Below, piece by piece: positions 1 through 64,000 of a stretch of DNA of 64,000 nucleotides (position 1 is its first letter; each line of letters begins with the position of its first letter). This stretch comes from a virus, in the IMG/VR virus record IMGVR_UViG_3300046170_000148, positions 64,001 through 128,000 of that record, one strand, 5' to 3'. The notes under the pieces are model-generated. The model searched no databases, was not told the DNA's origin, and saw nothing but the letters and a program-made list of their open reading frames with translations. A program made the translations under genes and the position numbers.

Positions 1-154
1 TCAACCACATATCTTCTTCGAGAGACTCTGGTGTAGTCGCACGAAAGATTATCGGTTCAAGGTCTGAACCTGTATCATCGATAGACTTGACCACGCGATT
101 AGATGCATCACGAGAGTCACGGTCATCAAGAAGAGTGATTATGTAGGCTTGCAT
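1..154 (-). CDS. Glycosyltransferase family 25-like protein, N-terminal part (runs off the window)
   Basis: Manual translation MQAYIITLLDDRDSRDASNRVVKSID...FRATTP resembles the N-termini of the GT25-like proteins at 7873 and 59558. Confidence 0.45.
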   Translation of the reverse strand, partial: MQAYIITLLDDRDSRDASNRVVKSIDDTGSDLEPIIFRATTPESLEEDMWL

Positions 155-893
155 CAACATCTAATACCATTTCCCAATCTTTTGCTGAGTATGCACCACC
201 ATTATAAGAGGTGTGATAATAATCATACGGTTCAGAGAGAATCTGATACCAACCCTCTTCAGCGCCCCTAAGTTTCTCTTCGTTATATAGTCGTTCTACT
301 AACTTACAGTCCCATATACGTTGTGGGTGAATAATCATTGCGTCATTTATAAAGAAACTTGAATACTCATTATCATTACAAATACGATGATGTTGTAAGT
401 TTGTTGCAGCGCTTCTTGTATTGAAACCAAGAGGCATTTCCTCTTCCCAAGACTTTTTTATTAATTCTTCCCAGTCAACTTGGTCAGACACAATCGTTTC
501 GAAACGAGCCCGAATAACAATATCTGTTTGAATATTCTTCATTATATGATTATGAATCAAAATTTGTTTGTGCCAATGAGGAGAAACTCGTTTCACATAT
601 TCCACTTGAGGACTACAATGTATATCGGGATGCATTGCGTCCCGTCTACCTTGACTCTCAGCATCAGGGTATGGTTCGATAGTCAATGGATGATAGGTAG
701 ACTCTGGTTCATCAATATAGAAGTCTGCATCATAGTCTGACTCCGTATATGTAGCCGTATAAAAGTTGTCGTGTGGAATTCTTTCTCTTAGAAGATTGGT
801 ATAATCTTCACCAGTCCACCTACCTGACACACACAACGAAACATTTATCGACACAGGTAAGTCTCCAAGTCTTCGGGTGTTCCCAGACCCCAC
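126..893 (-). CDS. Hypothetical protein, possibly glycan-modifying (likely GTG start near 853)
   Basis: 255-aa ORF; NVSLCVSGR start and DIVIRARFE motif are typical of phage glycosylation-island proteins. Confidence 0.5.
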   Translation of the reverse strand: MGSGNTRRLGDLPVSINVSLCVSGRWTGEDYTNLLRERIPHDNFYTATYTESDYDADFYIDEPESTYHPLTIEPYPDAESQGRRDAMHPDIHCSPQVEYVKRVSPHWHKQILIHNHIMKNIQTDIVIRARFETIVSDQVDWEELIKKSWEEEMPLGFNTRSAATNLQHHRICNDNEYSSFFINDAMIIHPQRIWDCKLVERLYNEEKLRGAEEGWYQILSEPYDYYHTSYNGGAYSAKDWEMVLDVDASLHNHSS

Positions 894-2167
894 ATAGTCT
901 TTGCCTCATATGTGTGTATCTGTTTACCTTCTTTGAGGGCGAGATTATACACAGGACAAACATAGAATTCATTATTCACACGAATATCATGGTAAATCAT
1001 ATCTTCGGCATAGGTTACATAATCCTTACCACGTTTCCAGTAGTAGAACCCAACAGTCGCATTGTCACTGATAGGGTTCTTCTCTGCGACCTCTACAACC
1101 ATTCCCATACCATCAGTCTTTGCGTATGACCACTTGGGGTGGGTTGCCTTGAATGTGACAAGACCACCATCAGCTTCTTTCTCGTTCATTGTATACATGA
1201 AGTCAATCGCGTCCCACTCAACATACTGGTCAGAGTTCGCGATGAACAATGGGTTATCGTTGTCGATATATTCTTTTGCAAGAAGAGTTGTGCAGGCTGC
1301 ACCTTCGGTCACACCATCGACCTCTACAATCTTACAGTTCGGTGCAATCAGGTTCAACATTGAGTCGAGGTTATATTGTTTGCGGTGTTCTTTCTGAACA
1401 ACAAAGATATAGTTTGTATCAAACCCTAGATTATCCACAACGGTCTGAATCATAGGTTTACCCTCGACATCAATCAAAGGTTTGGGAAAGGTATATCCCG
1501 CATCGGCAAAACGACTCCCCGCCCCTGCCATCGGAATCAAGACATTGAGTTTATCATCTTTCCATTTCGGTTTCACGGGTTTGTCTTTTATCTTTTCTAT
1601 TAGGTCAACGTTTACTTCTTCGGGTGAACTCACTCGTATCACATTCGCACCTGAACGATGAGCTGCAAGTAGACCTGTTGGAGAGTCCTCAATAATAACA
1701 GTTTCTTCGGGTAACACTCCACATTGAGACATTGCTTTCCAGTATATCTCTGGATGTGGTTTTGCGTGACCTACATCATCAGCAGTAATAAAAAATGAAC
1801 ATAGATGAATAACACCAATTCTGGATAGGCATTTCTCCACAGTTCTTTTAATCGCATTAGAGCATATTCCAATATCATAACGGTTTTCCTTTAGTCGTAA
1901 GAACAAATCTATAATGTCATCGTTCTGTTGTATCGTATCTAATCTATCATATGTGTTCAGTTGTTTTTCTTCGAATATCTTTTTCGACTCTGATTCAGAG
2001 TAACCCATACGAGATAGTTTGTCTTTGGTGGTCATACCATCATAGACTCTCAGGTGTTCCTCCTGAGTTATTGCACGGTTACCCAATGCTTTGTTTAGTG
2101 CTTCGTAGTGGATATCCTTTGTGTCAACCAGAACACCATCTAGGTCAAAGAGGACAAGTTTAATCAT
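845..2167 (-). CDS. Bifunctional HAD-family phosphatase / sugar-phosphate nucleotidyltransferase
   Basis: N-terminal DLDGVL, KPHP and EDS HAD motifs; C-terminal IPMAGAGSRF...PKPLI, GAACT, NSDQ and WGLGTPEDL NTP-transferase motifs. Confidence 0.9.
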   Translation of the reverse strand: MIKLVLFDLDGVLVDTKDIHYEALNKALGNRAITQEEHLRVYDGMTTKDKLSRMGYSESESKKIFEEKQLNTYDRLDTIQQNDDIIDLFLRLKENRYDIGICSNAIKRTVEKCLSRIGVIHLCSFFITADDVGHAKPHPEIYWKAMSQCGVLPEETVIIEDSPTGLLAAHRSGANVIRVSSPEEVNVDLIEKIKDKPVKPKWKDDKLNVLIPMAGAGSRFADAGYTFPKPLIDVEGKPMIQTVVDNLGFDTNYIFVVQKEHRKQYNLDSMLNLIAPNCKIVEVDGVTEGAACTTLLAKEYIDNDNPLFIANSDQYVEWDAIDFMYTMNEKEADGGLVTFKATHPKWSYAKTDGMGMVVEVAEKNPISDNATVGFYYWKRGKDYVTYAEDMIYHDIRVNNEFYVCPVYNLALKEGKQIHTYEAKTMWGLGTPEDLETYLCR

Positions 2168-2781
2168 TTGGTCAATGCGATGATATATGTGTCACCACAC
2201 TTTGTTTCTTTGCGTCTATCATATGTCTTATGATTATATTTTTCAAGTGTTGTCATAAAATGATTATGTTTCAATACATCATATAAGTCAAGACGATTTT
2301 GAATCCACGGGTTAGACATTTCGTTTTGACTCATTCTATGTAAAGGCCAGATATCTTCGATGAAATATGTTCCATCCTCTTTTAAAAAAGAAATACAGTT
2401 CTCAAAAGTCAGTCGATTTGCTTCAGGCCAATGTGCGCCATCATCAATAATAAAGTCAAACTTCACATCACCCCATTCACTCTTAATCTTACTTCCAAGA
2501 GACGCATCCATAGAGTCTGCTTTTAACCAGTGAACACGTTCTTCACTCAAAATATCCAACTCCTCTGGTAGAGTCCTCACGAAGATGTCAATCGTATAGA
2601 TGTTCGCATTCGGAAAGTATTCATGAAACGCACGAGTTGATGCACCCTTGAAAGTTCCAATCTCAAGAAGATTAATTTGTTCTTCTCTCACGGGTTCAAA
2701 GTATTTCTCATATTCTTTATAGTAGTGATGTTTTTCTGTTCCTTTATCACACTGATATTTGTCAAATAGTTCTTTAAGCAT
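2164..2781 (-). CDS. Class I SAM-dependent O-methyltransferase
   Basis: DKG..HHY, LLEIG..GAS, FDFIIDDGAH and GTYFIED motifs; start MLKELF at 2781. Confidence 0.85.
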   Translation of the reverse strand: MLKELFDKYQCDKGTEKHHYYKEYEKYFEPVREEQINLLEIGTFKGASTRAFHEYFPNANIYTIDIFVRTLPEELDILSEERVHWLKADSMDASLGSKIKSEWGDVKFDFIIDDGAHWPEANRLTFENCISFLKEDGTYFIEDIWPLHRMSQNEMSNPWIQNRLDLYDVLKHNHFMTTLEKYNHKTYDRRKETKCGDTYIIALTK

Positions 2782-3473
2782 TCCAATAGTTCCTTGTTGG
2801 GCCTGTGTCGAAGTCATAACCCCAGTGGTCGATGTCTTGTTTATACCAATCCGCGACAATCTGTGTTGTCTCTGGTGTATATATGTCTTTGTAATGAATC
2901 CCGTGTCCCGTCTTACCTTTGTCATTAGGCACACGGGTTACGTTTCTTGGTTCAGGATTTGCGAGAGTTCCGAAGTATTGTTTTACATCATCATTATAGT
3001 TCTCAAATCTAAGGATATCACACTTCACATTACCGTTCTCATCGGCTACATGAAAATGCGATGGATACCAGTTACGAACTGCACGATGCCACATATACTC
3101 TTCCCCGCCCCACTTATGTCGTTCCTCAAGGAATGCCTCAAACGAAGAGATGTCTGCATATTCTGGTGGTTGTGTCCCCTCATGCAAGATTACTTTCTTT
3201 GCAAACAGATATCGAGAGACAACTCTATCCCACGGATTACGGCACAATCGCAACCGCACGGAACTGGTCACGAAGGTCTGACCGCCAGTATCTCAGTGGA
3301 GCATGTTCGTAACCCTGATGGTCTTGAGTCTTTTTCATCTTCTCAACCAGACCTTTGGTATATTTCTTATTGATATGATGGTCAGGTTGTGCGAGTAACA
3401 CTTGTTTGCGGATGTCCATATTCTTGCGAATCGTCATACCACCGTTTTTTGGAATGTGAACAAATAGTTTCAT
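2774..3473 (-). CDS. Sulfotransferase family 2 protein (frameshifted near 3240-3300)
   Basis: FVHIPKNGG (5'-PSB) in ORF 3237-3485; RNPWDRVVSRY (3'-PB) and YxxDIDHWGY in ORF 2774-3271. Confidence 0.8.
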
Positions 3474-4009
3474 TTTCTTTCCCACTTTACATACATTCTA
3501 TTCTGGTCAGGCATAAACTCCGTGACCTTATAACCCGTTGCTTCTGAAAGCATTATATGATGATTTATATGCCATTCAAAGAAAGGAACTTTGTTCACAT
3601 TCTTATTGTCATGGTCACGATGGCCTGGATTACATCTCCAGTAGATACGCGACTTATCTTTCATACAGAACTTAGTCAAGTTATCGATTTGTTTTGCAAC
3701 ATCCGTAAACTCACCAAAGTTAATACTACCTAAACAAAACGCAACATCAAACTTCTCTTGAGGTTTATAGTCCTCTATTGCCACCTGTTCGTCTGACCCA
3801 ATGTCTGTAATATCGATACCGTGTAAGTTTTTAAGGTGTCTTTTAAAAGGATTAACCCCACAACCCACGTCAAGCACAGATTCTGTATCATTAATTTCAT
3901 CTATCAATCTCCATCCAGTCCAGTAATAACTATCAAGTCCTGCGGTGCGGGAACTCGGCCAATCATATGTGAAATAATCTCTTAACCATTCTCTGTCGTA
4001 GGTAACCAT
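3470..4009 (-). CDS. Class I SAM-dependent methyltransferase
   Basis: VLDVGCG, GID and FDVAFCLGS motifs. Confidence 0.8.
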   Translation of the reverse strand: MVTYDREWLRDYFTYDWPSSRTAGLDSYYWTGWRLIDEINDTESVLDVGCGVNPFKRHLKNLHGIDITDIGSDEQVAIEDYKPQEKFDVAFCLGSINFGEFTDVAKQIDNLTKFCMKDKSRIYWRCNPGHRDHDNKNVNKVPFFEWHINHHIMLSEATGYKVTEFMPDQNRMYVKWERK

Positions 4010-4519
4010 ATATAGTAATCTCTTTTTCCATCATTATGTTTTTCAAGTTCATGTTCTTGAACAAATTCCGTGATGAGAAGGTTCTGCATCTGTATCTGTT
4101 CTATCATATTGTCATCATCTCGATACCAATTGTAGTTAGGATACTTGATATTCCAACCACCACATTGATGCCACCAATCGAAACATTCTTGGTTAGTTCT
4201 ATATACCAAATGAATAGGACAACCAAAGTCCATGAGATATGGTAAGTGATATGCAAATGTGTGAGACTTGATTACGCGAATGCCCTCACCACTGAAAGGT
4301 TCGTCCCAGTGTTTCTCTTCGTTTCTAAACTCCATGCCAGGGGTCAAAGTATGCACCCCTATGCATCAAGTCTTTACAACCATCACGACCACGCCAATAC
4401 TCTCGTTCAGGTGACATATCTGTCTTGTCAAGGTCATCACGAGTGTATAGGTGGTCTTCTACATATCCACTCCAACGACTGCCTGGCGCACCTGTTACGA
4501 AGATATACTTACCGTTCAT
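3982..4519 (-). CDS. P-loop/sulfotransferase-like protein (frameshifted near 4340)
   Basis: IFVTGAPGSRWS N-terminus; IKSH and LVYR motifs in the downstream frame. Confidence 0.55.
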
Positions 4520-5147
4520 TCTTTGGTCTTATCCCATTCCATACTTGTTCATCAAGCCAGTGAGAGTCAACATGCTTTACATACTTCTCATTCTGGTTCT
4601 CACTGATTGTCTTATTTATTCGTTCATCATCATATGCAATCGGGAAGTCTAGAACCTTTGACAACCACTTCAGGTATGCACCGCCATAGAGATAGAGTGA
4701 CTCGTGTGATAGGAAGTGTAGGTCTGCATCTAGATTGTAATAGTATTGTAGTGCAGTCGGCATTGTCACTTCTTTTCGGACTCGTCTCTGTTGCTCTTTA
4801 TTGATATTCTCTTCTCTTACAACGACACATACTTTCACATCGTATCCTGCGTCTTGTGCTTCTTTCACGACTTCTTGTATCTTCGGAACTTGTTTCACTC
4901 CATCATACACAAAAGGCACACTGACGTTTGCGACAATAGCAGAACCTTTCAACATACTCTTTGTCTTTGACGGGTCAACCCAACACTCTGCAAAGGGTTC
5001 TTCATCACTTGGTATCCAATACTTGTCACCAAAGTCCCACCCACTTACATATGGATGATAACCAAGAACTTTACTAAACAGATGATTACCAGACCCTTGT
5101 GGGCCTGTGACTATCAGTAGTCGTTTATACTCGTTGCTGCCCGACAT
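4509..5147 (-). CDS. P-loop/sulfotransferase-like protein
   Basis: IVTGPQGSGNHL and VVVRE motifs. Confidence 0.55.
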   Translation of the reverse strand: MSGSNEYKRLLIVTGPQGSGNHLFSKVLGYHPYVSGWDFGDKYWIPSDEEPFAECWVDPSKTKSMLKGSAIVANVSVPFVYDGVKQVPKIQEVVKEAQDAGYDVKVCVVVREENINKEQQRRVRKEVTMPTALQYYYNLDADLHFLSHESLYLYGGAYLKWLSKVLDFPIAYDDERINKTISENQNEKYVKHVDSHWLDEQVWNGIRPKNER

Positions 5148-5805
5148 AGGTTCTCACTTTCAATGGGTTGACTTCATCTGTTGGCCCTGTTGCAGAGTCA
5201 GGACTGAATACAAATAACGTAACATCCTCACCCTTATTACACATAAAATTATGTAAAACATTTCTTTCCATAACCCAACAGTCACCCGCTTTGATAGGGA
5301 ACATCTCACCATTATCAAGTTCAATCTCACCCTTGCCAGACAGAACTAATCCGATGCGTTGACTTGGGTGGGTGTGGAGAGTCTGTTTCATTCCTGCGGG
5401 GAAGTGGACATAGTTGATAACGGGGAGTCCAAGACGGCCTGGGTTTACTGCGGTGGTGTTCGTGCCACCATCCATATATGACAGGTTGCCTTTTGGATTA
5501 TCGTGTGGTATAAACATGCGGTCATCGTTGAGATGTAGACCGTAGAACTTGATGTGAGCAAACACAGATGTCTCGTTGTGTGTCTCAACCGTGAACTCAT
5601 TATCTGTCTGTCCTGCAAAACTGTTTGTCTCAACAGACCATCCATTCTTCATATGGACACTACAATCTTTGCCCATGATATAACTCGTTCCAATAGACTC
5701 GTGATTGTTGAGATAGGTCGTGTTAATACCCCTTACAACTTGGATATCATAATTCCAAATATCAGTAACCTGATAGGTCTCTGTATTCTCAATTTGTTTC
5801 ATCAT
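5125..5805 (-). CDS. Cupin-domain protein
   Basis: HTHPS..R...VLSGKGE...AGD.....NVLH cupin metal-binding motifs. Confidence 0.8.
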   Translation of the reverse strand: MMKQIENTETYQVTDIWNYDIQVVRGINTTYLNNHESIGTSYIMGKDCSVHMKNGWSVETNSFAGQTDNEFTVETHNETSVFAHIKFYGLHLNDDRMFIPHDNPKGNLSYMDGGTNTTAVNPGRLGLPVINYVHFPAGMKQTLHTHPSQRIGLVLSGKGEIELDNGEMFPIKAGDCWVMERNVLHNFMCNKGEDVTLFVFSPDSATGPTDEVNPLKVRTYVGQQRV

Positions 5806-6353
5806 AATCCTGTCACTTCTCTAATCTCATAAGGTATAAAGGGGTTTGTCATTCTTTCTGGATGCCAGACAATCGCACAGACATTACCCTTTATCCAAGA
5901 CTCTGTGTTACCTTCATCATCAATGTATAATTGTATCACATTTTGGGGTAGTTTGTCAATAGAAATATTATGAAAACTGTTCACATGCCTGTGTGTAGGT
6001 ATGTTACCATAGACGAGATGTTCGGTATCATAGTGACCCTCACAGCCCTTTGTGCTGCCACCAAGCATCTCTGTCAGGAGAAACGCACCATGACAGATAC
6101 CGAGCATGGGTTTACCCAGTCTCGACATTTCGGTTATGAGGGATACTTCTGTGAGGATGCGAATCTCTTCGTTATCCCCACCCGTAATGATGAGTAGGTC
6201 GAGAGACTCCGCAAGGGATTCATAATCTAAGTCTTCACGGTTGGGGATGGGGATGAGTTCATGACCCTTCAACAACCTATACCAGTTGTGGTCTAAAGAG
6301 TCATGAACTTGTCCGTTGTGCGTGAGGACTCGTTGTGTGAGTCCTACTCTCAT
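5802..6353 (-). CDS. Class I glutamine amidotransferase-like / peptidase C26 (gamma-glutamyl hydrolase family)
   Basis: LIITGG, GICHG nucleophile elbow, VNSFH and WHPE catalytic triad. Confidence 0.85.
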   Translation of the reverse strand: MRVGLTQRVLTHNGQVHDSLDHNWYRLLKGHELIPIPNREDLDYESLAESLDLLIITGGDNEEIRILTEVSLITEMSRLGKPMLGICHGAFLLTEMLGGSTKGCEGHYDTEHLVYGNIPTHRHVNSFHNISIDKLPQNVIQLYIDDEGNTESWIKGNVCAIVWHPERMTNPFIPYEIREVTGL

Positions 6354-7052
6354 TTACCAACCGTAGGCTGCGTTTACGAGTTCGCGTGAACCTTTTGCTT
6401 CTACTGTGTTTTCACACGAGATTTCAAACAGGTCTTTACGCATTGCTTCGATGATACCTTGAACACGACTTTGTGTAGACTCATTCGTTGCAAGTTTGCG
6501 TAACATGTATGCGCCGATACCACTGTGAAAACCTTCGTCTTTGGCAATCTCACGATAACGACCAGAGATGAAACTATCTTCGATAGTATCTGCCATCTGA
6601 TTCCAGACTGCTTCTGCACGACCTTCCGCAACCAACTGATATGCGGCGAGGACTGCTTCGTCGTTCTCTGCGTCATACTTCTCAAGCAGTGATGCACCTT
6701 TGGCAGTGTCTGCTTTTCTTTCAGCTTCAAGTGCTTGGGAGACGTTTACTTCTTCACCAGTGATATGTTCAATAACTTCCTTGACCATACGGTAGTGTTT
6801 CGCTTCGTCTGCTGCTTGTTTTGAAAGCAATTCTAATTCTCTTGGGTCTGCATCATCTTCTGCACTTGCGATTTGTGCAGAGATTTCAGACATATTCATA
6901 CGTTCATTGACCATACGACCAATGAAGTGGTCAACCATTTCCTCTTTGGAAAGGTCATTCTCGAAGTATGCCTTGACGTTCATCTTGGATGCTTCGAACA
7001 ATGCTTGGTTTTCTTTGCGAATTTTCTTCACAAACTCATTTGGATTTAACAT
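6354..7052 (-). CDS. Ferritin-like diiron protein
   Basis: Helical protein with paired E...ExxH ligand sets (NERM/DEAKH and AEGR/DEGFH). Confidence 0.8.
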   Translation of the reverse strand: MLNPNEFVKKIRKENQALFEASKMNVKAYFENDLSKEEMVDHFIGRMVNERMNMSEISAQIASAEDDADPRELELLSKQAADEAKHYRMVKEVIEHITGEEVNVSQALEAERKADTAKGASLLEKYDAENDEAVLAAYQLVAEGRAEAVWNQMADTIEDSFISGRYREIAKDEGFHSGIGAYMLRKLATNESTQSRVQGIIEAMRKDLFEISCENTVEAKGSRELVNAAYGW

Positions 7053-7086
7053 GTTAGTTCCTTATTCACTCTATTGACAATAACAG

Positions 7087-7094
7087 TATTTATA
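7087..7094 (-). promoter_or_regulatory. T4-type late promoter TATAAATA
   Basis: Exact TATAAATA about 35 nt upstream of the ferritin-like gene. Confidence 0.7.
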
Positions 7095-7880
7095 CAATTT
7101 GTTTCATCAACTCTCCAACATTCTCACCAGCGTTGGGGAGTTTGTCTTTGAGGAAGAAATGAATGAAGTGACAATCCTTCAGATTATCGACTGCACTATA
7201 CAGTCCATTCCATTTACCGTCCATGTGTTTGGTTGGAATGTTGTATCTCTTGAGGAAGTAGTTCAACAACGTCTGGTCAGTAGACCACTTCCATGCACCC
7301 TGTCCATCAACAAAGTCCTTGAACTCCATACGATTGATGAAACTATGTGGGTCTTGGCCCTTGAGATATGGTTTGAAGAGTTCACTGTTCAACAGAATCA
7401 GACCCATGTTGAAGAACTCAAACCCTAGACTATTCGGTTGGAAATCCAATTTATTACTATGGAGAGGATTATATTGCATACGAGAGTAATTGATAATCTT
7501 GTCTTTATACCAATCCTGAATACTCATCTCACGTTCACACACAGCCCCAAAGGGCTTGTTCTGTTCCAAAGTCCTCAAAGATATTTGGTGCGTCTGGTCG
7601 GATATAGATGTCTGCGTCTATGATTGCAATCTGGTCATAGTCATCCAGATAATCAAACGCATTCTCTTTCTCGTAGATAGGTAGATATCCACCATATTTC
7701 ATATAGGACTCTTCACTACGATTTGTCGCAAAGATATCTGGTTTGATACGCAACTTAGGGCTGTGTCAATACAATGTGTTCAATATCATACTTCTTACAA
7801 TATTCAGATACACTTTCAATACAGTGTTTATATAGTTTTGACGGTTTGCCTACCGACACTTGGAAAATCATTCTATTCAT
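7090..7880 (-). CDS. GT-A fold glycosyltransferase (GT8-like), broken by frameshifts near 7560 and 7760
   Basis: MNRMIFQVSVG start at 7880; IDADI DxD motif; FFNMG, DQTLLNY, KWN and FIHFF motifs. Confidence 0.75.
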
Positions 7881-8493
7881 GACTAATCGTTGCTCCAACT
7901 TTTTTATCATACACAGGAGTTGTGTAACTCACAATCCTATTCATATCTCTGTCCATGAATTCCCACATATAATCATCAACAGCTTTATCTAATTCTATAT
8001 CTATAAGACTATAATACATGGTCTCTGCGACATCAGGTGTCATATAGTATGCGTGGGTGACAGGACAAATTCTCTGTTGCGTCCCCCAATATGGGTGACC
8101 TCTAAATCTTTCGGTGTAATTTCTGTGACTCTGTTCAGAGTCAAAATCACAGAAGGCAAAGAAATTATCTTTGATAGGCATATAATCTTCGATACACATC
8201 ACATCATGTTCAATGATTGCGATAGGTTCATCTTCTTCAAAACATTTCTTCCATAGTTCTAAATGACTATAGAACCCTGCTTTCTCTGATGAACTAAAGT
8301 CTCTAAATTTCCAAAACTTTCCGAAGTTTAGATAGTTAGGCATATTGTCAGGTGTATACGCATCAAACATATTTACCTCATGATTACTCCATGACGGTAA
8401 TACCTTATTGACATAATACTGGGACACCTCATTATCAGGAATCTGTATCATCCAAATATTATCGGAAGTCATTGAGGTCGAACTCCGTCCCAT
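7873..8493 (-). CDS. Glycosyltransferase family 25-like protein
   Basis: FDAYTP, EKAGFYSHLELWKKC, IIEHD and HAYYMTP motifs. Confidence 0.7.
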   Translation of the reverse strand: MGRSSTSMTSDNIWMIQIPDNEVSQYYVNKVLPSWSNHEVNMFDAYTPDNMPNYLNFGKFWKFRDFSSSEKAGFYSHLELWKKCFEEDEPIAIIEHDVMCIEDYMPIKDNFFAFCDFDSEQSHRNYTERFRGHPYWGTQQRICPVTHAYYMTPDVAETMYYSLIDIELDKAVDDYMWEFMDRDMNRIVSYTTPVYDKKVGATISHE

Positions 8494-9418
8494 ACATATG
8501 GTGAAGGTCGCGGTTGTGATTTGAGTAAACTAGAACTTCGGGGTCATCAAGAAGAAAGTCGCACCCACGGCAGTAATCAGGATAATTTCCAGTAGTATGG
8601 TCATCACGGAGTTGACTATACTCATCACCGAACCAGATTTCTTCAATTGTGTTTTCAGATGTGTGACCGAGAACCGCTTCCTCGTCTCTGCCCAAGACTT
8701 GGCAACAAGGAGCGACAGCACCTCTTTTACCATCAAGGCCACCAACACGAATAACAACGTCTGGACTAAAAGGTCGCCCACAGGTCTTTACCTCACCTTC
8801 GCGTTTATAAGACGGGTCATACACACCACTCCAGTTGTGTAGTTTCCAAATCTCTGTTTTAACGCCTAGGTCTTCGACCAATGCTTTGTATTCGTCTAGT
8901 TCATTCTGTAGATTGTCATTGTCAGTTATCAGATGATATGTCGCAACTACACACTTTGAGTCGGTCTCATCCACATACGCCTTCATCTCGCGGATGTTCT
9001 GAATAATCTGTTCGTATGTGCCACCGACTTTATTATACATCCACTCGTTGTATTTATCAGAATTCGAACCTATAAAGGAGAATCGATAGAAGTCAAGACC
9101 CGCATCAACACAATCCTTCATGTATTGACCATGCATCTTGAATCCGTTAGAGAAGATAACAGCCTGTGCGTTATACTTCTTGACAATTCTGATATAGTCA
9201 GGTAGGTTGTTGACTGCGGTTGCCTCACCACTACCATCAAGGTTTACGACTCGTAGACCATGTTTCGCACAATCTGCCACGTTCTGTTCAAACTCTTCAA
9301 GAGTCATCTTACCCTTAAATCGTTTATCACGTCCACCTGTTCGCATATCTTGAGGACACATACTACACGAGTAGTTGCACCCACCATATACTTCTATTAC
9401 TGCTCTATCAATCTTCAT
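8459..9418 (-). CDS. Radical SAM protein with SPASM/twitch domain
   Basis: CNYSCSMCP (CxxxCxxC), GE motif, C-terminal CGRPF...PCC...CRGC. Confidence 0.9.
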   Translation of the reverse strand: MKIDRAVIEVYGGCNYSCSMCPQDMRTGGRDKRFKGKMTLEEFEQNVADCAKHGLRVVNLDGSGEATAVNNLPDYIRIVKKYNAQAVIFSNGFKMHGQYMKDCVDAGLDFYRFSFIGSNSDKYNEWMYNKVGGTYEQIIQNIREMKAYVDETDSKCVVATYHLITDNDNLQNELDEYKALVEDLGVKTEIWKLHNWSGVYDPSYKREGEVKTCGRPFSPDVVIRVGGLDGKRGAVAPCCQVLGRDEEAVLGHTSENTIEEIWFGDEYSQLRDDHTTGNYPDYCRGCDFLLDDPEVLVYSNHNRDLHHMYGTEFDLNDFR

Positions 9419-10256
9419 GATATTTTTTAATTTTGTGTAAATATTTTTTAGATTTTATTTTCATTTCATCCATACTTCGTTTAAAATCTTTACCGTCACT
9501 ACCAAACCAATCCATAACTTCTTTTCTTGCTTTTGTTATTAACTGAGGAAGTTTCTCTGGTGGCCATTTTCCCATATTCAGTTGTTGCGGTCTTCTTACA
9601 GCATTTGGCGTATTGTAATGTGTAACACCTTCCCATGATGGAATGAACATTGGTTTACCAAAATTTCTTGCAATATAATGCCACATCCCATCGTAACATA
9701 TTATAAAATCTGCCTCTGCTATTTGTTTAAATGCATCTTTAATAGGAGTTCTATAGGTTAACTCTACAGTATCCCAACCTTCCCAAGAAAGTAGCTTAAT
9801 TATATCATACCAATCATCATTTGTCAAGAACCTTTTCCAAGTTCTTGGTTTTTTCGTATTGTATGTTGGTGTCCATATTACTATTTTTTTCTTCTTTTTA
9901 GTAAAAGATTCGGGTTTAAATATCCAATCATTATAAAGAGGCTCTTTGTGACCAGAGTCAAATATCTGTCTTATCTTATTACTATCACTATTCATGTTTC
10001 CCTTCACAAACAAGTCGGAATTGAAGACATGAGTCAACACAACATCATCTTGTCGATGATACTGTGTGTGAATCCAATCTGTGCGTTGAACGATTGTCTC
10101 AGGGTCTTTGGGAGTCTCTAGGTGATTCTCGTCATGCGACCAGTGCATTTCGAGATTGACCTTTATTCCTTTTGACCATGTATAGTTATGACAAACATTG
10201 AGGGCATTCATGGAGTCACCAATACCCCATGTGCCTCGCCATCTAACTTTTTCCAT
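9408..10256 (-). CDS. Hypothetical protein, possibly GT-B/GT9-like
   Basis: GIGD near the N-terminus and ADFIICYDGMWHYIA...KP resemble heptosyltransferase-like motifs; AT-rich. Confidence 0.45.
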   Translation of the reverse strand: MEKVRWRGTWGIGDSMNALNVCHNYTWSKGIKVNLEMHWSHDENHLETPKDPETIVQRTDWIHTQYHRQDDVVLTHVFNSDLFVKGNMNSDSNKIRQIFDSGHKEPLYNDWIFKPESFTKKKKKIVIWTPTYNTKKPRTWKRFLTNDDWYDIIKLLSWEGWDTVELTYRTPIKDAFKQIAEADFIICYDGMWHYIARNFGKPMFIPSWEGVTHYNTPNAVRRPQQLNMGKWPPEKLPQLITKARKEVMDWFGSDGKDFKRSMDEMKIKSKKYLHKIKKYHED

Positions 10257-10588
10257 TACTTCTTAGTAAGTGCAGATGCCCCAAAGAATGCCGCAACGAT
10301 AGCAGCAACAGATACAAAATAGACCGAAGCAATCTCACCGATAATCACGGCTGCTTTATCTAAACCAAACAGACTGGTCATGAAGATACCCGCAGGGTAT
10401 AACAACATACCCAAGAGGGCAAACCATGCCATCTTGCGTTGTGCATCTGCCTTCTCATCTTCATTCTCAAATCTACGCATCTCTTCCGCTCTCGCGAGTT
10501 CTTCATCAGTCACTACACCATCTCCATCTAAATCATATTTGTCATAAATTGATTGTTCTTGTAATTGTTTGTTCTTTTTTCTAGCCAT
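10256..10588 (-). CDS. Small membrane protein with an EF-hand-like loop and two TM helices
   Basis: DLDGDGVVTDEE followed by two hydrophobic segments. Confidence 0.6.
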   Translation of the reverse strand: MARKKNKQLQEQSIYDKYDLDGDGVVTDEELARAEEMRRFENEDEKADAQRKMAWFALLGMLLYPAGIFMTSLFGLDKAAVIIGEIASVYFVSVAAIVAAFFGASALTKK

Positions 10589-12019
10589 TAGAATACTCTT
10601 ACGTTATATTTCTGTTCCCATTCTATAGCGTCTTCAATAGTATTGAGCATCGGTTGATGCCGTATGTTCAATGAAGTATTTAGTAACATTGGAACTCCTG
10701 TAAGTTCGTAATACTCCTCTAATATCTGTCTAATCACGGATTCACAATCAGGTTTTACCACTTGCACCCGTGCAGTCCCATCCACATGGGTCACAGAATC
10801 ATAGTCGTGTTTTGCGATTGAAGTATATTGCATGTATTCATTCATTGGGCCATCGAAGTAATCATCCGCAAACTCAGATAGAATCGCAGGCCCGAAGGGT
10901 CTGAATTTATGTCTGCGTTTGATATCATTGACTGTATCCTTGACATCGTAACGAACATCCCCAAGCAGAGACCGATTACCCAATGCACGAGGGCCAAACT
11001 CTGCTCGACCATTTGCAACACCACACACCTTGTTCTCAGAAAGATACTTTGCAACTTCTTTCGGGTTGATATCACGGTCAATATTGTGTCCCAGATATGG
11101 AGACCATTTTAGATGTGTCCCCCCTGTGTCTCGACTCCAACTATGTGCCGCTGCACCTAGAGAAGTTCCATCATCGGCAGGCGCAATACAAATATGCATA
11201 TCATCAAACAATTCTCGTATCTTGGAATTTGCCACAACATTTTGAGCACACCCACCAGAATATACGAGTTTAGAACCGAATCTTCTCGCTGACTTCATTA
11301 TCTTCATAACTTCGTCCTCAAAGAATTGTTGCATAGTGGCGGCGCAATCTGATTTAGTTATTACACTCATTCTTTGTATAATTTTTTGAATGAATTCCTT
11401 ATGTCTGCCTGTATAGGCATTTGCAGGGTCGAAATTTGATTGCAACAAATTATATAACTTTGGTTCTACATTTCCGTATGGAGATAGTCCCATCGTAACA
11501 TATTCATCAAATAAGTTAAATCCTATTTCCTTTGTTGCAACAGTGTATAATGAACCAAGACTTCTTGGCCAATAAACTATATGAATCGGTTCAAAGTTGT
11601 GGTCTAAGATGTTTATAGAGTCGGTTTCGCCTGAACCATCAACCGATACCATTACAGTATCTTCAATACTATCCCACGGCCTTGTATAGAAGGCGGATGC
11701 GTTGTGTGATAAATGATGTCTATGATACTCATCCGCTTTAAGTTCGCTTTTTTGAAGACTAGGATAAATTTTAATATCCTTTAGCGCTTCTTTGAATAAT
11801 ATGTCCCTTGCTTTTGTGTAGGTTCTATAACTTCTATCTTCGTAGAATATAAGTCGGTCATCGTCATTCACATTTTTCCATAGTTCAGGACAGATAGTAG
11901 CTTCATGTTTAAGTTTGGTATATCTTTCAGATGCGCTTAGCAAAAGAAACACTTCCATCAGTTTCTATTATACTGATAGCAGCGTCATGATAACCTTCAG
12001 CATATCCTACATATCTCAT
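10588..12019 (-). CDS. Carbamoyltransferase (NodU/CmcH/TobZ family), frameshift near 11960
   Basis: GYHDAAI N-terminus in another frame; HHLSH, VDGSGE, GGCAQN, EFGPRALGNRS, FRPF, HVDGTARVQ and LLNTSLN motifs. Confidence 0.92.
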
Positions 12020-12030
12020 GTAAGTATATA

Positions 12031-12612
12031 TCAGGTTAGATATTCGTAGATATCTTTCCAGTTTTTCATCAGGGGAAACTCTTCGTTGTCCATGTTGAAC
12101 CCGTGTTCCATCAGGATACTATCGAGACCAAAGGTTGCACCACACTTGGCATTCTCAACCTTGTCCTCAATCCACACATAGTCCTTACCTTCATACTCAC
12201 CCAGTTCGACATCTTTGTCAGCCCCAGTGTCAAGGTAGATGAACTTCTCAAACGCAGTCTCACCGAACAACTTCTGAAGGTTCTGTGTCCGAAGTTTCTG
12301 TGCGTTAGGGTCTTTACTCAAACTCGTGATTGCGTGAAAGACATACCCATGTTCTTCATGAAGTTTCTTGATGTAATGCATTGCATCACGGAGAGGCGGC
12401 AGAAAACCAATCGCAGCACTTTCGTTGAACAACCGAACCATCTTCTTTGACTCAGAACGTTCAATGCCGTAGATTTCACCTACATCATATGCATCAGGGT
12501 TCTTGACTGTGTAACCCTTCTCTTGCATCCATACATCAAATGCATATCCCCAGTTGAGGACAACACCGTCAATGTCGGTTAGAACTACTTTGTGATACTT
12601 TTTCATACTCAT
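12031..12612 (-). CDS. HAD-family 5'-nucleotidase-like protein (T4 gp30.2-like)
   Basis: LTDIDGVVLNW, ITS and WIEDK motifs. Confidence 0.8.
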   Translation of the reverse strand: MSMKKYHKVVLTDIDGVVLNWGYAFDVWMQEKGYTVKNPDAYDVGEIYGIERSESKKMVRLFNESAAIGFLPPLRDAMHYIKKLHEEHGYVFHAITSLSKDPNAQKLRTQNLQKLFGETAFEKFIYLDTGADKDVELGEYEGKDYVWIEDKVENAKCGATFGLDSILMEHGFNMDNEEFPLMKNWKDIYEYLT

Positions 12613-12632
12613 TCTCCATTTCTTATATTACT

Positions 12633-12661
12633 AATATACAACAGAGAACAGAGTTTGTCAA
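12633..12661 (-). promoter_or_regulatory. sigma70-type early promoter TTGACA-17-TATATT
   Basis: Read directly; the -35 box contains the TGA stop of ORF 12658-13497. Confidence 0.75.
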
Positions 12662-13497
12662 GCGTTTTTTAGATATTTGAACTTATTATTTTCGTAGTCT
12701 TCGAGCATGACAACCTTGTTGCCTCCGCCCGTGTAGTGTAGGAAATTCATGTCATACCCACGGTCATCTGACCAGTGTGTAGGAGTATCATTCCACTTCT
12801 GGTCGATACTTTTGACTTTGAATCCGTGTTTCATCAGTTGTCCAGAGATAAACGGTTGGTCATTATTTAACCAAAATGGGTCACCGTGTTCCTCGCCATC
12901 TTTCATGTAGTCTAACCAAGAGTCGAAACACTCACGAGCTTTGAGACGTGCCTCTTTTGTCCAGACAAGAACACCCGTATTAAATGTTGTCACATTACTA
13001 GTTCTATTAGGCGGTTTAGTAGGAACGATTGGAATGTTGTTTCTCTTATATTTTTCTTTTAACTGTGTGTATACTTCTTCATTATAATCCCAAGTATTAT
13101 ATCCGCCACCCTTAGAGGTTTGGATATCAGACTCAAAGACGCCAGTCACATCTATACCATCTTCTACCACATCAAAGATATTTTCCTCTGTGTTACAGAT
13201 GATATCGGTATCTACAAACAAAACTTTATCATACTCATCATACAAAGTATCATAGACCATACGGAGACATTCGAATAATAGAACTGTTGAACCCGTATGT
13301 CCCGCAGTAAAAACCTGTTTCGTTGAGTAGTGATGTTGTGCGCCTATCTTATCTGCATAGATGCGAAACGACTCGGCGGAAAGGTCTGCGGTTTTTCGAT
13401 ACAACTCTGCGCGTGTGCCTTGAGGATATTGAGGAACTCTACCACGTTTGTTAGTTTCCTCGTTGGCTATCATATATTGGAAGATTATGTTTTTCAT
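12658..13497 (-). CDS. GT-A fold glycosyltransferase (GT8/GT34-like)
   Basis: LFVDTDII, FNTGV, DQPF, KWN and FLHYTG motifs. Confidence 0.8.
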   Translation of the reverse strand: MKNIIFQYMIANEETNKRGRVPQYPQGTRAELYRKTADLSAESFRIYADKIGAQHHYSTKQVFTAGHTGSTVLLFECLRMVYDTLYDEYDKVLFVDTDIICNTEENIFDVVEDGIDVTGVFESDIQTSKGGGYNTWDYNEEVYTQLKEKYKRNNIPIVPTKPPNRTSNVTTFNTGVLVWTKEARLKARECFDSWLDYMKDGEEHGDPFWLNNDQPFISGQLMKHGFKVKSIDQKWNDTPTHWSDDRGYDMNFLHYTGGGNKVVMLEDYENNKFKYLKNA

Positions 13498-13784
13498 ATT
13501 GCTTGTTCGGCCGGTTGTTCTACCATCGGCTCCATGCCAGGCTTCTCAGGGAATCTCTTTGAGATAATATTCTTTTGTTCACATGTGGGGTCATCAAATT
13601 CTACGATGAAGTTGAATGCTTTCGTGAAGTCATCGAGGATTTCTTTTTCCATCATGTCCAGAGTGTCAAGACACTCATCTTGAGTATCATAATATGCAAA
13701 TTGTCCTATAGGTGCGTGATGACTTTCAATCCAGAACTCCTCACCACCCATAGTGAATGCAATAATTATGACCCACTTAATCAT
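13494..13784 (-). CDS. Hypothetical protein
   Basis: 96-aa ORF with a hydrophobic N-terminus, coupled to its neighbours. Confidence 0.55.
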   Translation of the reverse strand: MIKWVIIIAFTMGGEEFWIESHHAPIGQFAYYDTQDECLDTLDMMEKEILDDFTKAFNFIVEFDDPTCEQKNIISKRFPEKPGMEPMVEQPAEQAI

Positions 13785-14242
13785 TCGATAAGTCCAGTCT
13801 TATAGACTGTCTTACCATCTTCCCTCATAGCAGTTAGAACAGATTTGCGATTACCTTCAACTTTATACGACACATGAACCCAACCACTGTCAGGAATGCC
13901 AGGCGTATAGAACTCAAGGATGAGTTGGTCAAAGTCTAGATTGTCTTCAATCCACTTTGCAACTTCGTAGTTGGATGTGCCTGGGCATTCAATATCCACT
14001 GCCTCACCCTTACAGTGTTGTGACCGTGACGAACCACCCACTGCTTCATTCAGTGCAGGGCCACGGTATCCAGAGTTGATAGTAGTGACACCGAAGTTAT
14101 CTCGAACAGGTTGAACGACCATCAGGAATAATGCCTGTGCCGCAACCAAGTGTTCTTCATTCGGTGTATTATCGATACCTTGTCGCAGAGCAGTCTGGGA
14201 CTTGGTAAATTCACTCAGGGTGAAGTTTGGTGATAGTCTCAA
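13781..14242 (-). CDS. Peptidase M15A zinc D-Ala-D-Ala peptidase (endolysin-like)
   Basis: LSPNFTLSEF, SGYR, SQHCKGEAVD and WVHVSY motifs; probable TTG start. Confidence 0.88.
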   Translation of the reverse strand: MRLSPNFTLSEFTKSQTALRQGIDNTPNEEHLVAAQALFLMVVQPVRDNFGVTTINSGYRGPALNEAVGGSSRSQHCKGEAVDIECPGTSNYEVAKWIEDNLDFDQLILEFYTPGIPDSGWVHVSYKVEGNRKSVLTAMREDGKTVYKTGLIE

Positions 14243-14925
14243 TTTAGTTTTCCTCTTTCGACCATTTCTTTGGTCATTATATAATCTCTTACAAAGTCTG
14301 ACCTTACAATATCTGCCCATCCGAATTCTACCGTTGTAAAGTTATTCATGACTTCCATTATGTTTAGAAAGTCTAGAACACCGTTCTTGTCAGTCTCTTT
14401 ATTTAGGTCTGATTGATAGTAGTCACCACTGAAGATAATGCGTGTGTTGCGTCCTACACGGGTGATAATACTATCCAGTTCGTGATATGTAAGGTTCTGC
14501 ATCTCATCAACCAGAATGACCGCATCGTCGATTGTCTGTCCTCTAATGAATGAGGTGGACATAAAAGAGACTGCTCCTTGTGTCTCAAGCGCATCATATG
14601 CCATCTTCTCATTGAACAGTTCGGTTGCGATTGCCCGATATGGCGCTGTATATGCGTCCACCTTCTCCTCGATTGAGCCGGGCAGATAACCCATCTCTCG
14701 TGTCGGAACAACACTCCTTACGATAACAAGTTTGTCTTGTTCATATGACTTGTCGAGAACATCAGAAAGGGCAAGATACATTCCAATGAATGTCTTACCT
14801 GTGCCAGCAGAACCAGCGAGAACCAGATGGTCTCCGTCATCCCAAGAGTCGTATGCTATCTTTTGATTTTGTGTGATTGCATCGTAGTTGAGGAGATGGT
14901 CTATCTTCAGACGTTTCATCGTCAT
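14239..14925 (-). CDS. phoH: PhoH-family ATPase
   Basis: GSAGTGKT, GYLPG, FIRG, DEMQN, TRVG, GDYYQSD and DIVRS motifs. Confidence 0.95.
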   Translation of the reverse strand: MTMKRLKIDHLLNYDAITQNQKIAYDSWDDGDHLVLAGSAGTGKTFIGMYLALSDVLDKSYEQDKLVIVRSVVPTREMGYLPGSIEEKVDAYTAPYRAIATELFNEKMAYDALETQGAVSFMSTSFIRGQTIDDAVILVDEMQNLTYHELDSIITRVGRNTRIIFSGDYYQSDLNKETDKNGVLDFLNIMEVMNNFTTVEFGWADIVRSDFVRDYIMTKEMVERGKLN

Positions 14926-15140
14926 GTCTTGATAGTGTTCGACCTACCCGAACCCTTCTTGATATTCTTCATCAGGTCTTTCCAATCGCCCGATGTTTTA
15001 TTGATTACGTTACCTGTCGATGAGACAAAGCCGGGTGTGCCTAAAACCTGTTCCATTGGTTCTTCTGAACCGATTGGATACCACTGGTCGTTGTCAGAGT
15101 CCCAGAAGTAACCGTCTTCTTCAATGCGTTTTTTAGTCAT
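14922..15140 (-). CDS. Small conserved T4-like phage protein upstream of phoH
   Basis: C-terminal WKDLMKNIKKGSGRSNTI is typical of the small gene preceding phoH in T4-like phages (from recall). Confidence 0.55.
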   Translation of the reverse strand: MTKKRIEEDGYFWDSDNDQWYPIGSEEPMEQVLGTPGFVSSTGNVINKTSGDWKDLMKNIKKGSGRSNTIKT

Positions 15141-15150
15141 AATTAAACTT

Positions 15151-15723
15151 TTATTTTTTCCTATAATAACAAAAATAAGTTGGTTCAGTATTGTAAATCG
15201 TTCCAGCGTAATGGTGATTATATAGTTCTAAATTATTATCTTCAGCCATAGACCCAAAAATCTTTTCATTACTACCAAATGCGCTTTCTATCAGTATAAC
15301 AATACCATCATCTGTCAAATGATTTGAAACTTGATTCAAAAACTTCCTATGAATGTTCCAATTATTATCTACAACCTTTAATGGAGTGATATCCGATTTA
15401 GCGGTCTGATATATGTATGTATATGGCATATTCAAATACCAAGGCGGATTACCAACAATCAAATCATATTTACCATCAACACCATCAAAACAATCACTAA
15501 GATATGACATACTATCGGGATATTCATTTTTACAGTAATTTATAGCTTCAGGGTTGATATCTGCATATGATACTGATGAAACTATGCCTGTCTTAAATAA
15601 ACTATCGCCGATGTAACCATGACCACAGAACATCTCAAGACAATTTTTGTGGTCAGACCAATCTATGTTATCAACAAAAAATTGTTGAGATTGAAACCCA
15701 GCTCCGTCTAATTTGTTGTTCAT
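15151..15723 (-). CDS. SAM-dependent N-methyltransferase (HemK/MTS-like)
   Basis: EMFCGHG, DINPEA and YDLIVGNPPW motifs; AT-rich. Confidence 0.8.
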   Translation of the reverse strand: MNNKLDGAGFQSQQFFVDNIDWSDHKNCLEMFCGHGYIGDSLFKTGIVSSVSYADINPEAINYCKNEYPDSMSYLSDCFDGVDGKYDLIVGNPPWYLNMPYTYIYQTAKSDITPLKVVDNNWNIHRKFLNQVSNHLTDDGIVILIESAFGSNEKIFGSMAEDNNLELYNHHYAGTIYNTEPTYFCYYRKK

Positions 15724-15725
15724 TA

Positions 15726-15768
15726 CAAGTAACGTTGAGGGCGACCAGCACCCCCAACGAGATACTTG
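15726..15768 (-). promoter_or_regulatory. Stem-loop between an SD-like sequence and the ATG (candidate split RBS)
   Basis: CAAGTA..CGTTGGGGGTG/CGCCCTCAACG..TACTTG hairpin; AAGGTAGGTG lies 5' of it and the ATG lies 2 nt 3' of it. Confidence 0.55.
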
Positions 15769-15779
15769 ACCACCTACCT

Positions 15780-15947
15780 TTATGCTAGAATTGAACTTTC
15801 GTATTCAGAAATAGTCTGATTGAGAAAACTTTGTTTCTTTGATAACTTGTGAGCGAGGTTGTCGCGTCCCTTTTTCTTGAGACGGTGTATATAGTTATCA
15901 AGTTCTCGGCTGTCGTTTTTCAATCTCTCTATTTGTGTTCTTGGCAT
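15780..15947 (-). CDS. Small basic helical protein (55 aa, not in the ORF track)
   Basis: MPRTQIERLKNDSRELDNYIHRLKKKGRDNLAHKLSKKQSFLNQTISEYESSILA, preceded by an AAGGAG SD. Confidence 0.7.
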   Translation of the reverse strand: MPRTQIERLKNDSRELDNYIHRLKKKGRDNLAHKLSKKQSFLNQTISEYESSILA

Positions 15948-15989
15948 AATTGCTCCTTGTTCTAGAGTTGAAATAAAACATAACGAAAG

Positions 15990-16410
15990 TTAGGATAATA
16001 GGTTCGGGAACGCCTCCTCTACTATCTTCTTAGTCAAACCTTTTACTGGTGCTTTCTTAGCGACCATATTGAGAACGATGATTGCATCTTCAGCGTGGAT
16101 ACTTTCCAATAACTGAATGAACATTGTCTCACGTCTCATGTTTGTAATCTTTTCCGATTGAGGTAAACCCTTTACAAAGTAACCAAAGTTGCGATGTTCC
16201 TTACGCAGGGTCGAGGGAACACTCTCTGGTCTGTTTGGATTGTAGGGTGGTTTACCTTCGGGTAAACTGAATTCCAGAGTCTTGTCATACGCGCCGCGAC
16301 AGACATCTCGAATGGCAGGGATATTGTTTGCTTTTAAGCAATTTAATTTTATCGGCTCTGGTAGTTTGTTGCCCAAACTGTTCCAGAATTTCGAATACTT
16401 CTAATTCCAT
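15990..16410 (-). CDS. Conserved T4-like hypothetical protein (frameshift near 16370)
   Basis: MELEVFEILE start with GAGG SD; LPEGKPPY, RRETMFIQLLE and EAFP motifs. Confidence 0.7.
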
Positions 16411-16425
16411 TAGAATCCTCTTATA

Positions 16426-16662
16426 TTATATAGGGTTTTCAATCTCTTCATGGTGCGATTTATGCACATAATTCATAAAATATTCACGCACACCAGACGA
16501 ACTATAAGAGAAGCCTGGAATGGTATGAATACTTATATAGTCATCATTTACCACCCGAAAGATTTCAAACCAGTTCTTGTCAAATCCATCTCCGTCAGGA
16601 TAGTCGGAGCGGGTTAAAATGAAGTCGCCTATTCGGGCGACTTCGGTGTCAAAAGGTTTCAT
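16426..16662 (-). CDS. Hypothetical protein
   Basis: 78-aa ORF, ATGA-coupled to the upstream gene. Confidence 0.55.
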   Translation of the reverse strand: MKPFDTEVARIGDFILTRSDYPDGDGFDKNWFEIFRVVNDDYISIHTIPGFSYSSSGVREYFMNYVHKSHHEEIENPI

Positions 16663-17087
16663 GCTGCAATGGCCTCCTCGCCGTTGTAGATGTAACCTTT
16701 GTCAAACTTGCCTACATTGACGTTCACATAGTATGCAATGTCAAAGTAGTCAGTCATGATGTCGGTCTTGTTATACCACTCACCACGACTCGTTTCACCT
16801 TTCATGGCGGTAACCAATTCGTTCAGAAAGTCAGCAGTCACTCCGCTATAGAACTTGTCAATGTGATATGTGTTGACTTGACTGTGATGACGACCATCAG
16901 TGGCAGTGTAAAAGATATCATTGCCACGAACATCTACACCTTCGAAGTTCAAAGGGCCTTCTTTCAAGGTTACAACCAAAGAACTGTGGTGATTGATGCT
17001 GATAGAACCTTTCATACCATACTTCTTGAGAACTGCCTTAATGCCAGGCGCTAACTCTTTTTTCATCTCTTGTGATACATAAGCCAT
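16659..17087 (-). CDS. Conserved early phage protein of unknown function
   Basis: MAYVSQE..K.LAP.IKAVLKKY and MTDYFD.AYY...G motifs; strong promoter and GAGG SD. Confidence 0.75.
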   Translation of the reverse strand: MAYVSQEMKKELAPGIKAVLKKYGMKGSISINHHSSLVVTLKEGPLNFEGVDVRGNDIFYTATDGRHHSQVNTYHIDKFYSGVTADFLNELVTAMKGETSRGEWYNKTDIMTDYFDIAYYVNVNVGKFDKGYIYNGEEAIAA

Positions 17088-17118
17088 AGTTTGTTTCCTC
17101 TCTCTTAACTATACTATT

Positions 17119-17147
17119 ATATTACGACATCCCGCAAAGAATGTCAA
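17119..17147 (-). promoter_or_regulatory. sigma70-type early promoter TTGACA-17-TAATAT
   Basis: The -35 box contains the TGA stop of the upstream ORF ending at 17144. Confidence 0.75.
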
Positions 17148-17386
17148 GCAAAAAGTGCCAAATATTCAGGATTATTTGTTTCTAAAGTAACAAACGGCCC
17201 GAAGTATGATTCGAAGGCAACCAACAGGTGATTGTAGTCACCCGCCTGTAAGTCTTCCATGACTTCATCTTTATTGTAATCAAGTTCCCGACACAGATTA
17301 GATGCAGCACCTAGAAGGACAAACGCATTGCCTTCGGGGCCATCTAGGTTGAGAACATATCCAGTATCATTGTTTTGACGTATCAT
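17144..17386 (-). CDS. Small conserved phage protein
   Basis: LDGPEGNAFVLLG...GDYNHLL..FE..FG motif; start MIRQ at 17386. Confidence 0.7.
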   Translation of the reverse strand: MIRQNNDTGYVLNLDGPEGNAFVLLGAASNLCRELDYNKDEVMEDLQAGDYNHLLVAFESYFGPFVTLETNNPEYLALFA

Positions 17387-17387
17387 A

Positions 17388-17663
17388 TTAAGCCTCTGCT
17401 TTCCAATTGTAAAGATTGATATCAAACTCTTCCATAAGAATACCAGCGATAATCTCACGGTCAACGGTGTCACCACCGCCCCACCGATGTTCGCCATCGA
17501 TAAAGAACTCTTCATCGCCGCGCATCAGATAGATGTTGATGGCTTCCATGATTTGTTCACGATTCGCATGACCACTCTCACCATACAGCTTGACCTTCAC
17601 CGTAGAACATCTCACAGTAGTCTGCGAAGTTCTGTTTCTCTTTAAAAGTAATTTCCGTAATCA
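17388..17663 (-). CDS. Hypothetical early protein (probable frameshift near 17610)
   Basis: MITEITFKEKQNFADY start with AAGGA SD, continuing into the frame containing LYG...WGGGDTVDRE. Confidence 0.55.
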
Positions 17664-17695
17664 TTTCTAGTTCCTTTCAACTCAACTTATACTTT

Positions 17696-17724
17696 ATATT
17701 ACAACAAGTATCAGGAATTGTCAA
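17696..17724 (-). promoter_or_regulatory. sigma70-type early promoter TTGACA-17-TAATAT
   Basis: The -35 box contains the TGA stop of ORF 17721-18683. Confidence 0.75.
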
Positions 17725-18683
17725 GCACTATTTTCAAATAAAATGTTTTTTTCTGCTTCCCAATAATCGTGGAAATCTCCCCGTTCTTCGGGTGTCATAA
17801 TCCTTACGGTCTCAAGAAAGTCATCATCACCCATCAATTCAAACAGATTACTCATACTATCAGGGCCATCTGTATACATTGCATTGACCTCATATCGTTT
17901 CATCTTGCGTATCGTTCTACGAACAAGCACCTTTACTCTATCACCATATAGTTTAGGTGACGGCGTTAAGAGATAAACCAATCTCTTTGAGTTCATCAGT
18001 GCGGGTAGGATACCTTTTTGTAGAATGTCACGGTGGTGGAGTGATGTGCTGAACCCAAACACCTCATCCTTTGGAAAGTCTTTCAGTCCAGACAGAAGTT
18101 CTTGATGGGTGACATCTCCGAATTTAGGTTCGTCGGAATCCAGATTATAGTTCACTACGATTGCAATGTCCTCTTTATCGACCCGCCACGGTTGGATATC
18201 ATCTGTCGGCATACCCCTGACACCCTCATACGATGAAGTGAACCCAGTCTTTCCAAGAGCCTCAAATGCTTTTCTCCAATACGGAAACAACTCATAATTT
18301 ATGTCCTCATCATATATCGTATGTTGGACAAAGTGACGATTGGTGTTGAACTTGGTTGTCCAGTTGGTGATATTGTCAATGACCCTATCACTTCTCTTTA
18401 CAAAATCATCTGCGCCATCATGCATGTATTCATCATTTGTAATATCCCAGAGAAAGTTGTCCCATATGAATAACGGTAGTCCCAGTTCAAGACATGCGAT
18501 ATAGGATGCGATATACGATATACCATCAGCCGGAAGGTTGAGACATACGACATCACCCTTCTCCATACCCTTTGATAAAAAGAAACGTTTGTGTTGGTTG
18601 ATAACAAGACACAGGTTCTCATAATCGACATCATCGATTAGAAGGTCTTTTCGAATAATCTCACGACTTATTATTGCGTTCAT
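17721..18683 (-). CDS. Degenerate ANL/AMP-binding-like protein
   Basis: KGMEKGDVVCLNLP..ASYIACLELG is an ANL N-terminal motif; the A3 loop is eroded. Confidence 0.6.
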   Translation of the reverse strand: MNAIISREIIRKDLLIDDVDYENLCLVINQHKRFFLSKGMEKGDVVCLNLPADGISYIASYIACLELGLPLFIWDNFLWDITNDEYMHDGADDFVKRSDRVIDNITNWTTKFNTNRHFVQHTIYDEDINYELFPYWRKAFEALGKTGFTSSYEGVRGMPTDDIQPWRVDKEDIAIVVNYNLDSDEPKFGDVTHQELLSGLKDFPKDEVFGFSTSLHHRDILQKGILPALMNSKRLVYLLTPSPKLYGDRVKVLVRRTIRKMKRYEVNAMYTDGPDSMSNLFELMGDDDFLETVRIMTPEERGDFHDYWEAEKNILFENSA

Positions 18684-19900
18684 TTAGATATCCGCGAAGT
18701 TGTTCAAAATTTATCTTTGTATCTTGAAAGAAAGGTTCGAGGTCAACATCATCTGGGACTTCAGGCAAGTCTCGTGGTTCGATAAAGAACTGACCATCGA
18801 ATGTCAAATCGTCCTCGATATATCTTGGTTCGTCCCAGAGTTCACACCGAACTTCTTTACCATCAAACTGATAAAAGTCATCTGCCAATACACCTAGACC
18901 ATTCTCTTTGACTACACTGTCCTTATCAACAAAATTTATCAATAGTGGGATTGCAGTATCGATAGACCCGTAGTGTGAATGAAACTTCACATTATATTCT
19001 CGTGCGAAGTCTACAAACTGCTTCATCAAGGGCGAACCCACACATATTGATATTCAACGTTCTTGTAAAAGGTTCACTAAACATCTGTAAAAATAGTTCT
19101 AAGGATTCTTTATTAGGAATCATAATATGAGAGGGGTTTGTCCACACAAATGTCGAAAACTGAATATAATGTATATACTCAGACTTCATCTCACCTAATG
19201 CAAACGTAGTGTGATACTTTGCAATCATCAATGAGGGAATTAGAGATGTCAACATTGAGGATGCATGATGTAAGTTTCTGCTATGACCGATAGCTGAAGT
19301 TTCGTCGAAATCGAAAACATTTACGTTTCTTTTCGATATTTCCATAACCTCTCTATGTGAGAACACGATAGGTCTCGATGGTTTTGTAGTCCCACTTGTA
19401 GAACTTAGTAATAGTGGGTCGGTATCTTCCACTGTCCACCATGAGGGTTGAGTATCTACTACAACATTAACGTCCATATCAAGGATATCAATTTGTTGAC
19501 CACAGTATCGGTCTAGTAATTTTCCGTGTAACCCATCATAAGTTATTCTACCAGAATCTCCTTGAGAGATATACCACTGTGTTGGGCCATGTAATGCGAC
19601 CTTCGTATATGGGAGAGACTCTTCTGTGGCGGGAGAATCCAATAGGAATAGAACAAGTCCAAGTTCCGCACATGCAATGATTGACGCGACATGTAAATCA
19701 TCAACTTGCATGAGGGAGATTGTAATCTTGTCTCCCTTTTCCACACCACTTTTGATAAGTTTGTTCTTTATGCGATTAACCTGTCTCACAAGATAGTCTT
19801 TATCGTGTGTTCGATTTGGGTCAGTAACCCACTCTAGGCCATCTCTCAGAACATCACGATTTAAGATGTTTGGAATGGATTTTACAGCCGATGAACTCAT
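18661..19900 (-). CDS. ANL-superfamily AMP-binding (acyl-CoA synthetase-like) protein, frameshift near 19020
   Basis: GVEKGDKITISL, LLSSTSGTTKPSRPIVFSH (A3), LHH, HYGSID (A5-like) and TKINFEQLR (A10-like). Confidence 0.75.
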
Positions 19901-20260
19901 TGTAATAATCGTCTCTCAATAACACATCGTGTTCGAACTGGAGTTTTCGCCTCGTAGTAGGAACACTCACCTTTGGTATAACACAGGCGGAGTATCTCAC
20001 GCTCAAAGGTTACACCCTTCTTCAATCAACAGTTGCACCTCTTTGGATGAACCGTAGTAGTCTCTCCAATCAGACTGAACGCGAGTTCTCACTCTGCGTT
20101 TTCTTGTTTTGGTAACAGGAAGAATCTTCGGTTTCCAGAAGAATTTCTTACCGATATACTTCTTCCCGTTCTTCAAATTCACAATGCAGTAGACGAACCC
20201 CTGATATTCTTCGAGGAGTTCGTCTTCTGGTTCAAATGGTTTACCTTGATACGTCCACAT
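19854..20260 (-). CDS. GIY-YIG-like conserved T4-like protein (frameshifted near 19950-20000)
   Basis: GFVYCIVN..NGKKYIGKK and SDWRDYYGSS; continues REILRLC...YYNEFIG in other frames. Confidence 0.7.
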
Positions 20261-20274
20261 GGATGTATATAGGG

Positions 20275-20391
20275 TTAAGATAAAGCAGACCCACACATGG
20301 GGCAGAACGAAGGTTCTTCTTCACTGTCGAAGACTAGAACTTCGGTTCGATGGTCACATACTTCACATTCAAGGTCATATGTCTCATCCAC
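20275..20391 (-). CDS. Small zinc-ribbon protein (38 aa, not in the ORF track)
   Basis: GTG start; MDETYDLECEVCDHRTEVLVFDSEEEPSFCPMCGSALS with two CxxC pairs. Confidence 0.65.
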   Translation of the reverse strand: MDETYDLECEVCDHRTEVLVFDSEEEPSFCPMCGSALS

Positions 20392-21351
20392 TATGCTACT
20401 TCGTCCCAGCCCCAGTCACCTTCCATACCATTCACGGAATATTCGGTAACACGTTTCTCGAAGAAGTTGTCATGTGATGCGCCATTTAGAACCCAGTCCA
20501 ACCACGGCAGTGGATTGTCCTTGACACCAAACTTTGCTTTCATACCAAGTTGTAACAGACGGCGGTCTGCAATGTGACGGATGTATTGTTTCACATCTTC
20601 TTCGGTCAGACCTTCCATCTCCATACCATCAAATGCAAGTTTGATGAAACGGTCTTCAAGTTTGACCACATCTTTTGCCATTTGATAGATTTTAGATTTC
20701 AGTTCGTCATTGACGATACGAGGGTGTTCTTCACAGAACTCACGGAACAGTTTTGCATTACCTTGAACGTGTAGAGTCTCGTCACGAATAGACCACTCAA
20801 CGATTGTTCCCATACCCTTCATCTTACCATAGCGTTGGAAGTTCAACAGCATCACAAACGATGCGAACACTGACAGACCTTCGTTGAATACAGACTGTGC
20901 GAGGGCCCAATGCCAGACCCGTATGACTATTGATGTCACCCTGTTTCATGAAGTCAATCTTGTCGGACATCTCTTTGTATTCGAGGAACATATGAAAGTC
21001 CTCATCAGGCAGACCGAGCGTGTCATTCAACAATGCATATGCACGTTGGTGAACGGCTTCACGTCCTGCAAACGATGATAACATGTTACGGACTTCATTG
21101 TTCTTGAACTTTGGAATCAGAAGTTCGTGGTAGTTCTCACCAACCTGAACATCCGATTGTGTAAACAGACGGAGAACCTGTGTGATAAAGTTCTTCTCTG
21201 GTTCACTTAGTTTGGTTTTCCAGTCCTGAACGTCTTCGCTCAGTTCTGCTTCATCTTCTACCCAGTGAATTTCTTCATGTTTCTTTGACAGGTCTACTGC
21301 CCACGGGTAGAGAAATGGTCGATATGTTTTTGAAAAATCTAGTAGTGACAT
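20391..21351 (-). CDS. nrdB: Ribonucleotide reductase class Ia beta subunit (frameshift near 20900)
   Basis: FTQSDVQV, EAVHQRAY, EG...FASF, WSIRDETLH and NFFE.RVTEY motifs. Confidence 0.93.
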
Positions 21352-21354
21352 TTG

Positions 21355-23343
21355 TTATCCTTCGCAAGCACGACATTCATCATCGTCTTCATTTGTTTCT
21401 AGTGGTTGATTTAGGTGTTCCATAAGTTCATCATAACCCCCAATATATTCACCTTCGATGTAAATCTGTGGGACAGTTTTAACGTCTCGACCAGTCACTT
21501 CACGGGCAGTCTTGCCAATTTCCTTTAGGTCGATGTAGTCAAAAGGAATACCACGCAAGCGGAGTTCTTCCTTTGCCATAGAACAGAATGGACAGTCTGA
21601 TTTACCATACACGATAGTTCTCATGTCACCAGCAAGGGCAACACGTTCTACTTTCTCAGAGACGTTCTCTGCGCGTTGTTTGGCTTCGGTGCGTAGGTAG
21701 TAGAGACCTTTCAATCCTTTCGCCCATGCACTATAGTGAACCCTGTTTACATAAGACTTCTCCGCACCAGACGGGAAGAACAGGTTCACAGACTGACCTT
21801 GACAGATAAACTCTTGACGTTCTGCGGCGTGTTGAACCACCCACATCTGGTCGAGTTCGTCTGCGGTCTTGTAGATTGCCTTCTCACCTTCGGTAAGGAA
21901 AGGCAAATGTTGAACAGAACCCTTCTTGGTAATAATAGATGTCCAAGTTGATTCGTTGTTCTCACCCTTCTCAGTCAGAAGTTCATCGAGGTATTTGTTC
22001 TTTACCAAGAATGAACCCGCACGAGTTCGATGGGTGTATGCGTTTGCCTTCAATGGTTCGATAGAAGGACTTGTTGATAGAATTATTCCGCTGGAAGCGT
22101 TGGGCGCGATGGCAAGCAAGTGCGAGTTGCGTCTTCCAGACCCAATACCATCAGGATATTCGCCACGCTCTTCGGCAAGGAGTTCAGTCTCTGCAACTGC
22201 TTCTGACTTAATGTGGTCGAACACTGTTCGATTAATTTCTCTGGCTGCTTCTGATTCCCAGGCGACTCCGTGTTTTTGGAGGAGGCTGTGGAATCCCATT
22301 GCTCCGAGTCCGATTGAGCGTTCTCGTTCTGCACTGTATTTGGCCCGTGAGATTGTGTCTGGTGCTTCGTCGATAAAGAACTGCAAGACATTATCAAGCA
22401 TCCGCACAATGTCACGAACAATAGTCGTATCTTTCCATTCATCGTAGTATTCTAAATTCAGAGATGATAAGCAACACACCGCAGTTCTGTCTGCGTCTGT
22501 TGGTAGATGAATCTCATTACACAGGTTTGACCCGTGAATCTTTAGTCCTTTATCTTTTAACGGTTGTGGCAACGCACTGTTTGCCGTATCTATAAAGTTA
22601 AGATAAGGTTCACCTGTTCGGAAACGAATCTCAAGGAGACGTTCCCATAACTTACGGGCGTTGACCGTATCTTTTACTTCATTGTTTTTTGGGTCACGAA
22701 GGTCAAAGTCTTTGTCTTCTCTGACACACTCCATGAACTCATCAGTTATATTTATAGCGTTATGAAGGTTCAATGCCTTTCTTTGCACATCACCTGTAGG
22801 AATTCTCATGTTCATAAATTCTACAACGTCAGGATGTGAAATGTCCATGTATGCTGCATACGAACCCTTGCGTGTCTTACCCTGACGGTAAGCAATCATA
22901 TCCGCATCTACAGTATGCAGAAATGGGATAGGGCCTGGAGCGATGTCACTGACCGTTCGCACACTAGACCAATGTCCGCCAACACCGCCACCGTAAACAG
23001 AAAGCCAACGAAGCTCAGAAGAGTGGCTAATAAGACCCTCAAGAGTATCGGGGACATATGTAAGGAAACAAGAGATAGGCATCCCTTTGTCTTTTTTCTC
23101 TCCGTTGGGAGCGTTAGATAATACTGGAGAAGCAAACATAAAATACTTGTTGCTAACATAATCATAAAGACGTTGTGCGAGTGCATCGTCCATGTCCTCT
23201 CTATAACGTGACCATGCTTTGGCAGCACGGGCAAATCCTTCTTGGGGGGTCTTCTCATAATCTAGTAGGTAGAAATCTTTAAGCATACCTACTGCATATT
23301 CGGCGAGTAGGTCATCTTTCTTACGGTCAATTTTAACGGGCAT
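21355..23343 (-). CDS. nrdA: Ribonucleotide reductase class Ia alpha subunit without ATP cone, with a fused glutaredoxin domain
   Basis: PISCFL, GSNLCNEI, APNASS and KGLYYLR; then a Grx domain (YGKSDCPFC..VPQIYI.GEYIGGY) before the terminal CRAC. Confidence 0.95.
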   Translation of the reverse strand: MPVKIDRKKDDLLAEYAVGMLKDFYLLDYEKTPQEGFARAAKAWSRYREDMDDALAQRLYDYVSNKYFMFASPVLSNAPNGEKKDKGMPISCFLTYVPDTLEGLISHSSELRWLSVYGGGVGGHWSSVRTVSDIAPGPIPFLHTVDADMIAYRQGKTRKGSYAAYMDISHPDVVEFMNMRIPTGDVQRKALNLHNAINITDEFMECVREDKDFDLRDPKNNEVKDTVNARKLWERLLEIRFRTGEPYLNFIDTANSALPQPLKDKGLKIHGSNLCNEIHLPTDADRTAVCCLSSLNLEYYDEWKDTTIVRDIVRMLDNVLQFFIDEAPDTISRAKYSAERERSIGLGAMGFHSLLQKHGVAWESEAAREINRTVFDHIKSEAVAETELLAEERGEYPDGIGSGRRNSHLLAIAPNASSGIILSTSPSIEPLKANAYTHRTRAGSFLVKNKYLDELLTEKGENNESTWTSIITKKGSVQHLPFLTEGEKAIYKTADELDQMWVVQHAAERQEFICQGQSVNLFFPSGAEKSYVNRVHYSAWAKGLKGLYYLRTEAKQRAENVSEKVERVALAGDMRTIVYGKSDCPFCSMAKEELRLRGIPFDYIDLKEIGKTAREVTGRDVKTVPQIYIEGEYIGGYDELMEHLNQPLETNEDDDECRACEG

Positions 23344-23417
23344 AGGGGGTCTTCCATAGACGATTGTTTTTCTGGGGGTAGTTATATCTATACCCAGAAG
23401 AGTTTTCAGATTGTAGT

Positions 23418-23446
23418 ATTATACCCCATTTAGGGGGTAATGTCAA
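23418..23446 (-). promoter_or_regulatory. sigma70-type promoter of nrdAB, TTGACA-17-TATAAT
   Basis: Perfect consensus; TACCCC/GGGGTA inverted repeat in the spacer. Confidence 0.8.
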
Positions 23447-23457
23447 TCACTTTTTTA

Positions 23458-24141
23458 TTAAAAATTGTAACCTAATGAAACATAGGTGACGCTGTATTCT
23501 TCCTCGGCATCATCACTGATATAGAGGTCATTGAGTGAGAACATCAGGTTCTTGCTGACATGGTAATCGATACTGAATTGGTTCTTACTCAACTCATGAT
23601 AGTCACCATTCTCCCACAGATACTTGTTGGTGATGCTGACAGGGGAGTCAGGATGCTTGTATCGAATCCAAGTAGAGTTACGCCAGACGAGTTCTGTGTA
23701 GTCCTCAGTCCCCATCTGTGTGACAGTGAACTCATGGGACATCTTCCATCTATCGTTACGGAAGAACTTCCAACCCCAGCCAACACCAGTGTGTGGACGG
23801 AATTCACCAATGAAACGATTGGCATTATAATTGAATCCAAAGTTTGCAATACCATAAACGGTTGGTGTGAAGTTGAGAATAAACTCATACTCACCATCTG
23901 CACGGTCAGTCAAGTCTACACCAGAAACTTGTGTCTTATAGACATTCGTTTCGGTCTCAACCTGAAAGTCTTTATCTTCAGGCTCCCACACAAACTTTTG
24001 ATGAAGATTAAAACTCTTGGTGTTACTGTCTTCTACTTTGTAACCGAGTTTGACGTAGTTAGCACCTTGTGCATTTAGAGGAAATGATACAACACATGCC
24101 GACAATAATCCTGCCAACATTAATACAACTAATTTATTCAT
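23458..24141 (-). CDS. Outer-membrane beta-barrel protein (DUF481-like)
   Basis: Signal peptide, alternating amphipathic strands, GVGWGWKF motif and a C-terminal VSLGYNF beta-signal. Confidence 0.7.
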   Translation of the reverse strand: MNKLVVLMLAGLLSACVVSFPLNAQGANYVKLGYKVEDSNTKSFNLHQKFVWEPEDKDFQVETETNVYKTQVSGVDLTDRADGEYEFILNFTPTVYGIANFGFNYNANRFIGEFRPHTGVGWGWKFFRNDRWKMSHEFTVTQMGTEDYTELVWRNSTWIRYKHPDSPVSITNKYLWENGDYHELSKNQFSIDYHVSKNLMFSLNDLYISDDAEEEYSVTYVSLGYNF

Positions 24142-24599
24142 TTTTTACGACCCTTATCAATAGCGCGAGAACCAAACCAGAATGAGATGATTGCAGCAAA
24201 GATTGCCTTTGTATCATCGTCCCAGAGAATGTTGATTGCTTCAGAGAAGTCAGTTCCCTTCTCCATCGCTTCCATCAGAAGGGTAATTTCAATAACAGCG
24301 AACAGTCCAAAGAATGCGTAAGTAATGACTGGTCGAACACTCTTCTGCAAACTGGCGACAAATCCAGTTCCCTTATTGATTGAAATATCATGTTCAACCA
24401 GTCTAGAATGTTCTGCGTCATCCGCTTTGGTCTCATACATTCGATACTCTTGGTCGAATCCAGCAGCCCTTAGTTCTGCCATCTTCTCCATTTTCGCGAG
24501 TTCAAATTTCTGTTCGTTCTTTGCTTTGAAATGGTCTGTGATTGCGGGAACGACTGAACCGCTAAATCCTAAGACACTACCTAATAATCCACTTAACAT
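24138..24599 (-). CDS. Membrane protein of the 3TM (GTA-type) holin-like family
   Basis: SVRPVITY and IISFWFGSR motifs with hydrophobic helices. Confidence 0.65.
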   Translation of the reverse strand: MLSGLLGSVLGFSGSVVPAITDHFKAKNEQKFELAKMEKMAELRAAGFDQEYRMYETKADDAEHSRLVEHDISINKGTGFVASLQKSVRPVITYAFFGLFAVIEITLLMEAMEKGTDFSEAINILWDDDTKAIFAAIISFWFGSRAIDKGRKK

Positions 24600-24784
24600 T
24601 ATCTACTCCACTTTTTTTGACTGTCCTCACGTTTATCTATAAATCGTTTAAGGACTTCGATATCTTTCTTGCGCTTCTTCTTCATGTGAACAGGGACAAT
24701 CTTTTCAGGATTATCCCCTGCGCCTGCCACTGAAGCTGTTGATGTGCTTGGCACATCTTCCATGAATTTCTTAAAGTTCTTCAT
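24599..24784 (-). CDS. Small protein with a capsid-targeting-like N-terminus
   Basis: MKNFKKFMED resembles the T4 internal-protein targeting sequence MKTYQEFIAE. Confidence 0.6.
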   Translation of the reverse strand: MKNFKKFMEDVPSTSTASVAGAGDNPEKIVPVHMKKKRKKDIEVLKRFIDKREDSQKKWSR

Positions 24785-25380
24785 CGGGTAATCTCCCCTG
24801 TGGTGAAATACACCCATTGTTTTGAATTCATGTGAATACCTTTGTATATATCGATACCAAGAATAGAATCAATAGGTTTGGCATCGGTCTCCACAACTCT
24901 GATTTGGTCGCCCTTTCGAACAATCTCTTCACACTGAACGGTCATTCCATCATTCTTAATACGATAGACACCAGCGCCCAACTCCTTATCATCAAGGACA
25001 AACCACTGTGAGTCTTCTGCAAGAACATCAAGGATGTCAATACCTGTTGCATCGTGTATCTGCATCATTTGTTTATCAGACAGTTCACCGTGTTCACGAA
25101 TAAGTGCCAGTGCTGAACCATACCTTGCGATTGCAGATTGTCCGCCTGGCACTTTTGCCATGATTCTTTTTATATTCACAACAAGTCTAATGAACGGTGT
25201 GTAGTGTGTTCTCAATGCATCACGGTTGTCTGCAACGTTCTTGTCGAAGTCTTTGACTTTCTTACCATCTGCATCGATAATGCCAGCCTTATACGCCCCT
25301 AACTTGTCGAATGGTGTGACGAGAAGTTTAAGGAATCGAATCGTAAATACGAGGTCGGCTGCTGATTTTAAAATACCCAT
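24781..25380 (-). CDS. Conserved T4-like late hypothetical protein
   Basis: RFLKLLVTPF...AYKAGIIDADG...YTPF.RLV.NIKR motif; TATAAATA 5 nt before the ATG. Confidence 0.75.
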   Translation of the reverse strand: MGILKSAADLVFTIRFLKLLVTPFDKLGAYKAGIIDADGKKVKDFDKNVADNRDALRTHYTPFIRLVVNIKRIMAKVPGGQSAIARYGSALALIREHGELSDKQMMQIHDATGIDILDVLAEDSQWFVLDDKELGAGVYRIKNDGMTVQCEEIVRKGDQIRVVETDAKPIDSILGIDIYKGIHMNSKQWVYFTTGEITR

Positions 25381-25385
25381 AGTTC

Positions 25386-25393
25386 TATTTATA
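25386..25393 (-). promoter_or_regulatory. T4-type late promoter TATAAATA
   Basis: Exact match; shares TATAAATAGAACTAT with the copy at 27426. Confidence 0.75.
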
Positions 25394-25434
25394 TCTTTCT
25401 GAGTCTCTCAACGACTAATTTATCCATCTCAATG

Positions 25435-25746
25435 TTAGGTATATTCGGTATTTTTTATGGTCTTTAGAAAGATAAGGAACGGTTTGAGTGTTGACCAATG
25501 GTCGAGTTCGACTTTGAGTTCGAGGATATCTAGTCCTGCCTCATTTCCAAATACATTAAAAATTACTATGAGATGGTTCAGTATGAGTCTCTCAGATAAC
25601 TCACCTGAAGTTTTGTATCGATTGAGGAGTCTCTTGATATACTTAAATCTCTTTAAGTCTTCAAAAAACTCCTCGCTATCAATACACTTTGGATTGTAGT
25701 AATGCTTTGCTGCAAATACTATTAAGTTGTCTTTGGTCAGTTGCAT
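25435..25746 (-). CDS. Conserved T4-like hypothetical protein (probably extends to about 25387 across a frameshift)
   Basis: FAAKHYYNP.C...EF.EDLKRFKYIKRL...RLILNH...NVFG motif. Confidence 0.75.
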   Translation of the reverse strand: MQLTKDNLIVFAAKHYYNPKCIDSEEFFEDLKRFKYIKRLLNRYKTSGELSERLILNHLIVIFNVFGNEAGLDILELKVELDHWSTLKPFLIFLKTIKNTEYT

Positions 25747-25782
25747 TATAAAAAATCCAGATAAAGAGTAATATACCCTTAT

Positions 25783-26115
25783 CTAGTCTTTTAATAGACC
25801 TGTCATTTTCTCCACAAGAGTAGACTTTTTCTTTCTACGGTCAAGTTCTACGCCATGTTGGCGACCCAGTGCTTCGAGTTCTACCTTTGACATCTCATCA
25901 AGTGACTTATCACCAACAGGTGCTTCGGTCAATGTTTGGACATTAACAGGAACTTCGACTTGTTCTACAACTGGTTTGACACCAAAGAACTCATCGATTT
26001 GTTCTTGGGTGAAACCACCAGATGCATACAACTCACCAGTGTTAGGGTCTTCCCATCCACGGGCAGTAGGAATGGCGTTATCACACCATGCAGGGGCTTT
26101 GATAGACATTAGCAA
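25783..26115 (-). CDS. Hypothetical protein with a C-terminal Rho-N/HeH-like motif
   Basis: MSKVELEALGRQHGVELDRRKKKSTLV; LTEA cleavage-like site. Confidence 0.6.
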   Translation of the reverse strand: MLMSIKAPAWCDNAIPTARGWEDPNTGELYASGGFTQEQIDEFFGVKPVVEQVEVPVNVQTLTEAPVGDKSLDEMSKVELEALGRQHGVELDRRKKKSTLVEKMTGLLKD

Positions 26116-27074
26116 TCATCCTTTTTATCATATCCACGGCGTTTCGCCATGCGTTCCAGAAACTTCTTGGCTTCTGTAGTTCTTGCATCATGTGGGTTCT
26201 TTTCTTTTTGACCCAGTTCTTGTCTCAACTCACTCATTGTCTTACCAGACAAAACGTCACGAGCCATGTCAACCAGAGAGACTGAACCCGCTCTTGCATC
26301 CATATCAACATCTTCTTTGACAGGTGCTTCGGTTGACTTGACAACCTGTGTGTCACCAGTAGAATTGTCCTGTGGGCGTTTACCAGATTTTGCTTTGGTT
26401 GCTTGACCAGCTTTGGTAGTCTTGTCTTTAGCATCCTCAACATTGTCTTCGATTTTCTTGTCAGACTTCTTGTGAGCGTTTGCAAACTCTTTGGACTTAG
26501 GAGATTCCTTGTCCATGATTTCTTCTGGTTTGGTTGCATTTGATTTCTGTTGCTTCGCAGCAGTCTCAATCATGTTCAACAACTCATCTGTTGCTTCACC
26601 GATTTTGGAAATCTCTGCTGTTTTCTCACCGTCATTACCGACAACTTTTTTCTTTTTCTTATCGTCTTTTGCTGGCGCTTCTCCACCTTCTTCATCGTCC
26701 ATTGCTTTACCGATTGCTTTACGGCGTTTGTGCAGGAACTTGTCAGATGAATCAACATCACCATCGTTGTCGATGTCTTTGTCTTTACGGTCTTTGAATT
26801 TCTTCTTAGCGGCTTTAGGGTCTGCTTTGTCAAGACCTTCGCCGTCATCTTCTTGGTCGTTAGAAGCATCTTCCTTTGCAAGTTTTGCTTCTTCTGTTTT
26901 CACATCATATTTTTTACCGGCAACAACGAATGCTGTTTCGCCTTTATCTTTGGCGGCTTGCAACGCTTTAGTAAACGCATTACCTTCTTCGGTCTTGGCT
27001 TCTTCTAGTTCTTCTTCTTTGGATGTTACGGATGCCCACGCTTCACCCAACTTTTTGATGTCTGATGTTTTCAT
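26109..27074 (-). CDS. Highly charged probable internal head protein
   Basis: K/E/D-rich; DKDIDNDGDVDSSDKFLHKRRKAI motif; repeated x-x-E-A/D sites. Confidence 0.6.
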   Translation of the reverse strand: MKTSDIKKLGEAWASVTSKEEELEEAKTEEGNAFTKALQAAKDKGETAFVVAGKKYDVKTEEAKLAKEDASNDQEDDGEGLDKADPKAAKKKFKDRKDKDIDNDGDVDSSDKFLHKRRKAIGKAMDDEEGGEAPAKDDKKKKKVVGNDGEKTAEISKIGEATDELLNMIETAAKQQKSNATKPEEIMDKESPKSKEFANAHKKSDKKIEDNVEDAKDKTTKAGQATKAKSGKRPQDNSTGDTQVVKSTEAPVKEDVDMDARAGSVSLVDMARDVLSGKTMSELRQELGQKEKNPHDARTTEAKKFLERMAKRRGYDKKDDC

Positions 27075-27086
27075 TGTATTTCTCCG

Positions 27087-27401
27087 TTACATCCACATAA
27101 ATTTGACCAGTCCAGCAATCATTGCGGCACTGATAAGGTATACTACTTTGTTAATGATTGCGACAGTGTGGGCGTTCTCGTCCACCTTCTTCTCAATCTC
27201 GTCTAGTTTTTTAGAAAATTTATTCATACGCTCGAAATTATTTTGGTTATTACGTTCAACTGAAATGAGTTTTTCTTCTACACGGGCAACAGCAATCATC
27301 GCGTCAGCAAGTTTGTCAATCTTTTGTTCAAGACGGTCAAACCTTACTGCGGAATCTGCTTCAATCCGAGAAAGTCTCTCTAGTTGTGTTTCTTTAGCCA
27401 T
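27087..27401 (-). CDS. Coiled-coil protein with a C-terminal TM helix
   Basis: RLEQKIDKLADAMIAVARVEEK heptads and a hydrophobic tail. Confidence 0.65.
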   Translation of the reverse strand: MAKETQLERLSRIEADSAVRFDRLEQKIDKLADAMIAVARVEEKLISVERNNQNNFERMNKFSKKLDEIEKKVDENAHTVAIINKVVYLISAAMIAGLVKFMWM

Positions 27402-27411
27402 GTTTTTCCCA

Positions 27412-28122
27412 TTAAACTATAGTTCTATTTATAAGTTTTTTGTTGTTGACTCGATACTTATCGATTTTTAATATCCATTCATCTATCATGTAATCGTCAA
27501 ATTTTAAGTAATCTATCATGGTATAGAGAGTATTCTCCGACAATTCCTCATCACTATGGAACAAATCATGTGGGTCAATCTCAATATAACTGTGTCCCTC
27601 TGGAATAATATCCTTATATAGTTCGGTCAGTTCTTTACACGATTCCCACTGGTCGTTCCAAAAACTGTGAATATCAAACCCATTATTTATTAACCAGTGT
27701 CCTTCTTGGTTACTAGGCCCCAAATTAAGTTTTGCGGCCGCTAGTTGGTCTATATACTTAACACTTTTTTCTGACTGTGGTTGTAGTAAAATTGTTTTTG
27801 TTTCATCCCAGTCATTCCAAAGATAGTTTTTATAATACTCCTCATTAGAACTATCAAAAGTATCGGCACTATCATTAACATAAAAACCATATCCGTGGTC
27901 TAGTCGTATATTCCAAAGAGCGTCATCCCAGTCCGTAGCAGATACGGGTTCACTACCATCTATATAATGTTGAGATAGTTCATCACTTCTTTCTAAGAAC
28001 CATCTCTCAACCGACTCATCATATTCAACCTCCTTCGTAACAACATCACTGTGTTTCGTCAGAAGACTTCCCAGAAACTCACCTCCACCGCCACCGCGAT
28101 AGAGAACATTAATTAACTTCAT
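27412..28122 (-). CDS. P-loop/sulfotransferase-like hypothetical protein (AT-rich insert)
   Basis: VLYRGGGGGEFL N-terminal loop. Confidence 0.45.
   Translation of the reverse strand: MKLINVLYRGGGGGEFLGSLLTKHSDVVTKEVEYDESVERWFLERSDELSQHYIDGSEPVSATDWDDALWNIRLDHGYGFYVNDSADTFDSSNEEYYKNYLWNDWDETKTILLQPQSEKSVKYIDQLAAAKLNLGPSNQEGHWLINNGFDIHSFWNDQWESCKELTELYKDIIPEGHSYIEIDPHDLFHSDEELSENTLYTMIDYLKFDDYMIDEWILKIDKYRVNNKKLINRTIV
27426..27433 (-). promoter_or_regulatory. T4-type late promoter TATAAATA
   Basis: Exact match upstream of ORF 27087-27401. Confidence 0.7.
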
Positions 28123-28387
28123 CCCAAATCTTCAGTCTCAAGTCTCCCTCACCTTTGATGATTCTATGATAGACCATCTTAGGTATGCGATACAATTGAC
28201 CTTTCTCCATAATCATAGGCAACTGATTATCTAGTTGCAGTTTCCAGTTATCACCATCGAGAACAGTAACCTCACGATTACAGGAGTCACGATGCCATAT
28301 CAAATCCATTTCACTAACATCTTCTCCAAAGGTTCTGACTCGTTCTGTTTTGTCAGGACTGAAGATGTCCTTATAGGGGTTTACCAA
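28109..28387 (-). CDS. Small cupin protein
   Basis: WHRD..R and IPKMVYHRIIKG motifs. Confidence 0.7.
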   Translation of the reverse strand: MVNPYKDIFSPDKTERVRTFGEDVSEMDLIWHRDSCNREVTVLDGDNWKLQLDNQLPMIMEKGQLYRIPKMVYHRIIKGEGDLRLKIWDEVN

Positions 28388-28914
28388 AAGAAGCTTCCGC
28401 CTCCAGACAGACCAAGTTGTTTCGCATATCTAGGCAAACGACATGCCCAGTATCCGGCCTTTGTCTTATCTGTTTTGTTTGCACAGTCGTGACGGGCAGC
28501 GAATGACTTACGCGCCTTCGGGTCATTGAGTTTAACTTTCAGACCTGTTGTGTCACCCCAAGATACTTTCTTGATGTTACCACTTGATGGGTCTTTGACA
28601 TACACATAGTATTTCTTTGGCCCACCAGCTTTTGGTTTATTGAGTTCTGGTTGTTTCTTCTCTTCTTCAAAGATGCAGTCCAGTGCAACATTCTCACCAC
28701 GCCATTGTGCAAACTCACCAAGATTAGACTCGATGATATCCAAGTCTGCGGCATCCACTTCGAGATTACCAGCATGATATTGTTCCCGTGCCTCACGGAA
28801 GTATTCGTAATATCTTTCCGACCCGACACGATAAATGTTGTTTTCAATAAGAGACGAACAAGTGCCACAACACTCGTCAGTTCCGCAGTTTGTATGTTCG
28901 TCAAATCTTTTCAT
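28381..28914 (-). CDS. Conserved phage protein, probably capsid-internal
   Basis: LNKPK.GGPKKYYVYVK...VSWGD...ARKSFAARHDC...GYWAC motif; IFEEE site. Confidence 0.7.
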   Translation of the reverse strand: MKRFDEHTNCGTDECCGTCSSLIENNIYRVGSERYYEYFREAREQYHAGNLEVDAADLDIIESNLGEFAQWRGENVALDCIFEEEKKQPELNKPKAGGPKKYYVYVKDPSSGNIKKVSWGDTTGLKVKLNDPKARKSFAARHDCANKTDKTKAGYWACRLPRYAKQLGLSGGGSFFW

Positions 28915-30524
28915 TTATCTACCTAATATTTTCTTGATGTCCGAAAGAGACCTGATGGACTTTTGGAATTTCTCTTTGTCATTAGGCCTTGCCAATGCAT
29001 TAAAACGCGCCAGTGCTGCTTGCGCTTGAGCGCGAGAGACTTTTCCTTTTCCTCGTTCAAATTCAACTTCTGCTCCCGTTGGTAAGTCAGCCGCTTTACG
29101 CAACTGCATGATAATGTTTTTATTCGCTGCCTTACGGTCATCGTCCGTAGCAGATACATCTTTGTCTTTCTTGGTCGTTGCCATACCACGAGTTGCACTG
29201 CGAGACTTCATGCCTTTCATTGCATCACGATATGCACGAGACTCTTCGACAGACTCACCAAGAACACTAATCTTCTTCATGAAACTTCTGTCCTTTGCAA
29301 AAGCGGTTAGCAATGCCAAGTTGTTTCATTACTTTTGCGATTGCTTCTTTCTCGCTTCTTGCTTGAACAGTAGCACCGCCTTCGCCTTTGATGTTGACTT
29401 TATATTTACCTTCTTTGATTTCAGGTTTCTCATGAGTATAACCCATCTTCTTCATACGTTCATGGTCTTCGGGTTTCTCTGCTTTGTAACCTTTACCAGT
29501 CTTCGGGTCATACATCATGTGTGGTTCAAAGTCATCCTCTTTCATCTTCTCTTTCTTTGAGATAGCGATAGCGGCTTGTTGTGCTGGAGAGACTGCTTCT
29601 TTCAGAGGAGCGTATTGTTTCTTTGCTTTAACCTTTAACTTACTATCTTTATCGGTGAAGTTCAAAGTATAAACATTCCCACCTCTCAATCGATTGACAC
29701 TAACCCTTGCTCGTAATGCTTTTTACAATATCCCCTACAGGTCTATTGTAATGTTTCGACATTTTTTTAACATCTGGGTGCTTTTCCATTCCTTTCAAGA
29801 AGTCATCCATTTGAGCATCTGAGGCATATTTACCCTTTGCTTCTTTCACCAATAGTTTAGCATCAACAGACTTATCATTATTACCACCAAAGTTTACTTT
29901 GACATCACCATCACCGTAGTCCTTCACAACCTTGCCAGACTTCCTTATTGCGTCTCCATAACTTCTAGCAGTCTTTGGGTCGATGCCTTTCTTGAACTTG
30001 ACCTTATCCCCAACCTTTACTGCTTCAACTTGCATCTTGTTTCTCTGGATTTTAGACATTGCAATGACGCCATCGGCATCATACTTGTCGAGAACTCTGT
30101 CTAACTCTTTACCTTTTGGCATCGCTCTAAGATGTGCGACTTGCTTGATTTTACCAATACCTGATTTTTTATAGACAACATATTTCGCAAGACTTTTCGG
30201 AACAGTAAGGGGTTGACGAACCTCTTCGACTGATTCATTCACACCCAGTTCTCTACGATACTGGTCAATCTGTTTCTTCAGTGCCTTCTGCTTCGGTGAG
30301 CCTGGCATTGCTTTCATCGCTTTGGAATACAGACTTGCGAGTTTCGCCATGTCCTGTCGGCGAACTATCGCCTGATTTATCTTACCTTCTTCCATGTCTT
30401 CGCCTTTTGCTCTTTTTATTTGGTCTGGAGTCGGTGCGCCCTTGTCACCCTTTTTTCTCATCTTCTCACCTGAACCCTGTTTGATTCGTTGTCTCTTCTT
30501 ATTGATGTTATCCCAGAGTGACAT
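28915..30524 (-). CDS. Modular K/E-rich probable internal head polyprotein (three ORF fragments joined by frameshifts near 29300 and 29700)
   Basis: Fragments 29700-30524, 29267-29689 and 28915-29319 are contiguous and share repeated [LVIM]-x-E-[AGDS] sites. Confidence 0.55.
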
Positions 30525-30757
30525 TATGCTAAATCCTTATCGTGGTTCAATCCACCTTTTTTCTTCTTCACGATGAATGCATTGACCCGTGCGTATCCCC
30601 ACTGTGATGGAGTAGTGCCTGGCCTGTGTCCAGTTCTCCATGCGGCAACACCACGGTCATAGACCTTCTTTAGTGTTCCGTATGAGATACCAGACTTCTC
30701 TGCTTTCTTTGTGAGTGCTTTATCTGCCTCAGTGATGAATTGACTAAACTTAATCAT
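30524..30757 (-). CDS. Small conserved protein with a capsid-targeting-like N-terminus
   Basis: MIKFSQFITEA start; LKKVYDRGVAAWRTGHRPG...QWGYARVN motif. Confidence 0.7.
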   Translation of the reverse strand: MIKFSQFITEADKALTKKAEKSGISYGTLKKVYDRGVAAWRTGHRPGTTPSQWGYARVNAFIVKKKKGGLNHDKDLA

Positions 30758-32377
30758 TTTGTCTCTCTATTCTTTGCTTTTGCACGGGCGATTCTTGCAC
30801 GGTCGAGCATCGCATCATGTTTCTTTTTATCTTGTTCTTTTTCTCTATCAATGGCTGTTTTTGCCTGTTTGACAGCATCTTCTTTCTGAGCCCGAACACC
30901 ACGAAAGTCTTGATTAGGGAAGACTGTTTTTGATTTACCTGTTCGTGGTTTATCAAGACCCAAATGTTTTGGTAATTTACCTTTTTTGATGAGGTCTTGC
31001 ATGAAGTCGATAACGAGACGAGGACGTTCAACACCCGATACCACGCAAGAAATCAAATGCACCAGTTGAACCAGCCTTTGGATTCTTGCGTCTCCAGTTC
31101 AAATAACCTCGAACTGCTTTCTCGTATTTCTTTTTGTTATAGACCTTCTTGTCCATCCACTGGTCAAACGCTGGCATCAAAGTTCCACCATAGCCTTTGT
31201 CACCGAATGCACCAGTCTTACCAAAGAACTTCTCGTCTACACCTTCCATTGGTGTATCCTTCTTATACTTCTTGACGAGTTTGTCTGTGCCTTCTTCGCC
31301 AGCACCAGACTCACCATACATTGCCTTGAATGACCTAGTATACTTGGACGGTTTGGTTTTCGCACCCTTGTCGCCTGGCGCTGGTTTGTATGCAGACGGG
31401 TCATCATCGTCCTTTGCAGTGCCTTTCTTGAAGTGCGCGGCGCGTTTCTTCTTGGTCGCGACAGACATATCGTCACCTTCAGCGTCTTTCGCATAATACT
31501 TCTTAGGTTGTGTCCCCTTGACATCCTTACCAATCTCAGAGTCTTGAGGTGCTTTCTTCTCAACCAGTTCTACTGCGTCCAACCACTTACGAAGTTTCTT
31601 GTCACCACATTCAACGATGACATAGTTCGCACCCAACACGGATACGATACCAACTTCATCGCTTTCTTTGACAACAACAGTATCACCAATTTCAAACAAC
31701 TCACCAGAGACATATGCCTCACGAGTGTCATCCAGTTTACCTAAGTCGATGTGTCGTTTGAATGAACGTTCCTCTTTCAGACCCATGCCCTTGCGAACAT
31801 CGTTGAAGAGTCTACGAGTGTCCTTGTCGGACATGGACTTTGGAATACCCTGTGAGAATACTTGATAGTCATTGTCTGACACAGCTTGACGCATCTTACT
31901 TGCAGACATACCCTCAACACCTTCTGCATCAGGGTCGCGTCTACCAGCAGATACAACATCAATTGATTCGAAGTTATAGAATCCGTGACGCGCCTTCTTA
32001 CCGTTGTATTTGTTCAACAGGACTTCAAAGGTTCTTAACTGGTCGCCACCGACAACCATTGTGATTCTCTTATAACCCATGTCATACAGTTTGGTGGCAA
32101 TGTCGATTGCGTTTCTTGCAGTCTTATCTACGATGATGTTACGACCATTCTTTGGGAACATCTTGCGTAGGTGTTTAATTTTATCTGAGTATGACAGGGG
32201 GTTTTTCTTTGCGTCTTGGGACTGCGACACATAAATCTTATAGTCAGCACCCTTAGACTTCTTGACCAAAGCGTCAATCAGTTTGCCATGACCAATCGTT
32301 GGTGGATTCATCCGACCAAATGTAAAGAAGACTTCACGTTCTTCTTCTACCAAATATTGACTGAAATTCTTAATCAC
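30754..32377 (-). CDS. HIGH-superfamily nucleotidyltransferase (phage cytidylyltransferase-like) with a long modular C-terminus; frameshift near 31040
   Basis: GTG start MIKNFSQYLVEEE; FGRMNPPTIGH, KNPL, VVGGD, SAG.RDPDAEG and MSASKMR motifs. Confidence 0.82.
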
Positions 32378-32852
32378 TCTTCTTTGCGCCTCTTTTTCTT
32401 GCGAGCTCTGACTTACGAACCGTTGGAAGAAGTTTCTTCGCGATTCTGTCAATGCGTGAACCCATTTTACTTACACGCTTCTCAATCTCTGCGCGGCGAG
32501 CTACTGACAACTCAGACTTATCTATACCCTTAGTAATCTTCTTGACGATTGCTCCACGGGCCTGACGGCGAGCGCGTTTCTTTAACGTATCCATATTCGC
32601 AACACGGCGTGCTGCAATCTTACGTCCTCGCGCAATCTTCGCTTTATTCTTCTTGAGATTTCTTGCCAGTTTACGGCGTTGTTGGACAGTGAGTGCTTCT
32701 GTCTCTATAGGCGCGTGGGTGGAAGAATACTCTGCATCCGTTCCTGCACCGATATCACGCTTACGTTTCTTTGCGTTATATGCCTGTTGAGGGTCACCCG
32801 TTTGGGTGTAGTCAACGTTGATAAAAGTCTTCAGGCTCATTGGTTTAGCCAT
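32370..32852 (-). CDS. Basic R/K-rich conserved phage protein
   Basis: ETEAL site followed by an extremely basic helical region. Confidence 0.65.
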   Translation of the reverse strand: MAKPMSLKTFINVDYTQTGDPQQAYNAKKRKRDIGAGTDAEYSSTHAPIETEALTVQQRRKLARNLKKNKAKIARGRKIAARRVANMDTLKKRARRQARGAIVKKITKGIDKSELSVARRAEIEKRVSKMGSRIDRIAKKLLPTVRKSELARKRGAKKSD

Positions 32853-32856
32853 TTTA

Positions 32857-34093
32857 TTACCTCTTCGGTTTATCCCATCCCTTCAGTATGTCAGGACTGA
32901 AGTTATTATACGAAAATTCTAAAGCGGTCAACCAACTTGACCGCATCACCACCTAATTTATCAATAGCAACAAAACCCTCTGCGCCAGTGCGAACCTTAT
33001 AACCTTTTTTGGTTTGCACAAATGCATCATAGTTTGCAATACTATTAAGTTTATTTATAAGTTTTAGTTTCGCTAATACAATATTTTTCTGTAAATCAAA
33101 CATGTTTACAAGAGATTTTTTGTTCCGTGTAGAGAAGAACTTCATGATTTCATCCAACTTTGCTTGTTGAACCATGCGACCCTTCTCTGATTTACGTTTC
33201 TCCATCTCTTTTACAAACTTATTGTCAATCCATTTGATAAGACCTGTAACATGTTTGTTACTATTCGGAATGACCTGACCCTCACGCACGAAGGTGTTAT
33301 TGTATTGTTCAATCAATCGTGCGAGTTCTTGGTTCTTTTCCAGTTCACGCAAGGTCGAACCCGCAATACTGTTGAAGAGTTTACCAGCCGTTGACAGATG
33401 CTTGGTCACCTCGGCGGTCTCTTTCTTGTTCATTGTCGCACCACCGACATCACGCAACATTGCGTCAGCAGAGTATACATTCTTAGAGGTCTTAAACTTT
33501 GATACATCAACACCGTAGGATGCCTTCATGCTTTCAAAGTCACTCCCTTTGTAGGTTGTGTGCCAGACGATTCCGATTTGCGCTTTGCGAACTGATTCTG
33601 CCTGTTCGTATGGAACTGCGTATATGATTGTATTGGGGTGGAAGGTTGTATACTTCTGACCATCAATCGTTTCATTCTTTAGGTCTGCTTTTGAAAACAA
33701 GAAGTCACCCTGAACGACACCCTTGATGCCCAGTTCAGGTAGGTAACGAAGTGCAGCCTTCATCTTGTCTGCAAGGTCACCTGACATCTCTGCGTCAATC
33801 TCTGCGGCAGACTTATAGATTTTAGGATTCTTCGCAAAGATACCTTTCTTCGCAACAAAGAAGTTCCCGTCTGACGGGTCTTGTCCTGCGAAGATTGCAG
33901 GCGCACCATCCCACTTGACCGATAGTTTAGAACTGGTCTCACCCGCAAGCATGTCACGAAGTTCACGCAATGCATTGATTGCCTGACGAGTTCCGTTCAC
34001 ACCACCATAGAGAACCTTGTCCTCGATATGAGTCATGTGAGTATTCTTTTGCTCACGGAGAAAATCTGGGAAGTGAAGTATCGTGGTGGTCAT
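32857..34093 (-). CDS. Ligase-like covalent nucleotidyltransferase-fold protein (DUF6267-like), frameshift near 32915
   Basis: HMTHIED, SVKWDGAPA (motif I KxDG), QGDFLF, EGFV and VKLVDR. Confidence 0.6.
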
Positions 34094-35392
34094 TACATTA
34101 CCTTCAAATGGACTGCGGAGTCTTTGGTTTGGGATTTAGCAATACGGTAAAGATATTCGATTACCTGTTGTTCTCTACCTTCGATTGCGGTAAACAGTTC
34201 GGTTACCATATACTTAGACATCAACCAATCAACCTGTTTTCCCTCTAGTTTTTTGATGAACTGTTCTTTGGTCATCTTTGGATTATTGCTCATCGAATAG
34301 TTCTGATAGAACTGAGTGTAGAACTTATCAGGACTTGATTTGAAAAGACGTTCAATCACCTTCTTATCAGTCAGAGGTCTACCGACTGCGAGTTTCATTG
34401 CCTCACTGATACCACCGTATGATACCTTACCATGCTTTGCTTTAGTAGCGACAATCTCACATTGGAAGGTTGGGAAGGTTCGGAACTGAATCTGACCTTT
34501 ACCAGCAAAGTATAGATAACCATCTTTGGCAGCAAAGAACTCTCTCTTACCGTATGTCTTGGTTGTAAACTTCGGCGCTTTGAACGGCTTCTTATAGTTC
34601 ACCTGAACCAGTTTCGGTTTCTTACCAATTTTCTTGAGAGAGATGCCCTATGATATCTCTCTCCGCATATGCCTTCAACAACTCGTTATTGAGTTCTGAG
34701 ATACTCGATGCGTTGAGAATATTGTATTTGTTCTCTGCGCCTCTCGCAACTGCCCAGATATCTGCGGGAGTCCACTTGTTTACGTTCTTAAATATTTTCT
34801 CTTGTCGATTAAGTTCTTTGAATTTGTTCTCAAGTGCATCAACCCACGAAGAACCACGATGCCATGTATACTGTTTGCGTTTGAGTGCCTTGTGTAATAG
34901 TCTTGCACCGTTGATAGATGATGCAATCCAACCGTCATCTGACAGAAGGATTTCATCTATCTTCGCGTCACTGTTTACCTTTGCGTATGCAGCCTTCAAG
35001 TCATCAGGGGAGAACTTTGTATTTGGATTGTCCCAGATTACTTGTGCATATACACATTGTGCGGATTCGGTTGCACGGGTCTGGTCTGCACCACCACCCG
35101 AACCACGAGTTCCGCCACCGAACTCCTGAGACTTCTTGAGTTTACCGAATCCAAACTCTTCACCATCAGCCGTCACCAATGGTTTCGTAGACAGACCTTT
35201 CTTATTTCCTGTGCGGATTGCTTTTTCAATGTCTGCGCTGTATTGAATAACAACCTTGTCACCACTCGTAAGTTCGAATGGTTCACCCATTTTCATCTTT
35301 TTGATGAAGAGGTCTGCCCGATATTCTCTGTCTGGACGGATTATTTCCGCAAACGAGAGAACACTTTCACTGAGTTCGTTAAGAGATAACAT
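34093..35392 (-). CDS. PD-(D/E)xK nuclease-like protein (frameshift near 34640)
   Basis: TESAQC, NKWTPADIW and IIG(I)SLK motifs; contiguous fragments 34622-35392 and 34093-34602. Confidence 0.5.
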
Positions 35393-35426
35393 CGATTTCC
35401 CATTTATACAAATAGTATTATACCAC

Positions 35427-35434
35427 TATTTATA
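35427..35434 (-). promoter_or_regulatory. T4-type late promoter TATAAATA
   Basis: Exact match heading the 24.6-35.4 kb late cluster. Confidence 0.75.
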
Positions 35435-36110
35435 ATAAAATGGAAGTCGAATCTTGCTCTTCGTTATACTTTTTGATGGTGTCACGCAAAGAATTTATCC
35501 AGTTATCACGATGTTCGACAAAGATTTGTGGTTTATCCATACCATCAACACTGATGATAGTCACCAACTGTGTGATAGGTTGTCCCGTGCGTTCTTCCCA
35601 CATAATAGCATATGCGGCTTCCTGCATGAAGTAGTTGTTAATCCAACTCTTCTGTTTCTTCTTCATTGCAGTCTTGAAGTCGATGATAGACAGTTTACCA
35701 TCAAACTCAGCAACACAGTCAACACGACCAGCAACACCCAAGTGTGTAGAGTAGAGCGGTGCTTCCTGTGCGTAGACAGTTCCAATCAAACCATCAAGAA
35801 TTGGTTTCATAACATTGAATGAGTGAATGATGTCTGGAGTATAACCGTCTTTGTAGTTCGGGTCATTGTCAATATACTTCTCAGTGATTTCGTGAACACG
35901 AGTTCCGCGACCTGATGCACGACCAGAGATTTTGTTTGCCTCTGCTTCACCAACACGTTTACGCCACTTTGCGATAGAGTCACGAGATAGAATAGACAGG
36001 ACAGTTGTGATAGATGGAAGGTCGATTCCTTCGGGGGTCTTATACTTACGTCCAGAGTCGGTTGTCACCGCATTCATTTCAGTTAGTTCTACTTGTTCAT
36101 GATTAAACAT
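35430..36110 (-). CDS. Cas4-like PD-(D/E)xK exonuclease of T4-like phages
   Basis: PSITTVL, RGT.VH, AGRVDC...IIDFKT and Q.AAYA motifs. Confidence 0.85.
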   Translation of the reverse strand: MFNHEQVELTEMNAVTTDSGRKYKTPEGIDLPSITTVLSILSRDSIAKWRKRVGEAEANKISGRASGRGTRVHEITEKYIDNDPNYKDGYTPDIIHSFNVMKPILDGLIGTVYAQEAPLYSTHLGVAGRVDCVAEFDGKLSIIDFKTAMKKKQKSWINNYFMQEAAYAIMWEERTGQPITQLVTIISVDGMDKPQIFVEHRDNWINSLRDTIKKYNEEQDSTSILL

Positions 36111-36696
36111 TTCGTATATTTTCCATTTTATTTCGTGCTGCTTTCCACTGAGTATATGTCAATGGTTGACGAGCCTTACCACATTTGAGTTTGCGTTTGG
36201 CGAACTCTTCCTTGAGTATCTTCTTGGCATCTGCACCGATGAATGCACCGACCAGTTCCAACAAGGCACGGCGGAAAGAACGACCATGATGCATGTGACC
36301 CAAACAATGTGTCAACTCATGCAACAGAGTGTATTCGTCCAACCCTGCTTTACTATCTAGGACTACCGACCAACCGTCAGTCCAACCAGCAGTGCCACGA
36401 CCCGTGTTGCGTTCTTTGAGAACAACTGCGGGTTGCTTCATGAGGTTACGGTCTGTGCGACCTTCTAGTTTCCAGACCTTCTGCCACTTCTTGGTCGCAT
36501 AGATTTGCTTTGCACGTTTCTGTGCTTCTTTCAGATTTTCGAACTCTTTGACTTTGTATCGTCTCTGAAAGGCAAACTCTGCTTGATAGGTCTTAGACTT
36601 CTCTGAGTCCACTCGACCAGCAGCACCACGGTTTTGTTTGTGACTATGCTTTCGTTTATATTCAGCATACAACATTTTCAACGCATCTAGTTCCAT
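36103..36696 (-). CDS. Zincin-like metalloprotease
   Basis: TLLHELTH...HG.SF motif. Confidence 0.7.
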   Translation of the reverse strand: MELDALKMLYAEYKRKHSHKQNRGAAGRVDSEKSKTYQAEFAFQRRYKVKEFENLKEAQKRAKQIYATKKWQKVWKLEGRTDRNLMKQPAVVLKERNTGRGTAGWTDGWSVVLDSKAGLDEYTLLHELTHCLGHMHHGRSFRRALLELVGAFIGADAKKILKEEFAKRKLKCGKARQPLTYTQWKAARNKMENIRNV

Positions 36697-37133
36697 TGTG
36701 CTAACATGTCCTTTGCTTCTTGTGATACCTGTGCTTCACGACCATACGCATCGATTTCCCACGGTTGGTCTTCATACTTTGTATTCGTATGATACTCACC
36801 ATCCCACTCGGCAACTTTAACCAGACAGTCGTTGACAATCTGAATACCGTGGTCATTCAACCGACCACTGGCAATCTGTTGAGCATGAATCATCTCATGA
36901 GCAATGTTGACTTTGATAGTCTCAATATCAAGAGCCTCACCTTGAACGTGTGTAGCAATCTCGATATCGATGTCTTCGGCATCACCGTAACAATAACCAC
37001 CAGCATCACCATCACACTTCTTCATCAAGTCAATGCGAAGGTCACCCTCATGACTGTCAAGATTGAGAATCACAGCAACTGCGTTGATGTAATCCTCAAC
37101 CTCATAACCATTGTCTTCCAAATAAATATTCAT
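36687..37133 (-). CDS. Zincin-like metalloprotease
   Basis: IAHEMIHAQQ...Y.DQPWEIDAY motif. Confidence 0.75.
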   Translation of the reverse strand: MNIYLEDNGYEVEDYINAVAVILNLDSHEGDLRIDLMKKCDGDAGGYCYGDAEDIDIEIATHVQGEALDIETIKVNIAHEMIHAQQIASGRLNDHGIQIVNDCLVKVAEWDGEYHTNTKYEDQPWEIDAYGREAQVSQEAKDMLAQWN

Positions 37134-37160
37134 AACAACCTCTCTTCTCACTATACCTTT

Positions 37161-37189
37161 ATAGTATCAGCTTGGGCAGAAATTGTCAA
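37161..37189 (-). promoter_or_regulatory. sigma70-type early promoter TTGACA-17-TACTAT
   Basis: Read directly. Confidence 0.75.
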
Positions 37190-37218
37190 GAACTTTCTTT
37201 CATAACAATATCAATGGC

Positions 37219-37788
37219 TTAGACAGGAGCTCCAGTCACTTCGAGACTTTCCAGAACTTTTAGGACATTCTGTGGAGATGATTCGCCATATGGGTCTTCA
37301 CCATGATTGTCCCCAAAGTCTGGTTCTGGTAAGAATGCCTCGACCACACCATTATCAACAATCATTGCATAACGCCATGAACGATACCCGAAACCAAGAT
37401 TTGCTTTGTCAACCAACATACCCATCTTGCGAGTAAACTCACCCGAACCATCAGGAACAACTTTCACATGTTCGAGGTTCTGGTCTTTTGCCCAACAGTT
37501 CATTACGAAACTGTCATTGACTGATACACAATAGACATCATCGATACCATACTTTGCAAACTCACCTTCAGCCATCAGACGCTCAAAGTCAGGCAACTGA
37601 TATGTTGAACACGTTGGAGTAAATGCGCCTGGCAGTGAGAACACCACCACACGTTTATGTAAGTCTTTACCACCGAATAGAAACGAACTATTTACTTGTC
37701 GCCATTCAAATGGATTGTCTCCACCCAGTTCATCATTACGAACACGGGTTGGAAATGTTACTTGAGGTAATACAACACCTTTATTCAT
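37219..37788 (-). CDS. Peroxiredoxin (Prx5 class)
   Basis: LPGAFTPTCS, SVNDSFVM and RSWRYAM motifs. Confidence 0.93.
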   Translation of the reverse strand: MNKGVVLPQVTFPTRVRNDELGGDNPFEWRQVNSSFLFGGKDLHKRVVVFSLPGAFTPTCSTYQLPDFERLMAEGEFAKYGIDDVYCVSVNDSFVMNCWAKDQNLEHVKVVPDGSGEFTRKMGMLVDKANLGFGYRSWRYAMIVDNGVVEAFLPEPDFGDNHGEDPYGESSPQNVLKVLESLEVTGAPV

Positions 37789-37858
37789 CGTCTTTATTTT
37801 CCCTTATACGCCACGGACGAACATCTTCGCCCAGCGAATCTTCATAGTTTATATTGTA

Positions 37859-37885
37859 GTAGGCAGGATAAAAAATCCTACCCAC
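37859..37885 (-). terminator. Hairpin downstream of the DUF932 gene
   Basis: GTGGGTAGGA/TCCTGCCTAC stem; no clear U-tract. Confidence 0.45.
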
Positions 37886-37901
37886 CAGATTTCCAATCCA
37901 A

Positions 37902-38852
37902 TCAAGAAGCGAGAGCATATTCTACTGCTTTCTCGACTGCTTTGACTTTGCGTGATTGGTTTGCACCAAACCATGCAGAAGTCAAACGTGTGTCTGCCTC
38001 ACGACCCATCTTGTGGTCAGTCAGGTAGGTCACGCTATTTAGTGCTTGCCACCATGTGCCTTCACCAAACTCTGCGCCAGGCTGAGTTTCCAGAACCTCA
38101 TATGCTTTCTTCGCATTGGTGGTCAGGTCTTCGACAGACTGGACATTAACTTCACTCTTACCTTGATAGGTGCGAGGGAATACTTCGTTGTAATACTCAA
38201 CCAGTGAACCAACCGTGAAACGTTTGGACGAAAGAAACTCTGCGGTCTCTTTATACTGTTGGAACTTCTCATGAGCAATACCCAGAGTTTCTTTCACGGA
38301 GTCAGGATTGAATGCAGTGCGGTGGTTCAGAGATACCGAATTTGCAACCTTCTGACCAAGCGACAGTGACAGTGTGTTGTTGCACACTACACGAATCGGA
38401 GTGAACCGAACATCGATGGACTTACCATACTGATGCGGGTTAGAGAACAAAAGGTATGAGTCAACTTGGTCACCACCAAGAATGTCAAAGGTGTCTTTTA
38501 CTTTCGCAAGACCCCACACCATGTTACCATCTTTGAGTGAACCAGCGGTGTGCATTTCCATATCACCCGCAAGAACATACTCAGAGAAGAACTCAAACGC
38601 TTCGCTGTTCTGAACTGGATTCCATCCTTTACCGATGACATCCAGAACTTTGTTGTCAGAGGAACGGACAAGCGCTTGTTTACCTTCTACTGTTGCACCA
38701 GACGATGTTACGAGGTCTTCCTTCTCAACTGTCCAGTCCAGACCAGCCTTCTCCATCATCTGACGGGGAGTCAGGTCATTTGATACAGGAACACCGAGAC
38801 CGTGCCACGGAACTTCTCCTGCGTATGCCATTGTTTCTACTGCATGTGCCAT
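37902..38852 (-). CDS. DUF932-family protein
   Basis: PWHGLG, AGLDW.V, PVQN.EAF.FF, TAGSL, TPIRVVCNNTL and GTWW.A.N.VT motifs. Confidence 0.88.
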   Translation of the reverse strand: MAHAVETMAYAGEVPWHGLGVPVSNDLTPRQMMEKAGLDWTVEKEDLVTSSGATVEGKQALVRSSDNKVLDVIGKGWNPVQNSEAFEFFSEYVLAGDMEMHTAGSLKDGNMVWGLAKVKDTFDILGGDQVDSYLLFSNPHQYGKSIDVRFTPIRVVCNNTLSLSLGQKVANSVSLNHRTAFNPDSVKETLGIAHEKFQQYKETAEFLSSKRFTVGSLVEYYNEVFPRTYQGKSEVNVQSVEDLTTNAKKAYEVLETQPGAEFGEGTWWQALNSVTYLTDHKMGREADTRLTSAWFGANQSRKVKAVEKAVEYALAS

Positions 38853-38886
38853 AATCAATCTCCTTCTATTTCTCGATTATGTTCTT

Positions 38887-38915
38887 ATAATAACACAAAC
38901 TTATAATAAAGTCAA
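38887..38915 (-). promoter_or_regulatory. sigma70-type early promoter TTGACT-17-TATTAT
   Basis: Read directly upstream of the DUF932 gene. Confidence 0.65.
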
Positions 38916-38923
38916 GCGTTTTT

Positions 38924-40742
38924 TTACGCTCTAGGAGAAAAAATTTCAATCAATTCATCTTTACCCTTCACCTTGATATCACCAATCTTCTTGGTTGGCA
39001 TATCAATCTGGTCATTCGTATAAGATGATATGATAGTCTTGTAATCTATGTAGTCGCCTCGTGCGGCAGTGGCTTCTAGTCTTGCTGCAAGGTTGACCGC
39101 ATCTCCAATAACTGAGTAATCAAATCTGGATTCAGAACCCATGTTGCCAACAATACAGTCCCCAGTGTTAATTCCAGTCCCCACGTTGATAGGAGGGAGA
39201 CCAGCTTCTTCATATTTTTTTCTAAGTTCATTGGTCTTTTCCTCAATCTGAATAGCAGACTTCACTGCCATCTCTGCGTGGTTAGGGCAAGGTAACGGTG
39301 CGTTCCAGAATGCCATGATACAATCACCCATATACTTATCTATAGTGCCGCCATTGTCTTGAATGATTTTAGTCATCTGATTCAGATAATCATTGATAAG
39401 ATGCACGAGCCCTTCAGGGGTCATCGTTGTTTTTGTAGTGTTCTGATATCGGGGTGAACCCACAGATATCCATAAACAGGAATGTCATCTCTTTGCGTTC
39501 ACCACCCAACTTCATGAGACTTGGGTCTTTGGCAAGCATGTCAACCATGTCGGGTGATAGGTATGTCCCGAACTGACCCTTAATCATTTGTTTCGCCTTG
39601 AACTGCGTATAGAACTGCACAAACGAACCGTGTGCGAAGATTATAACAAATGTTATAACAGGGAAGATAGGGTCAAGGAGCATAAAGGTATTGTCGAATA
39701 TCAGTGACGCACCATTCACGAAACTTGAACTGATGATGAGGAAAACTACCCCCGAAATCACGATAGAGAGTTTAGATAACATGAATAGTATCACTATCGA
39801 TACCACTATCGTTGCGAAAAGTTCATAAAACTTAAACTCTGGCATTCGTGTGATAGTCACACCGTCAATCATCGTCTTCAACAGGTTTGCCTGAATGTCG
39901 TGGGGATACATCGCACCAACAGGAGTTGATACAACAGATGTTCCCTTGAAGGTCGCACCCAGTATCGCAATGCTTCCTGCGGGTATCTGGTCTATCTCTG
40001 TGAAGGAATATCTCTTGAACTCGTTCCAGAATGCGATACGCACATTACTATTATCGTCTGTCTGCACCACATCAAACTTCGGTATGCGAACAAATCGTAT
40101 TCCATAATCGTCTGTCTTGACTTGATAGGATACATCACCCGCAGCCACACGAAGGATATCCAATGCAAAGGCAGGATACATGCGACCCTCAAAATTCTCA
40201 ATCAAGGGGACTCTGCGTGTGATACCATCAGTGTCTTGTGTAGATGACATTGTTCCATAACCGATTGCAGCGTCCATGATTTCAGGTCGCGCAAATAACA
40301 TACCCTCAAGTTCAGGTCGGAACTCTACTGCGTCTCTTTCACCGAATGTTGCTACACCTACAGGTTTTGGTCGGGAGTCTATGTTCGTCTTATCGTTTGG
40401 TGCAATGGATACTACTGCGTTCATATCAAACAACGCATCAGCAAGTGCGTCATCACCACCGAACCTGTCTGGTTCTGACAACAAGATATTGATACCCAGT
40501 ATCGAGTTATTGAGTTTTACCAACTCATCTGCCATCGTTTCGCGGGGAATAGGATACTGACCGAACTCCTCTAGAGTCAGCTCGTCAATATCAATAAGGA
40601 CAATCTGTTCTGATTGTTTAGCGTCCTGTCCTCTTTGCATCGAGTCAAAGAAAGACAGTCTTGCACTTTCGAGTAGAAAGGGGTCAAGCAGTCTCAGGGT
40701 TACCATCAACCCCAGAGTAATAAGGACGTGCCACGTTTTCAT
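38924..40742 (-). CDS. CHASE2-domain class III adenylate cyclase (frameshift near 39420)
   Basis: N-terminal TM; CHASE2 motifs IVLIDIDE..L...GQYP.PR and DGITRRVP; three TMs; cyclase motifs FMDICGFT, DKYMGDCIMAFWNAP and DYSVIGDAVNLAARLE. Confidence 0.92.
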
Positions 40743-41846
40743 TGTTTGATATTTATAGTAGAACTACCACCACCGTTTACGGTGATAGGGTCAAACTCTC
40801 GGCCTTCGGTATCGAGGTTTATTGTTGTCTCTTCGTTATTCGATACAGATATCTCTACGATGTTCTGCACATTTCGAATCAAAGTGACTTTCTCACCATC
40901 GACAATCGTGTTGATTTGTGTATCTCCGTCAAACCCTTCTAGTGTCCCTTCTACAAGCGTTTCGCCTTTGTCTTCCTTTTCTTTCAACAACTCTGCGTCT
41001 AGGTCAGAGTATGTGTCAAGTAGATTTGTCAGGAAGTCCACATCCAGATAGTCAATGTCTAGTTCTGTAAACTCCAGATAATCACGTTCTAGTTCATCAT
41101 CTTCGAGTAGTTGCTCATCGAGAAAATCGATATCAAGAGGATTGATATTCTGCCGACTATTTACTGACGTATAGAACTCTTGTTCTGTCATTCTCTCTTT
41201 AGGTGGATTGATAATCAAAATGTTATCCAGCATATCTAGAGTCAAGTCTAGAATAGCAGGATTGCTGGGAGGCATTTCACTCACAGAGGTTGTAGTGGAT
41301 TGAAACGGTTTATTCAATACCACCTCACCAGTCATAGTTGCAACAATAATTTCACCCGATGATATCCCATTCACATCGGGTAACAGCACTACAAGTGTGC
41401 GACCAAACTCGTCTACGGTCACAGTAAAGTCTGTGCCGCGAATACCGATTGAGGCAGTCGGTGTTCTCAATCTAATATTCTCTTTTTCAATCGTCCCAAG
41501 TTTGCCTGTAATGAAACGAGCAGTTCCCTGCGCGAATGTCATTGCAAGGTCAGACTTGCTTGGGTCATCATCAAACACCACATTGTCAATCACAATGCGT
41601 GTGTGTTCGGTCATGCGAAGTTTCGAATCATCGACAAACTTCACCTGCATACGCCCCTCGCCTGTGCGAAGGTCGTCTTTTGATATTATATCGAACCCTT
41701 TTTCAGGTTCGAGTTCATTGGTATCTCTTACAACTTGTCTCCAGCCGACTGCGTCGGTCAATGAGACCTACATCCTTACTGACAGCCGGTAGCGGTGCCA
41801 GAATCAGACTGAGCGATGCATAGAGTATTATCCGTGGTAGCGTCAC
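40739..41846 (-). CDS. FecR-domain periplasmic protein with an acidic tail (frameshift near 41760)
   Basis: D.LRTG...F.DDS......T and TPTASIGIRGTDF motifs; signal peptide MTLPRIILYASLSLILAPLPAVS from a GTG at 41846 overlapping the upstream gene. Confidence 0.8.
40750..40757 (-). promoter_or_regulatory. Possible internal late promoter TATAAATA before the cyclase gene
   Basis: Exact match 7 nt before the ATG at 40742. Confidence 0.5.
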
Positions 41847-42513
41847 CTGAGCCCTCAATTTGTATGTCTAATGTATCAGACTGCAACGTTGACTCTTGTT
41901 TGATATCAATGTCCCAGTAGTTTGTTGTTCCAACGCCATCGATTGTCATAGAGTGACCATCATATCCGTCACCATCATAATCGATTGTTACATTACTTCC
42001 TAAGAAGTCAATGCTGTTTGTTGCGTTGTTGATGTCAATATCAGCAGTTACGCTGTTATAGTCACCGTCAACAATCCAGTCAACATCTGCGCCCGTGGCT
42101 TGGTCGTTATTACCAACGCTCAAGTCCAGTGTGTTATTACCACCATCCAAATCGATTACTACATTACCGCTACCAGCACCATAGGTGTCAGTTCCGTCAA
42201 TGTCGATTGTGACTGTGTTGGTGTCGCCATCGATGTCTAAATCAACATCGGTGTTGTCACCTATAATATCACCAAGAACTTTGTTGGTATCACCAACGGT
42301 ATCGATACTCAGATTGATGTTATCACCATCAACCTTCATTTTGGTTGTGTCACTAGCGTTATTACTAACTCTGTTGCCACTACCATCTTGAGTAACGTCA
42401 ATATCTGCACCAGACCCTACTTGGTCGATGTAGACCGCATTATCAGCCCATGCGAGCGATGTCCCTGCGTTTACTAGGAACAACATCACAAATATTCTTT
42501 GCAAAGTGTTCAT
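41776..42513 (-). CDS. Secreted curlin-like beta-solenoid repeat protein
   Basis: Signal peptide; repeats such as NAVYIDQVGSG, IDVTQDGSGNRV, IDTVGDTNKV, LDIDGDTNTV, IDLDGGNNTL and IVDGDYNSV. Confidence 0.75.
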   Translation of the reverse strand: MNTLQRIFVMLFLVNAGTSLAWADNAVYIDQVGSGADIDVTQDGSGNRVSNNASDTTKMKVDGDNINLSIDTVGDTNKVLGDIIGDNTDVDLDIDGDTNTVTIDIDGTDTYGAGSGNVVIDLDGGNNTLDLSVGNNDQATGADVDWIVDGDYNSVTADIDINNATNSIDFLGSNVTIDYDGDGYDGHSMTIDGVGTTNYWDIDIKQESTLQSDTLDIQIEGSGDATTDNTLCIAQSDSGTATGCQ

Positions 42514-42514
42514 T

Positions 42515-43327
42515 TTACTCTCCTGTGAATGTCCAGAACTGTTTTCTGTTTCCAAGTTCTATCAGTTCTAAGACACCTGTTTCAATTGCACGTTGAGTGG
42601 CAATCGAAACGCTTTCGTTACGGGCAGTTCCAGACTCAATCTCAACGAGTCTAGTTCCCTGTTCTACATACCGAAATACATCTCCGCCAAATGCGACAGA
42701 TAGTATGGTCTTACTTGTTATGACATCAAGCAATACCTCACCAGTCGCAACACTTATCAACCTCATGTTGATTGTCACCGTGTCACGACTAAACTCTCGT
42801 GAAGAACCGATGCCAAGATATCTTGCGCCCGAGCCTCCACTTTCGGTAGAGTGGTCATATCCCACAATACCGCCTGCAATAATCATACCAGCGAATGTCA
42901 ACGCTGGTAGTTTCTTTGCGCCATCTCCGTCATAAGAACTTCGTGTCTGTCTTATGAGTTGTCTTTCTTTTGTCAACCAGTCCAATGCAGTCCTATCGAC
43001 TACCTTGAAGAACCTGCCATTAGACGCACGAGTCAAAGCACGAATCAGATATACATCTGGTGCTTGAGTGACTGCGGTGCTGAATGATGTCCCACCGCTT
43101 GCGTTCTGTCTTTTCTGCCCTGTTTGGTCGGTGAACGAATAAATCGCTACCGTTGGCTTTCTTATCGGAGGTTCAATGTTCTGTAATTGTTCTGTAAGAA
43201 GATTTGATTGAACTTTGACTGGTTCTGGTTTCGCTGGTATATCCCAACTCGTTCCACCTAGAGTGGTGCAACTAGAAACCAAAATCGCCGATAGGAATAA
43301 CAATGACAGTTTGGCTACCATCTTCAT
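42515..43327 (-). CDS. csgG: CsgG/HfaB-family curli secretion channel lipoprotein
   Basis: Lipobox LVSSC; VAIYSFTDQTGQ, FSTAVTQ, L.KERQLIR, GGIVGYD...SGG.GARYLGIG and TGEVL...SKTILS motifs. Confidence 0.92.
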   Translation of the reverse strand: MKMVAKLSLLFLSAILVSSCTTLGGTSWDIPAKPEPVKVQSNLLTEQLQNIEPPIRKPTVAIYSFTDQTGQKRQNASGGTSFSTAVTQAPDVYLIRALTRASNGRFFKVVDRTALDWLTKERQLIRQTRSSYDGDGAKKLPALTFAGMIIAGGIVGYDHSTESGGSGARYLGIGSSREFSRDTVTINMRLISVATGEVLLDVITSKTILSVAFGGDVFRYVEQGTRLVEIESGTARNESVSIATQRAIETGVLELIELGNRKQFWTFTGE

Positions 43328-43805
43328 CAGTTACCGTTAACTCCACTTTGTTTTCTACATCATCTTTCACATATGAGATACCCGCACCTTCAATTTCAAA
43401 TTCACCTTGATTGGTTGGGTTCTCACCGAACATCTCTTCGACGAGTTGTCTGGACAGTGTAGAGTAAATTCGACTTTCTACGTTTCGTATAAACTTAGCA
43501 AGTGTCGTATTCTTTGCGTCTCGTTCTAATTGTTTTTGTAAGTCTTCTAATTCTTGTTTTAATGCTTGTTTGCGTGATGTCTCTTGATTCTCAATCGTCA
43601 GATAGTGTGATGATTGATTGACACCATTGAATGATGGCGACTTGAAGTTGTGTTCGATTGGCGCGCCTATCGCATGACTTATAGCCAGACCCCAACAGAT
43701 ACCAACTGAAAACCACAATACTGGACTAAAGATTAACTCTGATTTAGTCTTTCCTGACTTGGCCAGCATCTCCCATGCAGTTTGTTCTCTACTCGTTCTC
43801 TTCAT
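43272..43805 (-). CDS. csgF: CsgF-like curli assembly protein
   Basis: Hydrophobic leader, then HNFKSPSFNG...H.LTIENQE, F...ESRIY..LSRQL, and a terminal beta hairpin; adjacent to csgG. Confidence 0.8.
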   Translation of the reverse strand: MKRTSREQTAWEMLAKSGKTKSELIFSPVLWFSVGICWGLAISHAIGAPIEHNFKSPSFNGVNQSSHYLTIENQETSRKQALKQELEDLQKQLERDAKNTTLAKFIRNVESRIYSTLSRQLVEEMFGENPTNQGEFEIEGAGISYVKDDVENKVELTVTDEDGSQTVIVIPIGDFGF

Positions 43806-44040
43806 CGTCCTGCCTCTTCATCTCGATTGCAGTGTCTAACTTCTGCTGCAATCGTATAATGTCATTGTCAAGCATACGAATACGGTCAATCAGACCGATA
43901 AGAGTTGTATGGGTTTCACCCAGATACGCCTCAACCTTCTCCGTAATGGTCTTCCATACGAAGTAAATCATATACAGCATACCAACTGCTGCAACGATAG
44001 GGAATCCGAAATCTTTAATTGCTGTTACTATATCCATCAA
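43789..44040 (-). CDS. Small membrane/coiled-coil protein (GFPI motif)
   Basis: FGFPIVAA TM helix followed by LIDRIRMLDNDIIRL. Confidence 0.7.
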   Translation of the reverse strand: MMDIVTAIKDFGFPIVAAVGMLYMIYFVWKTITEKVEAYLGETHTTLIGLIDRIRMLDNDIIRLQQKLDTAIEMKRQDDEENE

Positions 44041-44318
44041 TCACGTCTCGCATCGTTCTTACCATCTGCTCTGGATATGCGACCTAAGTCAGGCCGAATA
44101 CCCAGAACAACACACATGGTAGTGTCGATGCGAATCATATCGTGATTCATAGTTTTAACCCTATTGTCCAAAGCACTTACAATTCCGTGGATTGATTGAA
44201 CCTGACCGATTACACCTTCCATAATGTATCGTAGTGTCAGGAACATAAAGAACCCACCGATGAGTGCTGCGGCAATAGGAAATCCCAGTTCTGCAATCAA
44301 ACTGAATATTTCATTCAT
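44037..44318 (-). CDS. Small membrane/coiled-coil protein (GFPI motif), paralog of its neighbour
   Basis: LGFPIAAA TM helix followed by LDNRVKTMNHDMIRID. Confidence 0.7.
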   Translation of the reverse strand: MNEIFSLIAELGFPIAAALIGGFFMFLTLRYIMEGVIGQVQSIHGIVSALDNRVKTMNHDMIRIDTTMCVVLGIRPDLGRISRADGKNDARRD

Positions 44319-44347
44319 ATCGCACACTTACCTCTTTATCTCATTCC

Positions 44348-44355
44348 TATTTATA
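44348..44355 (-). promoter_or_regulatory. T4-type late promoter of the curli/cyclase operon
   Basis: Exact TATAAATA followed by a GAGGT SD. Confidence 0.75.
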
Positions 44356-44375
44356 AGGAAAAAGGTCTCTATGAA

Positions 44376-44407
44376 CAAAAAAATGAGACGCTAACCGTGG
44401 GCGTCTC
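44376..44407 (-). terminator. Intrinsic terminator
   Basis: GAGACGC-loop-GCGTCTC followed by ATTTTTTT. Confidence 0.7.
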
Positions 44408-44477
44408 GCGGGTCTATTGCGCGACCAACCGTTGGGGATTACTCCGACCAGAGCAGAGTTTTGAGACATCATCGGGT

Positions 44478-44936
44478 CTATTCGACTATGTGAAGTAGAA
44501 CTCTCTCCTCGTCGGTAAAGTTATACCCCGCATATAGTCTTTGAGATTGATAGGAGATACTTTCTCCAACAGCCCATTTCTTTATCTCACCGTCTTCAAA
44601 TACCATTCCTGTCTCACCATTCGGCACTATCAGAGGAATGTGATGAACAATCGAGTCCGAATAGTATTTGATATGTGTATTCGGTGGGACAAATGATTTT
44701 GGATATAGAACAATGAAATGAGCTGCTCGTATCCTATCATCTGAAATCAATTCTTGAGTTTCTGGTATTAGTTGACTGGCTTTCGAGTATCTTCCATATT
44801 TTAGAATTACTGTTCCCCAACCTTTACCAAAAGGATTCTGTTCTTTATGTGGTATTCTCCTCACATATTTCTTTACTGTTTGATAATCTCTTTCAAGAAT
44901 ATCAACATTAGATAGCAACTTTTCGACCAGACTCAT
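44478..44936 (-). CDS. Aspartyl/asparaginyl beta-hydroxylase-like protein (metal ligands look degenerate)
   Basis: L.PKS.V.P, HIPLIVP, W..GE and YN.TDEERVLL motifs, but the HxD and distal His are not evident. Confidence 0.6.
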   Translation of the reverse strand: MSLVEKLLSNVDILERDYQTVKKYVRRIPHKEQNPFGKGWGTVILKYGRYSKASQLIPETQELISDDRIRAAHFIVLYPKSFVPPNTHIKYYSDSIVHHIPLIVPNGETGMVFEDGEIKKWAVGESISYQSQRLYAGYNFTDEERVLLHIVE

Positions 44937-45936
44937 ATTCTTCTCTTCGAATATTGTCAACCAACGCTAAGAATTCAGAACCATCCATCACGTTACCATC
45001 CACTGTATATTCGTCTTTGTGACCCTTGCCTGGATATAGTTTGTCCATATACGAGATATTACGCCACAACTTACGCATGTTACCATCCATTATATCAGTT
45101 GGACGAGCGTGTAGAGTGATGTTCTGTTCCATATAAACAACCTGACCATCCTTCCAATCATGGGTGTAGATATATTCAGGACGATTGATTTTCTCCCACA
45201 GATAGTCCTTGAACTTCAGACTTTCTTCTTCGGTCATACCATCAAACTTATGGAAGAGTGTGCCAGGGAAGTGAATACCCTTTACACCAGACGGTGTTGA
45301 CTGTTGTAGTTTACACATCATACCATCAACAGGAACTTGATTGTATCTAACCATCTGTTTCTGTTCGTCAATCAGATTACCTGTAAAGTTTTCTCTGTTC
45401 CAACGATATACACTCTGGAGTTCATCAACCATCGTTCTGTCTTCGTGGTTCAGTTTGTTATATGCTTCTTTGGTGCATAGGAATGCGGTCTGTGACCCTT
45501 CGGTATGTTCAACCGACACTAGACCGATGATGCGGTCTCCGTCATTGAGAGCAACTTGGTCACTATGCCAGCCCAGTATACCATTTGCAAAAACGCCCTT
45601 CGGTCTACCCTTTTTGTTTCTTTGATAGGTAACAACCGACATAGTGTTTCGATAGTCTGGTTCAATCTCTGATGAACCGTTGAGAATATTCAATCGAAGA
45701 CTATTCCAATGAATACCCTTCATTGTCCCTACGGATGTTGCAAGATGAACAATTGAGTGTGCGGGATTACCCCACTGCATCTGAACATCATATGTTCGCT
45801 TCTGGTCTAGTTTCTGGTCTACCAGAACAACAGACTCATTCGCAACAAGTCTACCCAAATCTGCGATATGTTCGTCAGAATAGATATCAAAGTCATACGC
45901 TTCTACTGCGTTATTCTTTAGAGTTCTTACTTTCAT
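44908..45936 (-). CDS. TauD/TfdA-family 2OG-Fe(II) dioxygenase
   Basis: WHSD, GSQTAF, HDWKDG...N.ITLHAR and RKLWR motifs. Confidence 0.88.
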   Translation of the reverse strand: MKVRTLKNNAVEAYDFDIYSDEHIADLGRLVANESVVLVDQKLDQKRTYDVQMQWGNPAHSIVHLATSVGTMKGIHWNSLRLNILNGSSEIEPDYRNTMSVVTYQRNKKGRPKGVFANGILGWHSDQVALNDGDRIIGLVSVEHTEGSQTAFLCTKEAYNKLNHEDRTMVDELQSVYRWNRENFTGNLIDEQKQMVRYNQVPVDGMMCKLQQSTPSGVKGIHFPGTLFHKFDGMTEEESLKFKDYLWEKINRPEYIYTHDWKDGQVVYMEQNITLHARPTDIMDGNMRKLWRNISYMDKLYPGKGHKDEYTVDGNVMDGSEFLALVDNIRREEYESGRKVAI

Positions 45937-45957
45937 ACAACTATATATCCAATTTAT

Positions 45958-46035
45958 TGGTCGGGGTTGGAAGATTCGAACTTCCGACCTCTCGCTCCCA
46001 AAGCGAGCGCACTACCAGGGCTGTGCTAAACCCCG
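45958..46035 (-). tRNA. tRNA-Pro(TGG)
   Basis: CGGGGTT...CTCGC-TT-TGG-GA-GCGAG...GGAAG-TTCGAAT-CTTCC-AACCCCG-ACCA cloverleaf with encoded CCA. Confidence 0.95.
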
Positions 46036-46220
46036 TCGAAATATTTCTTAATAGTTTCAATCTTCTCATCAGCGGCTGCCATTTTCTCGACTTCTTTTTC
46101 GATAGTCTCGATAATATCGATGTGTTCCCCAATACCAACAGACTGGTTTAGATATACATCAACATTTGCTTTTGCCACGGCGATATCGCCTTCAAGTTTT
46201 TTAATCAGTGCTTCTAACAT
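46026..46220 (-). CDS. Small conserved phage protein
   Basis: AKANVDVYL..SVGIGEH.DI.E.I..E motif; AGGAG SD; the stop overlaps the tRNA 5' end. Confidence 0.7.
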   Translation of the reverse strand: MLEALIKKLEGDIAVAKANVDVYLNQSVGIGEHIDIIETIEKEVEKMAAADEKIETIKKYFDGV

Positions 46221-46240
46221 TTCATACTCCTAATAATTAG

Positions 46241-46580
46241 TGGGGACTTCTGTTGCTAGGCGTCCCCTGACCCCGAAAACTATGCGGCTAGCGCATAATC
46301 CTCATGTGCGTAATTATCGTTTGCACTTACGAGTTTGTTGCGCTCTTGCGGATGGGATTGCCCGTCCGTCTCACAGGTGGCTTCCGCACCTATTCTCCAC
46401 ATTCCTAATCAATACCTGTCGAACCTGTTTCGCCCCCGAAACTTTAGTGTGAGGGGTTTCTGCTCCTCTGCTACAACCCCTCACGGAACTCACAGATTGG
46501 GCCTCTCCTTGAGAGAGATTGGTGGAGGCGGTGGGTATCGCACCCACGTCCAGTATACCTTTTGGTTTGCTTCAACGAAT
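46241..46580 (-). ncRNA. ssrA: Circularly permuted two-piece tmRNA; tag (A)ANDNYAHEDYALAA
   Basis: Acceptor piece ends GTGGGTGCGATACCCACCGCCTCCACCA (46520); coding piece starts GGGGGCGAAACAGGTTCGAC (46437) giving the G3-U alanine pair; tag ORF 46280-46324. Confidence 0.92.
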
Positions 46581-46585
46581 ACCCT

Positions 46586-46593
46586 TATTTATA
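46586..46593 (-). promoter_or_regulatory. T4-type late promoter of the tmRNA
   Basis: Exact TATAAATA immediately upstream of the acceptor piece. Confidence 0.7.
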
Positions 46594-46741
46594 CTCCAAG
46601 AATATTTCCTGCTTTTCCAATATCAAGAGTGCCACCATTCCGCATGTGTTCCTCTACTTGTTCAAAGTAGAATGCAGCGTCTTCGTGACCATACTCCTGA
46701 AGAACGTCCTTACACGCCTTGAAGAATAACATTGTCTTCAT
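46589..46741 (-). CDS. Small hypothetical protein
   Basis: MKTMLFF...AAFYFEQVEEH; the start may lie further upstream (46789). Confidence 0.55.
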   Translation of the reverse strand: MKTMLFFKACKDVLQEYGHEDAAFYFEQVEEHMRNGGTLDIGKAGNILGV

Positions 46742-46788
46742 CAGATTACCGTCACCCATAGGTTTAGATTTTTTGCCAGACCGTTGCA

Positions 46789-47076
46789 TTAGATAACCTC
46801 GTCAACAACATTCATGACAGCAGCTTCTGAATGACCACCGATATTCCATGTGGTTACACTCTCAGGTGTTTGACCCTCTACCTTCCAGTCGTAGATAGTA
46901 GCAAGAGTTCCATCATTGAATTTGATTGTCCATTCTACTTGAATTTTACCATCAGTCTGTTCTGGTGTGAACCGAACAGGTTCTCCAAAGGTCTCTACAA
47001 GACGGTCATAGGAAGTGTCAATATGACCTTGAAGACAAGTTCCAATGACATCAAAATTTCCAGTTACATAATTCAT
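46789..47076 (-). CDS. Small conserved phage protein
   Basis: GT.LQG.I..SY..LV..FGEP...DGK...EW...ATIYDWK...WNIGG motif; AAGGA SD. Confidence 0.75.
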   Translation of the reverse strand: MNYVTGNFDVIGTCLQGHIDTSYDRLVETFGEPVRFTPEQTDGKIQVEWTIKFNDGTLATIYDWKVEGQTPESVTTWNIGGHSEAAVMNVVDEVI

Positions 47077-47209
47077 AAGCTTTCCTTTCTTATAACGCAT
47101 ATTGTTAATAACATGCCAATACAAATACATCATGGGAAACACGAACCTCTACACTCTAATTCGAGAACTTTAACGTAGACCAACCAACCTCAATTCCCAT
47201 CATGTTTAT

Positions 47210-47238
47210 ACTATAACACAAGAAAACTAAGATGTCAA
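47210..47238 (-). promoter_or_regulatory. sigma70-type early promoter TTGACA-17-TATAGT
   Basis: The -35 box contains the TGA stop of ORF 47235-47471. Confidence 0.75.
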
Positions 47239-47471
47239 GAACTTTTTTCCATTTCAAGCATCTTTTTTTCGATGTCGTTTAGAGGTTCTTTCTCATTCTG
47301 CATATCAACCGCAACCTTACGGGCTTCGACAAGACGTGTGACCCTGCGTTTCACAGACTTAGGAACTGCACCACCATTAGAGTATTTTTCACCCCACATA
47401 GCGAGTTCACCATCAATGTAGTTGACACCCTTGATTGCAGCGTCTGTTGTGCGTTGTAGTTTTCTATTCAT
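47235..47471 (-). CDS. Hypothetical protein
   Basis: 78-aa ORF in the operon. Confidence 0.55.
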   Translation of the reverse strand: MNRKLQRTTDAAIKGVNYIDGELAMWGEKYSNGGAVPKSVKRRVTRLVEARKVAVDMQNEKEPLNDIEKKMLEMEKSS

Positions 47472-47752
47472 TAGTCTCTTCCTTCTTTATCATGAACATG
47501 TAATTGAATGAGTGCGTAGTGCAACACTTTGAGAATGTCTTTGCGATTGTAACCATCTTTGTTACCATATCGTTGTGCATACTTCATAATATTACCAATA
47601 CAGAAACCATCACCATGACCACCGTCGATAATAAACTCAGTTGCTTGAAACTTATTCTTAGAATAGTGTTCATCATATGTTGCATCAACATATTCAGTCA
47701 ACTCTTCGAGAGACAAGTTTTCATCATATTTGTATTCAATCATTACTTCCAC
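47471..47752 (-). CDS. DUF3310-like small protein
   Basis: TY..HY, GFC.GNI.KYAQRYG.KDG and D..KV.HYA motifs. Confidence 0.75.
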   Translation of the reverse strand: MEVMIEYKYDENLSLEELTEYVDATYDEHYSKNKFQATEFIIDGGHGDGFCIGNIMKYAQRYGNKDGYNRKDILKVLHYALIQLHVHDKEGRD

Positions 47753-48339
47753 CTATAAAATATATGTTCACCAATCTGACCTACCATGTGCATACCCTTT
47801 GCAGTTGCCCAACGAGGACTTACATAGGTTGCATGGTAGTGTGTCGCACCTTCTGTTATACCACGAAACTCATCGTGTGTCAAGAACATTTTTGCGATAT
47901 ACTTAGATTTCTCCCACGCCTGGCCTGGCCGAGGGTCATCACTGCGTCCATCACAATACCACGAGAACTGACAACGATTGCGGCGTGGGTATTGTTTACC
48001 ATCACTACCTGTATATGTCTTTGCCTCGTAGACCACATCACAAACAGTATTCGGCCATCGAGGGTCGTTGACACGGTTCTGCGTCACATCTGCGACTGCA
48101 TACAACCCTGCGTCAAGTTCATTCCTTGCCTCATGATACAGGTTCAGTGCCATACATAACATGTCTTCTTCTGTGTAAGACAGTTCTTCAATAAGTAGTG
48201 TTTCGGGTGATTCTGATATGTGTTGGACAACAACTTCCTTGTCCTTCAACAACACCTCAACACCAAGATTAAAAACAGAGATGATGGATAACGCCAGTAA
48301 CAATACTAGGGCAATCCGTGTGATATTTTGATTTTCCAT
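47743..48339 (-). CDS. Cell wall hydrolase (SleB/Hydrolase_2) with an N-terminal TM
   Basis: CMALNLYHEAR, V..NRV, CQFSWYCDG, GATHYHA and IG.HIFY motifs. Confidence 0.9.
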   Translation of the reverse strand: MENQNITRIALVLLLALSIISVFNLGVEVLLKDKEVVVQHISESPETLLIEELSYTEEDMLCMALNLYHEARNELDAGLYAVADVTQNRVNDPRWPNTVCDVVYEAKTYTGSDGKQYPRRNRCQFSWYCDGRSDDPRPGQAWEKSKYIAKMFLTHDEFRGITEGATHYHATYVSPRWATAKGMHMVGQIGEHIFYRWK

Positions 48340-48345
48340 TCTAGT

Positions 48346-48374
48346 ATTATACCAAAAGACCTTAAATTTGTCAA
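48346..48374 (-). promoter_or_regulatory. sigma70-type promoter TTGACA-17-TATAAT with a leaderless start
   Basis: Perfect consensus; ATG 6 nt after the -10; the -35 contains the upstream TGA. Confidence 0.8.
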
Positions 48375-49033
48375 GCACTTTCTATCTCAAATATTAGGTC
48401 TTGTATCGCGTCATACGCTTGGTCATGTTTTTCTGTGAGGTCTCCATAGGGAAACTTAAACGCAAGAGTGAAACGGGGACATTCAGTCCACGCAGCGTGC
48501 CAACAGTGGTGTTCTTCTTCGTCTTTACGACCAAACCGATACCACCGAGCCTGCCATCCTTTGACATCTTCGTGTTTGACAAACTCATCATTCTTCTTAT
48601 CATAATAAGTAAAGTATCCATCACCACTCTCACTCCATGTGAGAATGAGTTGATATCCAAAAGCATTCCAGTTTGTATGCCAACCGACAAATCCTTTGGA
48701 TGGATAGTATGATGTCAGAGAGTTATTGTTTGCACCGAAGATACGAACCAGTTCATTCTTAGTCCATAGTTTGAGTGGTTCGAATATTTCGGGTCTTTCC
48801 TTTGCACCATGTGACACCTGAAACCCGTATCCCTCTTCAGGAAATCCAATGTGGTCTCGTTCCATAACTTCCCACAGATGGTCGGGTTTACAATACTGTT
48901 CACCCTCTCCGATTGGAGCAGGGCCAAGGTGCGAACTTAGTTCTACCATCGCATCGGTATGTGGTAGAAACTTATCAAGTGTGTCATCCAGAGTTTTGAG
49001 AAACTCTTTGTTACGGATTACAATCTCAGTCAT
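48371..49033 (-). CDS. Cupin/2OG-Fe-like hypothetical protein
   Basis: YYP..GFVGWHTN...CWHAA....RFT motif. Confidence 0.6.
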   Translation of the reverse strand: MTEIVIRNKEFLKTLDDTLDKFLPHTDAMVELSSHLGPAPIGEGEQYCKPDHLWEVMERDHIGFPEEGYGFQVSHGAKERPEIFEPLKLWTKNELVRIFGANNNSLTSYYPSKGFVGWHTNWNAFGYQLILTWSESGDGYFTYYDKKNDEFVKHEDVKGWQARWYRFGRKDEEEHHCWHAAWTECPRFTLAFKFPYGDLTEKHDQAYDAIQDLIFEIESA

Positions 49034-49679
49034 TCAATGCTTCTACGATGTCGGGAAAGTGAACACCGATAATCTCCCAACACTTGTCGGCAATCAGTGC
49101 GTGTTCCTTCTGCGTTCCGTTACCACGGCGAAGTTCACAATAGTGAACCCAACTACGCAATGTGCCTGACATATACAATGTCGATTGGGTTAGTCCTTCG
49201 GGTAACAAGGCACGAGCCTGTTCCTTCGCAATACCCTTTGCAAGTGCGTCTTGATATGCGAGGTCTGCCTGACCCTGCACCTTCTTCTGTTGCATCTGCC
49301 ACCACTCGTTCAGGTCACGGTCATCAGTCTCTACAGAGTTCTGACGGTTCTTCTCATCCTGTAGTCGTGCCTCACGAGTCTCAAACTCAGTCGCTACAGC
49401 ATACCGTTGAGAGAACTCTTGGAACGAGAATGAACGGTGACGCAAAATCTGACGTGCGATGTCGCGTGTCGTTTTGATTTCCATAGTCATATGCACCATC
49501 TCAAATGGTGACCAGTGTTGTTCTCGAATCAAGTAACGTAATAACTTAGGTGCGGTCTCAGTGTTATTCTGATTGGCAGGATTACTGACCCGTGCGGTAT
49601 ATGCAATCAGGTCAGCAGCAGTCTTACAATCTGTGATTGCAGACGGTTTACTCAATGCGATAAGATTAACTTCGCTCAT
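49026..49679 (-). CDS. thyX: Flavin-dependent thymidylate synthase
   Basis: RHRSFSFQEFSQRY signature; HWSPFE and KEQAR motifs. Confidence 0.96.
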   Translation of the reverse strand: MSEVNLIALSKPSAITDCKTAADLIAYTARVSNPANQNNTETAPKLLRYLIREQHWSPFEMVHMTMEIKTTRDIARQILRHRSFSFQEFSQRYAVATEFETREARLQDEKNRQNSVETDDRDLNEWWQMQQKKVQGQADLAYQDALAKGIAKEQARALLPEGLTQSTLYMSGTLRSWVHYCELRRGNGTQKEHALIADKCWEIIGVHFPDIVEALND

Positions 49680-49890
49680 TTCTTAGATACTCCGATGCTT
49701 CGTTGATATCATAGTCTGTGATATGTATATCGTGTTTACTACGCATATATTCCAGCGTTTGTTTCAATGCGATTGCAGAACCCTCCGCGAGTCCCTCGTC
49801 CAGTCCTCGTTGAAAACCACGAAAGAGACCGAACCAGAAAGAAAAGAATACTGTCGCAAGGACAATGATTGTGTGTAATAAGGCTTCCAC
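49666..49890 (-). CDS. Small membrane protein
   Basis: N-terminal TM followed by GxxxG repeats. Confidence 0.55.
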   Translation of the reverse strand: MEALLHTIIVLATVFFSFWFGLFRGFQRGLDEGLAEGSAIALKQTLEYMRSKHDIHITDYDINEASEYLRNERS

Positions 49891-49892
49891 GT

Positions 49893-51263
49893 CTACTCCA
49901 TCTTAAAATCTTTGAATCGTTCTGCGGCTTCTGACTTATCAAATGCAGGACGGTCATCGACCACGGGGTCATCTGCATCATCGTCATCAGTGAGTCGCAT
50001 CTTAGCACGGTCAACCTTCAGAGTAAACCGTTGGTATTTGGTCGGGTCGTTATATCTATTCTTCAACTGTTTGACCATAATCTTACCCATCGCATTCAGT
50101 TCGTCGTTTGAGACGAGAGCGAACATGAGGTCTGCGGTAGCGGGTAGTCCAAAAGATTCGGACGTGTCTTCAAGCCCAACATCGTCATTAGAATAACCAG
50201 AACGAGTCGTTTGCGTTGCAGACATAATCGGAACGTTGAACTCGACTGCGAGTCCTCTAAGTTCCTCTGCAATACTTTTAATGTATGAATATGAGTTGAT
50301 AGCACCGCCCATTCCTTTCATTCGTGATGACGCACAGATATTTAGATAGTCAATAAAGATGAGTTCAGGAACAAAGTTCTTCTTCAGTTTCAGTTCATTC
50401 AGCAACGCACGGAAGTGAGATGTGTTTGCCTGTCCCGTAGGATATTCTTTGATAATAAGTTTACCATTGGTCTTGGCAGATAGTGTAGACACCTTGTCAG
50501 TGAACATATCCTTTGACAGGTTCTCCAACTGGTCAATCGGAACATTCAACAGGTTCGCATCAATACGTTCTGCGATACGTTCCTCTGCCATCTCCATAGT
50601 GATATACAATACATTACGACCCTGCGACAATGCAGATGCACCCACATGACACATGAACAATGACTTACCGACACCCGTTCCTGCGAGTGCAATGTTCAGT
50701 GTCTTGTTGGGTAGACCACCTTTGGTAATCCTGTTGAACAAGTCAAGGTCAAACGGAACACGTTCTTCCTGTTGGTGATAGAAATCAAACCGTTCATCTA
50801 CATTCTCCAGATAGTCGTGACCGATGTTGGTATCAAAGGTCACACCCAGAGCCTTACTCAGAACATCAGGTATTGCGTTCTTCTGTAGGTTTGCATGTTT
50901 GCCATCAATGATAGAGATACTCTCCATCACTGCGTTGAACACTGCACGGTCTTGACACCACTTCTCAGTGCGTTCAATCAACCACTCAAGGTTCTCAGGT
51001 TCGTGTGTAAAGATGTTAGGGAGCAGTTCAACTGCGATGCGATAGTCTTCTTCACTCAGACGGTTGTTCTGGTCTATCTCAATCTTGAATGCTTCGAGAG
51101 TCGGAAGTTTATTGTAATCCGAAACAAATTTCGCAATCTCTTTGAACAGACCTTTGTAAACACCTTCGAAATAATCCGGCGCAATGAACGGAAGAACTTT
51201 ACGCATGTATTCTTCATTAGTCAGTAAATTCCTCAGAACTGTCTGTTCCAAATTGATGTTCAT
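49893..51263 (-). CDS. 41: Replicative DNA helicase (T4 gp41)
   Basis: AGTGVGKS, TMEMAEE, IDYLNIC, AEELRGLA, SESFGLPATAD and KQLKNRY motifs. Confidence 0.96.
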   Translation of the reverse strand: MNINLEQTVLRNLLTNEEYMRKVLPFIAPDYFEGVYKGLFKEIAKFVSDYNKLPTLEAFKIEIDQNNRLSEEDYRIAVELLPNIFTHEPENLEWLIERTEKWCQDRAVFNAVMESISIIDGKHANLQKNAIPDVLSKALGVTFDTNIGHDYLENVDERFDFYHQQEERVPFDLDLFNRITKGGLPNKTLNIALAGTGVGKSLFMCHVGASALSQGRNVLYITMEMAEERIAERIDANLLNVPIDQLENLSKDMFTDKVSTLSAKTNGKLIIKEYPTGQANTSHFRALLNELKLKKNFVPELIFIDYLNICASSRMKGMGGAINSYSYIKSIAEELRGLAVEFNVPIMSATQTTRSGYSNDDVGLEDTSESFGLPATADLMFALVSNDELNAMGKIMVKQLKNRYNDPTKYQRFTLKVDRAKMRLTDDDDADDPVVDDRPAFDKSEAAERFKDFKME

Positions 51264-51639
51264 TCTCTAGTTCCTCTAACATATCTTCATGGACAAGCAC
51301 TTCGCCTGTCTTATCATCACGAGCAATCATACTACCATCAGTAAGAGATGTCTCGATTATTGAATTTAGTATTCTACCACAATATTCCTGTAATGTCAAG
51401 TCTTCCATTGTCAGGTCAGGGTCAGGACTGAATACAACCTCAGAGTTGAAACTCAGATATCCGTTCTCATCTTCGGGGCCTTCACCCTCGAACTTGATGT
51501 TCCCGAAACGAATAATCGTCTCAGGAAACTCTTCAAGTATGCGAACATCCCAGTTCTTCTCATCATCTTCCTGTGGAATAATCTGATAGTGAATATCTTC
51601 ACTCAGTTTGTCTAGGTCAATCATCGTCTCTCCAACCAT
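51217..51639 (-). CDS. Acidic hypothetical protein in the gp40 position
   Basis: Lies between uvsX and gene 41, as T4 gene 40 does; synteny only. Confidence 0.5.
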   Translation of the reverse strand: MVGETMIDLDKLSEDIHYQIIPQEDDEKNWDVRILEEFPETIIRFGNIKFEGEGPEDENGYLSFNSEVVFSPDPDLTMEDLTLQEYCGRILNSIIETSLTDGSMIARDDKTGEVLVHEDMLEELENEHQFGTDSSEEFTD

Positions 51640-51687
51640 ACTGATACAACAATCACGAGACCGACAATGAAAACCAAACCTAAGAAA

Positions 51688-52723
51688 TCATTCAACGGCA
51701 TCGACAATCTCATCCATGTCTACTTTTTGCGCCAGTCCGATTGAGTATTGTGACTTGATGAACTCTGCGAAGTCTGTGTTCTCGAAGATGGGTGTCCAAA
51801 ATTCCTTCGTGAGTGTTTCCTTCTGACGAACTTTCGCCTCGTCACCAGCGACACTATACCAACCATTAGATGGTTTAACAACATAACCGCCAGCCAAAGC
51901 AACATCAAGGAGACCACTAAACTGCTGGACGCCACCTTCCCAAGAAACAGAGATAGGGATTTTACTTTTCTCTTTAACATAGCGAGACTTCTCTACATTG
52001 ATTACAAAGTGATAACCTTTGATTTCTGTGCCAACCTTGTCTTGTTGGCGACCCAGAATCCAGATGTTGTCAGCACTGTAGTAGATACCTGTGCCACCAC
52101 CTACGATGTCTTTCGGGAAGAGACCAATCTCTTTGTATGTGTGGTTGACGGCCAGCATTGGAATGTTCTTCATAGTCAGGTATGGGGTTATCATACGAAA
52201 CAAACCTTTCAATGCTTTTAGCACGAGACATATCTGCAACCGACTTTTCATTGATTGCATCTTCGAGTTCTTTCTTAGATGCAAGGTTACCAATGGAGTC
52301 GATGACAACGATGACATTATCTTCTCGTGTCAGTTCCTCAAGTTGACCAATAATGTCAAACTTGAGTTCCTCTACATTCGCAATCGGCGTATGCAGAACT
52401 CGGCTAGTGTCAATCCCGAACTGCTCGAAGTAAGATTGGGGTGAACCAAACTCACTATCATAGAAAAGCAGAACTGCATCTTTCTTCTCTCTCAGATATG
52501 CACCTGCCATAAGCAGGGCAAAAGAGGTCTTAAAGTGCTTACTTGGGCCTGCAAGGACTGTAAGTCCTGGCGTGACACCACCGTCAATACTACCAGATAG
52601 GGCAACGTTCACCATTGGAACATCTGTTTGCACCATATCTTTTTCAGTAAAGAATTTACTCTCAGACAGAATCTCCGTCGTTTTGATTTTCGAGTTCTTC
52701 TTCAGTTTGTCCATAATCGACAT
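51688..52723 (-). CDS. uvsX: RecA-like recombinase UvsX (frameshift near 52210)
   Basis: AGPSKHFKT, YDSEFG, IDSIGNLASKKE, GGGTG..YSAD and EKSRYVKEKS motifs. Confidence 0.95.
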
Positions 52724-53591
52724 TGTTTGATTCCTCACGTTCATCTAATTCATATTGTTTACGATATTGATTGTTAATACTAACACATTTGTCAAGTAAT
52801 GTCAAGCCCTTATCAAACATTGTAAAAGCTTTTGTATCTTTGGGGAAACATGCGCCCCCGAATCCACGTTTACCATCATAGCCTGGCACACGAGTGTGTC
52901 CAACACCGATACGTTCATCTCTACCAATAGCGTTTGCAACTGTTGGGAAGTTGCAACCAAATTCTTGGATTGCATCATAAAGTTGATTGAAGAAGGTAAC
53001 CTTCGTTGCGAGGAATGAGTTTACACCATACTTCACGAATGCAGCTTCAGGCCCAGACATCATAATAAATTCTTTGTTTGTGCATAGACTATACACATCA
53101 TATAGATTAGCAATATTTCTAACCGATTCTGGATGTCCACCCAGAACATGATATTCTGCTTGAATGAACTGTTCCTTCGCATTTGATTCTGTCAGGAACT
53201 CTGGATTGATTACAAGACGTTTATAATCTTCATCAAACAAAGAGTTTAGAATACGAAGAACGATATCGGGAGTAATAGTCGATTTAATAATAACAGAACC
53301 TTCTGTATGTTCCAGAAGTTTTAATGTCGCATCTTCAACTATACTCGCGTCTACAAGACCTTTACTGGTCATGGGAGTGGGCGCACAAATAAAACTCACA
53401 TGTGGTTGCCAGTCTAATAGGTCATCGATAGTTGTATTATGTTTGGGGTCAACATAAAACTTCTCGATAAGTGGATGGGTAAAGGCATAATCAACCGCAC
53501 CACCCACAAAACCATGGCCGACAATACCAATTTTCAAAGGATTATTGGTTGAGACCATATCCTCTTCACGCATTTCATTTTCTTCACTCAT
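52662..53591 (-). CDS. UDP-glucose/GDP-mannose dehydrogenase family protein (lacks the C-terminal domain)
   Basis: IVGHGFVG, PTP, IKST, NPEFL, KY..NSFLA.KV.F.N and GFGGACFPKD motifs. Confidence 0.88.
   Translation of the reverse strand: MSEENEMREEDMVSTNNPLKIGIVGHGFVGGAVDYAFTHPLIEKFYVDPKHNTTIDDLLDWQPHVSFICAPTPMTSKGLVDASIVEDATLKLLEHTEGSVIIKSTITPDIVLRILNSLFDEDYKRLVINPEFLTESNAKEQFIQAEYHVLGGHPESVRNIANLYDVYSLCTNKEFIMMSGPEAAFVKYGVNSFLATKVTFFNQLYDAIQEFGCNFPTVANAIGRDERIGVGHTRVPGYDGKRGFGGACFPKDTKAFTMFDKGLTLLDKCVSINNQYRKQYELDEREESNNVDYGQTEEELENQNDGDSV
52777..52805 (-). promoter_or_regulatory. sigma70-type promoter for uvsX inside the upstream gene, TTGACA-17-TAGTAT
   Basis: Read directly; a second TTGACA sits in the spacer. 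Confidence 0.55.
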
Positions 53592-54529
53592 TAATTCACT
53601 CCGTAATATTCTTTATACCAACGAACAAATGCCTCGACACCTTGTTCGATATTCACAACGGGTTCGTAACCCAACTTTTTTAATTTACCCGTATCACTCC
53701 AAGTCTCTAGAGTGTCGGCGGGATGACGAGGCGCAAGTTTGATATCCGCCTCTCTTCCCAATTCTTTACTTATACACTTGATAAAGTGCATCAGTTCTAC
53801 CTGTTTACCGCGACCAATGTTATAGATTTCATTAGTTGGTGTATCACCAAACAAGATTGTTTTAATACCACTCACGATATCACCGACATAGGTGAAGTCG
53901 CGTTTCATGTCACCATAGTTAAAAGCCTGAATCGTTTTACCCTTCACAATACTATCGGTGAACTGAAACAATGCCATGTCTGGGCGACCCCACGGGCCAT
54001 ATACGGTAAAGAACCGAAGACCCACATTGTTCAAACCAGAAATTTTGAACTGACATTCGTTGGTATACTTAGTATATGCATATGGATTCAACTGATGACC
54101 AGTCACTTGGTCTTCTACCCAACCTGTAGGTGGTATAGGTGTTCCCCCATATACAGAACTAGTTGAAGCATAGATGACCTTCTGCACATTATATAGTTTA
54201 CACACCTCAATTAGGTTTTGTGTTCCGTCAATGTTATCTGCATGATACAAACGTTCTTTACCAACCGAATCTCTCACTCCAGCCCGTGCGGCAAGGTGGA
54301 TAACGATATGAGGTTTGATTACATTAAACGCTTGGTCAAGGTCATCAAAGTCCTTGAGGTCACAATCATATACTTCGTGTCCAAAGTATTCCACACGGTT
54401 CTTCTTGAGTGCAGGGTCATAGTATGTGTTATAGTTATCGAGTCCGACAACATCGAACCCGTCCTCCAAAAGGGAATCCGCAAGGTGACTCGCGATGAAC
54501 CCAGCACCCCCTGTTATTAGTATTCTCAT
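53591..54529 (-). CDS. NAD-dependent epimerase, UDP-glucuronate 4-epimerase-like
   Basis: GGAGFI, YYDP.LK, HLAARAGVR, YAYTK and RFFTVYGPWGRPDMA motifs. Confidence 0.9.
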   Translation of the reverse strand: MRILITGGAGFIASHLADSLLEDGFDVVGLDNYNTYYDPALKKNRVEYFGHEVYDCDLKDFDDLDQAFNVIKPHIVIHLAARAGVRDSVGKERLYHADNIDGTQNLIEVCKLYNVQKVIYASTSSVYGGTPIPPTGWVEDQVTGHQLNPYAYTKYTNECQFKISGLNNVGLRFFTVYGPWGRPDMALFQFTDSIVKGKTIQAFNYGDMKRDFTYVGDIVSGIKTILFGDTPTNEIYNIGRGKQVELMHFIKCISKELGREADIKLAPRHPADTLETWSDTGKLKKLGYEPVVNIEQGVEAFVRWYKEYYGVN

Positions 54530-55461
54530 TATCCGTTCCTATAAATGTATTCGAGAGCTCTGTCTGCTTCTTTATCTAGTGGTCGGTTTTCATACCAGTT
54601 GCCAGTCTCACGGTCTAACTCACCACACATCTCAGATATCTGTGAGGCAGTGATAGGATAACCTTTGGATACTGCGTTACCCGCAACCGCAACCATAATC
54701 TGATACATCTTGTGATACCAACCAGTCCCAGCAATAGACCGATACTCCTGTTCTAACTTCTTAGGAAAGAACGGACAGTCGCGATATGATGTCCAACTAT
54801 AGTCGGTGTTATCTAGGGAGTTCTTACGATGCTCCATAACTGCCTTCTGTAGTGCGGGTGGTAGTCTGTCCATAAAGGTCTTACCCTGCGTCTCAACATA
54901 CGAGTGTTTGTCCATCAACATATCAGGGTCGAGTTTGACACCATCGTTGGTGAAGATGAAACTATGTGCGTTAGGATACTGGGCGGGAACATAATACATA
55001 CGCGACAGGTCTTTGGTCTGTTCGTCACCCAGACCTTTGAACTGTTTGTTCATTGCGAACCAGAAATGAGATAAGTCCTTTGACTCTACACATCGAGTGA
55101 GGGGGAAGACGAGTCGAAACTTGGGGTGGGACTCTGTGGAAGATGCGGTTGAATAACATACATAATAATATTGTCCAAACATTCCTCTAAGGTCGGACTC
55201 CAAGTCCTGTCGAGGAATGTAAGCGTCAACATCAAGACAAGCCCAACCACCCCAATACTCAACGTTCTTATTAGACCTTGTTCCCTCAGTAACATAACGA
55301 GCAGGACTAATGAGAGGAGAACTGTTACTACCACCTTTCTCACCTTTCTGATTTGACAAAGAATACAGTAATGACTCAAACTCATCCCATGTGTCGAACT
55401 CTTGGACACGATGAGTCTTGTTGTCAAACGTATTCTTGAATATAGTTAGAGAGTATTTCAT
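54529..55461 (-). CDS. Primase-polymerase (AEP)-like protein
   Basis: LDVD, YSTASS...PKFRLVFPL and D..TKDLSRMYYVP motifs; helical C-terminal domain. Confidence 0.65.
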   Translation of the reverse strand: MKYSLTIFKNTFDNKTHRVQEFDTWDEFESLLYSLSNQKGEKGGSNSSPLISPARYVTEGTRSNKNVEYWGGWACLDVDAYIPRQDLESDLRGMFGQYYYVCYSTASSTESHPKFRLVFPLTRCVESKDLSHFWFAMNKQFKGLGDEQTKDLSRMYYVPAQYPNAHSFIFTNDGVKLDPDMLMDKHSYVETQGKTFMDRLPPALQKAVMEHRKNSLDNTDYSWTSYRDCPFFPKKLEQEYRSIAGTGWYHKMYQIMVAVAGNAVSKGYPITASQISEMCGELDRETGNWYENRPLDKEADRALEYIYRNG

Positions 55462-55467
55462 TATGTA

Positions 55468-55496
55468 ATAATACCACAATCAAGCAATTTTGTCAA
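55468..55496 (-). promoter_or_regulatory. sigma70-type promoter TTGACA-17-TATTAT with a leaderless start
   Basis: ATG at 55461, 6 nt after the -10. Confidence 0.75.
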
Positions 55497-55986
55497 GCAT
55501 GAATACAACAATCACACAACGGTCTTGGTCAGTCAAGTCTGGCATATGTAACTCTTGACCATTATACCAGACAAATCGATTTTCTTTGAACTCCACAAGT
55601 TCACCGTTGTAATATGTCCCAGTGTTGCCCCATAGGTAAATGACACCGGCCCACGGATATGTATCCCTGTGTGGTGTCAGTGCCTGTTCTGCATTTTGTT
55701 GTAACCACTCTTTCTCTTTTCCGTCTATACGATAGAAGTGGAGTCGGTCAACTATCTTGTCCGTTGTCTCTTCAATCTTGCGAGTCACTTCAGGATAATT
55801 TGTTTTGATATCAAGAGTGCGGAGACCTGTCCATCCCTCTTCAATATTCATCAAGAAGTTTGAAGAACTTAATGTCTGATATTGTAATTGTTCGGCTTGT
55901 CTACGGATATACCAGAAATTATCAAGAAAGTCATCGTGTATATTCAAATCATCAGTCATTATAGAATAATTCAAAGTCCCTTGCAT
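55480..55986 (-). CDS. 2OG-Fe(II) oxygenase-like protein
   Basis: PHRD...AGVIYL...NRFVWY....H.....R motif. Confidence 0.7.
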   Translation of the reverse strand: MQGTLNYSIMTDDLNIHDDFLDNFWYIRRQAEQLQYQTLSSSNFLMNIEEGWTGLRTLDIKTNYPEVTRKIEETTDKIVDRLHFYRIDGKEKEWLQQNAEQALTPHRDTYPWAGVIYLWGNTGTYYNGELVEFKENRFVWYNGQELHMPDLTDQDRCVIVVFMLDKIA

Positions 55987-56479
55987 ATGCTTGTTCTACT
56001 AACGATTTTTCTGTGGTGGTCAGTTCTCTGGGGTGATACTTACCGACCATGTTTCGGCCTAGTTCCATACCAAAGTCCTTCTCCATCTCACTCAGGTTCT
56101 CAAATCGATATATCTTATCGACATCTATCTTACCGTTGCGAGTCACATAGTGTGCTTGGTCGTAGATTATGTATGGTGTTTTCTTTTTCTTAAAACCATA
56201 CCCCTTCGGTTCGATGACGGTTCTCAGAAAGTCTTCGAGTGACTCAAACTTCTGTCCCTGTCTCTGTGCGTGATAGTAATAACTCTGTGCGCGAGAGTAT
56301 GGATTACGAACCACCGCGAAACTGTGGGCATCTGATATGTCATTGAGATACCTCAGTTCATTGATTGACTCATGATGCAGACCCGACAGTCGATTCCAGT
56401 TCTCATGTCCGTTTTCAACTAACCAGTTCCACACACTTGTTCCTGCTGTCTTGGGAATGTGAACAAACAGCAACTTCAT
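55952..56479 (-). CDS. Sulfotransferase family 2 protein
   Basis: FVHIPKTAGTS, VRNPYSR..S.Y, RFENL and Y.RDFELF motifs. Confidence 0.88.
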   Translation of the reverse strand: MKLLFVHIPKTAGTSVWNWLVENGHENWNRLSGLHHESINELRYLNDISDAHSFAVVRNPYSRAQSYYYHAQRQGQKFESLEDFLRTVIEPKGYGFKKKKTPYIIYDQAHYVTRNGKIDVDKIYRFENLSEMEKDFGMELGRNMVGKYHPRELTTTEKSLVEQAYARDFELFYND

Positions 56480-57159
56480 AGAGGATACCTGTCAGTCAGT
56501 ATGTGAACCCTATCAACAGGACTTGCGTTTCTCACACCGTGTCTACCCACGATGTTATTGAGTTCGTATATCTTACCCTTTTCCAGATTCCATGTTTCAC
56601 CGCTGTGTCTGAACTTCACGTCAGGATGTGTAATCAAAGGAATGTGATACCTCTTGGTGCGTTGAAAGATTTTGAAGTCTGGTTTGTCGATGTGGTCTGG
56701 TATGATTTTACCTGACGGTAGGTTTACCAAGATACCTGTCACCATCTTGGCAGGGCCTTCTATCTCATCGAGGTATGCATATATTCTATCCAGTTCCTCT
56801 TTGTATTCTTCGTAAGGAGGAAATACTTTTATGTCATTGAACTCATCATCTTTGTCAGGGTCATACCCACTGATGTTATGACACCACTGAAACGGGACAG
56901 CACGAGCATCTTTGTGAACACTCTTCTGTCGTTGTTTCCATTCATCCCACTCTTCGGGTGTAATGCGAGAGACCCGTTCTGCAAGTGCATCAACGTTTAT
57001 CTCACCCACTACACGGAGTGTCCAATCAGGTTTGGTTCTGTAAAGTTTAGGCAAAGAACATATCCAACTGTGCTTTAGGTTCGGCAGACCAACCAACCGC
57101 ATCGAGGATTGGTTCGAGTGGGTCAAGGAAGGTCTTCTCGAACATTGTCTTATAGTCAA
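56476..57159 (-). CDS. Aspartyl/asparaginyl beta-hydroxylase-like 2OG-Fe oxygenase (true start probably near 57070)
   Basis: [24 protein letters not shown] and DRVH motifs. Confidence 0.8.
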
Positions 57160-59507
57160 TGTATTTATCCAGTGACAGTTCGCGAGGCAAGTTCACAGGA
57201 TAAGAGATGACATTCTCCTTGATAGGATTGGGAGTCTTGAGATAGACGAACTTAATCTTCTCACCATTCTTGATAGTCTCATACCGCATACCTTTGGTGT
57301 GGTGATTGAACAACAACGCACCCCGCACATGGATAGGTGTCCCCTTCATGTAGATAGAGTCACGGTCTTTCCACTTGTTAACCGCACTGACCCCACGAGG
57401 GAACGATACATCCTCGGCGGGTAAGGCTGTTGAACTCACTGCGGAAGTTAGAGATAAACTTCTGTGTATCAACCTCAGTCCCCTCGATAATCACACGGAA
57501 GATTTCTTTGAACTTATCGCGCACGACCATCGGGGTCGATGACTTGACCGCTTCGATACCCATCATCTTGAGTTTGGGTTGTGCATACTGCACACCCTCA
57601 GAGTTGTGAACATTGAGAATGTATCGTTTCTTTGCAACCCAGATAGCACGGTCAGCAATCACCTCACGACCCATCTCCATACGATTGATGTATGCGTTGG
57701 TATACTGTGCGAGTTCATCATAAGACTTCTCAAGAACCTTCTCAAAATGTTCACGACAAATCTTGTCAAGAAACTTCACAGGTTCTTTGGGGTCAAACTT
57801 CTTGACCAGTTTAGACATATTGATATAGAGCGAGTCAGTGTCAATGGCAATTACATAGTCATCATCGGTAGAAAGGAGATTATTCATTTCCGTGTTGACT
57901 GCGCGTTCTGCCCATTTGATTGACAACTGACCCGCAAGTGTGATGGACTCCGCGACCCTTTGGTCAAAGTAACGAAACCATCGATTACCCAACGCACCAT
58001 AGAGACTGTTCATGAGGATTTTAATAGCCATCTGTTGGTTGTCGAGTTGAGAGATTTTATTGGAGAGAGACTTGGTAGGTGTCTGTTCGTATTCCTGTTG
58101 TGCCTCAAGCATCTCCTTCTTGATGACACGGCGTTCACTGTAATACTGACGAATGATACTAGGGATGACACCTTCCTTGTCGTGACGGAAACGCACACCC
58201 GAAGGGGCAAGTGCATAGTTCTGGTCACGGGGAGTCTGTTGACGCAACATGCGTTCAACCGATGTGTCAGACAGACCATCAACCACAGTCTCAGGTGACA
58301 TGTTGTATTGCACAATGATGTTCGGATACAGAGAGTTCAGGTCAAAGGATGTGACCCACTCGTGCGACCCGACTTGGGGGTCTTTTACATACCCACCTTC
58401 ATAGTCACCTTTGGACTTCTCAACCTTCGGGGGAACTGCGACCTTCTGTTGGTTCAACAGACGATACAGGATTGTATCCCAGATAGTTGTAGTCCCAAGC
58501 ACGTCCTCATAGTTCACACCACCACGATAGGCCATCGTGAATGCGAGAGTGATGATACCCAACTTCTCTTCCAACTTGTCCACCAGTTCAACGTCCTTGA
58601 TGTTGTAGTCAATAAACTTCTGGTGGTCTTGCTTATAGAGAGTGTGGAGATTACCATACTCTTCATACGATAGTTTGCTCTCACCCAGAACAACATTCGC
58701 AATGTGGTCGAGTCGATAGGACTCTTGTTGTCCAAGCGTGTTGTAGGTGAACTTACGAAACAAATCAAAGTAGTCAAGTTGTGCGATACCCATCAAGTCA
58801 TAAGTGTCAACATCATTCATGCCAAACTTGTTTGCACGAATTTTACGAGGCGATACCACACCCCACGGAGAGAACTTCTTGACCGACTCCTCACCAATCA
58901 CCTTGCGTGTGCGGTTGACCAGATACGGAATATCAAACTGTTTACTGTTCCAACCAGTCACAACATCAGGTGTCCCGTGGTTAGACCAGTAGTTCAGGAA
59001 TGTGAGAAACAAGTCGAGTTCAGACTCACACTTGTTGTAGATAGTATCCTCACGAGGCTCATAGTCACCCAGACCCCACACACGATAGAAGTCTTCCTTA
59101 GATGACTTGGTGCAGATAGAGATGACAGGATAGTCTGCCTTGTCAGGTTCGGGGAATCCCTCATCAGATGCAACCTCGATATCGATTGTGGTAATCACAA
59201 TCTGGTTCTGGTCAAACTTGATGTCAGACGGGAAAGTCTCGGCAATGAACTGCGAGACGAAGTTGTTCATCCCATACACATTCACAGTGGGGACATGTTG
59301 ATATTGTTTGATGAAGTCTGTCGCATCGCGCATCGAGTCAAAGGTCATAGGCGCAACAGGTTTACCTTCGAGTGTTCTCCATTCACTCTGACCGTTGACA
59401 AACAATGTAGGTTTGAAAGGGATGCGTTTCTTGATGCGTTCTGCACCATCGTAACCGCGATACAGAATAGAGTTGCCGTATCGTTCTACGGATGTATAAA
59501 ATTTCAT
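57047..59507 (-). CDS. 43: Family B DNA polymerase (T4 gp43), frameshift near 57410
   Basis: DIE exonuclease, [24 protein letters not shown] and GTPIHVRG motifs. Confidence 0.97.
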
Positions 59508-59532
59508 ATTGTAGTCCTCATGATATAATTAC

Positions 59533-59561
59533 ATTATACACGAGTGAACGGCATTTGTCAA
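59533..59561 (-). promoter_or_regulatory. sigma70-type promoter of gene 43, TTGACA-17-TATAAT
   Basis: Perfect consensus; the -35 contains the TGA stop of ORF 59558-60343. Confidence 0.8.
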
Positions 59562-60343
59562 TCAATAATTTTGAAATAAGGACTTCTATGCCAAGGTTTT
59601 TTGTAGAGCGTCTTAGATTTTGAACCATAGGTATGTTCTTGTGTAATACCAACCGACTTACTAATAACTTGCGTTGACGGAATTGTAAAACCACTTCTGT
59701 GTTTCCACACTTTACCTATTCGGTGGTCAGGTCTAAGACTATTGTATATCAAATTTAAGTCACGCGAAGTTGTCCCATAATCAACATTATTAGAGTGGCC
59801 ATGTGTCATGAATCGATATCGTTTATCAGAGGGATATCTATCCATATATGTCTTAACCAATCTCTCAACACAACCGAAAGGCCCACCATTGAGAGGAAAC
59901 CCTTTGTTCGTTAGTAGGTCATATATTCCTAACGATGCTTCTTTTGAAAACGAGTAACATGACATGAATAGACCAAGATTAGAATAATCTAAATCATGTT
60001 CTATCGTAAAGTCTAACATCTCTTTGAATCGGTCTTCGTCTAAGAGATATGCATCATGTTCCATTACAAAGAAACGCTCATCGGACTCTGCACGTTTTCG
60101 TATCATTTCCCAATGAGAGATATCACCAGCTCTTTCAGATGAGGTAGATTCACTACCTACTTGCATCATTGTAAGAAGGGATTTCCAATTAAACTTTGAT
60201 TCTAGTTCACCTATCGTATCAGGTGTATAACACTGAACAAGTTCAATATCAAAGATATTTGTATTTTCCCAAGACTCTAGTGCAATCTCTGTATAATTCA
60301 TAGAAACAGGATTGTTGAAGTCACATAACATATACGCTTTCAT
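59558..60343 (-). CDS. Glycosyltransferase family 25-like protein
   Basis: MKAYM, CYTP, ERAG..SHW and VMEHDA motifs. Confidence 0.65.
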   Translation of the reverse strand: MKAYMLCDFNNPVSMNYTEIALESWENTNIFDIELVQCYTPDTIGELESKFNWKSLLTMMQVGSESTSSERAGDISHWEMIRKRAESDERFFVMEHDAYLLDEDRFKEMLDFTIEHDLDYSNLGLFMSCYSFSKEASLGIYDLLTNKGFPLNGGPFGCVERLVKTYMDRYPSDKRYRFMTHGHSNNVDYGTTSRDLNLIYNSLRPDHRIGKVWKHRSGFTIPSTQVISKSVGITQEHTYGSKSKTLYKKPWHRSPYFKIID

Positions 60344-60352
60344 ACAAATATA

Positions 60353-60376
60353 TAGGGGGCAGTTTCCCGCCCCCTA
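60353..60376 (-). terminator. GC-rich hairpin after the hsp20 unit
   Basis: TAGGGGGC/GCCCCCTA stem followed by TATATTT. Confidence 0.6.
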
Positions 60377-60414
60377 CCTGATTTTATAACCACGCAATAG
60401 TGATTTGTAGCTGA

Positions 60415-60495
60415 TTAGACCAACGCTGAAAGAACGATGCCCATCTCAGCAAACGCCACGGCAAGAATGCCGTAGAGAAAGTTTGAATGTGTCAT
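60415..60495 (-). CDS. 26-aa hydrophobic micro-protein (not in the ORF track)
   Basis: MTHSNFLYGILAVAFAEMGIVLSALV with a GAGG SD, directly after hsp20. Confidence 0.5.
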   Translation of the reverse strand: MTHSNFLYGILAVAFAEMGIVLSALV

Positions 60496-60510
60496 TTTGA
60501 TTTCCTCGTA

Positions 60511-60927
60511 TTAATCGATATTGATTTGACGAGGCTGCTTCTCTTTAGGGATTTCTAGCTTCAGATTTACTGCGAGAATACCATCCGTAAGAGAGGCTCC
60601 AGTTACTTCGACATACTCTGAGAGACGGAACTGACGTTTGAAGTTACGGGTGGAAATACCACGATGAATAACTTCTCGTCCTTTACTCTCATACTCACCT
60701 GTGATAGTGAGAGAACGTTCCTTCTGTTCTACATGGATATGGTCTTGAGTGAATCCTGCAACAGCAACTTCAATAGTGAACTCGTCATCCGACTCTTTAA
60801 TAATATTATGAGGTGGATAGTGGTCATTAGCGTGTTTTGTTGCATACTCTAGTTCATTGAACAAGTGGTCAAAACCAATGAATGCAGATTTAGGGAATAG
60901 TTGTTTACCTACTTTTAAATTAGTCAT
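60511..60927 (-). CDS. hsp20: Small heat shock protein (Hsp20/IbpA family)
   Basis: IGFD.LF, YPPHNI, AVAGF, HRGIS.R.F.R.F.L, A.L.DGIL and P.QI.I motifs. Confidence 0.95.
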   Translation of the reverse strand: MTNLKVGKQLFPKSAFIGFDHLFNELEYATKHANDHYPPHNIIKESDDEFTIEVAVAGFTQDHIHVEQKERSLTITGEYESKGREVIHRGISTRNFKRQFRLSEYVEVTGASLTDGILAVNLKLEIPKEKQPRQINID

Positions 60928-60933
60928 GTCTGT

Positions 60934-61023
60934 TATCTCCTATTTAATTAGCAAGACATATAAGAAGACCCGTTATCGGCATCTTCATTACTATATATAA
61001 GAACTCTGTCCCTGAATGTCAAG
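60934..61023 (-). promoter_or_regulatory. RpoH-like promoter and ROSE-like RNA thermometer upstream of hsp20
   Basis: CTTG-N18-CTTATAT; 5' hairpin GAAGAT../..GTCTTC; TCTTGCT opposite AGGAGA. Confidence 0.6.
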
Positions 61024-61031
61024 GGGTAGTC

Positions 61032-61622
61032 TTAAATAAATGTTGAGGGGTTGCAATCGGAGTCACTCTCAAAGCCAAATGAGAATGTGACTCGTGAAGC
61101 GACAGGTGTGAGTTGATGCCAAGTGTTTCTAGGAATCCAAACGGCATCGCCAGGTTTCATTATTCTGTCTTCATCATTTTCTGTTCGTTTTTCGGTATAT
61201 CCAATGCGAATAGGTGTATCACCTATCACCTGAACAAGGAATACGTCCATACTATCCTTATGACGAGGATATGACCCTGTGTATTGACCAAACCCACAGA
61301 AGGCAATGTTAGTAATCTGCGGCGGGCCTTTTTCATATTCAGATTGACTTTTGGTGGGCGCTCTAGATACGAAGAAGTCTTCCATATCCTTAAAAATATC
61401 TTTAGCGAATTGTGGCGCAGACGGTCTTCTATGAAACGAGTTCATACCAAGACGTTGTTTATCCCTGTTCCAATCATACTCATCATTAGGGTGAGTATCA
61501 ACTAGGTGCATAATATCATTCCAAGAATACCTTTCGGTATCAACAGTTGTCCACCAATGACGTTTGTCACGAATTTTTTCAATGTGAGACTCGAAGTCTA
61601 TTTGTTTCCATTGTTGTGTCAT
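61032..61622 (-). CDS. JmjC/cupin-4-like oxygenase
   Basis: HKD..DVFLVQ..G, PGD.VWIPR..WH and R...SFG motifs. Confidence 0.8.
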   Translation of the reverse strand: MTQQWKQIDFESHIEKIRDKRHWWTTVDTERYSWNDIMHLVDTHPNDEYDWNRDKQRLGMNSFHRRPSAPQFAKDIFKDMEDFFVSRAPTKSQSEYEKGPPQITNIAFCGFGQYTGSYPRHKDSMDVFLVQVIGDTPIRIGYTEKRTENDEDRIMKPGDAVWIPRNTWHQLTPVASRVTFSFGFESDSDCNPSTFI

Positions 61623-61631
61623 TTTATTTAA

Positions 61632-62177
61632 TCAGTGGTTACTCCTCAGAAACACGTTATCAGACCGATAGAAACTCATAGATAGTCTCTCATCTGTTAG
61701 AGGATTTACTTTATGTGTTTTGAAAGCTGGAACATATAAAACATCACCAACATCAAGTTCGAATCGATTATTGCCTTCGATAATCCATTCAGTTTTTCCT
61801 ACGAGATTAACACAACAAATTTCCATCGGGTCTGCATGTTCATGTAAACCAGTTCGGGTATAGTCATCCATTGATATGAAGACTGTCGCTTCTTCCATAT
61901 TATAACGGTTCATCAATTCGTCAACTATATCAGGTCTATCTTCAGTCAGATTATACAAATAAGCAGAAATAACTTTTACCTTTCTATTGCCAGCAACATT
62001 ACTAAGCTTAAAATCTCCCTTTGTTGATAAAATATCCTCGATATAATATTCAGGCAAATCAAGATGTTCGACAATAAAAGGTTCGTCTATTTGTTCCCGA
62101 TGTTGTATTTGGGACAGAGTTCCCATTGGTCTTTTTCCTTGTATCCGATAATCTTGATTTGACGTAACGGGGCGCAA
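61632..62177 (-). CDS. JmjC/cupin-4-like oxygenase
   Basis: HADP, GKTEW, GDVLYVP...H.V and RLSMSF motifs. Confidence 0.78.
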   Translation of the reverse strand: MRPVTSNQDYRIQGKRPMGTLSQIQHREQIDEPFIVEHLDLPEYYIEDILSTKGDFKLSNVAGNRKVKVISAYLYNLTEDRPDIVDELMNRYNMEEATVFISMDDYTRTGLHEHADPMEICCVNLVGKTEWIIEGNNRFELDVGDVLYVPAFKTHKVNPLTDERLSMSFYRSDNVFLRSNH

Positions 62178-62498
62178 TCTTGTGCGACCTCGTTATTCTG
62201 AATCTCAACCAGACCCCAGTCTGATAACAGAGTTGCAATCGTATTGCGGCGTTCTACATCTGTTTGTTCGAGGTTGGCCTTTCTTACCGTCAAGCATGAA
62301 CAACTCTTTGAAGTGAACGATATAGTATCGTCCTTGTTTATGCAGGATATGACATGATTGGAATAGTTTGTTTTCGCGTCTGGATGCGACACCTATGCGT
62401 GTCAGGGTTTCGCGAACTTTGAGGAAGTCATCGGGTTCTGCCAGAGTAATCTCCAACATGTTCACAGGACTCCATGATACTAAGTTACTTTCTTCCAC
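62087..62498 (-). CDS. regA: Translational repressor RegA (frameshift near 62280)
   Basis: DDFLKVRETLTRIG, QSCHILHKQG.Y.IVHFKELF, RRNTIA.LL.DWGL and PKYNIG motifs. Confidence 0.95.
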
Positions 62499-62853
62499 CT
62501 TTACTCACCTTTTCTTTTAATTTTTGTAGTTGAGTAGGTGAGAGGATGGCGAGAGCTTGTTGTGCTTTCTCATTACTGTATCCATAATACTCTTTCACCA
62601 CATCAACGTCATTATGTGTTTCGGGTTTTGCCCATTTAGAGAAACGTTTCCGTTTCCTAACCATATTTATAAGAAATTGATATTGTAGACGGTTGTCTAG
62701 GTGGTGATACCGATTCATCTCATTTGCGAGAACAACGGTGTCAGAGAAGTAGGAAAGACTGCGATTGACCATAAAACCATTGTAGGTCTTCTCGTCTTCC
62801 ATCACATCTTTCTTAGAGTAGTTTATAGAGGTTACATAATCAAAGGGGTTCAT
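62485..62853 (-). CDS. 62: Clamp loader small subunit (T4 gp62)
   Basis: NR.LSY..D....ANEMN, QY.F.IN..RKRKRFSKW and YYGYS.EKA motifs; upstream of regA. Confidence 0.9.
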   Translation of the reverse strand: MNPFDYVTSINYSKKDVMEDEKTYNGFMVNRSLSYFSDTVVLANEMNRYHHLDNRLQYQFLINMVRKRKRFSKWAKPETHNDVDVVKEYYGYSNEKAQQALAILSPTQLQKLKEKVSKGGRK

Positions 62854-63342
62854 TCAAATCTCCAGTTGTTCAAGTAGTATATCACATTGTTTAAGGAAAG
62901 TCAATCCTTTGTTGTCTCGATATCCATGTCCGTATACAACTCTGGATATACCGGCTTGATAGATAAGTTTTGCACAGTGGATGCAAGGGGCGCATGTTGT
63001 GTAGAGCGTTGAACCCTCCGCCGACTCTGATGACTTCGCAACTTTTGCAATCGCATTTGTCTCCGCATGAAGAACCTCTTCTTTAGTTATAGGCATATTA
63101 CCATACTCATCGGTGGTCTCACATTTGTTTGTCCAACCCGAAGGCATACCATTATACCCAATGGAAATTATTCGATTATCTTTTACTAATACTGCTCCGA
63201 CTTGGAGTCTTTTTGCGGAAGATAGTTTACCATATACTTCCGCGACCTTCATGTGTGATTTGTCCCACTTATCCAAAGAGTGTATCCTTTTCATAATCTT
63301 CGCGGAAATCAAATTCCATTTGAACTGGTATCCATTCACCAT
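62854..63342 (-). CDS. dCMP deaminase (true start probably near 63276)
   Basis: VGAV, GYNG, HAE.NA and PCIHC motifs. Confidence 0.92.
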   Translation of the reverse strand: MVNGYQFKWNLISAKIMKRIHSLDKWDKSHMKVAEVYGKLSSAKRLQVGAVLVKDNRIISIGYNGMPSGWTNKCETTDEYGNMPITKEEVLHAETNAIAKVAKSSESAEGSTLYTTCAPCIHCAKLIYQAGISRVVYGHGYRDNKGLTFLKQCDILLEQLEI

Positions 63343-63562
63343 CTATGTTTACAACATTCATAATTTCATGTTGTGGTTCTTCTTTATATGGCGCAACTAA
63401 TACAACAAAATCTCCAGTTTCTTTACAAATTCTGTTTCCGAAATCATCATATTCCCATGAACGTTCCTCTGGAATATGGTCGTGTTTGCCTGGCTTTATA
63501 TATTTCATATTTACCCCCAATGTCTGATTACGCCTGCGATAATGAAAAAGCAAGTCAACCAA
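63269..63562 (-). CDS. Hypothetical protein (likely start MKYIKP near 63508)
   Basis: ORF in the operon with a GGGGGT SD. Confidence 0.5.
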   Translation of the reverse strand: MVDLLFHYRRRNQTLGVNMKYIKPGKHDHIPEERSWEYDDFGNRICKETGDFVVLVAPYKEEPQHEIMNVVNIDGEWIPVQMEFDFREDYEKDTLFG

Positions 63563-63711
63563 TTGACTAACTGAAGCACTACCTTTATATATAATCCTCG
63601 TCTCGCCTGCCGCATAGTTAGGACAGGAACTTTTGGTTCGTCTTCATCCGTCCTACCAATATGATAGTCAAGTGACCGAGCGAGTATCTTTTCCCAAGTC
63701 TTGTATTCCAT
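63511..63711 (-). CDS. Small membrane protein
   Basis: C-terminal TM ending IIAGVIRHW. Confidence 0.6.
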   Translation of the reverse strand: MEYKTWEKILARSLDYHIGRTDEDEPKVPVLTMRQARRGLYIKVVLQLVNWLTCFFIIAGVIRHWG

Positions 63712-64000
63712 TACCTAACCCACTTCTGCCAAATCATCTTCAACGATGACTTGAGTGTTCTGTCACCATAGGTGCAAGTAATCTTTTTCATCGGAGAGCG
63801 TGTCATCCAAGACAATAGGAAGACAGGGAGAGTGAACCCACCGTCCCAGTGGTATGCGACATACGGGATTCTATGACTCATGTAACCACTCACCAGACCC
63901 GCCGAGATGCATCCTATCTTGATGCCTTTGAACTTAGACCTACGATAATACGAGTTGAGATACCATCCCTGTTCACGCCATTTTGTTCTGACGATACTAC
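63711..64000 (-). CDS. Hypothetical protein, C-terminal part (enters from beyond the window)
   Basis: Open frame ...YLNSYYRRS...AGLVSGY... continuing into ORF 63711-63893. Confidence 0.35.
   Translation of the reverse strand, partial: SIVRTKWREQGWYLNSYYRRSKFKGIKIGCISAGLVSGYMSHRIPYVAYHWDGGFTLPVFLLSWMTRSPMKKITCTYGDRTLKSSLKMIWQKWVR

Follow-up and report, generated by a model that had tools for sequence, protein, structure and literature searches.

What might a phage do with a curli-type secretion pore that is encoded in one operon with a FecR-domain protein and an adenylate cyclase? The initial annotation had read this locus as an outside-to-inside cAMP signalling circuit in the infected cell. 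We note that all seven of the genes it named were recovered in their places on the minus strand of the window (the whole 64,000-nt stretch of DNA analysed here), where they form a gap-free operon at 38924-44355 that spans about 4% of the genome. The sequence identifies the record as an HTVC008M-like, T4-like marine phage genome: it is matched by 90 HTVC008M ORFs of 80 aa or more, and its nearest isolates are Kyanoviridae. From 5' to 3' on the minus strand, the operon and its borders read as follows:

44376-44407, minus strand: intrinsic terminator of the upstream gene (7-bp GC-rich stem, 9-nt loop, T-run)
44348-44355, minus strand: T4-type late-promoter motif TATAAATA, ~30 nt upstream of the first gene
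44037-44327, minus strand: small membrane protein 1, with a likely start at the ATG at 44318, which gives 93 aa
43789-44040, minus strand: small membrane protein 2, 83 aa, a paralogue of small membrane protein 1
43272-43805, minus strand: CsgF homologue with a signal peptide (Pfam PF10614, 5.9e-13)
42515-43327, minus strand: CsgG outer-membrane lipoprotein, lipobox ending in Cys20 (Pfam PF03783, 5.5e-45)
41776-42513, minus strand: curlin-like beta-solenoid, 245 aa from ATG, acidic, with a signal peptide and predicted to be secreted
40739-41858, minus strand: FecR-domain exported protein (Pfam PF04773, 1e-11)
38924-40742, minus strand: CHASE2-transmembrane-class III adenylate cyclase (PF05226 CHASE2, 1.8e-31; PF00211 Guanylate_cyc, 5e-17)
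38887-38931, minus strand: 3' border, a weak hairpin that spans the cyclase stop codon and then a sigma-70-like promoter

Neighbouring genes in this order overlap or abut. For instance, the start of the second small membrane protein gene shares bases with the stop codon of the first, FecR and the cyclase are joined by an overlapping stop and start (ATGA), and the part of the FecR gene that encodes the signal peptide (~41754-41858) lies out of frame within the 3' end of the curlin gene. The terminator, which precedes the late promoter, marks the 5' border of the operon, and its loop carries a +1 insertion at 44399 as compared to the closest relative (L004). The late promoter had been proposed before and is borne out by the motif count, with 10 copies of TATAAATA in the window as against 2.3 expected, every one of them on the minus (coding) strand. 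At the opposite end the sigma-70-like promoter (TTGACT, 17 nt, TATTAT) would serve the next gene.

The secretion genes are readily recognised. Residues 12-267 of the CsgG protein match E. coli CsgG structures (2.7e-38), with the Phe alone of the E. coli constriction residues kept in the alignment, and the mature N-terminus of CsgF carries an F-K-S-P-S-F-N-G motif. The curlin label of the third protein is weaker than the other domain assignments of the operon. It contains one Curlin_rpt match, which scores 18.6 bits on the whole protein, below the Pfam cut-off, and 22.4 bits in a six-frame search; outside this single recognisable repeat the protein is Asp-rich, and two C-terminal cysteines (C232 and C244) are invariant in 31 homologues. 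It is modelled as a beta-solenoid (pLDDT 77.7), for which the best structural match is CsgA 8c50 (Z 18.4, rmsd 8.9, 214 residues aligned), with generic beta-helices ranking just below at Z 16-17; a Foldseek search with the model returned no significant match. Neither CsgD nor CsgC was seen among the operon ORFs, and the reported lack of csgE agrees with a PF10627 search of the whole record, which is 87% complete, that gave no match.

The cyclase has as its best solved relative the P. aeruginosa enzyme CyaB 3r5g (3.6e-34), and in the alignment to that structure all six catalytic residues (D, K, D, D, N, R) are kept, comprising the two metal-binding Asp, the adenine-selecting Lys/Asp pair and the transition-state-stabilising Asn and Arg; they are conserved in 31-32 of the 32 viral homologues. 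The canonical active site described by the initial annotation thus stands, but the gene is split, with no single reading frame, by a +1 insertion at ~39416, which falls after the first metal-binding Asp and before the Lys/Asp2 motif. Similarly, the FecR domain and the signal peptide that had been assigned to the preceding gene are both present, but a +1 insertion at ~41753 cuts the signal peptide from the mature part (40739-41752). The intact FecR proteins of relatives are 369-389 aa long and have the FecR domain immediately after a short Sec-type signal peptide; structure prediction of the FecR protein was unusable (pLDDT 39.5). Because of this architecture, which has neither an N-terminal cytoplasmic anti-sigma domain nor a membrane anchor, a role as an iron regulator of the FecI/FecR/FecA anti-sigma kind is not supported. 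Among the operon ORFs there is likewise no ECF sigma factor and no TonB-dependent transducer.

Are these two genes broken in the phage or only in the record? Both insertions are absent from relatives that are 84-97% identical in DNA; that in FecR is unique to this record in a comparison with four relatives, and the cyclase is a single frame in all relatives except one that is fragmented (L016). The frameshifts are most likely sequence errors rather than gene decay, judging from the record as a whole, since it is also frameshifted, as compared to HTVC008M, in the genes for DNA polymerase, UvsX, tail sheath and prohead protease. We consider it quite unlikely that in this variant the sensor arm (FecR and the cyclase) has truly been inactivated, with only the secretion arm (CsgF, CsgG and the solenoid) still working. 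Two independent +1 insertions that both fall in the sensor arm, neither in a long homopolymer run, might suggest as much, and the joint loss of two partners is the expected product of relaxed selection. Against this, the four other frameshifted genes of the record are essential, at a rate of five frameshifts per ~57 kb of conserved coding DNA two within 5.4 kb are nothing unusual, and FecR and the cyclase are both intact in the relative with 97% DNA identity. The practical point for this record is that its frameshifts are probably errors.

The order of the operon is kept in phages HTVC008M and Melnitz and in all 54 related viral contigs wherever their reach suffices, and the cyclase is present in 44 of the 44 viral contigs that continue for 2.1 kb or more past csgG; the csg genes, FecR and the cyclase are conserved together, as the reading of the initial annotation requires. 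The block also extends beyond phages. The CsgG genes that are linked to FecR and the cyclase, whether in phages or in bacteria, lie on one side of a branch with support 100/99, in a clade that includes a few Henriciella and Caulobacteraceae chromosomes, whereas the 20 CsgG genes from ordinary Caulobacterales curli loci lie on the other side and have neither FecR nor the cyclase within 9 kb. On a 396-kb Henriciella contig, for instance, CsgF, CsgG, a repeat protein, FecR and the CHASE2 cyclase stand in a row with housekeeping genes on both sides. The sensor pair and the pore are inherited as a single lineage that is common to phages and a few bacteria. The pair is itself more widespread: a FecR gene beside a CHASE2 protein gene is a common bacterial arrangement, as 46 of 70 more distant bacterial FecR loci have a CHASE2-cyclase homologue no more than 10 kb away, and in Neptuniibacter the pair lies beside an outer-membrane barrel and a cAMP phosphodiesterase.

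With moderate confidence, we propose that the locus is a copy of the pelagiphage T8SS cassette, read as a late, translationally coupled operon, in which FecR and CHASE2 report the state of the pore or of the envelope by means of cAMP. Late in infection the T4-type promoter would drive the operon as one translationally coupled unit. It is predicted from the sequence that the Sec pathway exports the CsgG lipoprotein and CsgF, which would form an outer-membrane pore, that the acidic curlin-like beta-solenoid is secreted through this pore and that the FecR-domain protein is delivered to the periplasm. The cyclase, whose catalytic domain appears intact, is predicted to be an inner-membrane protein whose CHASE2 part faces the periplasm and whose class III catalytic domain faces the cytoplasm. 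From these predictions, and by analogy with the bacterial FecR-CHASE2 pairs, we infer that the FecR-domain protein may be the periplasmic partner of CHASE2, and that the two may report the state of the pore and solenoid, or an envelope cue that enters the periplasm via the pore, by making cAMP. The circuit first suggested from the annotation survives in its co-inherited parts and its conserved catalytic residues, whereas any contacts among CsgG, the curlin-like protein, FecR and CHASE2, like any part in the timing of lysis, are putative; its novelty does not survive, as the same cluster has been published (PMC9599517).

Only the phage versions of the block include the two small membrane proteins. 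The first carries a GFP[IV] motif, a single hydrophobic helix and, at its C-terminus, a helix that is conserved, and among isolated phages it is present only where the curli block is present. No Pfam family was matched by either protein; both match PHROG 18771 (1e-31 for the first) and, weakly, PHROG 4898, a holin family (6.5e-4 and 4.2e-3), and YvrJ leads are weak and sub-threshold. That these proteins of 83-93 aa might be histidine kinases was considered and rejected: HisKA and HATPase domains were absent from all 36 homologues searched, even at E up to 1, and no His is conserved across both paralogues.

Their holin-like build bears on an alternative in which the operon serves the timing of lysis, with the CsgG/CsgF pore and the two small proteins permeabilising or depolarising the envelope late in infection while FecR and the cyclase tune the moment. 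This reading extends a published proposal of a lysis role for CsgGF (Buchholz et al. 2022, PMC9004378). That proposal speaks in its favour, as do the late promoter, the failure to find a CsgE gate and the phage-only, single-helix small proteins with their weak holin matches, but we regard it as unlikely. [quoted passage not shown] This last point, together with the lipoprotein signal of CsgG, the Sec signal peptides on the other proteins and the strict co-inheritance of the csg genes with FecR and the cyclase, makes it very improbable indeed that the Csg proteins are structural components of the virion, unconnected to FecR or the cyclase, even though the promoter is a late one and the operon adjoins tail genes in HTVC008M.

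Alternatively, the signal might be relayed to the host, with cAMP reprogramming CRP-type regulons, for instance after superinfection or cell contact, as the initial annotation had envisaged. The co-occurring parts and the canonical cyclase are in keeping with such a relay, and in S. meliloti there is a precedent of CHASE2 cyclases working with NsrA and Clr (PMC13001267). This output is nevertheless weakened, and we think it improbable, given that the cNMP-binding domain PF00027 was not found in the phage record and that just 3 of the 81 genomes searched from the Pelagibacter family, the likely host group, contain it. Class III cyclases occur in only 2 of the same 81 genomes, and cAMP signalling consequently looks foreign to that group. 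The operon would equip the infected cell with a secretion pore, a surface protein and a second-messenger enzyme, which the likely host group mostly lacks, and, as no canonical cAMP receptor was found, the target of the signal becomes the key question.

It remains to set the operon beside systems already described. Like the E. coli curli system (csgBAC / csgDEFG), it has CsgG, a CsgF domain and a secreted solenoid with CsgA as its top structural match. It differs from that system in its single recognisable curlin repeat with an Asp-rich remainder, in its C-terminal Cys pair, in the missing CsgE and in its link to FecR and a cyclase. The closest parallels to the sensor half are the bacterial FecR-CHASE2 pairs, in which an exported FecR-domain protein is likewise encoded beside a receptor with a periplasmic CHASE2; such pairs are described from the Burkholderia BiofilmReg operon and from P. 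aeruginosa, and the same work has a LysM-FecR protein beside a CHASE2 kinase (PMC5192318). The output of such pairs varies, being a histidine kinase in Burkholderia as compared to a cyclase here, and the phage pair is unlike them in being joined to a type VIII secretion operon.

In Sinorhizobium meliloti the outer-membrane beta-barrel NsrA is required for an external cue to activate the CHASE2 cyclases CyaD1, CyaD2 and CyaK (PMC13001267), so that there too CHASE2 adenylate cyclases have an outer-membrane partner, although NsrA is not a CsgG and the system has a cAMP receptor, Clr, of which no counterpart was found here. The same cyclases are accompanied by a FecR-domain protein, SMc02177, which is a target of the cAMP-dependent regulator Clr and is dispensable for signal perception (PMC5498481), an observation that runs against the best explanation offered above. 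On a far more speculative note, and as something of a long shot, FecR and CHASE2 might be a general periplasm-spanning sensor that plugs into one or another channel of the outer membrane, such as CsgG in this phage, NsrA in Sinorhizobium and, in Neptuniibacter, a barrel that is SlipAM-like. On this view marine phages took up the form linked to CsgG and supplemented it with two holin-like membrane proteins, such that an envelope cue, for example superinfection or cell contact, would be turned into cAMP and would set lysis timing in hosts otherwise devoid of cAMP signalling.

The nearest system is that of the SAR11 phages. Wittmers et al. (2022) described this very cluster, with FecR and the cyclase in it, in myovirus- and podovirus-type pelagiphages (PMC9599517), and related accounts and sequences of the viral T8SS (curli) region include Zaragoza-Solas 2020 (PMC7029224), Buchholz 2022 (PMC9004378), HTVC008M (KC465899) and Melnitz (MZ577097). 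The block is thus already published for SAR11 phages and the circuit is not a new insight; the initial annotation had itself regarded the parts as not new. The small proteins are labelled histidine kinases ('HK') in PMC9599517, whereas no kinase domain is present here; neither this label nor that of 'iron regulator' in the literature is supported by the domains present. HTVC008M and Melnitz carry a second curlin-repeat gene between FecR and the cyclase, which is missing from the clade studied here, and in this record, unlike the published cassette, FecR and the cyclase are frameshifted. The likeness to the pelagiphage T8SS cassette is otherwise close, as in both a T4-like marine phage encodes, in the same order, a small protein or two, then CsgF and CsgG, then a curlin-repeat protein, and lastly FecR and a cyclase.

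The curli-like block carried by this 144-kb IMG/VR virus record is real, well conserved and previously published, and its novelty is low. Curli genes in pelagimyophages were described by Zaragoza-Solas et al. 2020 (PMC7029224), and according to Wittmers et al. 2022 (PMC9599517) pelagiphages of podovirus as well as myovirus type carry exactly the present cluster. In their account it is headed by one or two "histidine kinases", followed by CsgF, CsgG, CsgA/B, FecR, in some cases another CsgA/B, and adenylate cyclase; they reported that its affinity is alphaproteobacterial and that it is expressed in metatranscriptomes.

The G+C content of the record is ~42%, and 90 ORFs of at least 80 aa from the isolated Pelagibacter phage HTVC008M find a match in it. 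The whole block lies on the minus strand with its genes packed without gaps, the cyclase start codon being overlapped by the FecR stop codon, and its parts are coupled into one late operon:

44376-44407, minus strand: terminator hairpin of the upstream gene, at the start of the unit
44348-44355, minus strand: TATAAATA motif, a T4-type late promoter at the start of the unit
44037-44327, minus strand: small membrane protein 1, paralogue of small protein 2
43789-44040, minus strand: small membrane protein 2, paralogue of small protein 1
43272-43805, minus strand: CsgF, domain match solid
42515-43327, minus strand: CsgG, domain match solid
41776-42513, minus strand: curlin-like protein, a softer label
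40739 to about 41858, minus strand: FecR-domain protein, domain match solid
38924-40742, minus strand: CHASE2 class III cyclase, both the CHASE2 and the cyclase domain matches solid

In the window the promoter motif has 10 copies as compared to 2.3 expected, on the coding strand every time. A second copy within the block (40750-40757, minus strand) was rejected as a promoter; it sits within the final codons of FecR, just 8 nt upstream of where the cyclase begins, and is probably a by-product of the coding sequence. The cyclase stop is followed by a weak hairpin and then by a sigma-70-like promoter serving the next gene (37902-38858, minus strand), which encodes a 318-aa protein of PHROG 1221 (unknown function) and is found downstream of the block in many related contigs, either directly or a few kb away. 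Just upstream of the block are a tRNA (45961-46035, minus strand) and a permuted alphaproteobacterial-type tmRNA (46239-46630, minus strand; Rfam RF04321, 105 bits, and RF01849, 101 bits), an arrangement also present in the Methylophilales phage Melnitz.

Joint conservation of these genes, which the initial annotation had made a test of its proposal, was borne out. Against isolated phages, megablast with the block gave no match, and relatives among these were found through protein searches: HTVC008M and Melnitz both have the block annotated in this order, with the difference that in them an additional curlin-repeat gene separates FecR from the cyclase. Some contigs have FecR-cyclase gaps of 400-900 bp, in which no ORF matching a second curlin gene was found. 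CsgG served to collect 54 viral contigs (62-100% identity), and as far as each contig reaches they invariably run small protein 1, small protein 2, CsgF, CsgG, curlin-like protein, FecR and cyclase; the cyclase is present in all 44 contigs that extend 2.1 kb or more past csgG on its downstream side. The full phage form, including the two small proteins, was also seen on short contigs binned into Saprospirales, Pelagibacter, Planctomycetaceae and Flavobacteriaceae MAGs (L060, L063, L064 and L065); these are probably misbinned phage contigs.

Two of the genes are frameshifted in this record. One extra base at about 39416 splits the cyclase between the first metal-binding Asp and the Lys/Asp2 motif, another at about 41753 cuts the FecR signal peptide off from the mature domain, and a third insertion, at 44399, falls in the terminator loop. 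All three are absent from four relatives of 84-97% DNA identity, and the cyclase is a single frame in all related contigs except one. Relative to HTVC008M, the record also shifts frame in four genes that no phage can lose: DNA polymerase (window positions about 57415-57420), UvsX (about 52212-52217) and, outside the window at G000 about 6695 and about 2225, tail sheath and prohead protease. Because such essential genes are likewise disrupted, error-prone assembly is the simplest reading of the FecR and cyclase frameshifts, and we reject selective decay of the FecR-cyclase sensor arm as the main one; true loss of that arm in this variant, for which the two interrupted frames might be taken to speak, seems quite unlikely given the four other broken genes. 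In one related viral contig (L016, 5874-8363) FecR and cyclase each lie in several ORF fragments, so that the sensor arm is broken in this record as well, through error or decay.

The individual assignments differ in firmness. CsgG aligns to E. coli CsgG structures at 2.7e-38, and for the cyclase domain of a near-identical intact relative the alignment is to CyaB of P. aeruginosa (3.6e-34). Of 32 distinct homologues, 31-32 retain the six residues of the class III adenylate cyclase catalytic set, which is intact in relatives. The CsgF sequence matched no solved structure, and no CsgE was found in the record. The curlin-like protein has one repeat scoring near the Pfam cut-off and is modelled as a beta-solenoid (pLDDT 77.7); Foldseek returned no PDB match to this model at E <= 0.001, and with a slower all-against-all aligner its best structural match was CsgA, little above generic beta-helices. 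The FecR prediction reached a pLDDT of only 39.5. The FecR signal peptide lies in a different frame within the curlin gene, at its 3' end, an arrangement that all relatives share, and with a signal peptide present and no N-terminal anti-sigma domain we reject an iron anti-sigma factor.

A FecR profile also retrieved bacterial copies of the block. On a 396-kb Henriciella contig the genes for CsgF, CsgG, the repeat protein, FecR and the CHASE2 cyclase follow one another between housekeeping genes, two Caulobacteraceae contigs carry the same contiguous set, all three without the small proteins, and a Maricaulis contig shares the genes up to FecR, with no cyclase homologue found on that contig. 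FecR and cyclase are not part of ordinary alphaproteobacterial curli operons, as the 20 strong CsgG loci drawn from Henriciella's order all lack both within 9 kb (the wider CsgG tally includes an unpublished genome, G126, with a weak match only, and none of the 20 loci came from it). In a midpoint-rooted CsgG tree, all FecR/cyclase-linked copies, phage and bacterial, fall on one side of a branch with 100/99 support, the bacterial copies being nested among those of phages. Judged from the sequences, FecR/cyclase linkage defines a CsgG lineage; co-inheritance is evident, and the midpoint-rooted tree gives no direction of transfer.

Parts, export signals and co-inheritance are all observed. As to mechanism, we put at roughly even chances a scheme in which the acidic solenoid would be secreted through an outer-membrane pore of CsgG and CsgF, the FecR-domain protein would partner the CHASE2 domain in the periplasm, and this pair would turn a cue linked to pore, solenoid or envelope into cAMP. 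Alternatively, the block might be a device that times lysis by means of the small proteins. Buchholz et al. 2022 (PMC9004378) proposed that CsgGF acts in lysis, and the small proteins, confined to phages with the block, have a GFP[IV] motif, one hydrophobic helix and a conserved helix in common and match holin and YvrJ weakly; we consider this device unlikely. Histidine kinases they are not, being 83-93 aa long with a HisKA/HATPase domain in none of 36 homologues.

The initial annotation had the circuit reprogramming host CRP-type regulons, which we regard as very unlikely. The phage record yielded no cNMP-binding domain, and among 81 genomes of the Pelagibacter family, which may not be that of the host, such a domain occurs in 3 and a class III cyclase in 2; the cAMP output is without an obvious reader. 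That the Csg proteins are virion structural parts is extremely improbable.

In bacteria, FecR and CHASE2 are a common pair: a CHASE2 cyclase homologue lies within 10 kb of 46 of 70 more distant bacterial FecR loci. For instance, a Neptuniibacter chromosome (L082, 7601-18512) has the pair alongside an outer-membrane barrel, a cAMP phosphodiesterase and GAF-domain proteins, in the order FecR, SlipAM/TPR outer-membrane barrel, second FecR, class II cAMP phosphodiesterase, GAF-T2SSE ATPase, CHASE2 adenylate cyclase and GAF-HD-GYP; the cluster resembles a full locus for sensing the envelope through cAMP, CsgG being absent. A CHASE2 kinase adjoins a LysM-FecR protein in Burkholderia and P. aeruginosa (PMC5192318), and in S. 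meliloti the FecR-domain protein SMc02177 belongs to the cAMP-dependent Clr regulon (PMC5498481) and the outer-membrane protein NsrA is the route of CHASE2 cyclase signalling (PMC13001267).
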